From NCBI GenBank assembly GCA_950097015.1, contig CATNEN010000007.1:11036001-11100000 (forward strand): a stretch of 64,000 nucleotides of DNA. The letters run 5' to 3'. The first letter of the stretch is position 1; each line of letters begins with the position of its first letter. A program made the position numbers and the translations under genes. This DNA comes from Macrostomum hystrix (Eukaryota; Animalia; Platyhelminthes). This document shows positions 1 to 64,000 of this stretch, one piece after another. Under the pieces are notes generated by a model that searched no databases, was not told the origin of the DNA, and was given only the letters and a program-made list of their open reading frames with translations.

Positions 1-511
1 GCTGCAATGCATCTCAAAAGATTAAATTACTATTTTATATTTTATTCTATAATTTATTATTTCTTTAATCAAACTCGTTATTTTGCGCACATTTTTGCTA
101 TTTCCGCACAATTCCTTTTTTAAGATTGGTGGTTGCTATGCGAACTATGGATAGACACAAATAGGTCGAGATAGGTTTGTCTAGGGTTTAGGGTTATTTG
201 TAAAATATTCCAAACCTACTTACAGACCTACTATTGGTATTGCATATTGGCTTGGCAGGATATTAACCTCTGCTAAACTATTTCTGCTAGCTATAGGCCT
301 AGCTAATCTCAGTGTGCCATGCCACCTCCAGCCCCAGGCTGATCCCCGCTGGACGCCATCCATAATAATGGCCCCTGGTTACAATAGAGAAACTGTGCAT
401 TTCTCACTTAGGCTGCAAAAATCCTTAGAATTCGATGTTAAAAGGCATAGATAGATATTCATTTTGTTAGCTAAATTTAGGCCTATGCTACGTAATTTAC
501 TATCTCACATC

Positions 512-2195
512 CAGTGTTGAGAATTGACACTCTAAAAAGTATCGAATTAAAGCGATGCTCCGATACCGATACTCAAAAAGGTATCGGCGATTCGATACCA
601 AAATTTGAGTATCGTCGATACTTTAGTCCGATACTTTAGTCCGATACTTTAGTCCGATACTTTAGTCCGATACTTTAGTCCGATACTTTAGTCCGATACT
701 TTAGTCCGATACTTTAGTCCGATACTTTAGTCCGATACTTTAGTCCGATACTTTAGTCCGATACTTTAGTCCGATACTTTAGTCCGATACTTTAGTCCGA
801 TACTTTAGTCCGATACTTTAGTCCGATACTTTAGTCCGATACTTTAGTCCGATACTTTAGTCCGATACTTTAGTCCGATACTTTAGTCCGATACTTTAGT
901 CCGATACTTTAGTCCGATACTTTAGTCCGATACTTTAGTCCGATACTTTAGTCCGATACTTTAGTCCGATACTTTAGTCCGATACTTTAGTCCGATACTT
1001 CAGAAAATAGAAAAAATATATCTACAAAATGCAAAAACATGAAATTTTACCATGTACCAAACAGTTTCACTGTACTTACTACTTTAATTTGTGACAGAAA
1101 CTTAGAGACAACTGTTTTATTAAGCCTTTTAGATTTTATGATGTTGTGGCAGCAAAGGTTGGTGTTGCGTGGTTTGGGCTTTATTTATTTGTGCGATGTC
1201 GATGTACAAAGTTGAGGCAAGAGAGCAAGAGATCGCGTAAACAAGGAATTAGCAAGTCATTCCAACCCCCAAAGTTTTCGCACACAAGTGTGCGGCTTGC
1301 ACAAAAGGACGGCCAGGCATGAGGTGCAACACTCACTAATCACAAATTGTCATCAGCAATGTCAGATAAAAAATGATACACTAGTCAGAATGCTTAACAA
1401 TGCTTGCCACTAATTTCATTAGATGCTGATTGCCTCTGAGAAAAGGTAGGCTCATTAGAGTCATGTCAGCGACTACCATCAACAGACCCATGATGGCAGA
1501 TAGCTTCAATTAAAAAAACTTTCTTATCTCTGGCCAAAGATCATTGTCATCCTGTTTAAGTTCCACCTGTTTTGCTGTCGTTGAATAGAACTATCCTCAT
1601 TGTCATTGCCCATGGCCATATCAATGTGACAATGTCACCATGCACCACCAGTCAGTAACCACTCAATAGTCAAACGAGTCAAGTGACGTCAGATGAGATC
1701 AGAGATGTCACTATAGGATAACTAAATTGCTACACATGTCACTTCACTGTCACTACTCACTACTAAAGAAAGGATAATTGCAGTTCAATTTATTTTTGTA
1801 GTGTAGTCCACTGGCAAGCAATTACTGCATGTTAGTTGATTAATTAATGACTTGACTTTCTTTGAATTTTTAAAATAATGGTTATATAAATTCAAATTAA
1901 AACAGTTTTACGCATTTACGTACTTACACATTATAGAAAAAAGAGCAAAAATGTTGCAATTTTTAGTCAAACGTCTTTTTCATAATTTAAATACATATTT
2001 TTTCAGTTTATAGCCATTTCGTGGTTTTAAATTCAGCATTTGTTATTTAAGTATCGGACTGTTTAGTATCGGAGTACCTAATATGATAAAAGTATTGCTT
2101 GATACCATAGTCCGATACCGTCAAAAAAGTATCGAGGTCCGATACTCTGATACCCAAATTGTATCGTCGGAGTATCGGACCTGTGCCCAATACTG
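512..2195. mobile_element. Non-autonomous hAT-like DNA transposon remnant with CCGATAC/GTATCGG subterminal repeats
   Basis: Imperfect TIRs: CAGTGTTGAG at 512 and CCCAATACTG ending at 2195 (8/10 match). Dense CGATAC/GTATCG motifs in both orientations at 540-1000 and 2050-2180. No 8-bp TSD recognisable. Confidence 0.5.
616..1000. repeat. 13-bp tandem repeat (CCGATACTTTAGT), ~29-30 perfect copies
   Basis: Directly visible homogeneous array. Confidence 0.97.
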
Positions 2196-2497
2196 CTTCT
2201 TTCTTCTAAAGTTGATAGCTGCATGAGTAATAATATTAGGGGGTGAGTGGCAGAGTGATCTAATGCAATTACCTCTTGCACCAAGATCATTCTGTGGCAA
2301 GGCCAAACATTAATTTAGGGTGCAGCTGTGAGGCCACAGAGAAGGCTTGGGAGTTTGACGTGCAATTTAGAGGTTGGCTTGAGGGCTAACCTCAAAGGCA
2401 CAGTGAAAGTATACACTGTCCAATGATGAGAAATGATAAAAGTCTGCATATGTACATACACACCTCTGTACGTAGTATCCTGTGTATATGAATTCCA

Positions 2498-2575
2498 GGC
2501 ATTTCGGCGACAGTTAATTTCGGCGACATGAAAAATGGTGACTTCGGCGACAAGCAATGTTAAATTCGGCGAAAT
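2498..2575. mobile_element. Possible DNA-transposon terminus fragment (4 x TTCGGCGA motifs)
   Basis: Four spaced TTCGGCGA motifs resembling the subterminal repeats of Mutator-like TIRs. No partner end found. Confidence 0.3.
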
Positions 2576-3775
2576 TATTATTATATTCTTACTAACAAAA
2601 CCAATGCGTCTACATCCTACCGTAACCGCCTACAGCCTACAAAATACTTTCCCTTTTTGTTAAATGTAACGAACACGTGTGCTCTGACAAGCCATCCTGT
2701 GACGTGCTGATTGTTTGTCGGGATAAGAAGCTTGATAAATATCCGCACTCTGACGTACCCACCAACCTGAAGAGACCGACCAAGTGTGTGAGCGAGCCCC
2801 ATCACCAAGGCAGCTTCGTCACAGTACGATCTGCAACTCCGATCCTATGAGAACATTTACATGTACTGTGGTTTTCGCGTTTATTGAATCGAAATTTCAA
2901 TTTTATCGTATAGCCACATTTTAAATACCATGCATGCAAATACAAATGTTTCACGTAATTTGTTGTAAAGTGTAGTGCGTGGCTGTACCACGAAGCTACA
3001 ATTCACAAAGTTAAAATACTCGAAGTTAAAAGTTAGCATAAGATTCACACCAAAAGAACGAACAGCATTGCATTATGTTAAAAGCATCAAAGGGCGTTTA
3101 GCCGTGGAACATTTAGCCGACTGCAGGCTTCCAGCAGTGCCTCCTCAGATCGCAGTCCTTCAGAAAATTCTATATTCTATATTCTATATATGCTCAGAAG
3201 TCAGCAGAATTGGCAGAATTGCCTCCTTGCTGGCTGCAGGTCTACTGTCACCACTGGGTACCCTACTGGGTACAGATCAAATCGTCATATTCTAAAACGT
3301 CATATGATGATGACGATTCGCACAAACGTGTCGCAATATTCAATTTAATATTACGATCTTGACTATTTGTTCATTGCTCATTTTAATTATGAATGCGATA
3401 TGAATATTTGATGATGCATAATTCAAACAATTAATTGATTTAAAGATAGTTAAAAGTAAATGCAGATAAAATAGCACCGATAAAAGCGTTAGGTAGGCAC
3501 AATGAACAGACAAATGCAATATGCAAATATTGCAAATCATGACGATGCAATATAAGGGCACGTTTTGAGTTACATGTACATAGCTACATGCTGAACGAAA
3601 TTCAGTGCACATGTTATGTAATGTGCAATGTACTTTGAGTGGCTCAAATGACATTAGTTTTGTAGAGCCAAGTGAGACAAGGCCAAAAATGTATGCTTCG
3701 CTTCGCTTATGCCTTCAACAAAGCTGTTTGCGGAGCCAATAATATAACAATATGACGACTTCGTGAATGTCACCT

Positions 3776-4162
3776 CTGTTTTCCAAGAACATCCCGAATA
3801 TAACATGCAAAAGTTTCGCATATTTATCCTGCGATAACATGTTACAGTGTTACAGTTACATTATAATTTTTTATAAATTATAAATTATGTCATTTTATAT
3901 TAATGAATACTTTCAGCGGCTTGAAATATAAGTCCAAATACTATAGAAATGCAAAACTATAACAATTAGACAATAAGACATACATCACAGGACCTGCAAA
4001 GTAACACTGACATCTAGTAACAACAAGCTAGTTACAATTTATATGTTTGCTCTCACGATATACTTTCATAGAAGCTCGAATTCTGTAACACGGTAACATG
4101 TTATCGCAGGATAAATATGCGAAACTTTTGCATGTTATATTCGGGATGTTTTTGGAAAACAG
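3776..4162. mobile_element. Fold-back element/MITE with 80-bp terminal inverted repeats
   Basis: 3776-3855 (CTGTTTTCCAAGAACATCCCG...GTTACAG) is the reverse complement of 4083-4162 with 2 mismatches. AT-rich 227-bp spacer, no ORF. Confidence 0.75.
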
Positions 4163-4965
4163 CCCTCTTTTTTTTACAACCCGCATACAGCCCGATTTAG
4201 AATATGGCGATTTCGGCCGGAGCCCTATTGCTGACTGGGGATTGATAAAGCATCTATATGCTAGGCCTTATCTATGACCCTAAATTCTTAAATTGTTAAG
4301 GTTTTCAAACAAAATAAATACTTTAGATTAACAGGCATTGTGTGAGGCAAGAGCTGCAAAAAACCCCTGATATTCCCTGATATAATAGCTAGGCCTATTA
4401 TGAATTTGCAGTTTCTCAATATTCAATAGTAATGGTACTAGTAGTTAACTATTTACTAAAGTAGCTAGAACAAACTTGAACAGGCAAAATCGTAGTAGAC
4501 TATTTTTAAAAATGGTTAAATGAAAATATGTAGTTAGAAGATTTTCAGAAAAAAACATACTATATTATTTTTTGTCAGAAGGCTGTGGACAAAGACACAT
4601 TATTCAATGAGGCATTTCTGCCATTCTGCTGACTCCAGAGCAATACACTCATGTAGGTGTGTACATCTGCCCTGACTCTCATTGTATGCAGTGTATACTT
4701 TGCATGTGGTAATTGGAGGTGGGTATTTAAATGTGTAAATTGCACGGCTCCCAAGTCCCCAAGCATTCTTTATTAGATTTTGAGTTATTTTATTCATGTT
4801 ATGATCATTATGAAAAATGCAAAAACCATAAAAGTATCTAATATATATATTTATATACACTAGTATTACACTTCTATAAAATTATTGTCTTGGACTCTAT
4901 TTACTCAAGAGAATTGTGCTAGTATAATATATTTAAAACTTCCAGACTGCTTCTTGCCAGGTAAA

Positions 4966-6219
4966 ATGTGTCGCTGGACCATGAGACCCACACACCAGCT
5001 TTTTGTCATTTCCCTGACCCTTGGCACCATCGTCACTGGCTATATTCTGATCCTGGGATTCCTCAACAGGGGCAGCGGCAACATTGGTGGCTACCGGCTG
5101 CTAGTCCAAGAGGCAGCACCCCTACCATTGCTGGCCAGCAACATTTGGCTGCAGCGGCGATGGCTCCGACTGCGCTGGCCACTACAGGCACAGCTGGTGA
5201 GGGAGCTGGTGCCGTACCTGGTTGTAGAGTGCAGCAATCGAGCCCCCTGCCTGGCCTTTGGCAGCCCCCTGTTCCACCGCTGGCGCAGCTGGCTGCCCCT
5301 GATTGACGAATGGACGGCACGAGGCCAGGCCGACTGCGGCGTCTCCTGTGACTTTGTGGCCGATGCCAGCGCGGCGGACGCGGTGCTGTTTCACGGGCGC
5401 GATCTGGAGCCCAGGATCACGCTGAGCCGGCACCCTGAGCAGCTCTGGATCTATGTCAACATGGAGTCCCCGCTGGCCACCAAGCGCTTCGGCTACGACG
5501 TATCCGCCGACCCAAAATTCCGCTTCCTGTTCAACTGGACAGCCACCACCATCTCGAGCAGCTCCATTCACCTTCCCTACGGTGCCTGGGAGCCGAGGCC
5601 GAGTCCGCTGCCAGCCGGGGAGCCGCTGTACTCCCCCAGCAGCAAGAAGCACCTGGCATTCGTGGTATTCTCCAACTGCAAGCATTCCTTCAGCAACCGG
5701 ACAGAGAAGATTGCGCAGCTGCAGAAGTACATGGAGCTGCATGTCTACGGAGCCTGCGGCGACAGGCAGCTCCCGAGGAGCGCCACAGTGATCCAGGAAT
5801 TGTCCAAGAAGTACCGGTTCTACCTGAGCTTTGAGAACGCCTTCTGTCGCGACTACATCACGGAGAAGCTGCACTCCAACGGGCTCGAGTCGCACGCGGT
5901 TCCCGTTGCGTTCGGCGGCCTATCGCGCGCCGACTACGAGAAGGTGAGTCCGCCGAACTCGTTCGTGTACGCCCTGGACTTCACCAGCGCCAAGCAGCTG
6001 GCGGACCACCTGGCCGGCCTGGCAGCCGATGAGAGCCGCTACGCCCGGCTGCTCGAGTGGAAGCGGCAATTCCGGGCAGCTCCCAGTGCGTCAATGCTTT
6101 GCGCCATCTGCCGTAAGCTGCACAGCAGCTCCGCCCATGTACCAGCTGTGGCCGATCTCAGCGAGTTCTCAGACGTCGGGCGCAACTGCCAGCCCGTGGA
6201 TTCGCCCTACCTTCCGTGA
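4966..6219 (+). CDS. Alpha-1,3-fucosyltransferase (glycosyltransferase family 10), intronless, type II membrane protein
   Basis: First in-frame ATG at 4966. N-terminal TM segment LFVISLTLGTIVTGYILILGF. GT10 motifs ADAVLFH, WIYVNMESP, FNWTAT, and the alpha-1,3 motif YRFYLSFENAFCRDYITEKL. PPNSFV and C-terminal LCAIC also present. Confidence 0.93.
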   Translation: MCRWTMRPTHQLFVISLTLGTIVTGYILILGFLNRGSGNIGGYRLLVQEAAPLPLLASNIWLQRRWLRLRWPLQAQLVRELVPYLVVECSNRAPCLAFGSPLFHRWRSWLPLIDEWTARGQADCGVSCDFVADASAADAVLFHGRDLEPRITLSRHPEQLWIYVNMESPLATKRFGYDVSADPKFRFLFNWTATTISSSSIHLPYGAWEPRPSPLPAGEPLYSPSSKKHLAFVVFSNCKHSFSNRTEKIAQLQKYMELHVYGACGDRQLPRSATVIQELSKKYRFYLSFENAFCRDYITEKLHSNGLESHAVPVAFGGLSRADYEKVSPPNSFVYALDFTSAKQLADHLAGLAADESRYARLLEWKRQFRAAPSASMLCAICRKLHSSSAHVPAVADLSEFSDVGRNCQPVDSPYLP

Positions 6220-7491
6220 CCTCCCGGCTGCGTGATGGCATTCCTGTGCGCTGAATTTTAGTCAGTGTTTTTTTCGCTGCAGCGGAAAAAACCCTTTTGC
6301 ATTCCTCTGGCATTCTATTTGAGCAGTGCTCAACTTCTCAAATCTCTTCCGTGCGTTTTTTGGTTATTTTTTGGCATTGTTCTTAAATAGGCGAGTTAAC
6401 TAGGTGCAAATCATCTGTGCTTTCTTCGTTACACATTTTGGTAGAGTTTGCGAAAGCTTTAAGCATCTGTCTTAAGCAGCTCTACTTTCCATGATGTTTA
6501 TAAATATAAATAACAGATCAGCACTCATGGCCATCTAATAATTTTATGAGAGTATTTGAAAATGTGTATTTGTCCAAAAAACAATTTACAGTTTACTAAT
6601 ACCTTGAAAAAATATATAAGCAAGTAGGATATCGATAGATGCATAAGCTTCTTAACACGTAAGATCGATAGATCAATCAGCTAGTCATATTGAACATCAA
6701 TAAATCAATCAGCTAGTCATATTGAACATCAATAAATCAATAATCTAGTCATATTGAACATCAATAAATCAATCAGCTAGTCATATTGAACATCAATAAA
6801 TCAATAATCTAGTCATATTGAACATCAATAAATCAATAAGCTAGTCATATTGAACATCAATAAATCAATCAGCTAGTCATATTGAACATCAATAAATCAA
6901 TCAGCTAGTCATATTGAACATCAATAAATCAATCAGCTAGTCATATTGAACATCAATAAATCAATAAGCTAGTCATATTGAACATCAATAAATCAATCAG
7001 CTAGTCATATTGAACATCAATAAATCAATAAGCTAGTCATATTGAACATCAATAAATCAATCAGCTAGTCATATTGAACATCAATAAATCAATCAGCTAG
7101 TCATATTGAACATCAATAAATCAATCAGCTAGTCATATTGAACATCAATAAATCAATCAGCTAGTCATATTGAACATCAATAAATCAATCAGCTAGTCAT
7201 ATTGAACATCAATAAATCAATCAGCTAGTCATATTGAACATCAATAAATCAATCAGCTAGTCATATTGAACATCAATAAATCAATCAGCTAGTCATATTG
7301 AACATCAATAAATCAATCAGCTAGTCATATTGAACATCAATAAATCAATCAGCTAGTCATATTGAACATCAATAAATCAATCAGCTAGTCATATTGAACA
7401 TCGATAAATCAATCAGCTGGTCATATTGAACATCAATAAATCAATCAGCTAGTCATATTGAACATCAATAAATCAATCAGCTGGTCATATT

Positions 7492-7792
7492 AATAATAAT
7501 TGATTACACCTGCCCCAATTGGGTCAGATGTGCAGCCGACAGCACAGCCGCAGCTAATGCGCGGCGCATCTGAAGGCTGCGTACAGCTGTTCAGTCCACG
7601 GACTGGGGGGACGCCACACCCACCTTCAATTATCCCAGCTGATGCTGGTACCCATTTAACAGCTGGGTGAACTGAAACAATGCAGAGTTAAGTGTCTTGC
7701 TAAAGGACGCAAATTGTTCCAGTGGAGTCGGGAATCGAACCCCCGACCTTCAAGTCGTGAGTCCGACGCCTTAACCACTAGGCTACAACCTC
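7492..7792 (-). mobile_element. tRNA-derived SINE (301 bp), copy 1
   Basis: Minus strand starts GAGGTTGTAGCCTAGTGGTTAAGGCG (Pol III A box), then GGTTCGATTCC (B box). Central CCTTTAGCAAGACACTTAAC...CACCCAGCTGTTAAATGGGTACC resembles Deu/Nin-type SINE cores. 3' stem-loop CAGATG...CATCTG and (ATT)n tail. TSD TCATATT at 7485-7491 and 7793-7799. Confidence 0.88.
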
Positions 7793-8311
7793 TCATATTG
7801 AACATCAATAAATCAATCAGCTAGTCATATTGAACATCAATAAATCAATAAGCTAGTCATATTGAACATCGATAAATCAATCAGCTAGTCATATTGAACA
7901 TCAATAAATCAATAAGCTAGTCATATTGAACATCAATAAATCAATCAGCTAGTCACATTGAACATCAATAAATCAATCAGCTAGTCATATTGAACATCGA
8001 TAAATCAATAAGCTAGTCATATTGAACATCAATAAATCAATCAGCTAGTCATATTGAACATCAATAAATCAATAAGCTAGTCATATTGAACATCAATAAA
8101 TCAATCAGCTAGTCATATTGAACATCAATAAATCAATCAGCTAGTCATATTGAACATCAATAAATCAATAAGCTAGTCATATTGAACATCAATAAATCAA
8201 TCAGCTAGTCATATTGAACATCGATAAATCAATCAGCTGGTCATATTGAACATCAATAAATCAATCAGCTAGTCATATTGAACATCAATAAATCAATCAG
8301 CTGGTCATATT

Positions 8312-8612
8312 AATAATAATTGATTACACCTGCCCCAATTGGGTCAGATGTGCAGCCGACAGCACAGCCGCAGCTAATGCGCGGCGCATCTGAAGGCTGC
8401 GTACAGCTGTTCAGTCCACGGACTGGGGGGACGCCACACCCACCTTCAATTATCCCAGCTGATGCTGGTACCCATTTAACAGCTGGGTGAACTGAAACAA
8501 TGCAGAGTTAAGTGTCTTGCTAAAGGACGCAAATTGTTCCAGTGGAGTCGGGAATCGAACCCCCGACCTTCAAGTCGTGAGTCCGACGCCTTAACCACTA
8601 GGCTACAACCTC
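8312..8612 (-). mobile_element. tRNA-derived SINE (301 bp), copy 2, identical to copy 1
   Basis: Same sequence, TSD and flanking repeat variants as copy 1, exactly 820 bp downstream. Confidence 0.88.
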
Positions 8613-10160
8613 TCATATTGAACATCAATAAATCAATCAGCTAGTCATATTGAACATCAATAAATCAATAAGCTAGTCATATTGAACATCGATAAATCAA
8701 TCAGCTAGTCATATTGAACATCAATAAATCAATAAGCTAGTCATATTGAACATCAATAAATCAATCAGCTAGTCACATTGAACATCAATAAATCAATCAG
8801 CTAGTCATATTGAACATCGATAAATCAATAAGCTAGTCATATTGAACATCAATAAATCAATCAGCTAGTCATATTGAACATCAATAAATCAATAAGCTAG
8901 TCATATTGAACATCAATAAATCAATCAGCTAGTCATATTGAACATCAATAAATCAATCAGCTAGTCATATTGAACATCAATAAATCAATCAGCTAGTCAT
9001 ATTGAACATCGATAAATCAATAAGCTAGTCATATTGAACATCAATAAATCAATCAGCTAGTCATATTGAACATCAATAAATCAATAAGCTAGTCATATTG
9101 AACATCAATAAATCAATAAGCTAGTCATATTGAACATCAATAAATCAATCAGCTAGTCATATTGAACATCAATAAATCAATCAGCTAGTCATATTGAACA
9201 TCAATAAATCAATCAGCTAGTCATATTGAACATCGATAAATCAATAAGCTAGTCATATTGAACATCAATAAATCAATAAGCTAGTCATATTGAACATCAA
9301 TAAATCAATAAGCTAGTCATATTGAACATCAATAAATCAATAAGCTAGTCATATTGAACATCAATAAATCAATCAGCTAGTCATATTGAACATCGATAAA
9401 TCAATAAGCTAGTCATATTGAACATCAATAAATCAATCAGCTAGTCATATTGAACATCAATAAATCAATAAGCTAGTCATATTGAACATCAATAAATCAA
9501 TAAGCTAGTCATATTGAACATCAATAAATCAATCAGCTAGTCATATTGAACATCAATAAATCAATCAGCTAGTCATATTGAACATCAATAAATCAATCAG
9601 CTAGTCATATTGAACATCAATAAATCAATAAGCTAGTCATATTGAACATCAATAAATCAATCAGCTAGTCATATTGAACATCAATAAATCAATAAGCTAG
9701 TCATATTGAACATCGATAAATCAATCAGCTAGTCATATTGAACATCAATAAATCAATCAGCTAGTCATATTGAACATCAATAAATCAATCAGCTAGTCAT
9801 ATTGAACATCGATAAATCAATCAGCTAGTCATATTGAACATCAATAAATCAATCAGCTAGTCATATTGAACATCAATAAATCAATCAGCTAGTCATATTG
9901 AACATCGATAAATCAATCAGCTAGTCATATTGAACATCAATAAATCAATCAGCTAGTCATATTGAACATCAATAAATCAATCAGCTAGTCATATTGAACA
10001 TCAATAAATCAATCAGCTAGTCATATTGAACATCGATATTCCAATCGGTTAGTCTTATTGAAATTCGGATATGGCTTCGGTTTCTGAATAAATCAATCAG
10101 CTAGTCACATTGACAGACAGATGCTGCTAGCAAGTCCCAGATCCGCAATGAGACTCAGTC

Positions 10161-10337
10161 TCAGGTGTCATCGGCGCCAAGCAGCTGCTGCTTCATTCGG
10201 CTGGCCCGCACGCGGAAGTAGGACAGGAAGAACAGCAGCAGCGCCAGAAACATGATGTTGACAACCAGCAGGCAGAAGTCCAGATTGCTGATCTCGTAGC
10301 CATCGATAAAGCTGTTTTGTGTTTGGTCCGGACTCAT
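10161..10337 (-). CDS. 58-aa single-pass membrane microprotein, or terminal exon of a larger gene: MSPDQTQNSFIDGYEISNLDFCLLVVNIMFLALLLFFLSYFRVRASRMKQQLLGADDT
   Basis: Translated manually (below the ORF-track cutoff). ~21-aa hydrophobic segment followed by basic RVRASRMK. GC3-rich codons (CTG, TTC, ATC) like neighbouring genes. ATG is directly preceded by TAGCAG. Confidence 0.65.
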   Translation of the reverse strand: MSPDQTQNSFIDGYEISNLDFCLLVVNIMFLALLLFFLSYFRVRASRMKQQLLGADDT

Positions 10338-10592
10338 CTGCTAGCCATAAGCAAACACTGCGCAGCAATTACAAAGTGTCTGTTGTTGCGATACAACCAG
10401 GAAGCTGGTTGCTTTCGCTACCGCATCTTGAGCTCTCTCGCCTCGATTCGGCTCGACCATAGACAAATTTATCTTTTCGATCGAGTTGCGATTTGGAAAC
10501 TGAATATCCAAGGTATGTTCAAGCAATACGACAATAAAAATAGCGACAACAACAAAGGAGAGATAGCGCACAGCTTTTGAGTGACGCAACGC

Positions 10593-11150
10593 CACAGCTG
10601 GGCATTGTTGGATACAGCTGGGTGTTGTAGGACACAGCTGGCTATTGTAGGACACAGCTGGGTATTGTAGGATACAGCTGGCTATTGTAGGACACAGCTG
10701 GGTATTGTAGGACACAGCTGGGTATTGTAGGACACAGCTGGCTATTGTAGGACACAGCTGGCTATTGTAGGACACAGCTGGCTATTGTAGGACACAGCTG
10801 GCTATTGTAGGACACAGCTGGGCATTGTAGGACACAGCTGGGTATTGTAGGACACAGCTGGGCATTGTAGGACACAGCTGGGTATTGTAGGACACAGCTG
10901 GCTATTGTAGGACACAGCTGGCTATTGTAGGACACAGCTGGCTATTGTAGGACACAGCTGGGTATTGTAGGACACAGCTGGGCATTGTAGGACACAGCTG
11001 GGTATTGTAGGACACAGCTGGGCATTGTAGGACACAGCTGGGTATTGTAGGACACAGCTGGGCATTGTAGGACACAGCTGGGTATTGTAGGACACAGCTG
11101 GCTATTGTAGGACACAGCTGGCTATTGTAGGACACAGCTGGGTATTGTAG
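10593..11150. repeat. 20-bp minisatellite (GACACAGCTGGGTATTGTAG), left part, ~28 copies
   Basis: Directly visible. Continues on the far side of the Gypsy insertion. Confidence 0.97.
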
Positions 11151-11341
11151 TGTGGACTAAGGCAGAGAGACTGCGACTTAGAGTTGACGAAGCTTTACAG
11201 CGATTTATTTATTGACTCACGAGTTAAATAGCAATCAGTGCCAAGGTGTAAAAGTGAGAGAGAAAGGCATGCACGCGGTTGATGTACATTAGACACACAG
11301 AGAAGTGAACGCATATGTACGATGCACTGCCACACACTACA
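11151..11341 (-). repeat. 3' LTR of Gypsy element
   Basis: 191 bp, one substitution relative to 15570-15760. Contains AATAAA on the minus strand. Confidence 0.95.
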
Positions 11342-11482
11342 ATCCTCCCATGCAAAGAAAAGAGAAGAATCGAAGGAAATAAATAAATTCAAAAAGAATA
11401 AAACGCAGCAAGTGATTGGTGCATCTTAAGCAACATTAAGACAGTCCATGAATGAGTTCAGCGCAGCCATTCAATCAAAAGT

Positions 11483-14400
11483 TCAACCCGGCACATATCG
11501 ATCAACCGGCATCCGCCTCCGCACCGGGTAGCGCCTCTGGGGCAGCTCGTCCGCAGCGTCTCCGCCGCCGTGCAGCTCGTGCGCGAAGGGCGGCTGCTCG
11601 AAACTCTCGACGTCGGGTGCCGGCAGGAACAGCGGCCGAAGGCGGTTTACGTTCACTCTGCGCGTCTTGCCATTCTTGCCGATCTCGACCACCAGATTGC
11701 GCTGGGACAGCACCCGCCAGCCGGGGTCCCAGTACGGCGCCAGCTTGGAGCCCCTCAGCTCGATGCGCAACAGCACCTCGTCGCCCTGGCCGAATCTGCG
11801 CAGCTGCCCGGCTGACCTGTTGTAGTCGCTCTGCTGCTCGCCAGCCGCCTGCACCAGGTGCTCCTCGACAAACTCTCGAATGCGCAGCAGGTCGGCCTCC
11901 AGCTTGTCTGCGTAGGTCCGCACGTCGTAGAACCGCCTGGGCTGCTGGCTGAGGACTGGCAGACAAGGGTCACGCCCGGTGAAGACCTTCAGCGGTGGCA
12001 GTCGCGTTGAGCAGTGCACTCGCGAGTTGTAGGACAGCAGGATCAGCGGCAGCTTGTCCTCCCACTCGCTCTCTCGCTCGGTGAAGCACCTGAGTAGTTG
12101 CAGCACGGACTTGTTTCCCGACTCGGCCAGTCCGTTTCCTTTCGGATTGTACGCTGTGGTTCTTGTCTTGGTGACTCCCAGACCGCACAGAGTGTCTTGA
12201 AAGAGCTGGCTCTCGAAATTCGGGCCTTGGTCCTAGTGGATGACTCGAGGCAGTCCAGCCTGGGAGCAGATTGAAAGGAAGGCGCGAGCCGTAGTCTGGG
12301 CCGTCTGGTCCGGTAACGCCACAGCCGTCAGGTACTTGGAAAATTGGTCCTGAGCTACCAGCAGGTAATGGTTGCCGCGTGATGATGGTGCCACCTTGAC
12401 GATGTCGATGGCCACCGAGTCCCATGGCGATCCGATAGGCAGCTCTCCGAGTGGCGCCTTGGGCTGCGAACCTGCCTTCTTCTCCTGGCAGACGGCGCAG
12501 CTCTGGCAGTGCTGCAGGACATCCTCAGCCATGCCCGGCCAGTAGGCAGTCAGCTTGAGCGTGCGGTAGCATTTCCCGGCACCGAAGTGGCCTCCCAGAC
12601 CTTCGTGAGCGTCTGCTAGGAACTGGTGTCGTAGAAATGCCGGCACCACTGGAACTTCCCTCAGTCCGTCCAGGTCGTTGAACTTGCGGGAGAGAACTCC
12701 GTCATCATTCAGCTTCAGCTTCCTCCAGATTCTGCTCAGCTGCTGCAGCGGTTCTGACCGCCATCTTGGAGGCACGTCTGGCTCGTTGACGATCGCTTGA
12801 ATCACCTGACTAAGCTCTGGATCTTGCCGCTGAGCAGTTTTGAGCTCCTCCGAGCCGATTTCTGCTGTCAGTTGAGTCGCTGCAATTTCCGGGGCGTGCA
12901 GCCTGGACAGCGCGTCGGCATCAGAATTCTCCACACCTCTGCGGTACTTGACGGTGAAGTCGAACTCTTGGAGCAGCAGCCGCCAGCGACCCAGCCTACC
13001 ATAGCTATCGATTCTCTGAGAATCGATGTAGGTGAGCGGGCAGTGATCCGTGTGCACCGTGAAATGCTTGCCGAGCAAGTAGTGCCGGAAGACTTTGAAA
13101 GCGTGCAGGATGGCCAGACACTCCTTCTCTGTTGCCGAGTACTTCTTCTCCGCCGAGTTGAACGCCCTGCTCGAAAACTCGATCACTGCATCGCCTTGCT
13201 TCAGGATTGCACGGACCCCACTGCCGCTGGCATCTGTGAAGACAGCGAACTCCTTGGAAAAGTCCGGGTTCACCAGGATCGGAGGACTCATCAGGCAGAT
13301 CTTGAGCTCGTCGAAGGCAGCTTGGCACTCTGCAGTCCACTCAAACGCCACGCCCTTGCCAGTCAGGTGGTGAAGTGGTGCAGCGATGGCAGCGAAGTTG
13401 GCGACATGGCGGCGGTACTGGTTGCACAGGCCGATGAACTGGCGGATCTCCTTGACTGACCTCGGCTCCTTCCACTGCTGAATCGCCTCCAGCTTCTCTT
13501 TGCTTGGCTGAGCTCCCTCCTTTGAATAGCGCATGCCGAGGAAAGTCACTTCAGGCACTGCGATCTTGCACTTGGAGCCTCTCAGTGTCAGCCCGGCTGC
13601 TCTGACTCGCTGAAGTGCCTCTCGCAGTTGCAGCAAATGCTCCTTCCTGGTCTTTGAGAAGCACAGGCTGTCATCGAAAAACGTGAAGACGAAGTCACAG
13701 CCATTGAAAACTTTGGACATAAGCATGCAGAACGTGCTGGGGCCACCTGACAGGCCTTGAGGCATTCTCTTAAATTGGTATAGCGGCATCCCTGGTCCAG
13801 GGCTAAAGGCCGTCTTCTGTCTGTCTTCTTCAGCCAGAGGGATCTGGAAGTAACCTCCATTGAGATCCAGCACTGAGAACACCGTGCTGCCCGCGATTCG
13901 ATCTCGTGCCTCCTCCATTAGCGGAATTCCCTGCGCCGACCGAATCGTCTTCTTGTTGAGCTCTCTGTAGTCGATGGTCAGCCGCAGGCTGCCGTCCTTC
14001 TTGGTCACGTACACCGGTGGAGCCACGTACGGACTCTCGCTCAGTTCGATCACGTCGTTCTCCAGCAGCTCCTGAATCAGCAGCTCCGCCTTCTCCCGGT
14101 AGTGCACGGGCATTCGGCGCGGTGGGACACGAACTGGCACCTCATCAGCGAGAACAATTCGATGCTGCTGGAGATGCGTAAGTCCCGGCTTCTTCTTGAA
14201 CACGTCCTTGAACTCCATCAGCAGTCGCTGAACTTCGGGGTCATCGGTGGTTGGCAGCTCGAAATCCACGCAGCTGAACTCGGGCACGAGAGCATCCTCG
14301 ATGTCAACTTGGTCGTCCGTCTCACTCTGGAACCTTGCACTGCAGATACGACCAGCAGCTGCAGGGTTGGCCTTGAAGTCCAGCTGCAAACGGTGCTTGC

Positions 14401-14812
14401 CGATGAAGTCGATCCCGACGATGACAGGACAAACCAAATCGGGCACCACGTAGAACAAATGCAGCGCTGTCACTTTCCCGACTGTGAGCGGCAACTCGAT
14501 CTGCCACTCGATGCTGATTGGCTGCTTGTTCACCGAGTGCAGCTGCACTCCGGCTGAAGTTGCGCGGCTGAGCTGCGATTTCGTCAGAATGCTGGAGTCG
14601 ACTAGTGAGCACTGGCTGCCGGTGTCTAAAAGCGCCTTCACACTTCTGCCATCAAGCTTGCACTCACACTGCGAAAGTCGGTCGGGCGTAACGCTGCATC
14701 CACTGAAGACCCCGCCGACTGCGAGCGCTGGCCCCGGAGCCTGCGCTGGTGAACCCGCAGTTACTGCTGGCCGAGGTGGCGGGCCCGCCCACCCCAGCCT
14801 CTGGCGTTTCCC
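11483..14812 (-). pseudogene. pol: Gypsy pol (protease-RT-RNaseH-integrase), -1 frame to gag, one in-frame TAG at 12233-12235
   Basis: Protease LLDTGS. RT motifs LRLTIDYRELN, LDLNGGYFQI, MPQGL and FFDD. RNase H TDASG...YSATEKE...TDH. Integrase H-H-C-C zinc finger and core AIDI...IH*DQG...NGLAE. ORFs 12233-14641 and 11483-12106 share one frame, separated only by the TAG. Confidence 0.93.
14750..14812 (-). promoter_or_regulatory. -1 ribosomal frameshift signal: slippery GGGAAAC plus downstream stem/pseudoknot
   Basis: GGGAAAC at 14812-14806, 6-nt spacer, then an 11-bp stem GGCTGGGGTGG/CCACCTCGGCC. The pol frame is open from here to the protease motif. Confidence 0.8.
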
Positions 14813-15543
14813 GACTGCTGCCGCCGGCTGTAGCAGTCCTTGGCGATGTGGCCGGTTTTGTGGCAGTTGTAGCAGACGATATCGGATCTCGGTCGGTGTG
14901 GCCTTGCTGTGCTTCTCACTCCACAGGCTGCCAGCTGCTCCAGCTGGGTGCTCAATGTACTCACTGAGGCCTGCAGTCTCTGCACTGTGTCCCGCAGCTC
15001 CTGAACTTCGCTGGACTGGCTCTGCCGAGGCTGTACCGCAGCTGCTTGCGTTGCTGCTGGATTGTGCTGCATCAGTAGCTGAGCCTTTTCCAGCGCTTGC
15101 ACTGAGGTCTTGATGTTGGTGTCTGCTCGAATCAGCCAGCCCACGGAGTCTGGCAGGCCACAGATGAACTGATGAAACAGCAGGGCTTCTCGAGCATCCA
15201 CATCGACCACGGCAGAGCTCTGCAGCAGTTTCTTCAACTCGTACAGGTACATGCGTGGAGTCTCACTTGCCAAAATTCTCCTCGCCTTGAACGCCTCCAT
15301 GACGGCGAAGTGCTCTCGGTCCGGGTGGAAAGCATTCTCCAGTGCTCCAGTAACTTTGCCGAATTCTGCCTGATCGGCTGCAGACAGTTCGAAATAGACG
15401 ACAAGGGCCTCGCCGTCTAGAAAAGTTGCCTTGCAAGCGTCCCACTTGTTCACTTTGGCACAAACTTCAAAACGCTGCAGCCATTCTTTAAAGTTGCCTG
15501 CACTGAATACTCTGGGCAGCGCTGCACCAGCTTTCTCAGCCAT
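14761..15543 (-). CDS. gag: Gypsy Gag with CCHC zinc knuckle
   Basis: ATG at 15543, just after the PBS. Capsid-like WLQRFEVCA...FICGLP and zinc knuckle CYNCHKTGHIAKDC. Confidence 0.92.
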   Translation of the reverse strand: MAEKAGAALPRVFSAGNFKEWLQRFEVCAKVNKWDACKATFLDGEALVVYFELSAADQAEFGKVTGALENAFHPDREHFAVMEAFKARRILASETPRMYLYELKKLLQSSAVVDVDAREALLFHQFICGLPDSVGWLIRADTNIKTSVQALEKAQLLMQHNPAATQAAAVQPRQSQSSEVQELRDTVQRLQASVSTLSTQLEQLAACGVRSTARPHRPRSDIVCYNCHKTGHIAKDCYSRRQQSGNARGWGGRARHLGQQ

Positions 15544-15551
15544 TGTGGAAA

Positions 15552-15566
15552 CCACGCTCTGCTACC
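15552..15566 (-). promoter_or_regulatory. Primer-binding site complementary to the 3' end of initiator tRNA-Met
   Basis: Minus strand TGGTAGCAGAG(CGTGG) immediately downstream of the 5' LTR. Eukaryotic tRNAi-Met ends ...CUCUGCUACCA. Confidence 0.85.
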
Positions 15567-15569
15567 ACT

Positions 15570-15760
15570 TGTGGACTAAGGCAGAGAGACTGCGACTTAG
15601 AGTTGACGAAGCTTTACAGCGATTTATTTATTGACTCACGAGTTAAATAGCAATCAGTGCCAAGGTGTAAAAGTGAGAGAGAAAGGCATGCACGCGGTTG
15701 ATGTACATTAGACACACAGAGAAGTGAACGCATATGTACGATGCATTGCCACACACTACA
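15570..15760 (-). repeat. 5' LTR of Gypsy element
   Basis: 191 bp, TGTAGTGTG...GTCCACA in element orientation. Confidence 0.95.
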
Positions 15761-16695
15761 GTAGGACACAGCTGGCTATTGTAGGACACAGCTGGCTATT
15801 GTAGGACACAGCTGGGTATTGTAGGACACAGCTGGCTATTGTAGGACACAGCTGGCTATTGTAGGACACAGCTGAGTATTGTAGGACACAGCTGGCTATT
15901 GTAGGACACAGCTGGGCATTGTTGGATACAGCTGGGTGTTGTAGGACACAGCTGGGTATTGTAGGACACAGCTGGGTATTGTAGGACACAGCTGGGCATT
16001 GTAGGACACAGCTGGGTATTGTAGGACACAGCTGGGTGTTGTAGGACACAGCTGGGTATTGTAGGACACAGCTGGGTATTGTAGGACACAGCTGGCTATT
16101 GTAGGACACAGCTGGGTATTGTAGGACACAGCTGGGTATTGTAGGACACAGCTGGCTATTGTAGGACACAGCTGGGCATTGTTGGATACAGCTGGGTGTT
16201 GTAGGACACAGCTGGGTATTGTAGGACACAGCTGGCTATTGTAGGACACAGCTGGGTGCTGTAGGACACAGCTGGCTATTGTAGGACACAGCTGGGTATT
16301 GGAGGACACAGCTGGGTATTGTAGGACACAGCTGGGTGTTGTAGGACACAGCTGGGTATTGGAGGACACAGCTGGGTATTGTAGGACACAGCTGGCTATT
16401 GTAGGACACAGCTGGGCATTGTTGGATACAGCTGGGTGTTGTAGGACACAGCTGGGTATTGTAGGACACAGCTGGCTATTGTAGGACACAGCTGGGCATT
16501 GTAGGACACAGCTGGGTATTGTAGGACACAGCTGGGTGTTGTAGGACACAGCTGGGTATTGTAGGACACAGCTGGCTATTGTAGGACACAGCTGGCTATT
16601 GTAGGACACAGCTGGCTATTGTAGGACACAGCTGGGTATTGTAGGACACAGCTGGGTATTGTAGGACACAGCTGGGTATTGGAGGACACAGCTGG
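15761..16695. repeat. 20-bp minisatellite, right part, ~47 copies
   Basis: Same unit as 10593-11150. Resumes in register after the TSD. Confidence 0.97.
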
Positions 16696-17067
16696 TTCAT
16701 CGTAATGGGGGGAATTAAGATATAAATGGTGGACATCATAAAAATCGGTCATGCGTTTTGGGAGCAATCGTAAATTAGGCAGTGGGAATTTGAAATGCCG
16801 CTATGTTGCTTCCACAAAGGGGAAATAGCATGGTATTCTTCTATACTTCCTTCTAATATACTAAAAGTCCTACATTTGTTGGTATGTGGATGGCGCATTT
16901 GGTAGTGAATCGTGTTTTTTTCTAAACCTGCAAGATTCTTCAAGGATTGTACCTAAAAAATTCCAATATTTGCTTCTATGCTAAGTGGATTAAATATCAT
17001 GAGAAAAATAACTTCTCCTAATGCTTTCGATGGGCCATCGAATTCGTCGCTGATTGAGTTGGCAAAT

Positions 17068-18031
17068 TCATAAAGATTAGATCATCATAACGATTAGATC
17101 ATCATAAAGATTAGATCATCATAAAGATTAGATCATCATAGCGATTAGATCATCATAAAGATTAGATCATCATAAAGATTAGATCATCATAAAGATTTGA
17201 TCATCATAACGATTAGATCATCATAAAGATTAGATCATAAAGATTAGATCATCATAAAGATTAGATCATCATAACGATTAGATCATCATAAAGATTAGAT
17301 CATCATAAAGATTAGATCATCATAACGATTAGATCATCATAAAGATTAGATCATCATAAAGATTAGATCATCATAAAGATTAGATCATCATAACGATTAG
17401 ATCATCATAAAGATTAGATCATAAAGATTAGATCATCATAAAGATTAGATCATCATAACGATTAGATCATCATAAAGATTAGATCATAAAGATTAGATCA
17501 TCATAAAGATTAGATCATCATAACGATTAGATCATCATAAAGATTAGATCATCATAAAGATTAGATCATCATAAAGATTAGATCATCATAAAGATTAGAT
17601 CATCATAACGATTAGATCATCATAAAGATTAGATCATCATAAAGATTAGATCATCATAAAGATTTGATCATCATAACGATTAGATCATCATAAAGATTAG
17701 ATCATAAAGATTAGATCATCATAAAGATTAGATCATCATAACGATTAGATCATCATAAAGATTAGATCATCATAAAGATTTGATCATCATAACGATTAGA
17801 TCATCATAAAGATTAGATCATAAAGATTAGATCATCATAAAGATTAGATCATAAAGATTAGATCATCATAAAGATTAGATCATCATAAAGATTAGATCAT
17901 CATAACGATTAGATCATCATAAAGATTTGATCATCATAATGATTAGATCATCATAAAGATTAGATCATCATAAAGATTAGATCATCATAAAGATTAGATC
18001 ATCATAAAGATTAGATCATCATAAAGATTAG
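17068..18031. repeat. 17-bp minisatellite (AGATTAGATCATCATAA) with 14-bp deletion variants
   Basis: Directly visible. Confidence 0.96.
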
Positions 18032-19745
18032 TGAAAATGTGGTTATTGCTAGCCTTAGGCGAAATTGTACACTGTCCAACCCCTCTGCAGAGAGTACGCA
18101 CTGAAGTGGCCATCTTATAACTGTTGTCTCGCTGAATGATTTTTATATATAACTGTTTGTGTGCACTCACAATAAAAGTCGGATAGCCGATTGGTAGGCA
18201 CTAGGACTAGGTTAGGCTAGGATAGGCTAGGAGTCCCCAGCTCGATTCCTCAATCTGGCTGGCAATTATTGATAAATTAAAACCGTGCTGAGTAGCAGCA
18301 TGTGGGAACGTTGATCGTTTGTACATTTGTACAGATTTCATTTATTAGTTCTTTGCAAAAGGGAGACATTCATTACCTGCTGAGGGACTTTGGTCAACAT
18401 CCTTGCGTATAGTAATTTGTGTTAATCTTTCTCAACTGTCCCTGCATGGTGTACTGATTTTTAGTGCTTCTTATTTTCAAATTTAATTCTGAAAATGTGT
18501 TATTGGAAAATAAATTTTCTGCTAAAAGAGGAAATTCTCTGCTAAACGGTTTCTCTGCTATATGGGGGCAATGGTTTCCTGTCAAAGAAAAGGGGCAAAT
18601 GTTTCTTGCTGGGGTTTGGTAGCCTGGTATTATGGAAGTTCTCTTCAGTTTGGGGGATATTGGTTATTTGCTACTGGGACAACATTGGTTCTCTGCTGGG
18701 GGGAGTAGGTTTTGTCTGCCTAGGTTGCCAGCCAAAAGGTGATTATGTTTGGGGCCAACAGGAGTCGTGTTTTAGCTTATTGAGAGGACAAGTGTAATTT
18801 ACATTAAGGGATTGCTTGAATTCTGAAATTCTGCCTGTGCTCCACGGAGAGACGCTAAAGTTGCTTATTTTACTAAACGAGGAAAATAAAAGACATCAGA
18901 CCAAGTTACCTATTGCAGGTAAAAATAAAAATATAATTTTTTTTTGAATTTATTAAACGTACGACTACGTTAAAGGTCATTAAATATAAAATTTCAAAGG
19001 TTTGAACTGGGTCCATTGATAATAGCCCCAATGGACTTAAAATTAGTAATTTTGTCAGGGCTTCAAAGCAAATTCTCATTTCCTCCCTCCGTCTCTCCCA
19101 CAAAGGGGGAATTAATTTGCTAGTTCTGGTCCGTAAGCGTGCACTTTGTGTGCAGCTGGCCACCCCCGTGTCTCGTCCTTTCTGCCCTTTTGTGCGTGCG
19201 CTGCGCCCTCCCCCCTCCGCCTTCGCCCCCACCCCCTCCCTGAGCCGCTTATCTGGCTGCCTCTCTCGCTCCTGTTTGTTCCGCCCGGCAGTCGAGTAAA
19301 ATTATTATATTTTTTGCTGCCTTTCGTTTCCTGCTGCCTGCTCACCCGCGCGCTATTTGATTTGCCGGCCGCACTTCTTTCCTCTTATTCTGGCTCACTC
19401 GTTGCATTGTGTGCTCTTACCTAGTGCCGCTCTAGTGCCGCTAATGCCTTTCTTTTAATTTTAACTTAGTTTTTTTTGCAAATGACGTCACAGTTGTGCT
19501 TTGACAGCCAACCGAAAATAAACCGGCATGGACCCTCGATTTTAAGCATGGGTCCCGATTGGTGCGGCCTCGTCTCGTCTCCACTTGCCGCTTGCTGCTG
19601 CCTTTGCTTGTGAGGTGCGCTAGCCAGGGAATTAATATACTGTTAACACATTCTGAATAAGCTATAAGCAAGCGATTTAAGTACAGTGCAGAAACCCAGC
19701 CCCACACGTCACCAAGCCAGAGCTCACGTGACGGCTCTGCGGCCC

Positions 19746-22700
19746 TCAGAGCTGCCGTAAGCGCCTGACCACGCGGCGCAGCGAGCGAGTTTGCCTGCCG
19801 GAGCTGGCCAACGCCTTCTCCATGTAGCGCCGCTGTCTGCACACGGAGCTGCCAAACTCGGCCAGCGTCAGGCAGCCGTCATTGTTCTCGTCCTTCAGGA
19901 TGATAGGCAAGAGCTGCGGGCGCAAGTTTCCGTGGTAGAACTGGTTGAAGTGGTGGGCGAAGATGACGCTGCTGCCGTAGCGGCTGTACCAGGGGCTGCC
20001 GGCCAGGAAGCCGCGCACCGTGAGCATCTGCCTCTGGCCGAACTCGCTGCGAAAGTCGCCAGGCAGCAGGTTGGACCAGATCTCGGCAGCCTGCGCGTCA
20101 AGGACGTCCTCAAGGCTGGCGCTGCCGTTTGCGTGAGCGAGGCGAGATTGTACTTCTGTGCAATGGCCTGATCTATTTCTGTGTCTCTGCAATGGTCTGA
20201 TCTATTTCTGTGTCTCTGCAATGGCCTGATCTATTTCTGTGTCTCTGCAATGGCCTGATCTATTTCTGTGTCTCTGCAATGACCTGATCTATTTCTGTGT
20301 CTCTGCAATGACCTGATCTATTTCTGTGTCTCTGCAATGGCCTGATCTATTTCTGTGTCTCTGCAATGGCCTGATCTATTTCTGTGTCTCTGCAATGACC
20401 TGATCTATTTCTGTGTCTCTGCAATGGCCTGATCTATTTCTGTGTCTCTGCAATGGCCTGATCTATTTCTGTGTCTCTGCAATGACCTGATCTATTTCTG
20501 TGTCTCTGCAATGGCCTGATCTATTTCTGTGTCTCTGCAATGACCTGATCTATTTCTGTGTCTCTGCAATGACCTGATCTATTTCTGTGTCTCTGCAATG
20601 ACCTGATCTATTTCTGTGTCTCTGCAATGACCTGATCTATTTCTGTGTCTCTGCAATGGCCTGATCTATTTCTGTGTCTCTGCAATGACCTGATCTATTT
20701 CTGTGTCTCTGCAATGGTCTGATCTATTTCTGTGTCTCTGCAATGGCCTGATCTATTTCTGTGTCTCTGCAATGGCCGGATCTATTTCTGTGTCTCTGCA
20801 ATGGCCGGATCTATTTCTGTGTCTCTGCAATGACCTGATCTATTTCTGTGTCTCTGCAATGGCCGATGTAGGACTCCGGTAAATTAACTTCAATAGGTGA
20901 AATGCGCATTTTTAAGAGCCCGCCAGCCCAAATGCTATTCTTAGAAGTCCTCGGGTAGCTGAGCAGCTTTGTGACCCACAGACTCGCTACTCACTGCCGA
21001 ACTGGCCCACGAACCAGTGGGCCGCGTAGTACAGACTGTCCGCCATGACATCCAACGGCAGACGCGCCTCGTTGAACCTCTCGTTGAACCTCACGCAGCC
21101 ACCGGCGCCCAGCCGCAACGGCGCAATTTTGAGGGTGCCGGCGCCGTACAGCTGCTCAAACCGAATCCGCGCCAGCTCGTGCGCCACCCACATGCGCACG
21201 AAAGTGCTCTCCGGGGAGCATTTTCTGCTGAACTCCGCCACGTTGAAGTCTGACTCTAGCAGGTCAATCCTGGCCGCTGACTGTGCCAGGATGAGCGCGG
21301 CTGAAAGGCAATTTTGACAGTAACTGGTGTCTGACTGATTGCAACTGGTGTCTGACTGATTGCAACTGGTGTCTGACTGATTGCAACTGGTGTCTGACTG
21401 ATTGCAACTGGTGTCTGACTGATTGCAACTGGTGTCTGACTGATTGCAACTGGTGTCTGACTGATTGCAACTGGTGTCTGACTGATTGCAACTGGTGTCT
21501 GACTGATTGCAACTGGTGTCTGACTGATTGCAACTGGTGTCTGACTGATTGCAACTGGTGTCTGACTGATTGCAACTGGTGTCTGACTGATTGCAACTGG
21601 TGTCTGACTGATTGCAACTGGTGTCTGACTGATTGCAACTGGTGTCTGACTGATTGCAACTGGTGTCTGACTGACTGCAACTGGTGTCTGACTGATTGCA
21701 ACTGTTGTCTGACTGATTGCAACTGGTGTCTGACTGATTGCAACTGGTGTCTGACTGACGGCAACTGGTGTCTGACTGATTGCAACTGGTGTCTGACTGA
21801 CGGCAACTGGTGTCTGACTGATTGCAACTGGTGTCTGACTGACGGCAACTGGTGTCTGACTGACTGCAACTGGTGTCTGACTGATTGCAACTGGTGTCTG
21901 ACTGATTGCAACTGGTGTCTGACTAATTGCAACTGGTGTCTGACTGATTGCAACTGGTGTCTGACTAATTGCAACTGGTGTCTGACTGATTGCAACTGGT
22001 GTCTGACTGATTGCAACTGGTGTCTGACTGATTGCAACTGGTGTCTGACTGATTGCGACTGGTGTCTGACTGATTGCAACTGGTGTCTGACTGATTGCAA
22101 CTGGTGTCTGACTGATTGCAACTGGTGTCTGACTGATTGCAACTGGTGTCTGACTGATTGCAACTGGTGTCTGACTGATTGCAACTGGTGTCTGACTGAT
22201 TGCAACTGGTGTCTGACTGATTGCAACTGGTGTCTGACTGATTGCAACTGGTGTCTGACTGATTGCAACTGGTGTCTGACTGATTGCAACTGGTGTCTGA
22301 CTGATTGCAACTGGTGTCTGACTGATTGCAACTGGTGTCTGACTGATTGCAACTGGTGTCTGACTGATTGCAACTGGTGTCTGACTGATTGCAACTGGTG
22401 TCTGACTGATTGCAACTGGTGTCTGACTGATTGCAACTGGTGTCTGACTGATTGCAACTGGTGTCTGACTGATTGCAACTGGTGTCTGACTGATTGCAAC
22501 TGGTGTCTGACTGATTGCAACTGGTGTCTGACTGATTGCAACTGGTGTCTGACTGATTGCAACTGGTGTCTGACTGATTGCAACTGGTGTCTGACTGATT
22601 GCAACTGGTGTCTGACTGATTGCAACTGGTGTCTGACTGATTGCAACTGGTGTCTGACTGATTGCAACTGGTGTCTGACTGATTGCAACTGGTGTCTGAC

Positions 22701-24359
22701 TGATTGCAACTGGTGTCTGACTGATTGCAACTGGTGTCTGACTGATTGCAACTGGTGTCTGACTGATTGCAACTGGTGTCTGACTGACGGCAACTGGTGT
22801 CTGACTGATTGCAACTGGTGTCTGACTGATTGCAACTGTTGTCTGACTGATTGCAACTGGTGTCTGACTGATTGCAACTGGTGTCTGACTGATTGCAACT
22901 GGTGTCTGACTAATTGCAACTGGTGTCTGACTGATTGCAACTGGTGTCTGACTAATTGCAACTGGTGTCTGACTGATTGCAACTGGTGTCTGACTGATTG
23001 CAACTGGTGTCTGACTGATTGCAACTGGTGTCTGACTGATTGCGACTGGTGTCTGACTGATTGCAACTGGTGTCTGACTGATTGCAACTGGTGTCTGACT
23101 GATTGCAACTGGTGTCTGACTAATTGCAACTGGTGTCTGACTGATTGCAACTGGTGTCTGACTAATTGCAACTGGTGTCTGACTGATTGCAACTGGTGTC
23201 TGACTGATTGCAACTGGTGTCTGACTGATTGCGACTGGTGTCTGACTGATTGCAACTGGTGTCTGACTGATTGCAACTGGTGTCTGACTGACTGCAACTG
23301 GTGTCTGACTGATTGCAACTGGTGTCTGACTGATTGCAACTGGTGCCTGACTGATTGCAACTGGTGTCTGACTGATTGCAACTGGTGTCTGACTGATTGC
23401 AACTGGTGTCTGACTGATTGCAATTGGTGTCTGACTGATTGCAACTGGTGTCTGACTGATTGCAACTGGTGTCTGACTGAGCTGTGTGTGCGAGCCTTAT
23501 GGTTTTGTTTTGTTTTAATGCAAATCACGGAAATGTTCTTGGAGCTAAAAGACGTTGTTACACTTAAGATATGCAAGTTTAGATCAAGTTACATCTCGCA
23601 AAATCCATCATCAAAAAGCATTCGCTCCGTTTGCAAAGACAGGCGCGCAGATTCCAGAACAACTCCCACAATCTTGAATCACCACTGTACTGCTTCGGAA
23701 AGCTAGAGATTTTGTTTTGCGAGTGCGCAATTCTTCTATTGGCGTGCAATAAATTCCGAAAATATGCCTGTGCGAGCTCAGCTGTTAACGCAGGATTATA
23801 ATAAGACACTAAAATCTTATAACTAATAATTTTCTGGCAAGCGAGCAGTTTGTTTTGGAGACTGACTTGAAATTGTAAAAATTTATATTATTAATTTATC
23901 TGTTCAAGTGAAACTTTACAGTTACACAGTTACAGTGAGCTGTGAGTTCAGTGAGCTGTGAGTTCAGTGAGCTGTGAGTTCAGTGAGCTGTGAGTTCAGT
24001 GAGCTGTGAGTTCAGTGAGCTGTGAGTTCAGTGAGCTGTGAGTTCAGTGAGCTGTGAGTTCAGTGAGCTGTGAGTTCAGTGAGCTGTGAGTTCAGTGAGC
24101 TGTGAGTTCAGTGAGCTGTGAGTTCAGTGAGCTGTGAGTTCAGTGAGCTGTGAGTTCAGTGAGCTGTGAGTTCAGTGAGCTGTGAGTTCAGTTAAAAGGA
24201 AAAATTGGAAACTGGAAATGGGAGATAAAGCAACAATTTTATCCCTGAGTCACAGTGCAAAGTTTAGCGGCCGAGCTAATCAAGGAAAGCAGCGAGACGT
24301 GACATGCCTAGCCCGGCCGAGAACTTACCACAGGCCAGAAGAACAACCGCAGATGCCAT
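19746..24359 (-). CDS. Secreted EF-hand protein of unknown family, 248 aa, 3 exons
   Basis: Exons 24359-24329, 21300-20995 and 20155-19746 (GT-AG, phases 1 and 1; 747 nt = 249 codons including stop). Splicing yields signal peptide MASAVVLLACAALILAQSAA. Canonical EF loop DENNDGCLTLAE. Basic C-terminal tail. Confidence 0.75.
20159..20864. repeat. 29-bp intronic minisatellite (CAATGGCCTGATCTATTTCTGTGTCTCTG), ~24 copies
   Basis: Fills most of intron 2 of the EF-hand gene and abuts its acceptor. Confidence 0.96.
21322..23480. repeat. 21-bp intronic minisatellite (GCAACTGGTGTCTGACTGATT), ~103 copies
   Basis: Directly visible. Source of the spurious SVRHQLQ ORF. Confidence 0.97.
23933..24193. repeat. 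16-bp intronic minisatellite (CAGTGAGCTGTGAGTT), ~16 copies
   Basis: Directly visible. Confidence 0.96.
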
Positions 24360-24672
24360 CTGCTGTGCTGAGATTGAATCAGATCGTCGAAGTGAAACTT
24401 TGTTTCGTGTATGAAAAGAACCAATCAAATGTTATTAGCGATGAAATTATCAGTGAACTGAACCAGCTGGTAAAGTGTGCCGCGAGTTATAGAAAATATT
24501 TTTGGCTTAACTTTCTGCGTGATCCGCTGCCCAGCCAATGAGAAGCGGCGGAGACATCCGCCTCCACGGCGCTAAATTTGGCCTGCGACTGTAGGCTAAA
24601 TTTGACTGCTTTGAGTTTTCGACAAGCACAAGAGAGGATGTTTGAACTGAACTTCACTTAGCAGTTGGCGTT

Positions 24673-25535
24673 TACCCAAGCTAGTGAAGGCGATACCCAA
24701 GCTGGTGAAGGCGATACCCAAGCTAGTGAAGGCGATACCCAAGCTGGTGAAGGCGATACCCAAGCTGGTGAAGGCGATACCCAAGCTAGTGAAGGCGATA
24801 CCCAAGCTAGTGAAGGCGATACCCAAGCTAGTGAAGGCGATACCCAAGCTAGTGAAGGCGATACCCAAGCTGGTGAAGGCGATACCCAAGCTAGTGAAGG
24901 CGATACCCAAGCTGGTGAAGGCGATACCCAAGCTAGTGAAGGCGATACCCAAGCTAGTGAAGGCGATACCCAAGCTAGTGAAGGCGATACCCAAGCTAGT
25001 GAAGGCGATACCCAAGCTAGTAGAGGCGATACCCAAGCTAGTAGAGGCGATACCCAAGCTAGTAGAGGTGATACCCAAGCTAGTATAGGCGATACCCAAG
25101 CTAGTATAGGCGATACCCAAGCTAGTGAAGGCGATACCCAAGCTAGTGAAGGCGATACCCAAGCTAGTAGAGGCGATACCCAAGCTAGTAGAGGCGATAC
25201 CCAAGCTAGTAGAGGTGATACCCAAGCTAGTATAGGCGATACCCAAGCTAGTATTGGCGATACCCAAGCTAGTAGAGGCAATACCCAAGCTAGTATTGGC
25301 GATACCCAAGCTAGTAGAGGCGATACCCAAGCTAGTAGAGGCGATACCCAAGCTAGTAGAGGTGATACCCAAGCTAGTAGAGGCTAGTAGTGAAGGCGAT
25401 ACCCAAGCTAGTCTGGGAGACTCGATACCCAGTCTGGGAGACTCGATACCCAGTCTGGGAGACTCGATACCCAGTCTGGGAGACTCGATACCCAGTCTGG
25501 GAGACTCGATACCCAGTCTGGGAGACACGATACCC
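24673..25535. repeat. Compound 21-bp minisatellite: GATACCCAAGCTAGTGAAGGC (~35x) then GATACCCAGTCTGGGAGACTC (~6x)
   Basis: Two related units sharing CGATACCCA. Intergenic, between the EF-hand and TRP genes. Confidence 0.96.
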
Positions 25536-26207
25536 AACGAAACCCACCCAGCCAAATGTTCAGTCCATCGCCTACTACTGTCAATAGCCAGTTCACACTA
25601 CTACGAGCGTACAAGCTAAACCAAAAAAGTGACAGCAGCTGACCACTGAGACTGTGGCTGCTTCATGGAGACAAATTATCAGCCCTGGCTAATTAATTGT
25701 AGCACAATAATAAATATTGTCTGACACTGCGGGTTCCATATCTCTGCCAGACTTTGTGGCGCTGCGGGCAGTCCAGAGCCAGATAAGCGGCCTCACTGCC
25801 AAGTCAGATTGGCCATTTCGTGGAACTTGTCGTGCACAATTCAAGTTGCTGGGAACCGAGAAATAAACTACCAAAGTTCACAAGCTCCGCGCTAGAGTTT
25901 TACAGGCAAAAAGAAAACCAAAAGAGGTTTGTTATTACGAGCTATTAGAGCAAGCACAACAGGTCCTGACAGATGAAAGCGGATCCTAGTCATTGTGGGC
26001 TGTGAAGCCAATCCGATGAATGCGAGTGCGACAGATCTTTATTCCTAGAAAAGCTTGCGGTTTCAGGAGTTTCTACGACAAACGAATGCGCAGCGGAAGG
26101 GAGCGGGGCTAAAGCTGGTGAGGCAGTCAGGCAGGAAGGTCCTTGACCTCCGATTGAAGCGGCACAGGCAGGAAGCAGGAAGACAGCGGGGTGGAGGCTG
26201 CTGGTTT

Positions 26208-29200
26208 TCACAGGTCTTCCCGGCCCTCCTCAATGAAGGGCATGGCCATTACAGAGGCCCGCTTGTTGCTGATGTTGCTGGGACCGCGGAGGCTGATGGC
26301 TTTGAGCTCCTTGACCAGCGACTCCAGCTTCTTGACCGTCTCCTCCACCCGGTCGAACCGCATTAGGCGCTCGTTGATGGCGTTGACTTGCTGGAAGATG
26401 ATCTTGTTGCCCTCGTCCAGGTCCTCCTCGTCCAGCACAACGCCGTTGAAATCGGAGCGGCGGTTGCGGAAGGCCAGCGCCTGCGGGAGCGGGCAGAGGG
26501 TTTGTACTTGCTGACTGGCCTCCTTAACACATTCTCCATCACCTGCCAGCTTACCTGGTAGTACAGGCTCAGCATGTACACTTTGCAGTCATGCGGCGTC
26601 TCTCCAACGGGCAGGGCCCCGCCAGCCGCCGCCGCAGCCTCAGCAGCAACCACTGCTGCTGCGGGCAGCCCGCGCTGCGGCGCCTCGCCGGAACTGCGCC
26701 GCCGCGCTCGCCTCAAGAGGTAGATTGCCAGGTTGCGCAACTCGGTCAGAATGTTGAAAGGCGGCGGCAGCGCCGACCGCGTGTTGAACTCCTCGATGAG
26801 ATCGAACTTCTCGAACTGCCACATGGCCTTGGACTCGCTGTCAATGGCGTCGATGGTTTTGCTGAACATGGCGACGATGACATTCAGCAGCAGGATCTGC
26901 ATAACAACAATGTACAGCACCATGTACACGGTGGGCACCAGCACTGCTCCAATGGGGTGCACGCAGTCCGGCAAGTCTCCATCGTCGGCATTTGGTCCGC
27001 CCATGTCGCTGATGTTGCAGGCCTTGACATCGTTAAGGCCGTACTCGCCGACGATGGCGTAGAAGGTGTTCCGGAACATGCCCAGGATGATCTCGTTGGC
27101 GCTCTCGCGACCCTCCGAGCCGGTGCCGCTGCTCTGGATGGACTTGCCCTCTGGGAATTGCAGCGCCTGGGTTTGGCAATCGACAGATTGGCGGGGGCTG
27201 TGGCAAAGGCTCTTACAATAAGAAATGCAATAACAATAACAATGCACTGCTCACGTGAAAGGTGACTCCGAAGCCGAACATGAGCACGAACAGAATAAAT
27301 AGGAAGGGCAGGAAATCCTTCTTCACCATCAGCGACATCATCTTGAGCTTGGGTCCGAGGCTCTCCAGCACAACGGAGATGTAGAGCAGGCGCACCCAGT
27401 ACACCAGGCAGGTGGTGGTGAGCAGCACCAGGGACCAGTAGCGTTGAAACGGATTGTGGACGGAGCTGTTGTGAATCCTGAGCGCGAAGGCCACGAAGCC
27501 GCAGGTGATGGCGGTGATGTCGATGACGTTCCAGCCGTCGAAAAAGTAGTTCTTGATCGACTCCTCCCTGGCGGCGGTGATCATCTCGTTGATCTCCTCG
27601 ACCAAGAAGCCGAGCAGAGTCAGGTAGCAGACGATCTCCCCCACAGTGATAGCCCGGCCCATCTGGAACATGACCACATAGGACAGCAGCAGCACGAATG
27701 TGATGTGCGCCGTCACGTGCATGCGGAACTTCACGCAGGGGATCTGATAGAAGCGCAGCAGCTCAGACAATGAGCTCAGCTTCTGCTGCGGCCGCAGCTG
27801 CTGACTGGGCCGGCCCTGAATTAGCGACACCTCTGGGCCGTCCTGGCGAGTCTCATTCAGCGGGCAGCCGCCGCCGTCATTGTTTCCGGATGCCTGCCCG
27901 GCCGCCTCGCTGGGGACTCCGCTGGGCTTCACATAGTCGGGCTCGTGCACCCGGAAGCGGGGCATGAGGAACAGCAGCACAGGGTACAGGGGCGGCACAA
28001 AGCCGCAGGCGATGGCCAGCTCGACTAGCAGAGTCTGGCCGGGGTCTTTCAGCGCGAAGAAGAAGTCGGTGTACCACATGCGGTTAAGCGCCTCCTTGGA
28101 TGCCGGGGGTTGGTTGGTTCGGGATCGCCGTCCCAGACTTAGGATAATTTAATATTAACTAATTAGGATGGCTTACCTGCACAATATCGATGATGACGAA
28201 GTTGCTTGACTCGCCCTTGGCGGCCAGCTCAAGGATGCTGTAGCCGCCGAATGTCTCTAGAGGCAGCATCACCAGCTCCATGGTCAGGCAGTTGTTCGAT
28301 GTGACGTCGACATCCTTGATGCTGCGCAGAGCCTGGATGGCGATGCCTTCGCAGGTGATGGCCATCTTGGTGGCCTTGTTGGCGTAGACGTCCTCGATGT
28401 CCCGCCGGCGGCCGAGGCTGCGCAGAATTTTGGCCAGCAGCAGCGCCTGCGGAATGGTGTCGAAGTCCTCCTGGCGCAGGAAGTAGGGCGCCAGCCGCAG
28501 CCGGCCGGTCAGCACGCACCACATGGCCAGCGACTCCACCGGGTCCCGCATCGCCTGCAGCCGCTGGTCCGCAGCTGCCGGGCTGGCAGCCGGCGTCGTG
28601 TCGCCCGCGGACTCGGAGTCGGACTCACCGACCCACTGCAGCTGCCAGAACTGAGTCAGCTGCGCCACCAGCCGGTGCAGCTTGGAACTGCTCACGCGGC
28701 CCTCCTCGTTGAGGCAGTTACGGTAGACCAGGCCTTTGATGCCGTCCTTGCGGCGCTCGCCCAGGCTCCGGTCGTACACCTGGCGGCGGTGCGGCGCATT
28801 GCAATGTTCTGATTTGTGATATTCCCCAGTATGTCAAGAATACGAGGCCTTTCCCATATGGCCTTTCTCGTATGGCCTTTCCCATACTTTGGTATTTGCT
28901 GATTACTTGCTTAAAACCGCAATCGATTGGGAAATCTCACATCTCAACAGCACTCACGTTTATGATCCTGTTTTCCAGGTGCGCCACCACCGCCGACCAC
29001 AGCATCCCGAGCTTCATCACCTCCTGCAGCAGCGCCTCGTTCTGTGGCACGAAGATGTGCTTGAGGAAATTGTCGGCGATTTTTCCCACCATGCCAGCCT
29101 TGATGATCTCGTCCGCCAGGCCGCTCGTGCACGCCTTCAGCACAATGTCCACGAACTCATTGATGTCGAACTTGTCGCTGAAGCGGATATGAGTAAGCAG

Positions 29201-30254
29201 CGTGTCGTTGGTGTGGTCATCTAGTAGGTTCGTCTCCTCGTCGCATTCGTTGTGGCCGAAGTTGTGCTGGAACTCATTGTCCACGGTTCGCAGCAGTCGG
29301 AGGAAGCGCTGGCCCTGCGGCATTGCCAGCAGCTCCTGGATGCTGCTGCCTCCGCTATTCAGCACCGGGTTGACCATCCACTGGCCCATGCCCTCCAGGA
29401 TTGCCGTGTCCTGCGCGGAGGAGGTGTGGAGCGGGAGGTGCGCTTGAAGAAGCACTCACGCCACTCACCACTGCCCTTAACTGAGCATTGCAAGAAAGAG
29501 GCCTCACCTGCTTTGCCAGCACGATGTCGATAGCCGTGCGCTCCTGCACGTCGTAGAGGTCCAGCCTCGGTCCGAAGCTCAGCACAGTCAGGAAGAGCTT
29601 GGAGTTGCCCAGGTTGGCCGCAATGTGCAGAGGCGTGAAGCCCCTGGCACCGTGCCTGTTGCGCAGGTGCGGCCGGTGCGCTAAGAGGAGCTCAGCGGCC
29701 CGGACATTCTCCTCCAGGCAGGCCCGGTGGATTGGCAGGTCGCCGTGCAGGTCAAAGGTGTCGCAGTTGGCGCCATGGTCGAGCAGCAGGTGCAGGAACC
29801 GTTCGTCGCCCCGGTGTCGGACAGCGGTGTGTACTGTGGACTCGATATTGTTGCGGCCGCCATTGGGGACGGCGCCACGATCCAGCAGCAGCTGCAGGGC
29901 CTCGAAGGAGCGCTGCGTCAGCGCCAGTTCCAGTGCCGTTTGGCCCTTCTTAGTGGTGGCCTCCAGCTCCGCCTAGGTGGGGTTGGTGCAATGAGTTAAA
30001 TGAGTGCACCTTCCATATTGGCTTCTGCAACAACAGCGAAGCGAAGAATGCCACCGATAAGGCGAACTGAACAATGCTCTCACCTGCTGATCGAGAAGGA
30101 TGGCCAGCACGTCGACGCGGTTGTCAGCCGCAGCGCGGTGAATCAGGCGCCAGCCGAGGCTGCTGTCCAGCTCCGAGTTCGGCGAGCAGCTGCCCGTGGC
30201 CAGCATCTCGCGCAGCAGCGCCGGGGACTCGGAGGCCCGCTGCAGGCTGCCCAT
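26208..30254 (-). CDS. Ankyrin-repeat TRPM-like cation channel, ~1138 aa, 7 exons
   Basis: Exons 30254-30084, 29972-29508, 29410-28958, 28779-28177, 28094-27255, 27166-26555 and 26480-26208, all GT-AG and phase 0. Ankyrin repeats (GWRLIHRAA, GQTALELA, GDLPIHRAC, GFTPLHIAA). TRPM-type motifs: PVESLAMWCVLTGR..LA.YF, LELA...S.NF...VQ..L...W, FYQIPCVKF, YFFDGWNVID, LGPKLKMM, pore FYAIVGE with a Cys pair, LLLNVIVAMFS, TRP box WQFEK...LPPPF, and a C-terminal coiled coil. Confidence 0.9.
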
Positions 30255-31149
30255 GCTGCCCGCTGGTCCGGGAAGAGGCAAAGACTCGTAGAGACGCTGG
30301 GTGGAGGAGGGCAGCGAGGTAGTCGGAGGACGCTATGGCGCTGCTGCTGAGACTTTGCAGCTTCAAATACGGTTCTGGGTAGAGTGAGGTACGCCCACCC
30401 CACCGCCCCTCACTGGCCGCCTCAGTGTGCAGAGCCTGCGGTCTTTGACTGCGAGTTCTGAGCGGCAGCTGCGGCGCCAGTCCCCAGGGCCTCCCCACCT
30501 CCCCCAACCAATGAGTAAGAAGTGAGGCGCTGCGGCTGTGTTCAGTGCAGGGAGGGGAGGATGACAGTCAGAGTAGACAACTTCGCTACTGTCTTTTTTA
30601 TCTGAATTAGCGCATGCAGTGAGAGCTATTGTGCCCTTGTCTGCCAGTGGGGGGAGCCGGTGTTTGTGCAAGAAGTTGACTGCATTCGCAGACGCCGCTC
30701 GAGGCAGTTCACTGCCTTTTTTTCAAGTGGAATAGAAAAACAAGCCCCAAACTGTTTCGTGTCAGTTCGAGATGAATTCGAATGCCTGACCTTGTGGGCC
30801 GAGGAGTCAGTTTTGTGCAGACGTGGCTTCTGTTTGTACTTGCAGCAATGAGCCCCCGGTCTCTTCCTACCTGCCATCGCTCTGCTCCAACACAGCAAGC
30901 GAGCTATAGGAATTGTTGCAGCCGGGCAGATAAGGCGCGGCCGCCCGCTGAGGAGCGGCTGCCTGCACAGAGCCAAAGGCTGCGTAGAGGGAAAGTGCAG
31001 GCCCGAGCAGTGCGACCCGCCGCATGCCGTCGGACTGTTTTTACTGTTAGCCGCTGGCGGACCAAAATAATTCAAGGCCCGGAATTAGCTTGCGCCTGCC
31101 CTGGCGCAACGGTCCCACTGCTGCTTTAGCTGACTGCAGCTGTGAATAC

Positions 31150-32870
31150 AGATTGGCCCTGTAGGAACTTCATGGTTCGCGTCACGGGCAACTCAACGAA
31201 AGTCGTCATTCTAAATTCTAAAAAAGCAAAAACCTGCCTCGGGACCATTAAACACTGACTACCTTGTACTAACAACACACCCACTATAGTCTAGTTTGTC
31301 AGGAGAAGCAAGCATCGGTCTGCTCAGAACCATCGACAATCTCCTAAAAAATTCTAGGAAACATAGAGCTGAGAGCTGAGCCAGCAGCTAACTGAAGAAG
31401 AGCAGCAATGCGCACAATAATTGTGGGAGTCCATTTGTGTGTAAAAAAAGCAGTTAGGCAAATTCAAAGCACTTTCAACTCGGAGCAGAGGGTGTGCGAA
31501 GAGAGACAGGTGAAGGGAAGGGCAATGAGCTAATTGGGGGTGGCGGTTCGGGCTGAGTCACGCCTGGCCTTAGCTGTGCCGCCGCACAATGCGATGCAAA
31601 GTATCGCTGCTTATACCTATCGGCTTATTGTCCTGGTGCTGTCAACGATACAACGCTGCAGACGAGGACGACACGGAAGACGCCGACGATGCCGCAGAGG
31701 AGGGACGAAGACAACAAATTGTACAATTAATGCATTGAACAACTGACAACTGAAAAATTGTACAATTAATGCATTGAACAACTGACAACTGACAACTGAC
31801 AACTGAAAAATTGTACAATTAATGCATTGAACAACTGACAACTGAAAAATTGTACAATTAATGCATTGAACAACTGACAACTGACAACTGACAACTGAAA
31901 AATTGTACAATTAATGCATTGAACAACTGACAACTGAAAAATTGTACAATTAATGCATTGAACAACTGACAACTGAAAAATTGTACAATTAATGCATTGA
32001 ACAACTGACAACTGACAACTGACAACTGAAAAATTGTACAATTAATGCATTGAACAACTGACAACTGACAACTGAAAAATGACGACTGAACGACGCCTAT
32101 TTGACTATATTTATTTAAATTGTAAGTTTTTAGCTAATAAACTATTTTATACAAACAAAGCCTACTGCGTAACTATAACTAAAAATAGTTATAATTGAAC
32201 TGTTTCTAATTGAAATTCTACAGCTGCTCAAACTGCTCGTACGTTGCAGGTGCGGCATCAGATCCGTGGCTTTTCGTTCCGCAGCCTCCAGTTTTCAGAT
32301 CGCATCTCTAGTTCGGTGATTTTCAGCTTCGTCTAGAAGCCGTGGAAGTTGATCGCTCAGGCGTCGTTTGCATCGGTCCGGTAAATGCACTCATTCTTGC
32401 CCTTGGCGGAGTTCCAGCGATGAAGATTTCCACGTCATGATGATGTCTTTTCCATCGTCGTCCTCAGCATTGTTCTCCGTGCTTTCGTACGTCTCCGGGA
32501 CATCCAGACCAACAACGATGGCGGACTTCTTGTCCAATGATGTCTAGAACCAGATTGTCCACTTCGGTTAGCTGTTTTTTCCACCATCTGCTGCTGTCTT
32601 CCTATTGGCTTCGACCTTCTCAATAGTCCTTCGCTTAATATTTGGCCGAACGGTGTCACGCAAGTACGTAAAATCTTTTCGGGCACGGATTGAAACCGTA
32701 TTTCTCACGACAATTTCGGACGATATTCTTCCATGCGCTTGGTCGTTTTTCTTTGGTTAACACCGAGGTAAACTCGCCAAATAATGTTTTTTGACTTATT
32801 TAAGCGTATCTTCTCCAACAGAAGCGTTTTCTCACTTGCAGAGAGAGGCGAAGAGAAGAGAGAGAAGCGC
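31150..32870. mobile_element. Decayed PIF/Harbinger-like element: Myb/SANT-like ORF (-) convergent with a possible transposase remnant (+)
   Basis: Minus strand ~32850-32450 gives, across frameshifts, SASEKTLLLEK..TLFGEFTS..SAWKNI..DFTYLRDTVRPNIKRRTIEKVEANRKT..GG..LTEVDNLVLDIIG, a Myb/SANT-like domain typical of the second Harbinger ORF. Plus strand has weak transposase-like remnants (..PHN.., acidic tail DEDDTEDADDAAEEGRRQQIVQLMH*). Confidence 0.5.
31717..32080. repeat. 39-bp minisatellite with nested variable (GACAACT)n and palindrome AATTGTACAATT
   Basis: Directly visible. Units of 39 and 53 bp. Confidence 0.93.
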
Positions 32871-32907
32871 CTCCTCAAGGACGTAGAAACTTGTGGAAAC
32901 TAGAAAA

Positions 32908-34730
32908 CTGGGATTTGAAAGGCTGGATCTGGGATTTGAAAGGCTGGATCTGGGATTTGAAAGGCTGGATCTGGGATTTGAAAGGCTGGATCTGGGATTT
33001 GAAAAGGCTGGATCTGGGATTTGAAAGGCTGGATCTGGGATTTGAAAGGCTGGATCTGGGATTTGAAAGGCTGGATCTGTGATTTGAAAGGCTGGATCTG
33101 GGATTTGAAAGGCTGGATCTGGGATTTGAAAAGGCTGGATCTGGGATTTGAAAGGCTGGATCTGGGATTTGAAAGGCTGGATCTGGGATTTGAAAAGGCT
33201 GGATCTGGGATTTGAAAGGCTGGATCTGGGATTTGAAAAGGCTGGATCTGGGATTTGAAAGGCTGGATCTGGGATTTGAAAAGTCTGGATCTGGGATTTG
33301 AAAGGTTGGATCTGGGATTTGAAAGGCTGGATCTGGGATTTGAAAGGCTGGATCTGGGATTTGAAAGGCTGGATCTGTGATTTGAAAGGCTGGATCTGGG
33401 ATTTGAAAGGCTGGATCTGGGATTTGAAAGGCTGGATCTGGGATTTGAAAGGCTGGATCTGGGATTTGAAAGGCTGGATCTGGGATTTGAAAGGCTGGAT
33501 CTGTGATTTGAAAGGCTGGATCTGTGATTTGAAAGGCTGGATCTGGGATTTGAAAGGCTGGATCTGGGATTTGAAAAGTCTGGATCTGGGATTTGAAAGG
33601 TTGGATCTGGGATTTGAAAAGGCTGGATCTGGGATTTGAAAGGCTGGATCTGGGATTTGAAAGGCTGGATCTGGGATTTGAAAGGCTGGATCTGGGATTT
33701 GAAAAGGCTGGATCTGGGATTTGAAAGGCTGGATCTGGGATTTGAAAGGCTGGATCTGGGATTTGAAAAGGCTGGATCTGGGATTTGAAAGGCTGGATCT
33801 GGGATTGGAAAGGCTGGATCTGGGATTTGAAAAGTCTGGATCTGGGATTTGAAAGGCTGGATCTGGGATTTGAAAAGGCTGGATCTGGGATTTGAAAGGC
33901 TGGATCTGGGATTTGAAAAGGCTGGATCTGGGATTTGAAAGGCTGGATCTGGGATTTGAAAGGCTGGATCTGGGATTTGAAAAGGCTGGATCTGGGATTT
34001 GAAAGGCTGGATCTGGGATTTGAAAGGCTGGATCTGGGATTTGAAAGGCTGGATCTGGGATTTGAAAGGCTGGATCTGGGATTTGAAAAGGCTGGATCTG
34101 GGATTTGAAAGGCTGGATCTGGGATTTGAAAAGGCTGGATCTGGGATTTGAAAGGCTGGATCTGGGATTGGAAAGGCTGGATCTGGGATTTGAAAAGTCT
34201 GGATCTGGGATTTGAAAGGCTGGATCTGGGATTTGAAAAGGCTGGATCTGGGATTTGAAAGGCTGGATCTGGGATTTGAAAGGCTGGATCTGGGATTTGA
34301 AAGGCTGGATCTGGGATTTGAAAAGGCTGGATCTGGGATTTGAAAGGCTGGATCTGGGATTTGAAAGGCTGGATCTGGGATTTGAAAGGCTGGATCTGGG
34401 ATTTGAAAAGGCTGGATCTGGGATTTGAAAGGCTGGATCTGGGATTTGAAAAGGCTGGATCTGGGATTTGAAAGGCTGGATCTGGGATTGGAAAGGCTGG
34501 ATCTGGGATTTGAAAAGTCTGGATCTGGGATTTGAAAGGCTGGATCTGGGATTTGAAAAGGCTGGATCTGGGATTTGAAAGGCTGGATCTGGGATTTGAA
34601 AGGCTGGATCTGGGATTTGAAAGGCTGGATCTGGGATTTGAAAAGGCTGGATCTGGGATTTGAAAAGGCTGGATCTGGGATTTGAAAGGCTGGATCTGGG
34701 ATTTGGAAGGCTGAATCTGGGATTTGGGAT
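32908..34730. repeat. 21/22-bp minisatellite (CTGGGATTTGAAAGGCTGGAT), ~86 copies
   Basis: Directly visible. Confidence 0.97.
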
Positions 34731-35538
34731 AATGGTTTTGATGGAGAACCAGAATTCTGGGAGGCAGATTAGTTAGTTTTCAATAGCAAACCTTAAATCC
34801 CGCAGCCAAAAACTCAGAACCAAGCAAAGCAAGAAGATCAATCGGTAGAGCTTGCCAAAGGCGGTTCGGTTATCACAAACCTGCTGAAAGGAGCAGTGAT
34901 ATTTAACAACCAGCTGCTCATATAAATAAGTTATTATTTACAAGGAACGAATAGCCGCAGCAAACAGCGCCACCACGGCAAAGCGCGCAGCAGATAATCC
35001 AGTACATACTACTGACACTCGATGCGCAGTAGTAAATTTATCGAAAAAATCGGCCGAGAAAAATCGAATAGCAGAATTAGATTTTACACAGAAACATCTC
35101 TGGAGTACAAAAAGCGCGCATCTACTACTAATAGTGGTAACTTATATAAAGGCTGGTTGAAGGTGCTCGCGAATGACCTTCAGTTGTTAACCGAATTCAA
35201 ACTGTTCGCATAGCCTAATCTAGAATATTCGTACTAGAGGCGCAGCAGACTACTCGCGGGGCAGTTAGCAGGGACAGTAATATGGGCAAAATTGTTGACA
35301 CAGTTGCGATTTCAGCATAAAAATCAGCCAATCAAAATCACGCATTTCAGTGTACAGAGAGCTGAGGACCCAGCTGTTACTGAGCCAGCCATCGGCAGTG
35401 AGGCGATTCTAATTCGCAGGTGCAGGCATAATTAACTAGGGTTGCATGCGAGCCGAGATTCTCAATCACTCATTGACCGCCCCAGTTTTGTGAGAACATC
35501 ACCTGTAAGCGGATTTGCCAGCCAGGGTAAATAAGATC

Positions 35539-35768
35539 AAACCAAACCAGTCAGGGAGTGGGCAATAACCAACCAAACCAGTCAGGGAGTGGGCAATGAC
35601 CAACCAAACCAGTCAGGGAGTGGCCAATGACCAACCAAACCAGTCAGGGAGTGGGCAATGACCAACCAAACCAGTCAGGGAGTGGGCAATGACCAACCAA
35701 ACCAGTCAGGGAGTGGGCAATGACCAACCAACAGTCAGGGAGTGGGCAATGACCGACCCAACAGTCAG
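35539..35768. repeat. 31-bp minisatellite (AACCAAACCAGTCAGGGAGTGGGCAATGACC), ~7 copies
   Basis: Directly visible. Lies ~25 nt past the stop codon of the LRP-like gene. Confidence 0.93.
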
Positions 35769-35792
35769 TGAGAAGGCAGCAGTTAGGGACCG

Positions 35793-37173
35793 TCAGACCA
35801 GCAGTGGCTGCTCGCAGGCAGGCACGGAGGTGCGCATCGCCTGCTCGTAGTTGGGCGGGGGAGGTCTTCTACGGCGCATCTCGGCGGCCACCAGCCTGGC
35901 CAGTGGAGACTCGTGGCCTGAGCAGAGCAGCCGCTGTGCGGCAGCCAGGCGGGCGGTTCGCAGCTGGCGAAGGCGGCAGGCGTAGGTGGCGGCCAGCAGA
36001 AGGAGGAGGCAGCCAGTAGTGGCGGCCAGGATAGCGGCTAGGGCGACGCGCGGACGCGGCCAACGCTCGCAGGCGGCCTCGTCCTCACCGGCGGGGCAGT
36101 CAACAACGCCGTCGCAGCGGAAGGCGGCGGGCAGGCAGTGGCCGTTGGGGCAGAGGAAGGTGCCGTTGGCAGGGCCGCACTGGATGGCCAAGCAGTCTAG
36201 CTCGTCCGTGGCGTCCTGACAATCCGGCCGGCCGTCGCAGCGCTCTGCCAATGAGTAGCAACGGTTGCTATAGCGACAGGCGAAGGCGCCTGTGCAGCCC
36301 CGGCAGTTCCGCTCGTCGGCGCCGCTCAGTCGGCAGTGCCAGAGGCCGTCGCAGCGCAGAGCGGGGGAGAAGCAGAGACCGGCGTCCTCAGGACAGGCCT
36401 GCTGGAAACCTGGGGCAGCGGCGAGGGAAGAGTCATTCTCTTACTTGCTAATTCCGACATTCCATGCCCACTTTCGATCATTTTTTAAATAAGAGAATTG
36501 CCTGACACACAACACACACACGCTACTGTGAGTAAGCGATGCGCGCATGAGGCGGTAGAACTCACCGGGAATGCAGGCGCCAGCCAACTGGTAAGACAGG
36601 TTGAAGCTGCCATGGCCCGGTCCCTGCACGGCCTCAATGGTCAGCGGGCCGGGCTGCGGGCCCAGTGACCAGAGACGCTGCCAGAGGACGCGCTCAGTCT
36701 CGCCGGCCTGCAGGCTCAGAAGTCGGCTGCCAAAGCCGCCGGCCGAGTTGCCGCCGCGGTAGACGGTGATGGAGCCGGAGCCAACGGGCAGGCTCAGAGC
36801 CACCGGCTCCAGGAGCAGCCGGTTCAGGGCGCCCTGCTGCACCGTCCAGCGGCAGATGCGCACGGAGTCGCTGGGGCCCCAGGCGCCACCCAGGAAGCCG
36901 TAGGTGGCCGTCAGCTCGCGAATGCAGTCGGCCGCGCTCCCTGCAGCCGGTGCGTGGGAGCAAGCGGGACAGGTCACGTGACGCTATACACTACTTAATA
37001 GTAATAATTATGCCTGATTGAGATTTTTCAGACAGTTGTTTAGGACTCAACTTGGAGCAGTTCAAACCTCGCAAAATATATTAGTTTGCAATGACAGAAT
37101 GCACAATGGAATGCTCACCTCCTTTACCAGCCAGCCAGCTTGCATAAAGCAGAAAGAAAACTGTTGCTTGCAT
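35793..37173 (-). CDS. LRP12/LRP3/LRP10-like receptor (signal peptide, CUB, 3 LDLa, TM, PPxY tail), 348 aa, 3 exons
   Basis: Exons 37173-37119, 36940-36566 and 36409-35793 (phases 1 and 1; 1047 nt). Signal MQATVFFLLYASWLAG. CUB domain (CRWTV..SITVY..FNLSY). Three LDLa repeats CDG..C...DE..C. TM segment, then HESPLARL..E.RRR.PPPNY as in the LRP12 family. Confidence 0.82.
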
Positions 37174-37586
37174 ATACTGAAACAGAGATGTTAATTTTCT
37201 CTTATATTATATTAGCACAAACTTACAAGAGCTCTTGTACTTCATTAGTGCAATGAAAAATTATGATTTAATGATTAGGCGTCAGAAATACAAAAAGATA
37301 ACATAACTAACAAAAGATAATATATGTATATTTAAAAACAGACCTAGTACAATTAATTGTTTTCTATAGTTCTCATAGTAGTACAACTAGTATTAAGAAT
37401 GCCTATGCTTAGCTTCCTATACTGCTATATATTACATTCTTGGTATAGTATTGTTTTCATAAATATAACTTTGCTAGACCCATGCTGGTTGGCAACTTCA
37501 ATCCTACCTGATGGCCCTATTGGAATAATGTTGAAAACCCATGGACACTCACTTTAAAAATTTTTCAAATAGGGCCTGATGGGCCT

Positions 37587-38042
37587 GGTACCTGGACACT
37601 TTGTCATCTTACAACTTTGTCATCCAGATGATGATCTGTCCAATATCTTAGAGGGTGGATGACGAAGAGACTTAGACTTGTGAACACTTCATCATCTAAA
37701 GAACAAAAGTTTTCAAAGTTAGAACAGACACACCCCTCCCCACCCCTCCTCACATTGTGTTGGCACCTATCTTTCAACTTGTATAATGAAATCAGTTTTG
37801 ACACCTCTTTTTGACAATTTAGAGTATGAAGTGTGTTCACACCTCTGCCCTACCACCCCACCCTCACTTTATTGATGACAAAATTGATTGCTTGTTATTA
37901 GTAGATGACAAACTGACCAAACTTTAAAGCATGCCAATTGGCTGGATGACGAAGTGCCCTACCTTCCAAGTGGATAACCAAGTTGTAAGATGACGAAGTT
38001 TTAAGATGACAAAGTTGTAAGATGATGAAGTGTCTAGGATCC
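37587..38042. mobile_element. Mutator-like MITE (456 bp)
   Basis: ~38-bp imperfect TIRs GGTACCTGGACACTTTGTCATCTTACAACTTTGTCATC / GATGACAAAGTTGTAAGATGATGAAGTGTCTAGGATCC. 9-bp TSD GATGGGCCT / AATGGGCCT. Internal GATGAC repeats. Confidence 0.78.
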
Positions 38043-39826
38043 AATGGGCCTTACATATTTAATTTCTTTGACCTTTCCCCTTTAGTATACTTGGCAGCAT
38101 CCTTCTTTCTGCTCTTAGGACTTTGCAGCTCATTCTCTATCACACTTGCCACTGAGCCCCTGAGTGGCTATCTGCCATCTTCCTCTTGGCTTAGTGTTTA
38201 CATGCCTCATGCTGCTGATCATGCTTAACTTTGTATCTACAAGCAGTCTAACAGAACACTCCTAAAAGTGGAGCTACTCTTATTTTTGCTTTTGTAACTT
38301 TAATTTTAGTATAAATATGAAGTCACAGAGTTTTTTACTTTTATACTTAAATAATAACACAAAAATATATATACATTTTTTGTATAAATAAAACAATTGT
38401 TTGCATTTGTTACTTGTAAATGAGAAATTTTATGGTATTACATTGATTTTTCATTTAAAGATGGATTGAAAATGTTAACATATTAAAGCAGCAGATCTGA
38501 AAGAAGTAAAGTGGCAGGCCTATTAACAACCAAGCTCTGGTCAGGCGAGTTAGGACAAAATAATTTGTTCTATAAGTTGTCCCATCTCGTTTTTAGTTAG
38601 CAAATGAACTCGCAGTCACAATTTTTTTCAGTCACCAATAATTTCTAGAATCTTTAAAGCATGGCATTTCTTAACAAAATTATTAATATTATTATTAATA
38701 TCCAGCAAAAATTAAATACTTCTGCTAAAAAAACTACCAGCAGTCAGCATTACACAATGAATTTAAGTATTTGCGGCATAGAAAAAAACTAAAAAACTTC
38801 TTTTCAAAGAAAAACATCAATAAAACAAAATACATTTAAGTTTGACTAATTTTATTTGTAAAAATTAAAAACACACAACGTTCTTCTTCTTTTTTTACAA
38901 AAAATTTAATGACCTACTGATACCGCGGTTCTTGCGGCCAGCATGCTCGATAAAGCAACAAGTTATTACAATACGAGTCTTTGAAGCGATAACTATTTGC
39001 AAAGCGGGGTATTGATGCGCGCAACATATTAGACGTAGATCGCTGTTCTTATTAGCATATGAATTAATTCGTTCTTTGTGAGAAGGAGTTAATAGCATCC
39101 ATATAGCGTTTAAAATATGTACTCTATACTGTAACACTCCGCCGACTCGGGACGCATGTCAAGGCAGATTACGCCCGCACCATTGTGGCTCCCATGCCCT
39201 CGCCAATACTGTCCGTTTGCGTGGGCATGACTTATGAAATCCTGCGTTTTCCCCTCATGCATCTTAGTAGATGAATTTAGCAACTTGTTTAGATTTTTAC
39301 TAATCATTATTATTCTGCTGAATATTTTCATATTAAAATACATGACAGCTGCAGGCTAATAACCTAGACATCTTGTAAATCAGTTCTATCTCTCATTACA
39401 AACGCTACGTAAAAAGCAGAGGAGGCAAAAATACCACTATGAAATGTACAAAATTGGTACTATCAGGAATGTAGAAAAAGCCAATGCTGATACAACAGCA
39501 TTCAGGTCTAGCGTAGTTCAGATTATAATTACTGAGAATGCATGCCGCACCCGCACATGTATGAGAAAAAACAAAATTTAAGTACGGATTAAAAGCTAGG
39601 TGATAATATACGCACTGGAATTTGTTCTAGTCCTTAGCATTCGACAGCAACCTAAATTTGGCAGTCGCCGCAAAGCAATCGACAATTAAACTGAAGTTCA
39701 CGAATAGAAAAATTGATGAAGCAGTAAAAGCTAATGGAATAAATAAATGAACGCACAGCGCCGGGAGAGGGAATAGTACAAGCAACACAAGATTTCAGCT
39801 ACAAGGTTCACTCAGGCACCAGCCCC

Positions 39827-41188
39827 TCATTTGAAGCCGTAGCTGGCGAGCTCGCGTCGAATCTCTTCCCGCAGCGCCGCTGCCCGGTCAACCGGCGGCT
39901 GCTGCCGAGCCGACCTGCCAGGTGGCGGCGGTGGCGGAGCACCCGCTGGCACCTGAGCCTCGGCCAGCTGTTCGCGCACCGCCCAACGCAGTGCCCGGTG
40001 CTGAGTCTCGCCTGGAGTTGGACCCTATGGGTGGTAGCGGGAAGCAGTGGGGTTAACAGTAGGACTACCAAGCCAGTTTGTCGCCTGTGTTTATATCAAG
40101 GATAGAACTGACATTTTTGGCAGCACCCGAATGCTAACAGCGTTGGGTGGTGACTGATTGGTTGACAGACTAGGCGATGGTGCGCCTAATATTTAGGCTT
40201 GATCAGTGAAATTGGAGAAATTTGCGTCAGGGTGTCCATAATGGCCTATTTCGACCTCTTGTAGCCCTTGAAGGTCAAGCAGTCCGTCTAGATGAAGGCA
40301 GGTGACCACCGAAGTCTGACCAAAGTCTGACATGCCGATAAAATTTGAAGGTTTGGCAAGGCCGCACTGAGGCGCAGTGCTAATTCGTGTATAGGGGTTT
40401 ATGAAATACACTAGCGCTTATCAGAAAAATCCGACCTTCGGCCAGAACCATTGAATATCTCGACGATCTGAAGAGCTGGCGACTTGATTCTTATTTCAGA
40501 AAATAAGCAACTAAAAGTTGGCTTTTGTTCTTGAGTTTCGTGTGGTTGCGTTGCGTTGAAGAAATTGTCGGGGGGGGGTTCTACTGCAAATAAGCCCATA
40601 CAGTCAACAGAACCAGCCCCATCAGTCCAGCAGGCTCACCTGAGCGGCCCAGAGCGCCGCATACTGGTGGTACCGCCGGACAGGATCGCTGCGCCGAAAC
40701 GCCAGGCCGTCAATAGCACTGCGCGGAGTCGGCCGAATCAGCTGACGGGGCCGCCTACCGTCAGCCACCGAGCCGGCTGACGATGGCACATGCGGTGGAA
40801 GCTGCTGCTGCTGCTGCTGCTGCTGTAACTGGCCATCAGTAGACGGGAACTGGCGCTGATCGTCGCCGAAGCCAAAGCTGTCGACATCGTAGGCACCGAC
40901 GTCGTCATCGCCGATGACGCTACTGCGGCAGGACTCTTCGACAACGGCGCGTCCGCCGTCGGCTAACCGGCGGGCGGTTTTTCGGCGCACCATCCGGCCG
41001 CCTCCGACGCTGGGCGTCAGCGCCGAGTCCGTGGCAGCCGACACCACTGAGCCTTCGTCATCGCGGGACACCATTGCGTCCAGCTCAGCTTTGTACTCGC
41101 GCAGCTTAGAGTCTGGGACGTCCCGGTAGCCCAGGATCTCCAGCTGGCGGCGAATCTCCGACAGGTGGAACACGTCCGGCGAGTCCAT
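39827..41188 (-). CDS. HYLS1: Hydrolethalus syndrome protein 1 homolog (centriole/cilia), 248 aa, 2 exons
   Basis: Exons 41188-40640 and 40024-39827 (phase 0). N-terminal EIRRQLEILGYRDVPDSKLREYKAEL. HYLS1 C-terminal box LIRP...SDPVRRYHQY..W...PGE..H..LRWAVREQL...LREEIRREL. Confidence 0.85.
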
Positions 41189-42431
41189 CAGAGAGAGATG
41201 CCTTCAGATAGCTTGACTCTTCGGCAAAGCTGCGGGTTCGAGATTGCGGAATTCAGGAAGCTGAGATGGCGAGTAAGCTGGGATTCAGAGGAGCCTCAGT
41301 CTAAACACGACACAGTTTATAATTAGCTAGGGTGTTATGGAGCTGCGTTTTTTTACTTTGAGATTAAATGAGTCCGGGTTTGCAAACTAACTTTGTAAGG
41401 AGCTTGGTTTGAGGGGGGCTGCGGGCAATGGCGCATCATTTGGGGAGGAGGCAATTCTGCCCATTTCGCTGACTCCTAAGTACACGCGCTCACGGATACC
41501 GTACGCAGGCACTCACTTACACAGGTGCGTACATCTATCTGCTATGACTTTCTCATCGTCAGGCAGTGTACACTTTCACTGTGTCTTGGGGGTTGGCCCC
41601 TCAAGGTCGTAAATTGAACGACACGTCCCCAAGCGCCTAGGGACCTTGGTGCAAGAGGCAATCGCGTTAGACCCCTCTGCGGCTCACCCAAACCAAGGAG
41701 CTTTTAATAGGAAGAAACTTAGGACTGCAGAGATGAAAGTATTTGTTCAAATATTAGTTTAAAAAATAATGTTTAAAATACTAGTTTAAAATATTGAGTA
41801 TCGATAATTGAAATATTTATTTATATAGCGTCCACATTGAAATGTAATTCAAAACAAGATTGCATCGAGCTTAAATAAATGATCCAGAAATATGTTTGGA
41901 CATGTTGGCTTACTTGCATGACAGGTGCAGCAAGGTGGCGTTGTGCAAAAGCAGACGGCAAACAAACCTGAGCAAAGCGGCATTTGAATTCAGTAATGAT
42001 TTGTTCATCAGTAATGATCGATTGAAGGGTGTCAAAGTTGGGGGAACAGGTGCAAAAGCGAAGCGAAGACCAGCAAGCAGAAGCAGAAAAAACAAGCAGG
42101 AAAGCGCAGGTAAAAAAATCGTTTGCAGCAAAAAAAGCGTAATTGAAAAAATCAATGCACGTGCCAGAGGTTTTTGAAAACCGAATAGGAGTGCGACACG
42201 TGCGATTTCAGGTAATCTGATTTGAATTTGGGCGAGTAGCCGCTGATCTTTTATTTAAGAGCTCGTAGACTGAGATCAGCTCAGTAGCAGCTCAAAACAA
42301 AATAAAATATAAAGCATACGATAGTGACTTTAAATAGGTCCAAGGAAGCCGTCGATTTTAGATTAAAACTCGAGGGAGCATTATATATGTACATCAAACT
42401 AAAATCAAATGGAGGTGCCGCGCTCGGCCTG

Positions 42432-45400
42432 TCACGATGCGGCCGTGTGAGGAGAGGCGGAGGCGGAGGCATCGGAGGGCATGGGCCAGGTGTAGTGGCA
42501 GAGCAGGGCGCACAAGAATGCGGCATAGGGTTCGATGTCGGGTGTGCGGAGGCTCAGCAGGATGGCCTTGTTGCCAGGCTCAGGCAGGGGTGCGTCAGCC
42601 ATGCTATGCGGCAGGGCATCGGACAGGGAGATGCGCAGGCGGTACCAGCGGCCGGGCATCAGCACAGCTGGCCTTGGGAAATAGGCGGTGTAGTAGGGGA
42701 TGAGCTGGCCGCTTTGGTGCTTGGCATCATCGCAGACGCAATCGGGCAGCGGGGCGTCGTCGGGATCATCGCAGGAGCGAACGGAAATGCTGATGAGCGG
42801 CGGAATGGCGTTGGGGGTTTTCGGGCGAAAGAGCTCGCAGCCGCAGAGGGCCATGCGGCGCATGCAGCGCAGATCTAAGCTGCCGGACATTGACACCGGG
42901 TGCGGCACCGACTGCTCTGGCCGCCACAGGCTGGAGTAGTCGTAGATGCTGATCGGCTCCACCTTCTGCAACAGACGGAGGGCATGTCTGTCTGTCTGCC
43001 TGTCTGTGTGAGTGTCTGTGTTTGCTTGGACTTCTCAATACCAAACTAGACTCGCTATAGCGGAACCTCAAGCACTAGGTGGGCAGCGTTCTATCTTTTA
43101 TTTAAGAGCTCGTAGACAAAATGTCTTCAGAGTTATAAGGACTAATGGTAGTGCTAGGCATGCCTACAGGCCAAGCGGTCGAAATTCAGCAATCATCGGC
43201 TTTACCCGAAAAATATTTGAACTTCAGTAAAGCAAGAATGGTCGAAAGTCGTGTATTAACACCCACAAACAGTGAGGACCAAAAGTTTAAGGCGCATGTC
43301 TTAATCTTGGTTTCATGCCTTTTACTAATTTGTCGAAAAATGTAAAATTAACCAACAAACATGGTTCAAAAGTGCGTATTTTCGGCTTAAAGTTGAAGTA
43401 GCTAACCTAAGCCGAACTACAACGTGCGAAAGTGACTTCCAATCAACTAAATTGTTTTGACTATAACGGATAGGGATAGAAATATTTCCCCACATACGAG
43501 TATGAGGACAGGTGAAATAGTTTTTTATATTAGAAGAACTGCTGCGCAACTCTTGTTTATATGCTGCTTCATCCTTCCACACATTTTTCTACTTGTGCTT
43601 ACGATTTCTGTTTAAACATTTTTCGATGAATTTGTTTGTGAACAAATACACAAATCAGTTACAGTGTAGCTATGCGGGTTGCTTGCTGAAGTGCAATGGG
43701 GTCGAGGTTGCTGAAGTGCAAACACATATAAAAGGACCGGCGCTTTTTTGGCTTTGTGATATCCGTCAGTCTTGTTTGTTATTTCATTCCGTCCCGCTGC
43801 TAACTCCTTACGAACCCGTTGTACATACCCAAGTACTCAGTCACCTATAGTGCTCTAGGATCAGAGACGATGACTCCTTTAGAGATCTCGCGGAAATGCC
43901 AACCTCATGTCATATCTTTTCCAGCGTGCACGATAACTGCCGCATGGGCCGCACGTGTCGCGACGCTTCGGAGAAAAAAGTAGAGGCAAAAGAAACCCAT
44001 GCAACAATAAAGAAGCCGTCTGGTGTTTATAAGAAAATAGGAGTACCATCCAGTGTTGCCAAGGCGTCGGCTCGGGCTGCGGCGAGATTGCAGCTGGGAC
44101 TGCCAAGCGCAGCCGACCCAAGCGTTCGACTGCGGCCCGCACACCTGGCCAGTCATCTCGCTCGAAGGCTACCACCTCTGCAGAACATGTTCTGCGCATA
44201 ATTAACGAACAGACTGATGAGTCTCATAACACTGGGACGCAGTTTCTCAACGCAGGCGACTTGGACGGCGACAGTTGTACAAGAGACTTCTTGCTGGAGA
44301 TGCTGAACACTTGATGATCAGGGACAATTAGGGTCGTAAATTGCTGGTGATAGAGCTGACTGACGAGGACAGTTCACAGACATGGACAGATCTCGAGATA
44401 GACGGAGAGAGGACTGGGGGAAAGGGATTGTGGTCATTTGAGGATTTGGAGCAGGGTGGTTCTGGCCATTTGAGGATTTGGGGAAGGGGATTGTGGCCAG
44501 TGTGACTTTACGCACTAACTTTTTATATTTCGTGAGATGTGAGATGGCCAGTGTGACTTTAAGCAACAACTTTTTGTATTTCGTGAGTTGAGAGGTGATT
44601 GTGGTCAGTGTGACTTTTTGCACCTACTATATTTGCATTTTGTGAGATGTGTCGAGTCGATGATGATGAATGTTCGTAGAATACAAAGTGTTCTTGCCGG
44701 TTTAAGCCCCTGCTTTGGGTGTACGTGCAGCATAACTACACGCAGCTTCAGCTGTGCCATTTGGAAACAAAAAATGTTACTGGAAACCAGTCATGAATAT
44801 TTCTTTGTAAAGCTTCTTTTGATTTAAAACATTTCAACACAAATCTCGTTGGATTTCGCGTCTGCATTTAAAAGGGCTCGCCATGAATTAAAGTCAGCGT
44901 GACTTTCATCAGTGTACTAAGTAGTTACTTCCGCTTTCCATCCGGTCCATCCGGATTTTCTCCCGGATTTTCGTCCGGAACACGTGAATCTCTCTTTGCC
45001 CGGTTTTCGTCCGCTTTTTGATCCGGGTAGTCATCCGGTTTACGCGTCTGACGCAGTCGTCCGGTTTTGTCCGGAAAATAACCCGCCATGTGGTCCGGTT
45101 AATTCCGGACAATTTTTCGTATGACAGTCCGGATTTCAACCGGAGCAATCGGCTTTTTCCAGACATTTTGGTCCGTTTTTAAACTTTGGTCCGGCTTTTT
45201 CCGGACGAATCAAATGGGAAAAATACATTATAACCCCGGATGACACCCGGACGTGAATACGGACAAACTGCCGGACAACTTATCCAGGCGGGTTCACTTG
45301 TTAGTTTTCCTGCTTTGAGTCCACTAAGTACGTTCGGCAATCAAAAAGTTAAGTTATGCAAAATTATAAAATACAATTTTAGAGGACCAAGAAAACTATG

Positions 45401-46835
45401 AAAGTTTTTGGGTCCAGGCAAACCGGATCCTGGCGTCCGAGTTATGCAACTATGTGACGTCCACGAGATGGCTCACCCGTTAGCGAACACTAAACTAACT
45501 TTCTGTCCTGCTTCGTGCTTGAGCAATAGACAGTGTTTTACTTAGGCAATTCAGTGGCCCGTCAATTCAATTAAGCTAAACTCAGGTCTAGCTTAACACA
45601 AAAACACTTGTATGTTCGTCTGTGCTCTAGTCTATCTGTTCTGTCTGTCTGCTGTCTATCTGTCTTATTTTTTATCTGTGCTGTCTGCATGTCTGCGCAT
45701 AAGCCCAAAGAAAGTGCCGCACCAGATTCTCCATAATGACGAAACGGGGCGAACAGCTGCTAGCTAGGCCGGTGCGGGTGATTGTCTGAACCAGCTGCTC
45801 GGAGTTTAACAGGCCGCTGGGCACAACTAGCTCCGCTAGCTGGAGCCGAGACATGTTGCCGAACCGGATGCAGGCAAGAAGCTCGCGAGCGCTGCCCGAT
45901 GCCTAGGGTGAGAGGCGAACATGTTAAAGATGGAGTAGGAGATACCGACATTACGGATGAGTCTGAGAATAGCCTAGAGACGATTCTGAGAATAGCCAAG
46001 AGACGAGTGTGAGAATAGCCCAGAGACGATTCTGAGAATAGCCTAGAGACGAGTAAGAGTATAGCTTTGAGACGAGTTTGAGAATAGCCAGTAGGAACGC
46101 TCACCTCCAGTGCCTGAAGCCGGGCCGATGCGGTGCCCGGCTGCCCCAGGCTGCGCCGCTCGCACTCCGCGTCCAACCAGTTGAGCAGGCAGGTGAAAGC
46201 CTCAGTCTCAGAGCACGGCAGGGTGGACTGACAAAGGCGGGTTTAGATTATCAGTATTTCTGATAAGGTAGTTCAAAACTCAGTCTGATTAAAAGTCAGA
46301 CGGAAGAGGTTGCAGTCACCTGAGACAGCACCTCGATGACCACCTCGACCTGGCAGTCCTGCAGGCGCGGCATCACTAGATCCCAGTGTTGGCAGGCGAA
46401 GGCCGAGCAAACCGTGACAACAGAGTGCACATCCAGGAACAGGCATTGCTCCATGATGTCCAAGACATTGTCAGCTGACAGCGAGTTGGTGAGGAAGTTG
46501 CAGCAGGCGCTGGCCAGATCCGTTATCATGTACTTCTTAGCAGCGTACAGCGTGGCGAACACACTGGTCTCGTTGATGCCTGACACGGAGTCGGTGTAGG
46601 CAAAGTCAAGCAGGTTCTGAAAGGCCTCTGGGTCAATGTCCGAGATCTGGAAGGTGTCCTGACAGGTGGAAAGGTCGCTGCTGAACATGGCACTGAAGAC
46701 GGGACTGGCGGAGGCCAGAATGACACGGTGGGCGGCGAAGTCTTGCTGCTTGTCGGACACCTGGAAATGGACGTCTGCAAACTGGCCCTCGCGCAGGCTG
46801 TTGCGCAGGCGCTGCGCCAACTTAATGTTGGACAT
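42432..46835 (-). CDS. BTB-BACK domain protein (BTBD1/2/3/6-like) with divergent PHR-like C-terminus
   Basis: Exons 46835-46320 (BTB: ADVHF..FAAHRVILASASPVFSAMF..IDPEAF..YAAKKY), 46227-46105 and 45902-45723 (BACK: E.EAF...LNW..AECERR..IRF..M...LA..VVPSGLL), and 42965-42432 (FPRPAVLMPGRWYRL). All phase 0. Linkage of the last exon is less certain. Confidence 0.78.
45964..46089. repeat. Degenerate ~23-bp intronic repeat (GAGAATAGCCTAGAGACGATTCT), ~5 copies
   Basis: Visible in intron 2 of the BTB gene. Confidence 0.8.
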
Positions 46836-47029
46836 TGCAAAGACTGCAGCTGTTCTGGAATCAATTGATTGTGATCTTGGCAGGGTTGTGCTCTGTTTGC
46901 TTGTGTACGCTTGTGCCCAGCACTGATTTGTAGGATAGGTGCTTGCAACGTGCGGCTGCACCGGGGCGGTTTTTTCGTGACTCCAATCTCGCTGGTCTTA
47001 CATAACCATCACAAACTAAAACTTGAATT

Positions 47030-48010
47030 GTTATTACTTCTCCATTCTCTCCTGGTTGCTGGCCCAGTACGGGGTTCCAGCGGCGCTGATCACTGTTGGC
47101 ACTGAACTCTACATGGACACGCGTGCCTTCGTCCAGACTACTGACGGGCCAACGGCCGAATTCGGCACCTTCTCAGGAGTTCTTCATGGTGATACCTTGG
47201 CCCCTTTTCTTTTCATCTTGTTCGTTGACTAGATACTGCGACGCGCGCTAGATGATGGCTATATCATGACCACACGTCGTGGTCCGCGCCACCCTTCCGT
47301 CACACTTGGTGCACTTGCCTTCGCTGACGACATCGCTCTCACCTGCAAGGACCCGTGTGCTGCCCAACACACCGTCACCAGACTTCGCGAAGAAGCCGCC
47401 CGAGTTGGCCTCGTGGTCAATGCCCGCAAAACCGAGGTTCTTCACGTGGGAACCGAAAACAGCACATCGCTGACTCTCCCGAGTAGAGAGCAAATCATGA
47501 CCTGCGACGACTGTCTCGACCTCGGTTCCCTCGTCATGACACCTGAGACCATCATCGCCGATCGAAGGACGCAAGCATGGCAAGCTGCCATCAAGCTGCG
47601 CCCGATTTTCTCCTCTGCTGCCCCCGACAAAATAAAGTTAAAGATTTTTCATGCTGCATGCCGTCGAAACCATCCTGCTCTACGGCCTGGAGGCGGTCCA
47701 CGTGACTCAATCGAGGGAAAGAAGTATCGACGCCTCATTCTTTGCTATGCTATCGGCGTCCGCTACCCAGAAACTATCTCCAACCGTGACCTGGTGAGAC
47801 GGACGGGCGCTCTTCCGGTCAGCACGATTCTCCGTCGCAGGCGTCAAACCCTCGCTGGTCACGTCCTCACTTCAACCTCGGAGAAGTAAACCCACTTGCC
47901 ATGGCTGTGCTGCACCAGCCCACTGATCCGTAGAGGCGCGGTCGTGGACAAACTTTCATTCAACTTAAAAGTCTGAACTCTGACCTTGAAGCCATTGTCC
48001 TGACCGCTTT
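47030..48010 (+). pseudogene. 5'-truncated non-LTR retrotransposon RT fragment (RTE-like)
   Basis: GVLHGDTLAPFLFILFVD*ILR...RRGPRHP...LAFADDIAL...GLVVNARKTE...LGS. In-frame stop at ~47230 and frameshifts. Confidence 0.85.
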
Positions 48011-51000
48011 GCCTTCCAATTATTGGTCACCAGTGTCTCTTTATTTTTTTTCTCTCTGTTTGTTTATACTCGCGCGCCCTCTTATTTCCTTACCTATTGC
48101 ACTTTCTCCTCTCTTCTCCCTCTATCTGATCAACTACTTAGCTAACCTTCACTTCTCTCCCCTCCCCTTGTCTCTGATTGGCTAGCCTCTCTTTCCTCAC
48201 CCCTTTTCAGCTCTTACCAACTAGCTTGTCTTCTCTCATTTTACCCTTCAGTCTGCTCCATATCTCTTAGTCAAACTATGTAAGGCTTACTTACCCATCT
48301 TACCAAACATTACCCAAATTTTAGAAACCATAAGTCTTAACCTAAAACTTTAGGCTGTCAACATGAAATTAAACTATTTAAACAAAAATAGTTCTATTCA
48401 GTCAATCAAAATCTAGTCAGGCAAAATCAATCACTGCAATTCCTATTTTCTTTGGACTGAATCACAAAATCTAGTCACACAATATCAGAACCAGCTTGGC
48501 CAACCTTAATTCTTGCCTACTAGAGATTAAAGAAAACTGTTTGTAAACATTTTTAATAATTCAATTCTATTTGACCCAAGATAAAAAAATGTATAACTAT
48601 ACAGCTATATCAATTTGTCATTTATCGTTACAGAGCTTTTTGACAATATATGCATATGATTCAAACTTTTGCTTCCAGAATTAAGTTCCCATATCTTGAT
48701 TTTTACCCACTCAGACAGTTCACAAATCTTATACACCTCACACTAAAGTTCTATATTAACTTAAAGCCCACAAGATTCCAAGGCTGCCTGCTGCATAGGC
48801 CTCCACCTATCTAAAATATACCATACTTGATCTTTCCAACAATGGGCTAGATTTTCATGCCTATTAAAGTATGCTTAAACCTTTAGTGCTAGTTATAAAA
48901 GTTAGAGACTTAGTAATAGGTTATAAAAATGATATTCTGCATTTGACTATATAGATAATAAAAATTAACCAAGATAAAAATGAAAATGATGGATATAAAT
49001 ATGAATAGGTCCATAAAGCAACAAAGCACAGATATTCAATTGAAGAAAAGTCAGTGAACTCCTCTTAAACAGAGGATAAAATGGGTGAAGTAATTCACTT
49101 TAATTAATGACTGTTCATACACCCATGACCCACAAAAGTTTTGGCAAAGCTTCTACCCATTCAAGTATATCATGTAGGCCTAATAGACAAAAATAGTTTT
49201 TTTCTGGTATTAAATATCTTGGACCATGTCTTGTGTCATTGTCTACAAAGAGACATCAAACTGACTGACATATCTCCAATGATATATCAAATTGATGTCA
49301 TTTAGGGAATTTAACAATTTTTGCCTATTTATTCATGCATTGTTAATTAGACCTTGGGCCAGCTATTCTCTGGTAATAGATATCAAAGGCTTTAATAGTT
49401 TCCCTATTATCTTGTGGTAGTAGCTTAATTATCCTCTATAGTTGGGTGATACTACAGAATACATAGTATACATATACCCATTCCAACTACAATTAAACAT
49501 GAAGTGGACATTTTTAACTTCTAACATGGTACTAACACTGCTGTGCTAATCTGCCAAATCGGCTGGCAACCTTAGCTAGGTGCAAGCGTAGGAGGCAGAG
49601 AGTGTGCAGCCATTTTGTCATTACCCACTTGGTGCAGCGTTACCATGTGCTAATGAGCTACCACTAATGAGCAACACAGTGGAACCACAGGTTATATGAT
49701 CCAATCACCGCCTACTCTACTGTGACCTGCAGCTTTCTAACCTGCTTAAAAGGACACTGATGCACCCCACAAAGTAGATATATTTGTGCCCTGCAGGATC
49801 TGGTTAGGCGCAGCATCTTTGCTTATGCTTTTGCAGTGGCCCTGGGGTCTACACAGGTGGCAGACTACAATTCAAAGGAAATGCTATATCTTCCTGCTGC
49901 CAAGAATCTGCCACTGAAGGAGCCTGCATCACAGTAGCTACTAGTTTAGGCAAGCAAACCTAAGGGCAGTGAGGCCTGGTATACAGTTGAAGGACTATGA
50001 TACACCAGGTGCCCGATTTCCAACACTGAGAAGGCACTGGCCGACATCTATGAGAAGTGGCAGCAGGCTGCTGTGGACAATGCCAATTGCGCAGTTGCAT
50101 CAGTGGGTCTTGATTGGCAAAACCAAGTCATCTCACCAGACATTAATGCCAGCTGGTCATAAGAAGAAGGTGGCCCTAAACCTGGCTGGTGACTGCAGAG
50201 GAGTGCAGAAATATGCTGCGCAGTTTCTTCACCACCATTGTCAATGCACCATTGTTGTCACTGCCTGTTGACTTATCACTTCCCCTAGGGTAGCAAAGGA
50301 GGAGGATTTTGACATCTGTCCTTCCACTTGCAGCTTTTCCAAGTGGTTGTTGAGACTATGCTGCACTATAATGCAAAGACCTAGACTCAAAGCTCAAGGT
50401 GCAGCTCAATGCAACACATGTAGCTCTACTTCATACTAGGGCCTACATTGGGCACCCACCATGACTCAGGAAGCAAGACAACCAACTCCATGTATAAGCA
50501 AGTGACTGATGTAGTCTCCTGACCTGCTGAGACAGTGGCACCAGTAGCTGGCTGGGCATATGATCAGGGCTAAAGCCTATTGCCCTGAGATGCTATAGCC
50601 TATAGGATGTGCTTCTATGGACTCTGCAGGGACTGCATAGGCGCAGACAGGGATGATTGGCCCATTACATTGACCTGCTCTTCTCCAACGCATGCACACT
50701 GAGCCAGGCTGACAGAGTGAAACATGTCCACAAACCCTTAATTGCTTGTTTTGATGCTTCCCCCCTTTTTAGGCCACTGTGTGGCTGTCAGGTTGAGTTT
50801 TATTATTATTTATTATATGGCACTTATTGCACGATCTATTCTCATAGGAAATTCTTGGTCTTAAAGTTTACTAAGAATTAAGTAGCTTGCAAACTATACC
50901 TATAGGTCATACTCAGGACCATGCTGAGGGTCAGCATGAGGGTCTGGTTGTAAAACTAGAAACCAGAACCAGAAAGAACTGACTGGTAAGAAAATGCATA

Positions 51001-52914
51001 GAATCCAGTTAAAGATGCAGAATAACAGGCAGTTTAAGATGCAGAATAATATGCAGAGAAAGTCACATAAATTTACCAAATTGACTAAAAAACACAACAT
51101 TTATCCAGTGCCCAATGGGTCCAGTTATACTTTGTTAGGCCTATCTTAGTGCTTCAATTGTTCAAAGATTGAGTATATGTAAATATATGTCAATACTAGG
51201 CCTAGCATAAGTGACCAGACTAAAGATTGAAGGCAAGATATAGTTAATTATTAAAATAAGCAATATTACTAAAATTATCTCTCAAACTATGACATAGGAC
51301 CACTGGACCAGTAGTAGGCGAGGCATGGCCTATGTAGATGTAGGAAGGGCCTAGCAGTCTTAGAAGCCTTATTAGCTGAGACTGATAATGTAGACTAAGC
51401 AAAAGTAAATCCAATGAAGGCCCAACTGAGAATTTACCATTTAGTAATGATTTAATAGCTAGTCCATTGATATTGATTAACAGTCTATATTGCCTAGCTA
51501 CTCCAGTGCTCTTGACAGTAACCGACGTTCATAGAAACATCGGAAAAATAACAAGTAAAACAAATATATAATAGTTAATAAAAAGCATAAAGCTTCTTGC
51601 ACTTTCTTCTTTCTCACAGTTATAAAAAGTCTTTCAAAAAATGTAAAAATATTTAGTTTTTTCGTTATGCAAAGTTTTTGTCATAATATTCGCATATTTT
51701 CGAATTAAAAGAAACTTTTACTTTAAAATTTATTTAATATTGAAAGTTAAAATTTTTCGTTTAGTTTATTCTGATGAATTTATTTGTAACTATTAAATGT
51801 ATAAAACTATAATTTTCTAAACTGACTACTTGTATGCGACAAATATTACTACTTCAGTTTATATTGATTTGTATGCATGCAATATATAATTATTTAAATA
51901 AGCAATATTACTAAGATTATCTCTCAAACTAAGGCTCCCAAGCCACAGCATCTTTGTATTGATATGATTTATGTAAAAATATTGTTTATTTGTATATAAT
52001 CTTTATATTCAGGTTATGATTAGTATGCATTAGTTGCATCAAGGATCTGAAAAATAATACCTCAAACATTTTGTCCTGATTTTTATACCTATAATTCTGC
52101 AAACACCCATTGACTTAAAAGACTATTTTTTACTATTGCTTTTGTCTCACTGCCTTTTTGTGACCAATTTCAGTGTTAAACTTGATGCTGTGCCACATAG
52201 GCCCCAAAGGCAAACAATTTAATCAACTATGACAAATAGTTACAAAGTCCTTCAACTCCTTCCCTATTTGAACATTACTAGTCAGTGTCAGTTCTTTTGG
52301 GCCAGAAAATATTTGCAGAAACCATTATTTTATGGATTTTTTGCTGGTTGCAGCCTGGGCCTTGGCCTTCGAAATATTTTTTATCAGTGTAACTTTATCT
52401 TCATGCTCATTGTTTGAAATCAGCTGCTTTTTGCTTAAAATATTATATTTTATTTTTACAAGAAACCTGAACAAAATGTAAAAGTAGCAAGAGCTATGTT
52501 AAAAGTTAATAGAATTTTGGAACACCCTTATAGACTATATATATAACAAAACCAGTAATAGTTTTTTGGAAATTTCATTTAATTAATATAATCATCTTGA
52601 ATATATACATACAGACTGCAGTAATTTTCTGGTTCAGGTCAATAGCTTTATAGCTTGATCTTGTGACCATAACTAGAATTGTAAAAGTCAATTATATAAC
52701 TTAAGCCTAAAATTCCTAAAAATAATATCATTTCTATGAGAACAAATATTTGTAAAAAGAAAACAAGTGCTAGAGAAAGGCTATGCCTCTTTAGCAATGC
52801 ATGGTTCCTGTAAACATGAAAAAGTTATGCACATGCTTAGCTAAAAGTTTCCATTGCCCTTACATTTAATTCTCAAATAATTTTTTTAAATTCATGCACT
52901 TTGTATTTCAGCCT

Positions 52915-55900
52915 ATGATGGCATCACAGCTTGTTGTTCAGACTAAGTTCTGTCAGGCTTCAGATGACATCAACTTAGTAAGCTGTTTTTGTCTTGTCTG
53001 AAATCTGAACTCAATCTAAACTGAATGAATAGAAACAATTTTGACTTCCCACTCAGTCTCAACCAATCAAGTCCCTTTCAACTTGAGTGGCCACACCCAC
53101 TGGTCCAACCAAATGCAAGTCTCTAACATTTGCTCAATCGCAGGTGATCCGGCGCATTCACGAGAAGTGCCGCGCCGTGCTGGCCACAATTGCCTATCTG
53201 CGCCGGATCTTCCTTCGCAAGGAAGCGCTCTCGCAGCTGGAGGCGCTGCAGTTTCTGCTGCTTGGCCAGCACCAGGAAATCATTCACGCCGTGAATGCAG
53301 TCTGCCACGAACTGCTGCAGAAGTGAGGCCTTCTCTGGAATTAGTCTATGAGAAAAGCAGATCAGTAGTAATCATTTTCAGTTGTAAATATCGAATATTC
53401 ATGCGACTTAATAAAGTTGGACAATCGATCGCGCCCGCAGGCAGCGGCAGGAGTTTAGCAGTCTGCTGTCGGCAGCCAACGGCACACTGGCCGTGCTGTG
53501 CTGCTGGTTGGACAAGGCCCTGATGTCATCAGATGCATTCAATCACATTGCTGGTAATGGACTGATTAGCGGCTACCAGGCCAAAATTGAGGTGAGCGAC
53601 GGCCCGCAGTTTTTACTGCTCACCCAGCAGAGAAATTAATTGTGCTGCCGAAGGCTGGGTACAGAAGCAACAATAATCTAAGGTTACCGTAGTAACAGCC
53701 CCTGAACTGTGTCGGGGGAAGTGACAGGCTACTGAACTGTGTCGGGGGAAGTGACAGGCTACCGAACTGTGTCGGGGGAAGTGACAGGCTACCGAACTGT
53801 GTCGGGGGAAGTGACAGGCTACCGAACTGTGTCGGGGGAAGTGACAGGCTACCGAACTGTGTCGGGGGAAGTGACAGGCTACCGAACTGTGTCGGGGGAA
53901 GTTACAGGCTACTGAACTGTGTCGGGGGAAGTGACAGGCTACTGAACTGTGTCGGGGGAAGTGACAGGCTACCGAACTGTGTCGGGGGAAGTGACAGGCT
54001 ACTGAACTGTGTCGGGGGAAGTGACAGGCTACTGAACTGTGTCGGGGGAAGTGACAGGCTACCGAACTGTGTCGGGGGAAGTGACAGGCTACCGAACTGT
54101 GTCGGGGGAAGTGACAGGCTACTGAACTGTGTCGGGGGAAGTGACAGGCTACCGAACTGTGTCGGGGGAAGTGACAGGCTACTGAACTGTGTCGTGGGAA
54201 GTGACAGGCTAACGAACTGTGTCGGGGGAAGTGACAGGCTACTGAACTGTGTCGGGGGAAGTGACAGGCTACCGAACTGTGTCGGGGGAAATGACAGGCT
54301 ACCGAACTGTGTCGGGGGAAGTGACAGGCTACCGAACTGTGTCGGGGGAAGTGACAGGCTACTGAACTGTGTCGGGGGAAGTGACAGGCTACCGAACTGT
54401 GTCGGGGGAAGTGACAGGCTACTGAACTGTGTCGGGGGAAGTGACAGGCTACCGAACTGTGTCGGGGGAAGTGACAGGCTACTGAACTGTGTCGTGGGAA
54501 GTGACAGGCTAACGAACTGTGTCGGGGGAAGTGACAGGCTACTGAACTGTGTCGGTGGAAGTGACAGGCTACCGAACTGTGTCGGGGGAAATGACTGGCT
54601 ACCGAACTGTGTCGGGGGAAGTGACAGGCTACTGAACTGTGTCGGGGGAAGTGACAGGCTACCGAACTGTGTCGGGGGAAGTGACAGGCTACTGAACTGT
54701 GTCGTGGGAAGTGACAGGCTACCGAACTGTGTCGGGGGAAATGACAGGCTACCGAACTGTGTCGGGGGAAGTGACAGGCTACCGAACTGTGTCGGGGGAA
54801 GTGACAGGCTACTGAACTGTGTCGGGGGAAGTGACAGGCTACCGAACTGTGTCGGGGGAAGTGACAGGCTACTGAACTGTGTCGTGGGAAGTGACAGGCT
54901 ACCGAACTGTGTCGGGGGAAGTGACAGGCTACTGAACTGTGTCGTGGGAAGTGACAGGCTACTGAACTGTGTCAGGGGGTAGTGAAAGGCTACCGAACTG
55001 TGTCGGGGGAAGTGACAGGCTACCGAACTGTGTCGGGGGAAGTGACAGGCTACCGAACTGTGTCGGGGGAAGTGACAGGCTACTGAACTGTGTCGTGGGA
55101 AGTGACAGGCTACTGAACTGTGTCGGGGGAAGTGACAGGCTACTGAACTGTGTCGGGGGAAGTGACAGGCTACTGAACTGTGTCGGGGGAAGTGACAGGC
55201 TACCGAACTGTGTCGGGGGAAGTGACAGGCTACCGAACTGTGTCGGGGGAAGTGACAGGCTACTGAACTGTGTCGTGGGAAGTGACAGGCTACTGAACTG
55301 TGTCGTGGGAAGTGACAGGCTACCGAACTGTGTCGGGGGAAGTGACAGGCTACTTACTGAACTGTGTCGTGGGAAGTGACAGGCTACTGAACTGTGTCAG
55401 GGGGTAGTGACAGGCTTTGACTGGGAGGCTATCGAGTCAGCAGTTTTTCAAGGCTGAAAAGCATTTCCATTTTAGGCGCAGAATTTGTTTAAACTAATTT
55501 TCATATCGCGCCGAACTTCCACGGTGAGGGAATCGGCCCCGCCTCCGCTCTCGAGGCACGCGTGCAAAGGCCTGAGTGGCTGGGTCCAGGTGTCCTCCTC
55601 CCTGGGAAAGGCCGGGCAGCACTGCACTCACACTTGAAGCCAGTGACGCATTCTAGCCCGTGTCCATTGCATTGTTTTAAGACCTCTTGGCTCGACCTCC
55701 TACACCCATTGGCTGGGGGTGGTGCTTCTCGAACTGTACGCGCCCAGCCCTCCTCCGCTCGGCCTGTGGCTGGCAGAGCTGTCAGTGTTTGTGCAACCCC
55801 CCCTGGAATGCAGCTGCGGCCCAACAGATTTTAAGCAATTTGCGGCAAAGCCTGTTTGCCAGCCCTCAAGACACCGCATGCCAATCACTGCGTCTCCGAG

Positions 55901-58900
55901 TATCGGTATTCTCTGAATCCGTTCTCCCCCAGAAGACTATCTCGGATCGGGATTCTGGATTCGGGATTTGAGAGGCCTGTAAGTGCTCTGCTCAGTTAGT
56001 TTAGTACGCTGTTGCTGTGATTCGTGTGTCTGTTTAATTTGCTGGATGATTCACCTCGTTTTGGTGCCCGTGAATTCGGTGTGGCTTTCAGTCCTCCATC
56101 TGCAGGTTTTTCTGTGTTGCTTTGCCTAGGAGATTGACAGAATCGCTTCGTGAATTCTAATTGCGTTTTGTGCTTCTCAATCACATTAGTGTAAATGGCA
56201 GCGCCTCGCTCACGCTTATCAGTTCGCATATCTGCACCTTGGCTGCCCCACCCTCACCCACAGCTCTCAATCACATTGTTTACAGCTGCAGCTAACAACT
56301 GGCCGAACAGGTGAAACCGATTTAGGGTTATGCAATAGCGATTGCGTCTGCTGCTCAGTGCACTGCATGCCTTACCGACTCAGTAAATCAGCCTTCAAAA
56401 TCAATACGATTTTAACTTGATTCGTTCTTTTAATTACTAGTCACAGCGTTTGTGTATACTCAAGACATCTCAACCCTGCTCATTGGGGTGGAGATTTGAT
56501 TTGCTCAGCGGTGTGAGCCACTCTCACTGCTGTGCTCAGCGGTGTGAGCCACTCTCACTGCTGTGCTCAGCGGTGTGAGCCACTCTCACTGCTGTGCTTA
56601 GCGGTATGAGCCACTCTCACTGCTGTGCTTAGCGGTGTGAGCCACTCTCACTGCTGTGCTTAGCGGTATGAGCCACTCTCACTGCTGTGCTCAGCGGTGT
56701 GAGCCACTCTCACTGCTGTGCTTAGCGGTATGAGCCACTCCCACTGCTGTGCTCAGCGGTGTGAGCCACTCCCACTGCTGTGCTTAGCGGTATGAGCCAC
56801 TCCCACTGCTGTGCTCAGCGGTGTGAGCCACTCTCACTGCTGTGCTTAGCGGTATGAGCCACTCTCACTGCTGTGCTCAGCGGTGTGAGCCACTCTCACT
56901 GCTGTGCTCAGCGGTGTGAGCCACTCTCACTGCTGTGCTTAGCGGTATGAGCCACTCCCACTGCTGTGCTCAGCGGTGTGAGCCACTCTCACTGCTGTAC
57001 TCAGCGGTGTGAGCCACTCTCACTGCTGTGCTTAGCGGTATGAGCCACTCTCACTGCTGTGCTCAGCGGTGTGAGCCACTCTCACTGCTGTGCTCAGCGG
57101 TGTGAGCCACTCTCACTGCTGTACTCCGCGGCATGGGCCACTCCCACTGCTGTGATCAGCGGCATTGGCCACTCCCACTGCTGTGCTCAGCGGTATTGGC
57201 CACTCCCACTAGCGGTAGGAGCCATGAATGTGCCAATGCTGGGGATTCGAGCTCATGACAATGCAGGGCACTGCTGGCTAGTTAATGTTTCAATAATTAA
57301 TGTAATTTTGTCCGATTCTGCATTAATTTTAAGCTTTTTGATGAAAAAAGCTGATATTTAAGTGGTGTGTTGGTGCATTTTTCAGCTGCAAATCGAACGG
57401 CTTCCACCTTTAGATACTAACTATCGGTGGCTTAATAGCTAATCTAGTTTGCAAACTGTTAAAAAGTAGGCCAGAGCCTCAGACACAGCGCCTGCAAGTA
57501 GGCATTTCAAAGAAACCGCGCTGCATTCGCTGCTACTGTTAAAAGCAAAAGTCAGTGTCTGTTGCGTGTCCGGTGCTTGCAATAATTCTGCGTGCTTATC
57601 CGTATCTGTGCATCACAAACTGGAAACAATTGGCCCCACCCAGCCCAGCAGCTGCTGCTGCTGCTGTTGCTGCACAGTTGGCTGCCCTTCCCCTGCCCAA
57701 TGCGCACTCTCCAAATCTGAGGGAGGCAGAGGCGGGCCCCGCACAGTGCGAATAGAAATGCTGTCGCTATTCGATTCCTGGCTCCGCTGCCCAACTGTGC
57801 CGCAACTCGCTGCCACCGCCATTCGCCTCCACCGCATTTCAGGCTCTGATTGCCACCTGCCAAGGCCTGCCAATGGACTCCCTGGACTGGTGAGCTGAAA
57901 TCTGACCTGCCTGCAGGGGTGGGGTGTCTGGGCTGGCTGGCCTGGTAAACAAGCTTGCGAGCTTGTAGGTTTGGAGCTGTGCTTACTGGATTCCGTGTGT
58001 ACAGTTTGTCCTCTGAAGGCTTCACAAGCGGAGCCACCCAGTCCGGGTCCCTCGGTTCCTGCTGGTTCAGCAGCAGCGATCAGAGCGACACGGGAGCGAT
58101 TTCTGAGTGCCACTCGGGGATCGCTACACAATGGGCGCTGCTGCATGGCCCAGTTACTGGCCTCTGTTCCCTCACCTGCGCTCTCCGCACGGACCCAGAT
58201 GACGGACGATGAACGCAGATCTTATGTTTGCCTTCGGTGGCTGTTCAAGGGTCAGCCGTGCTTTTCTCTCATGTTTAAGTGGCCAATTTAAACAAAGGAA
58301 AGATTAAGCTGAAAGCATTTCGCTGTAGATAACCATCCGGGTTGCGGCAGCATCGGGTCCACTATCAGCAGAGAATCACATTTAGCAAGGGTTTCATTTT
58401 CTAAGCACCTGTAGAGTTCCCATTTGACTTACACCCCCCACTGATGCCTGCCGCTCTGAACCCATTCTGCAGCGCCGGCATCTCCACGAGAAACTCGCTG
58501 CCGACTGCCTCGGAGCTGGACCATTGCCTTGACGACGAGAAGATGATGCAGAGCATTCTCACCGTATCGCAACGCCTTAAGTCCCTGCAGGGACCGTCAA
58601 CTGACGAGTCCGGGGTGGTGGGCTTTCTCGCCTCCGGCGGAGCCGACGGCGGCAGCAGCATCGGGTCCGCCGACAGCGTCGCCTCCTCGGTGGAGTCTGG
58701 CGGCTCCGAGGACTCGACTCAGAGCGAGGAAGAGGTCACAGAGGAGCTGGTCAGCGTCAACGGCGTGCTCTACAAACGGAAGGTGCGCAAGCGACGCCGC
58801 CAGAAAGTCGTGCGGACTCGCACTGTCGTCATGTCGTCTGGACCGCCGCTGGCTCTGACTGCCGCCGACTGCCTGGCGCTCGGGCCGCCGCAGCCGCAGC

Positions 58901-61900
58901 TTCCACTGCCGCCGCATCTTCAGCAGCACTTGACAGCGGCAGACGAACCGCCTGCCGGTTGTGGCGGTCGTGACGCCAGCTTCCGGTCTGATGCCACTTC
59001 CGGCTATCATTCCATCGTGTCCGGCGGAAGCGACTTGCCGCCACCGCCGCCGCCGCCGCCTTCTCAGTCTCAGCGGCTGCCCACGCCATTGGACGGACCT
59101 CCGCCACCGAAGCCGCCTCCTCCGCCTGGCAGCGTGTCGGACCCAATGTCTGAGTCGGTCGTGTCGCTGCGTAAGCCCGAGGAGCCCTCGCAGAGACTCG
59201 GTGAGTCTTCAATGCTTAATGATGCCATGTGTTCTGTCCTTCAGTGTAGCCAACCCAGCTGCGCCTTGTTGCCCTGAATTGAGTGATGGCTTGTTGTCGG
59301 CTCAATTCATGCCTGCCTGTCAGTTCCGGGAAAACAGGGCGATGGGATAACCAGCGGCCCATGAGTGATTGCCTCAGCCAGGCCCTGCAAGCTCGGAGAC
59401 TGCGGAGGCTGGGGTGGCAGGTGCGGCTGTCAGCTGTTGCCTGCAGGTGGGTTGGCGGCCTGGGAATTGGAGAATTTTTTTTCTAGGGCTTGAAATCCCC
59501 CGGCGCGCCAATTATTCCATGAATGGGAAATTTTGCGCAGCCGGTGATTCGCTTCCTGTGTAAGGAGCTGCTCATCGTCTACGCTCTCATTTTTACTTCA
59601 TCAGCGGCGTCCAGCCACTCCAGCCTCCTCTCCCTTTCATCTTAGCCCCAGCTGCTGCCGCCGCAGGCGGTCTGCAGGATGCTGGGCCCACCCATTGATG
59701 AGGCCGCAGCTCGGCCGGCATCACCGGAAGTAGCGTTTAATTAGCACCGGAGCTCCCCGCTCTGCCTTGCATTCAGGATGGGCTGGCGGGCTTCCTGCTG
59801 CATTCTTCCCCGTCTCCCAGACTCCTGCCCACTCCTCCCGCCCTCCTCCGCTGTCCCGTTCGCCTTCGGCAGTGGCAATCAGCGCAGGCCCCAGGCCGCA
59901 TCCGCAGCTCCTTCCGCCCCACCGAGCGCAGATAAAGGCGAGCGAGGGGGGCGGAGGATCCGCGGGCCGTCACGCGACTGTCGTAAACAAAGCTGGGGAG
60001 GCGGCAGCGATCGAAAGTTGCCAGGCCGCTGGGATGCCGCAGATCCCAGGGATTCGAGCCGCTACAGATAGCAATTGGAGGGCAAAAGAGTTCTGGAACA
60101 AACCGGCTTGTCTTCCCAGGCAGGGCGCCAAGGGGGCAGAACTATTAGCGCGCAGATGCTGGCCCATTCGTCATTCCCGTATCTGAGGTCCCAGAGCGGG
60201 ATCTGATGGCTGGCTGGCTGCTGGTAGCGACCCACTTTGCGTCTTGGCGTTCAATATCCAAAGAACTCGCCTGGCCTCTTTCACGCTCCAAGGTTCCCGG
60301 TCCCGCGGGTAGTGAAATCAGTGCCGCTGACTCAACAGTTGACTCGCGGCAGCCACGCCGCTGCGTACACTGATTAGTCAGCCCGCCCTTCAACCCCTGG
60401 GCTCTGTGAGGCTACAGAATTTGTCTGAAATCCGGGCCAGCGCCCCGCGCCCTCTCCCCGAGTCTAGAGTCCGCCCGCCTGCGGCTCCGCGCGCGGCCAG
60501 CCCAGCCGCATGAGAGGAGGCAGGCGACACTTCATTAGCGGCCGTGAATTATTATAATCAGCTGCGGCCCGCCGCTCCTCTGCCCCGCTTGACTGAGCGC
60601 AGCAAAGGCGTTCCTGAAACTCAGCATTTTCTAATTCTCTCGGCTCTCATGCCATTTGGCCTAATAATAGGCCTAATGCGCTGCACCAATTCCTGGACTA
60701 CCCTGCCCTGATCGCTTAGGGGAGTCTTGGAACGAATTCTTGAAATCAGCCATCACACTGCAGTGAACCAGTGCTGTCACCCATCACACTGCAGTGAACC
60801 AGTGCTATCACCCATCACACTGCAGTGAACCAGTGCTGTCACCCATCACATTGCAGTGAACCAGTACATGCAGATGCTGGCTGGCTACGATCGCGAGCTG
60901 ACGGACTTCAGCCGGACCTCCATGGACTCCTTCAATCTGTTCCACTCGCGCTGGCACAAGCTGGTGTCCAGCGATGCCCCGCACGAGCGCAGCAAGACCA
61001 TCTCGCTGGTGACGCACGAGTGCCGGCAGCCGCGGGCCGGGCTGATCGTGCACCGCAACACGACCATCAGCCACACAGCCAGGGTGCGCCACGTGCCCGC
61101 GGGCGGAGCGCGTCCGCAGCCGCCTATCCCGATGGCCGACGACGACTACGGAGAAGACGGCGCGACGGCGACGGCGCCTTCGCCAATGGTAGGCGGTGAA
61201 GACTCGCTCTACGAGCAGCTGTCGGCAACGCCGCCAACCACGAAGCCGCTGTCATCAGTGCTGTCTGAGGCTGCTGCGGAAGCTGCTTCAGCGGCTGATG
61301 AGCAGGAAGAACCGCTGGAGGCCTACTTCTACGACCAGCTCGAGGAGTTCCTGGTATGGGATGCGGCTGATCCAGCGGCCGCAGAAGCCGAGGACCGCAT
61401 CCGGGTGCGGGCAGGCCCACTGGATGCCCTGCTGGTTCACGCCTGCTGCCCGCCAACGGAGGGCGCCAGGCAGCACCTGCTGTTCTGTGAGAGTTTTGCC
61501 GCCACCTACCGCTGCTTTGCCAGCTCGCACGAGCTGGTCGGCCGCATCGTGTCTCGGGCCATCTACTTCCTTGCGGCTGGCCGCGACTTGCTGTGGAAGC
61601 CCGCTTTCGCCTTCCTGGTGCGGGTGCTTGAGGAGGTAAGATAGGGCAGCGGCTGCTTTTCTTGAACAAAATTGCAACTAAATCCCTTCATTGCCGCTAT
61701 CAGTAGAGTGTTGCGCATACGTGAGCTTTGCGTCATCAATCTGTTGCCTATCAACAGGTGAGCTCCGAGTGCGACCAAGAGATGCAGGACGACCTTGGCC
61801 TCCTGAAGCAGCGCCTTGTTGGCGAAGGCCGCCTGCCCGAGGCGCAGATCCTGGCCACGGCGCTGGCCGGCGTGCGGCAGCGTCAAGCTGAGGCCGCCGA

Positions 61901-63443
61901 GCCCGACCCCGCGGCGGCTGCCACTGCCGCTGCCACCGCCGCTGCCACCGCATCGGCAACAGCGCAGCGGCGCAGCATCACCGACTTCACACCCAGGCAG
62001 CTGGCGGAGCAGATCACTCTTATGGACTCCAGGCTGTACAGGCGCATTGAGATTCAGGTAGGTGTCCGCTTTTCCACTCCAACATTACCCAAGCCACTCC
62101 AGCATTACCCAAGCCACTCCAGCATTACCCAAGCCACTCCAGCATTACCCAAGCCACTCCAGCATTACCCAAGCCACTCCAGCATTACCCAAGCCACTCC
62201 AGCATTACCCAAGCCACTCCAGCATTACCCAAGCCACTCCAGCATTACCCAAGCCACTCCAGCATTACCCAAGCCACTCCAGCATTACCCAAGCCACTCC
62301 AGCATTACCCAAGCCACTCCAGCATTACCCAAGCCACTCCAGAATTACCCAAGCCACTCCAGCATTGCCCTAGCCACTCCAGCATTGCCCTAGCCATCCC
62401 ATATCAACTCGCAGGAGTACTTGGCATTCGTCCGCGGCCGCAGCCGGGAGCAGTTTGCCAACCTGCAGGCCTTCATCAACTCATTCAACCGGCTCGGCTT
62501 CTGGGTGAAGACGCTGGTGCTGGGCTCCAAGACCACCAAGATGAAGGAGCGCCAGCGGCTGCTCAGCTACTTCCTGAAGGTGGCCGACGAGCTTAAGCGG
62601 CTGCACAACTTCAACTCGCACCTGGCCATCGTGTTCAGCCTCATCAGCCTGGACCAGCTGCCTTGGCCAGGCCGGTCCGTGCGGCAGCGGCTGCGCGCCC
62701 TCACCAGCTGCCTGGGCGACCAGGCCGCCTTCGCCAGAGACTACTTCCGCAACATGGGCTCCACCGAGCCGCCGCTGGTGCCCCACGTCGGCGAGGTGCT
62801 GAAGTACCTCACCCGCATTCACGAGGGCGCCGTTGGCGGCGACGAGGCGTCTAAGCTGCCGCCCGATTATCCGATCGGCCGGGCCCAGCAGCTGAGCCTG
62901 ACGCCCGTCATCAACTACTGGAAGTACTGGGTGTCCTTTAACTGCCTGGACTTCTGCATCCGGTTCAAGCGCTACTCAGCAAATGCCATGTGAGCCATCC
63001 GTGACTCACTATCATGCTCCAGTAGATGTACCATTCAGTAGGTGTGCCATCAGGTGATTCAGTAGGTGTGCCATCAGGTGATTCAGTAGGTGTGCCATCA
63101 GGTGATTCAGTAGGTGTGCCATCAGGTGATTCAGTAGGTGTGCCAGCAGGTGATTCAGTAGGTGTGCCATCAGGTGATTCAGTAGGTGTGCCATCAGGTG
63201 ATTCAGTAGGTGTGCCAGCAGGTGATTCAGTAGGTGTGCCATCAGGTGATTCAGTAGGTGTGATTCAGTAGCCATCGAACTGACAGCCAGCAGCTTGAGT
63301 CACCTGCCATCCCCGCCGGCAGGCACTATCCGTTCGCCTTGAACCCGGAGCTGCTGGCCTGCCTGAACAATTTCGACGGCGCCCTGTCGGAGCCGGCGCT
63401 CAATGACCTCATGGACCAGGTGCGCCAGAAGTACATTAAATGA
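52915..63443 (+). CDS. RAPGEF1: C3G/RAPGEF1-like Ras-family GEF, ~980 aa, 9 exons
   Basis: Exons 52915-52977, 53144-53322, 53441-53591, 57843-57889, 58473-59200, 60857-61635, 61758-62057, 62415-62989 and 63323-63443 (phase-consistent, 2943 nt). Helical N-terminal domain, proline-rich PPPKP, C3G-like YMQML..Y. REM domain VRAGPLDALLVHA..LFCESF..TYR.F. CDC25 domain LAEQITLMD..FN...WV..HNFNS..PPLVPH.G..INY.K. Confidence 0.8.
53702..55416. repeat. 30-bp intronic minisatellite (GAACTGTGTCGGGGGAAGTGACAGGCTACC), ~57 copies
   Basis: Directly visible. Confidence 0.97.
56502..57210. repeat. 31-bp intronic minisatellite (GCTCAGCGGTGTGAGCCACTCTCACTGCTGT), ~23 copies, self-complementary unit
   Basis: Directly visible. 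Degenerates at the right edge. Confidence 0.96.
60751..60865 (+). repeat. 31-bp repeat (~3.7 copies) duplicating a splice acceptor plus exon start
   Basis: Unit CATCACACTGCAG|TGAACCAGTGCTGTCACC. The last copy runs into the exon at 60857. Confidence 0.9.
62073..62395. repeat. 20-bp intronic minisatellite (CCACTCCAGCATTACCCAAG), ~16 copies
   Basis: Occupies ~90% of intron 62058-62414. Confidence 0.96.
63033..63270. repeat. 24-bp intronic minisatellite (GATTCAGTAGGTGTGCCATCAGGT), ~10 copies
   Basis: Occupies most of the last RasGEF intron. Confidence 0.95.
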
Positions 63444-64000
63444 CGTGCAATGATTTTGTCATTGCGCTGAGAAGTTCAAGCGATTCACGTAATGAGATGA
63501 GAATGAGAAAGCAGATCTGGATTCTTGTCAAAATATTATTGCAATCAACATTTATAATTCAATATATTGCAATATTTATCATTGTTTTCTGTGTTCATAT
63601 CTGTGTTACGGATCTCCTGTCCCAGTCCCAATATTCTCATGGCCTCATCTTACTACTAATAGCGGCAGTAGCAGTAAATTTGCTGCAGTTACCGAAGCGA
63701 AATTCCGATCTCTCTGACTGTCTCTGCCGTGCATTTTGCGCCGAACCTGCGAGGCCACCCGTGTCCAGCCATCGAACTGACAGCCAGCAGCTTGAACTGC
63801 TGCTCCCCAGGCATTTCGTTTGCAAGCTTCCGCATACTCAGTGTGTCTTAGGCTGAGCCTACTACTCACTGGTCTGTAGCTGCAATGCTGTTTCAACTGA
63901 ATGTATTCCTCATGCGGCATAATTTTTATTTGCAGTTATTGAATGCGTCACAGTGTTATCACGATACTCTTGAGCAATAGATGAATTGAATAATACTGAG

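What the first reader, a model, noticed from the sequence alone, without database searches (positions are those of the whole stretch)
26208..30254. Chimeric TRP channel: canonical ankyrin repeats fused to a TRPM-type MHR4/pore/TRP-box body
Seen: seven phase-0 exons joined by short GT-AG introns give one ~1138-aa ORF. It has 5-6 textbook ankyrin repeats, a ~200-aa linker I cannot assign, then TRPM-diagnostic MHR4/pre-S1 motifs. Also present: the S2-S3 Ca2+-site residues (EE..E, WN..D), a GE filter with paired outer-pore Cys, a TRP box (WQFEK) and a coiled coil. There is no NUDT9-H or kinase domain. Known: canonical TRPMs begin with the SLOG-like MHR1/2 domain and lack classical ankyrin arrays, which typify TRPA/N/V/C. 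Inference: a lineage-specific or relict ANK-TRPM subfamily in which ankyrins replace MHR1/2, possibly with different gating. The ORF track hides it because the main ankyrin exon is not listed in its coding frame.
Basis: partly seen in the sequence, partly recalled or inferred. Interest (0 to 1): 0.85.

Follow-up and report, generated by a model that had tools for sequence, protein, structure and literature searches.

The report
Flatworm ankyrin-bearing TRPM-like channel gene
This is a real, spliced and transcribed Macrostomum flatworm gene for an ion channel with ankyrin repeats where ordinary TRPM channels have their SLOG domain. That layout is already published for TRPM_MCLZ, the schistosome target of meclonazepam, so this is a new free-living relative, not a new kind of channel.

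Summary
Seven phase-0 exons on the minus strand (30254..26208), joined by six GT-AG introns, encode 1138 aa. Single spliced contigs from three public runs cross all six junctions, including the ankyrin/channel junction 29508/29410. A 1141-aa Macrostomum lignano protein (A0A1I8J777) is collinear with all seven exons.

Domains, in order:
- about seven ankyrin repeats;
- about 100 aa of unassigned helices;
- a TRPM MHR3/4-type domain (PF25508);
- a TRPM-type S1-S6, TRP helix and coiled coil.

There is no SLOG, Nudix or kinase domain.

TRPM_MCLZ of parasitic flatworms is described with exactly this layout (PMC11731825, PMC12861061). In a tree of the S1-TRP region the window gene falls in a Macrostomum-only radiation (100/99). 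That radiation is sister to the clade holding accession-verified TRPM_MCLZ orthologues, and the joint ankyrin-bearing clade has support 95/92. All SLOG-bearing TRPMs lie outside it.

The genome holds at least 19 related loci, and five of them are intronless ORFs with the same domains. This scan had already reported the same gene type at other places in this genome.

Verdict: new member of a known kind, of modest interest. Whether the clade arose inside TRPM or beside it remains unresolved.

The parts
30255..30351 (-). 5' UTR (minimum extent)
   Evidence: The spliced contig X5 record 5 reaches 30351, and X6 and X7 reach 30323/30324. There is no upstream in-frame ATG before the stop near 30335.
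30084..30254 (-). Exon 1, 57 aa: start ATG at 30254-30252, N-terminal cap and first ankyrin repeat ('GWRLIHRAAADNRVDVLAILL')
   Evidence: P0001 residue 1 aligns at 30254. The donor GT at 30083 is used in contigs of four runs.
29508..29972 (-). Exon 2, 155 aa: main ankyrin-repeat exon
   Evidence: Pfam Ank_2 7.1e-15, Ank_5, Ank, Ank_3 and Ank_4. In the AlphaFold model of the orthologue, residues 1-226 align to gankyrin, Notch and DARPin ankyrin domains with Z 22-24.
28958..29410 (-). Exon 3, 151 aa: last (degenerate) ankyrin-like repeat, then about 100 aa of helical linker with no family assignment
   Evidence: No Pfam hit. Folded alone it is all-helical with pLDDT 78.7 and has no specific fold match, with Z at most 7.2. 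Profile homology to TRPM starts only in its last ~10 residues. The junction 29508/29410 is confirmed by spliced contigs.
28177..28779 (-). Exon 4, 201 aa: TRPM MHR3/4-type domain (PF25508 match at about 28195-28596), ending in the 'FVIIDIVQ' motif before pre-S1
   Evidence: Pfam PF25508 TRPM2-like, 1.4e-9. hhalign of the clade profile against SLOG-TRPM N-termini gives 99.4% probability and E 3.4e-21, matching P0001 355-581 to P0295 542-799.
27255..28094 (-). Exon 5, 280 aa: pre-S1 ('EALNRMWYTDFFF'), a variable loop, S1 (27666-27734), S2 with E-E..E (27570-27641), S3 with WN..D (27474-27545), S4 (27366-27437) and S5 (27255-27314)
   Evidence: phmmer against PDB: 60 of 66 hits are shown, all TRPM except one algal TRP1, with nvTRPM2 best at 1.9e-15. 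The acceptor at 28094 is used in all contigs, and an in-frame NAGNAG alternative lies at 28091.
26555..27166 (-). Exon 6, 204 aa: pore helix and 'GE' filter (27035-27088), outer-pore Cys pair (26963-27019), S6 (26861-26953), TRP helix 'AMWQFEKFDLIEEF' (26753-26827) and an Ala/Arg-rich loop
   Evidence: phmmer against PDB: the top 60 hits are all TRPM, with TRPM1 best at 4.5e-15. That alignment matches the pore helix, filter GE and both Cys.
26208..26480 (-). Exon 7, 90 aa plus stop (TGA at 26210-26208): rib-helix region and C-terminal coiled coil (26295-26414)
   Evidence: The clade profile aligns to TRPM4 through chain residue 1182 and to TRPM2 through 1189. The AlphaFold model has a long helix at 1073-1114.
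26110..26207 (-). 3' UTR (minimum extent)
   Evidence: Spliced contigs X5, X6 and X7 end at 26110.

Best explanation
The locus is an intact, expressed gene of a Macrostomum flatworm. The species is a congener of M. lignano, not M. lignano itself. The gene encodes one subunit of a tetrameric TRP cation channel of the flatworm-specific, ankyrin-bearing 'TRPM-like' group whose characterised member is TRPM_MCLZ (Smp_333650).

Shown here:
- The seven-exon structure and its use in mRNA.
- The domain order: about seven ankyrin repeats, a helical linker, a TRPM MHR3/4 domain, S1-S6, a TRP helix and a coiled coil.
- The absence of SLOG, Nudix and kinase domains.
- Its place in a Macrostomum-only gene radiation that is sister to the TRPM_MCLZ clade.

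Inferred from conserved residues and from what is known of TRPMs:
- It assembles through the C-terminal coiled coil.
- It conducts cations, including Ca2+. The filter is a TRPM1/3/6/7-like 'GE' filter with the TRPM pore-loop cysteine pair.
- It keeps the S2-S3 Ca2+ site (E, E in place of Q, N, D), so cytosolic Ca2+ probably gates or co-gates it.
- It keeps the S1-S4 ligand cavity. The TRPM_MCLZ pocket residues H827, H831, E868 and R943 are identical here. Y864, H946 and Y1117 are replaced by F, Y and F.
- Without a SLOG or Nudix domain it cannot be ADP-ribose-gated in the TRPM2 manner. The ankyrin array most likely serves as a protein-docking or regulatory module.

The natural stimulus is unknown.
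For: Gene and transcript.
- establish the model.
- In one search, single contigs from runs X5, X6 and X7 span 26110-30351 with all six introns removed at the predicted GT-AG sites. Two of the junctions also appear in run X1 of a second study.
- One search shows collinearity with P0001, at 67-86% identity per exon.

Family assignment.
- Pfam finds ankyrin repeats, PF25508 and Ion_trans.
- PDB sequence hits for exons 5 and 6 are TRPM.
- The clade profile scores 217-294 bits against TRPM chains, with alignments starting in the MHR3/4 region or at S1 and ending at the TRP helix or coiled coil. It scores 54 bits against the NOMPC transmembrane part.
- Foldseek on the orthologue model returns TRPM3, 2, 5, 4 and 8 as best hits over 840-1100 columns.

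Link to TRPM_MCLZ.
- P0302 is CAH8438365.1 and P0322 is CAH8481013.1, the accessions named as TRPM_MCLZ orthologues in PMC10788528.
- Both carry ankyrin repeats and no SLOG.
- P0001 against P0322 gives 25% identity over 603 aa, E 1e-46.
- Careful tree: ankyrin clade 95/92, Macrostomum clade 100/99, window exon 5 with P0001 100/99.

The fusion does not depend on splicing. Five paralogues in the same genome are single uninterrupted ORFs of 1107-1177 aa with ankyrin repeats and PF25508, three of them also Ion_trans at the threshold used.

Function of a clade member. Sm.TRPM_MCLZ gives Ca2+ signals and single-channel currents in HEK293 cells (PMC10788528).
Against: - No functional data exist for this gene or for any Macrostomum paralogue.
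- It is only about 25% identical to TRPM_MCLZ. It is not its one-to-one orthologue, so drug sensitivity and gating cannot be carried over.
- The S2 site has E where TRPMs have Q, and Ca2+ binding is untested.
- The runs that hold the spliced contigs are not recorded as RNA. Their RNA origin is inferred from the exact removal of the introns.
- About 100 aa of exon 3 have no assignment.
- Pfam's TRPM_tetra model does not hit the coiled coil.
Confidence: 0.88

Rival explanations
1. The flatworm ankyrin-bearing clade, holding this gene and TRPM_MCLZ, is not a derived TRPM. It is an old, separate TRP lineage that kept an ancestral ankyrin N-terminus, and it is sister to TRPM plus TRPS. That is the 'relict' reading.
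For: - With P0076 and P0087 as outgroup, the clade is sister to all SLOG-bearing sequences, including a protist one (P0110, Rhodelphis marinus).
- Ankyrin and SLOG are mutually exclusive, and no intermediate forms were seen.
- Himmel et al. 2020 infer that ankyrins were lost before the TRPM-TRPS split, so a lineage that kept them would be basal.
Against: - Every named member is a flatworm protein, and the bivalve and lamprey relatives fall outside the clade. An ancient lineage surviving in one phylum alone would need many losses.
- The clade sits on long branches.
- AU tests do not reject trees that place it above the protist-like rows (p 0.357) or next to a flatworm SLOG-type TRPM group (p 0.0985).
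- The outgroup rows are unnamed, long-branched sequences.
Confidence: 0.08
2. The 1138-aa protein is a gene-model artefact. An ankyrin-repeat gene and a truncated TRPM gene lie next to each other and were joined only on paper.
For: All introns are phase 0, so any subset of exons would stay in frame.
Against: - Single contigs cross all six junctions in three runs.
- The M. lignano orthologue is collinear end to end.
- Five paralogues have the same domains in one uninterrupted ORF.
- TRPM_MCLZ was cloned from cDNA with the same layout.
Confidence: 0.01
3. The channel is really a diverged TRPC, TRPN or TRPA. Those families normally carry ankyrin repeats, and TRPC also has linker helices, a TRP box and a coiled coil. 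On this view the similarity to TRPM is superficial.
For: The overall layout of ankyrin repeats, helical linker, six TM helices, TRP helix and coiled coil is also the TRPC layout.
Against: - Exon 5 hits 66 PDB sequences at E up to 0.01. The 60 shown are TRPM apart from one algal TRP1.
- The top 60 hits for exon 6 are all TRPM.
- PF25508 (TRPM2-like) is found and no TRPC domain (TRP_2) is reported.
- The NOMPC transmembrane part scores 54 bits against 217-294 bits for TRPM chains.
- hhalign to the TRPM MHR3/4 region gives 99.4% probability.
Confidence: 0.02
4. The gene is a redundant, decaying copy in a large paralogue family. It is transcribed but no longer makes a working channel.
For: The genome has at least 19 related loci. 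The pre-S1 and post-TRP loops are low-complexity and vary between species.
Against: - The 1138-codon frame is intact, with canonical splice sites.
- Identity to the M. lignano orthologue is 77-86% in exons 3-7 and 90% in the aligned S1-S5 columns.
- The residues invariant across the clade (E734, E735, W756, N757, G815 and others) are kept.
Confidence: 0.03

Closest known systems
TRPM_MCLZ (Schistosoma mansoni Smp_333650; orthologues CAH8481013.1 in S. bovis and CAH8438365.1 in S. turkestanicum), the meclonazepam-activated 'TRPM-like' channel of parasitic flatworms
   Same: - N-terminal ankyrin repeats instead of SLOG/MHR1-2, and no C-terminal enzyme domain.
- A TRPM-type S1-S6, TRP helix and C-terminal helices.
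- The same well-supported clade in the tree (95/92).
- Pocket residues H827, H831, E868 and R943 are conserved.
   Different: - Only about 25% identical over MHR4 to the TRP helix.
- The window gene belongs to a Macrostomum-only radiation that is sister to the clade holding TRPM_MCLZ, not inside it. It is a co-orthologue or paralogue, not the orthologue.
- It is shorter (1138 against 1380 aa) and has seven exons against three.
- The TRP box is WQFEK here against HWLAGR.
- Pocket positions 864, 946 and 1117 are F, Y and F here.
- Drug sensitivity is unknown.
Macrostomum lignano A0A1I8J777 (P0001; 'ANK_REP_REGION domain-containing protein', uncharacterised)
   Same: It is the orthologue: 1141 aa, collinear with all seven exons at 67-86% identity, with the same Pfam domains.
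   Different: It comes from another species. It carries only an automatic name in the database, and I found no paper about it.
Canonical TRPM channels (for example nvTRPM2 6co7, TRPM3, TRPM1, TRPM4)
   Same: - MHR3/4-type domain, pre-S1, S1-S6 and the S2-S3 Ca2+-site pattern.
- A 'GE' filter with the pore-loop Cys pair, as in TRPM1/3.
- TRP helix and coiled coil.
   Different: - No SLOG/MHR1-2; ankyrin repeats stand in its place.
- No Nudix or kinase domain.
- E instead of Q at the second S2 Ca2+-site position.
- It lies outside all SLOG-bearing sequences in the tree.
TRPC channels
   Same: The same order of parts: ankyrin repeats, helical linker, six TM helices, TRP helix and C-terminal coiled coil (general knowledge of TRPC structures).
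   Different: No TRP_2 domain is found, and the sequence and profile hits go to TRPM, not TRPC. The TRP box is of the TRPM kind.
TRPN/NOMPC and TRPA1
   Same: Ankyrin repeats precede a six-TM TRP channel. NOMPC and TRPA1 appear in the PDB profile search through their ankyrin arrays.
   Different: They have 29 (NOMPC) or about 16 (TRPA1) repeats, against about seven here. The NOMPC transmembrane part scores only 54 bits, and neither has a PF25508 domain.

Membership tests
TRPM (canonical melastatin family) | N-terminal MHR1/2 = SLOG (LSDAT) domain | tested here: not met
   There is no LSDAT/SLOG Pfam hit in any exon, in P0001 or in the paralogues. phmmer with a TRPM SLOG region hits 67 of the best relatives but none of the ankyrin-bearing ones.
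TRPM (canonical melastatin family) | MHR3/4 region before pre-S1 (Pfam PF25508, TRPM2-like domain) | tested here: met
   Exon 4 matches PF25508 at 1.4e-9, above the curated cut-off. hhalign gives 99.4% probability and E 3.4e-21 against the same region of SLOG-bearing TRPMs.
TRPM (canonical melastatin family) | S1-S6, pore and TRP helix closest to TRPM among TRP families | tested here: met
   The PDB hits for exons 5 and 6 are TRPM. The profile scores 217-294 bits against TRPM chains and 54 bits against the NOMPC transmembrane part. The Foldseek top hits are TRPM.
TRPM (canonical melastatin family) | C-terminal coiled coil used for tetramerisation | tested here: inconclusive
   The profile aligns to TRPM4 and TRPM2 through their C-terminal helices, and AlphaFold gives a 42-residue helix. 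Pfam TRPM_tetra does not hit, and oligomerisation was not modelled.
TRPM_MCLZ-type ankyrin-bearing 'TRPM-like' channels of flatworms | Ankyrin repeats at the N-terminus in place of SLOG/MHR1-2, and no C-terminal enzyme domain (PMC11731825, PMC12861061) | tested here: met
   for the gene and its orthologue. One search shows the same for P0322. The published description was read.
TRPM_MCLZ-type ankyrin-bearing 'TRPM-like' channels of flatworms | Groups with accession-verified TRPM_MCLZ orthologues in a phylogeny | tested here: met
   The joint clade has support 95/92, and the window gene falls in the Macrostomum sister radiation (100/99). The accessions were verified. Membership is at clade level only, not one-to-one orthology.
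TRPM_MCLZ-type ankyrin-bearing 'TRPM-like' channels of flatworms | Conserved S1-S4 pocket residues: H831 and R943 invariant in 63 orthologues; H827 and E868 well conserved | tested here: met
   The alignment puts H694, H698, E735 and R803 of P0001 opposite H827, H831, E868 and R943. The window has the same residues ('RMHVTAH', 'VEEINE', 'WVRLLY').
TRPM_MCLZ-type ankyrin-bearing 'TRPM-like' channels of flatworms | Activation by (S)-meclonazepam | not testable with these tools
   This needs a Ca2+ reporter assay or electrophysiology. The S4 position is Y here, the variant linked to lower sensitivity in S. japonicum.
TRPC | TRP_2 / linker-helix domain of TRPC, and transmembrane part closest to TRPC | tested here: not met
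   There is no PF08344 hit, and no TRPC chain appears among the 60 best PDB hits shown for exon 5 or exon 6.
TRPN / TRPA | Long ankyrin array (about 29 or about 16 repeats), and transmembrane part closest to NOMPC or TRPA1 | tested here: not met
   There are about seven repeats. The NOMPC transmembrane part scores 54 bits against at least 217 for TRPM.
TRPS (soromelastatin) | SLOG and Nudix domains and no ankyrin repeats (Himmel et al. 2020) | tested here: not met
   No SLOG and no Nudix, and ankyrin repeats are present. The definition was read.

The most novel reading that the evidence does not exclude
The flatworm ankyrin-bearing clade, holding this gene, its many Macrostomum paralogues and TRPM_MCLZ, is a separate and ancient TRP family that kept the ancestral ankyrin N-terminus. 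It would be sister to TRPM plus TRPS, not a TRPM that swapped its SLOG domain for ankyrins. That would overturn the inference that ankyrins were lost once before the TRPM-TRPS split.
Probability: 0.08. Interest if true: 0.6.

Novelty: new member of a known kind. Interest (0 to 1): 0.25.

Why it matters
The ankyrin-for-SLOG layout is already known from TRPM_MCLZ, a validated anthelmintic target, so the finding does not add a new class of channel. It adds two modest points.

- **Free-living relatives.** Relatives of that drug target exist in a free-living, experimentally tractable flatworm genus. The TRPM_MCLZ papers I read list orthologues only from parasitic flatworms.
- **A large radiation.** Macrostomum has expanded the group to at least 19 loci, several of them intronless. 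That makes the genus a possible model for learning what these channels sense and what the ankyrin module does.

It also leaves one evolutionary question open and testable: did the clade arise by domain replacement inside TRPM, or is it an older lineage?

Tried and rejected
- **No joined protein.** I never joined the seven exons into one protein for any tool or script. Exons were searched one by one by reference. The public M. lignano orthologue P0001 and the intronless paralogues stood in for the full-length product.
- **Full-length word-index search** with P0001 was swamped by ankyrin-3 hits.
- **The same search restricted to residues 365-1141** reached almost only Macrostomum proteins: 16 of 18 hits.
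- **Exon 4 alone against PDB sequences** gave nothing.
- **Structure route to name the linker.** Exon 3 folded alone has no specific match by VIA-align wide (best Z 7.2) or Foldseek (best E 0.76). I therefore do not call it MHR3. A profile alignment to nvTRPM2 that reaches back to P0001 residue 295 was not reproduced by hhalign, which starts at residue 355.
- **VIA second look on the whole model** showed only ankyrin matches.
- **Introner idea.** The six introns share no similarity with one another, so there is no sign of a repeated inserted element.
- **AU tests** did not resolve the deep position of the clade.
- **Not used:** Complex prediction, the protein atlas and RNA-family tools, because nothing hinged on them.

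Full report
**What is in the sequence**

On the minus strand between 30254 and 26208 there are seven open pieces joined by six short GT..AG introns.
- The exons are 30254-30084, 29972-29508, 29410-28958, 28779-28177, 28094-27255, 27166-26555 and 26480-26208.
- They hold 3417 coding bases, which is 1138 codons plus a stop.
- Every intron is phase 0. Their lengths are 111, 97, 178, 82, 88 and 74 nt.
- Exon GC is 58-70% and intron GC is 46-60%.

Each exon was searched by reference.

**Domains, exon by exon**

- Pfam finds ankyrin repeats in exon 2 (Ank_2, 7e-15), the TRPM2-like domain PF25508 in exon 4 (1.4e-9) and Ion_trans in exons 5 and 6. Exons 1, 3 and 7 give nothing, and there is no Nudix or kinase domain anywhere.
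- Exon 5 searched against all PDB sequences gives 66 hits. The 60 shown are TRPM, apart from one algal TRP1, and nvTRPM2 is best at 1.9e-15.
- The top 60 hits for exon 6 are all TRPM, led by TRPM1 at 4.5e-15. That alignment covers the pore helix, the G-E filter, both outer-pore cysteines, S6 and the TRP helix.

**Is it one gene?**

Three independent lines say yes.

1. Public runs hold single contigs of 3612 nt (X5) and 3584 nt (X6) that run from 26110 to 30351 or 30323. A pair of overlapping contigs in X7 covers the same span.
   - All of them skip exactly the six predicted introns, each with CT..AC ends on the plus strand.
   - The skipped junctions include 29508/29410, between the ankyrin exons and the channel exons.
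   - Introns 1 and 5 are also removed in a contig of run X1 from a second study.
   - The runs are not recorded as RNA. Exact intron removal, and the fact that the window's genome holds only one full-identity copy of exon 5, make an mRNA origin the only sensible reading.
2. The best hit of an exhaustive HMMER search with exon 5 is a 1141-aa Macrostomum lignano protein (P0001, UniRef A0A1I8J777), 82% identical. It aligns to the window collinearly with the same exon ends.
3. The window's own genome (220 Mb in 42 contigs) has at least 19 related loci. Five of them are uninterrupted ORFs of 1107-1177 aa that carry ankyrin repeats plus PF25508, and three of them also show Ion_trans. The fusion therefore does not depend on any splicing model.

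**What the parts are**

I used P0001 as a full-length proxy, with an alignment of 29 clade members.
- AlphaFold gives a confident model, with mean pLDDT 76.5 and pTM 0.72.
- It has seven ankyrin-like helix pairs in residues 1-229. These superpose on gankyrin, Notch and DARPin domains with Z 22-24.
- Foldseek on the whole model returns TRPM3, TRPM2, nvTRPM2, TRPM5, TRPM4 and TRPM8 as top hits over 840-1100 alignment columns.
- The clade profile aligns to TRPM chains in single stretches. They run from the MHR3/4 region or from S1 to the TRP helix, and for TRPM4 and TRPM2 on to the C-terminal helices, at 217-294 bits. The NOMPC transmembrane part scores 54 bits.
- A profile-profile comparison of the linker region with the N-termini of 30 SLOG-bearing TRPMs gives 99.4% probability (E 3.4e-21). 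It matches P0001 355-581 to the 258 residues that precede pre-S1 in a canonical TRPM.

Firm TRPM homology therefore starts at the exon 3/4 boundary.

The first roughly 45 residues of exon 3 finish the ankyrin stack. The remaining roughly 100 residues are helical but have no specific match when folded alone. I leave that stretch unassigned. It may be a remnant of MHR3, but that is not shown.

**Where it belongs**

Among the 150 best relatives of exon 5, ankyrin repeats and the SLOG domain never occur together. The closest full-length hits all have ankyrins, and from rank 26 on the full-length hits have SLOG.

The nearest relatives outside Macrostomum that carry an organism name are proteins of parasitic flatworms.
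- Two of them, CAH8438365.1 (S. turkestanicum) and CAH8481013.1 (S. bovis), are the very accessions that Park et al. list as TRPM_MCLZ orthologues.
- P0001 and the S. bovis protein are 25% identical over 603 residues (E 1e-46).

A careful maximum-likelihood tree of the S1-TRP region (64 rows; ultrafast bootstrap / SH-aLRT) gives:

| Grouping | Support |
|---|---|
| Window exon 5 with P0001 | 100/99 |
| Macrostomum-only clade | 100/99 |
| TRPM_MCLZ clade | 100/99 |
| TRPM_MCLZ clade plus three unnamed ankyrin-bearing proteins | 99/96 |
| Whole ankyrin-bearing clade | 95/92 |

All SLOG-bearing sequences lie outside the ankyrin-bearing clade. Bivalve and lamprey TRPM-like proteins that scored well also fall outside it. 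The window gene is therefore a member of a Macrostomum radiation that is sister to the clade holding TRPM_MCLZ, not the orthologue of TRPM_MCLZ.

**What is already published**

- Park et al. 2024 describe Sm.TRPM_MCLZ as having multiple ankyrin-like repeats before the six TM helices, and show that it is a working Ca2+-permeable channel (PMC10788528).
- Sprague, Rohr and Marchant 2024 state that it lacks MHR1/2 or SLOG and has ankyrin-like modules instead, with no C-terminal enzyme domain (PMC11731825).
- Rohr et al. 2026 call the group 'TRPM-like' because of the N-terminal ankyrin repeats, and list 63 orthologues from trematodes, monogeneans and cestodes (PMC12861061).
- I found no paper on Macrostomum members of this group. 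The Macrostomum TRPM studied so far is the SLOG-type TRPM_PZQ.
- Himmel et al. 2020 concluded that TRPM and TRPS lack ankyrins. The flatworm clade is an exception that the parasitology papers have since noted.

**How it probably works**

Shown: the gene, its mRNA, its domains and its relatives.

Inferred:
- A tetramer held by the C-terminal coiled coil.
- A cation pore with the TRPM1/3/6/7-type G-E filter and the TRPM pore-loop disulfide, so it is probably permeable to divalent cations.
- An S2-S3 Ca2+ site that is kept across the whole clade (E734, E735, W756 and N757 are invariant), with E in place of the usual Q.
- A conserved S1-S4 cavity. The meclonazepam-pocket residues H827, H831, E868 and R943 are identical here, and Y864, H946 and Y1117 become F, Y and F.
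- No SLOG or Nudix domain, so ADP-ribose gating of the TRPM2 kind is not expected.

The role of the ankyrin module and the natural stimulus are unknown.

**Open question**

With two long, unnamed rows as outgroup, the ankyrin clade is sister to all SLOG-bearing sequences, including one from the protist Rhodelphis. AU tests do not reject a position above those rows (p 0.357) or next to a flatworm SLOG-type group (p 0.0985). The choice between a domain swap inside TRPM and an old lineage beside it remains open. I think the first far more likely, because every named member is a flatworm protein.

**Earlier notes of this scan**

A words search showed that the same kind of gene had been reported at several other places of this genome. 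It also showed that follow-up agents had named Macrostomum and TRPM_MCLZ. I took that as a lead and tested it myself through the accessions, the papers and the tree.

**Limits**

**Verdict**

The structural reading is right, but the architecture is already known. This is a new member of a known kind.

Noticed in passing
G000: C2:8293549, C7:8935791, C1:15606689, C25:4121648, C3:6525675 (loci L013-L017): Five paralogues of the window gene are intronless single ORFs of 1107-1177 aa, while the window gene has six introns and other paralogues have introns at other positions. Exon-intron structure varies widely within this family.
   Followed up: partly
G000: C1:37692-158585 and C5:5960870-6064902: Two tandem clusters give weak matches to exon 5 (26% identity, E about 1e-6) inside very long open frames of 1242-3199 aa. 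They are probably another TRP gene family in array form, possibly the long-ankyrin genes noted earlier by this scan.
   Followed up: no
window 12236-15555 (-): An LTR-retrotransposon-like element. One 802-aa ORF carries reverse transcriptase, RNase H and integrase domains, and a 264-aa ORF upstream of it (14764-15555) has a gag-type zinc knuckle. Observed only.
   Followed up: no
window 4888-6216 (+): A 443-aa ORF with both halves of a family-10 fucosyltransferase (Glyco_transf_10, 8.7e-47).
   Followed up: no
window 21267-23576 (-): A 770-aa open frame that hits dozens of coiled-coil families (Filament, Tropomyosin and others). It is a long repetitive coiled-coil protein or exon, just downstream of the channel gene.
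   Followed up: no
window 23928-24192, 24673-25378, 25410-25536: Three minisatellites lie downstream of the channel gene's 3' end (26110): a 16-nt unit x16.5, a 21-nt unit x33.6 and a 21-nt unit x6. They produce the long repetitive 'ORFs' in the ORF list.
   Followed up: partly
window 28091-28096 (-): The acceptor of intron 4 is a NAGNAG site. Splicing at 28091 instead of 28094 would stay in frame and drop one Glu. All contigs laid use 28094.
   Followed up: partly
window 26810-26898 (loose ends): Several contigs of runs X5-X7 match only the conserved S6/TRP stretch and then diverge. These look like transcripts of paralogues, so other family members are expressed too.
   Followed up: no
P0110 (EukProt, Rhodelphis marinus, 1181 aa): A protist protein with a SLOG-type N-terminus and a TRPM-like transmembrane part is among the 150 best hits. 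This fits a pre-metazoan origin of the SLOG-TRP fusion.
   Followed up: no
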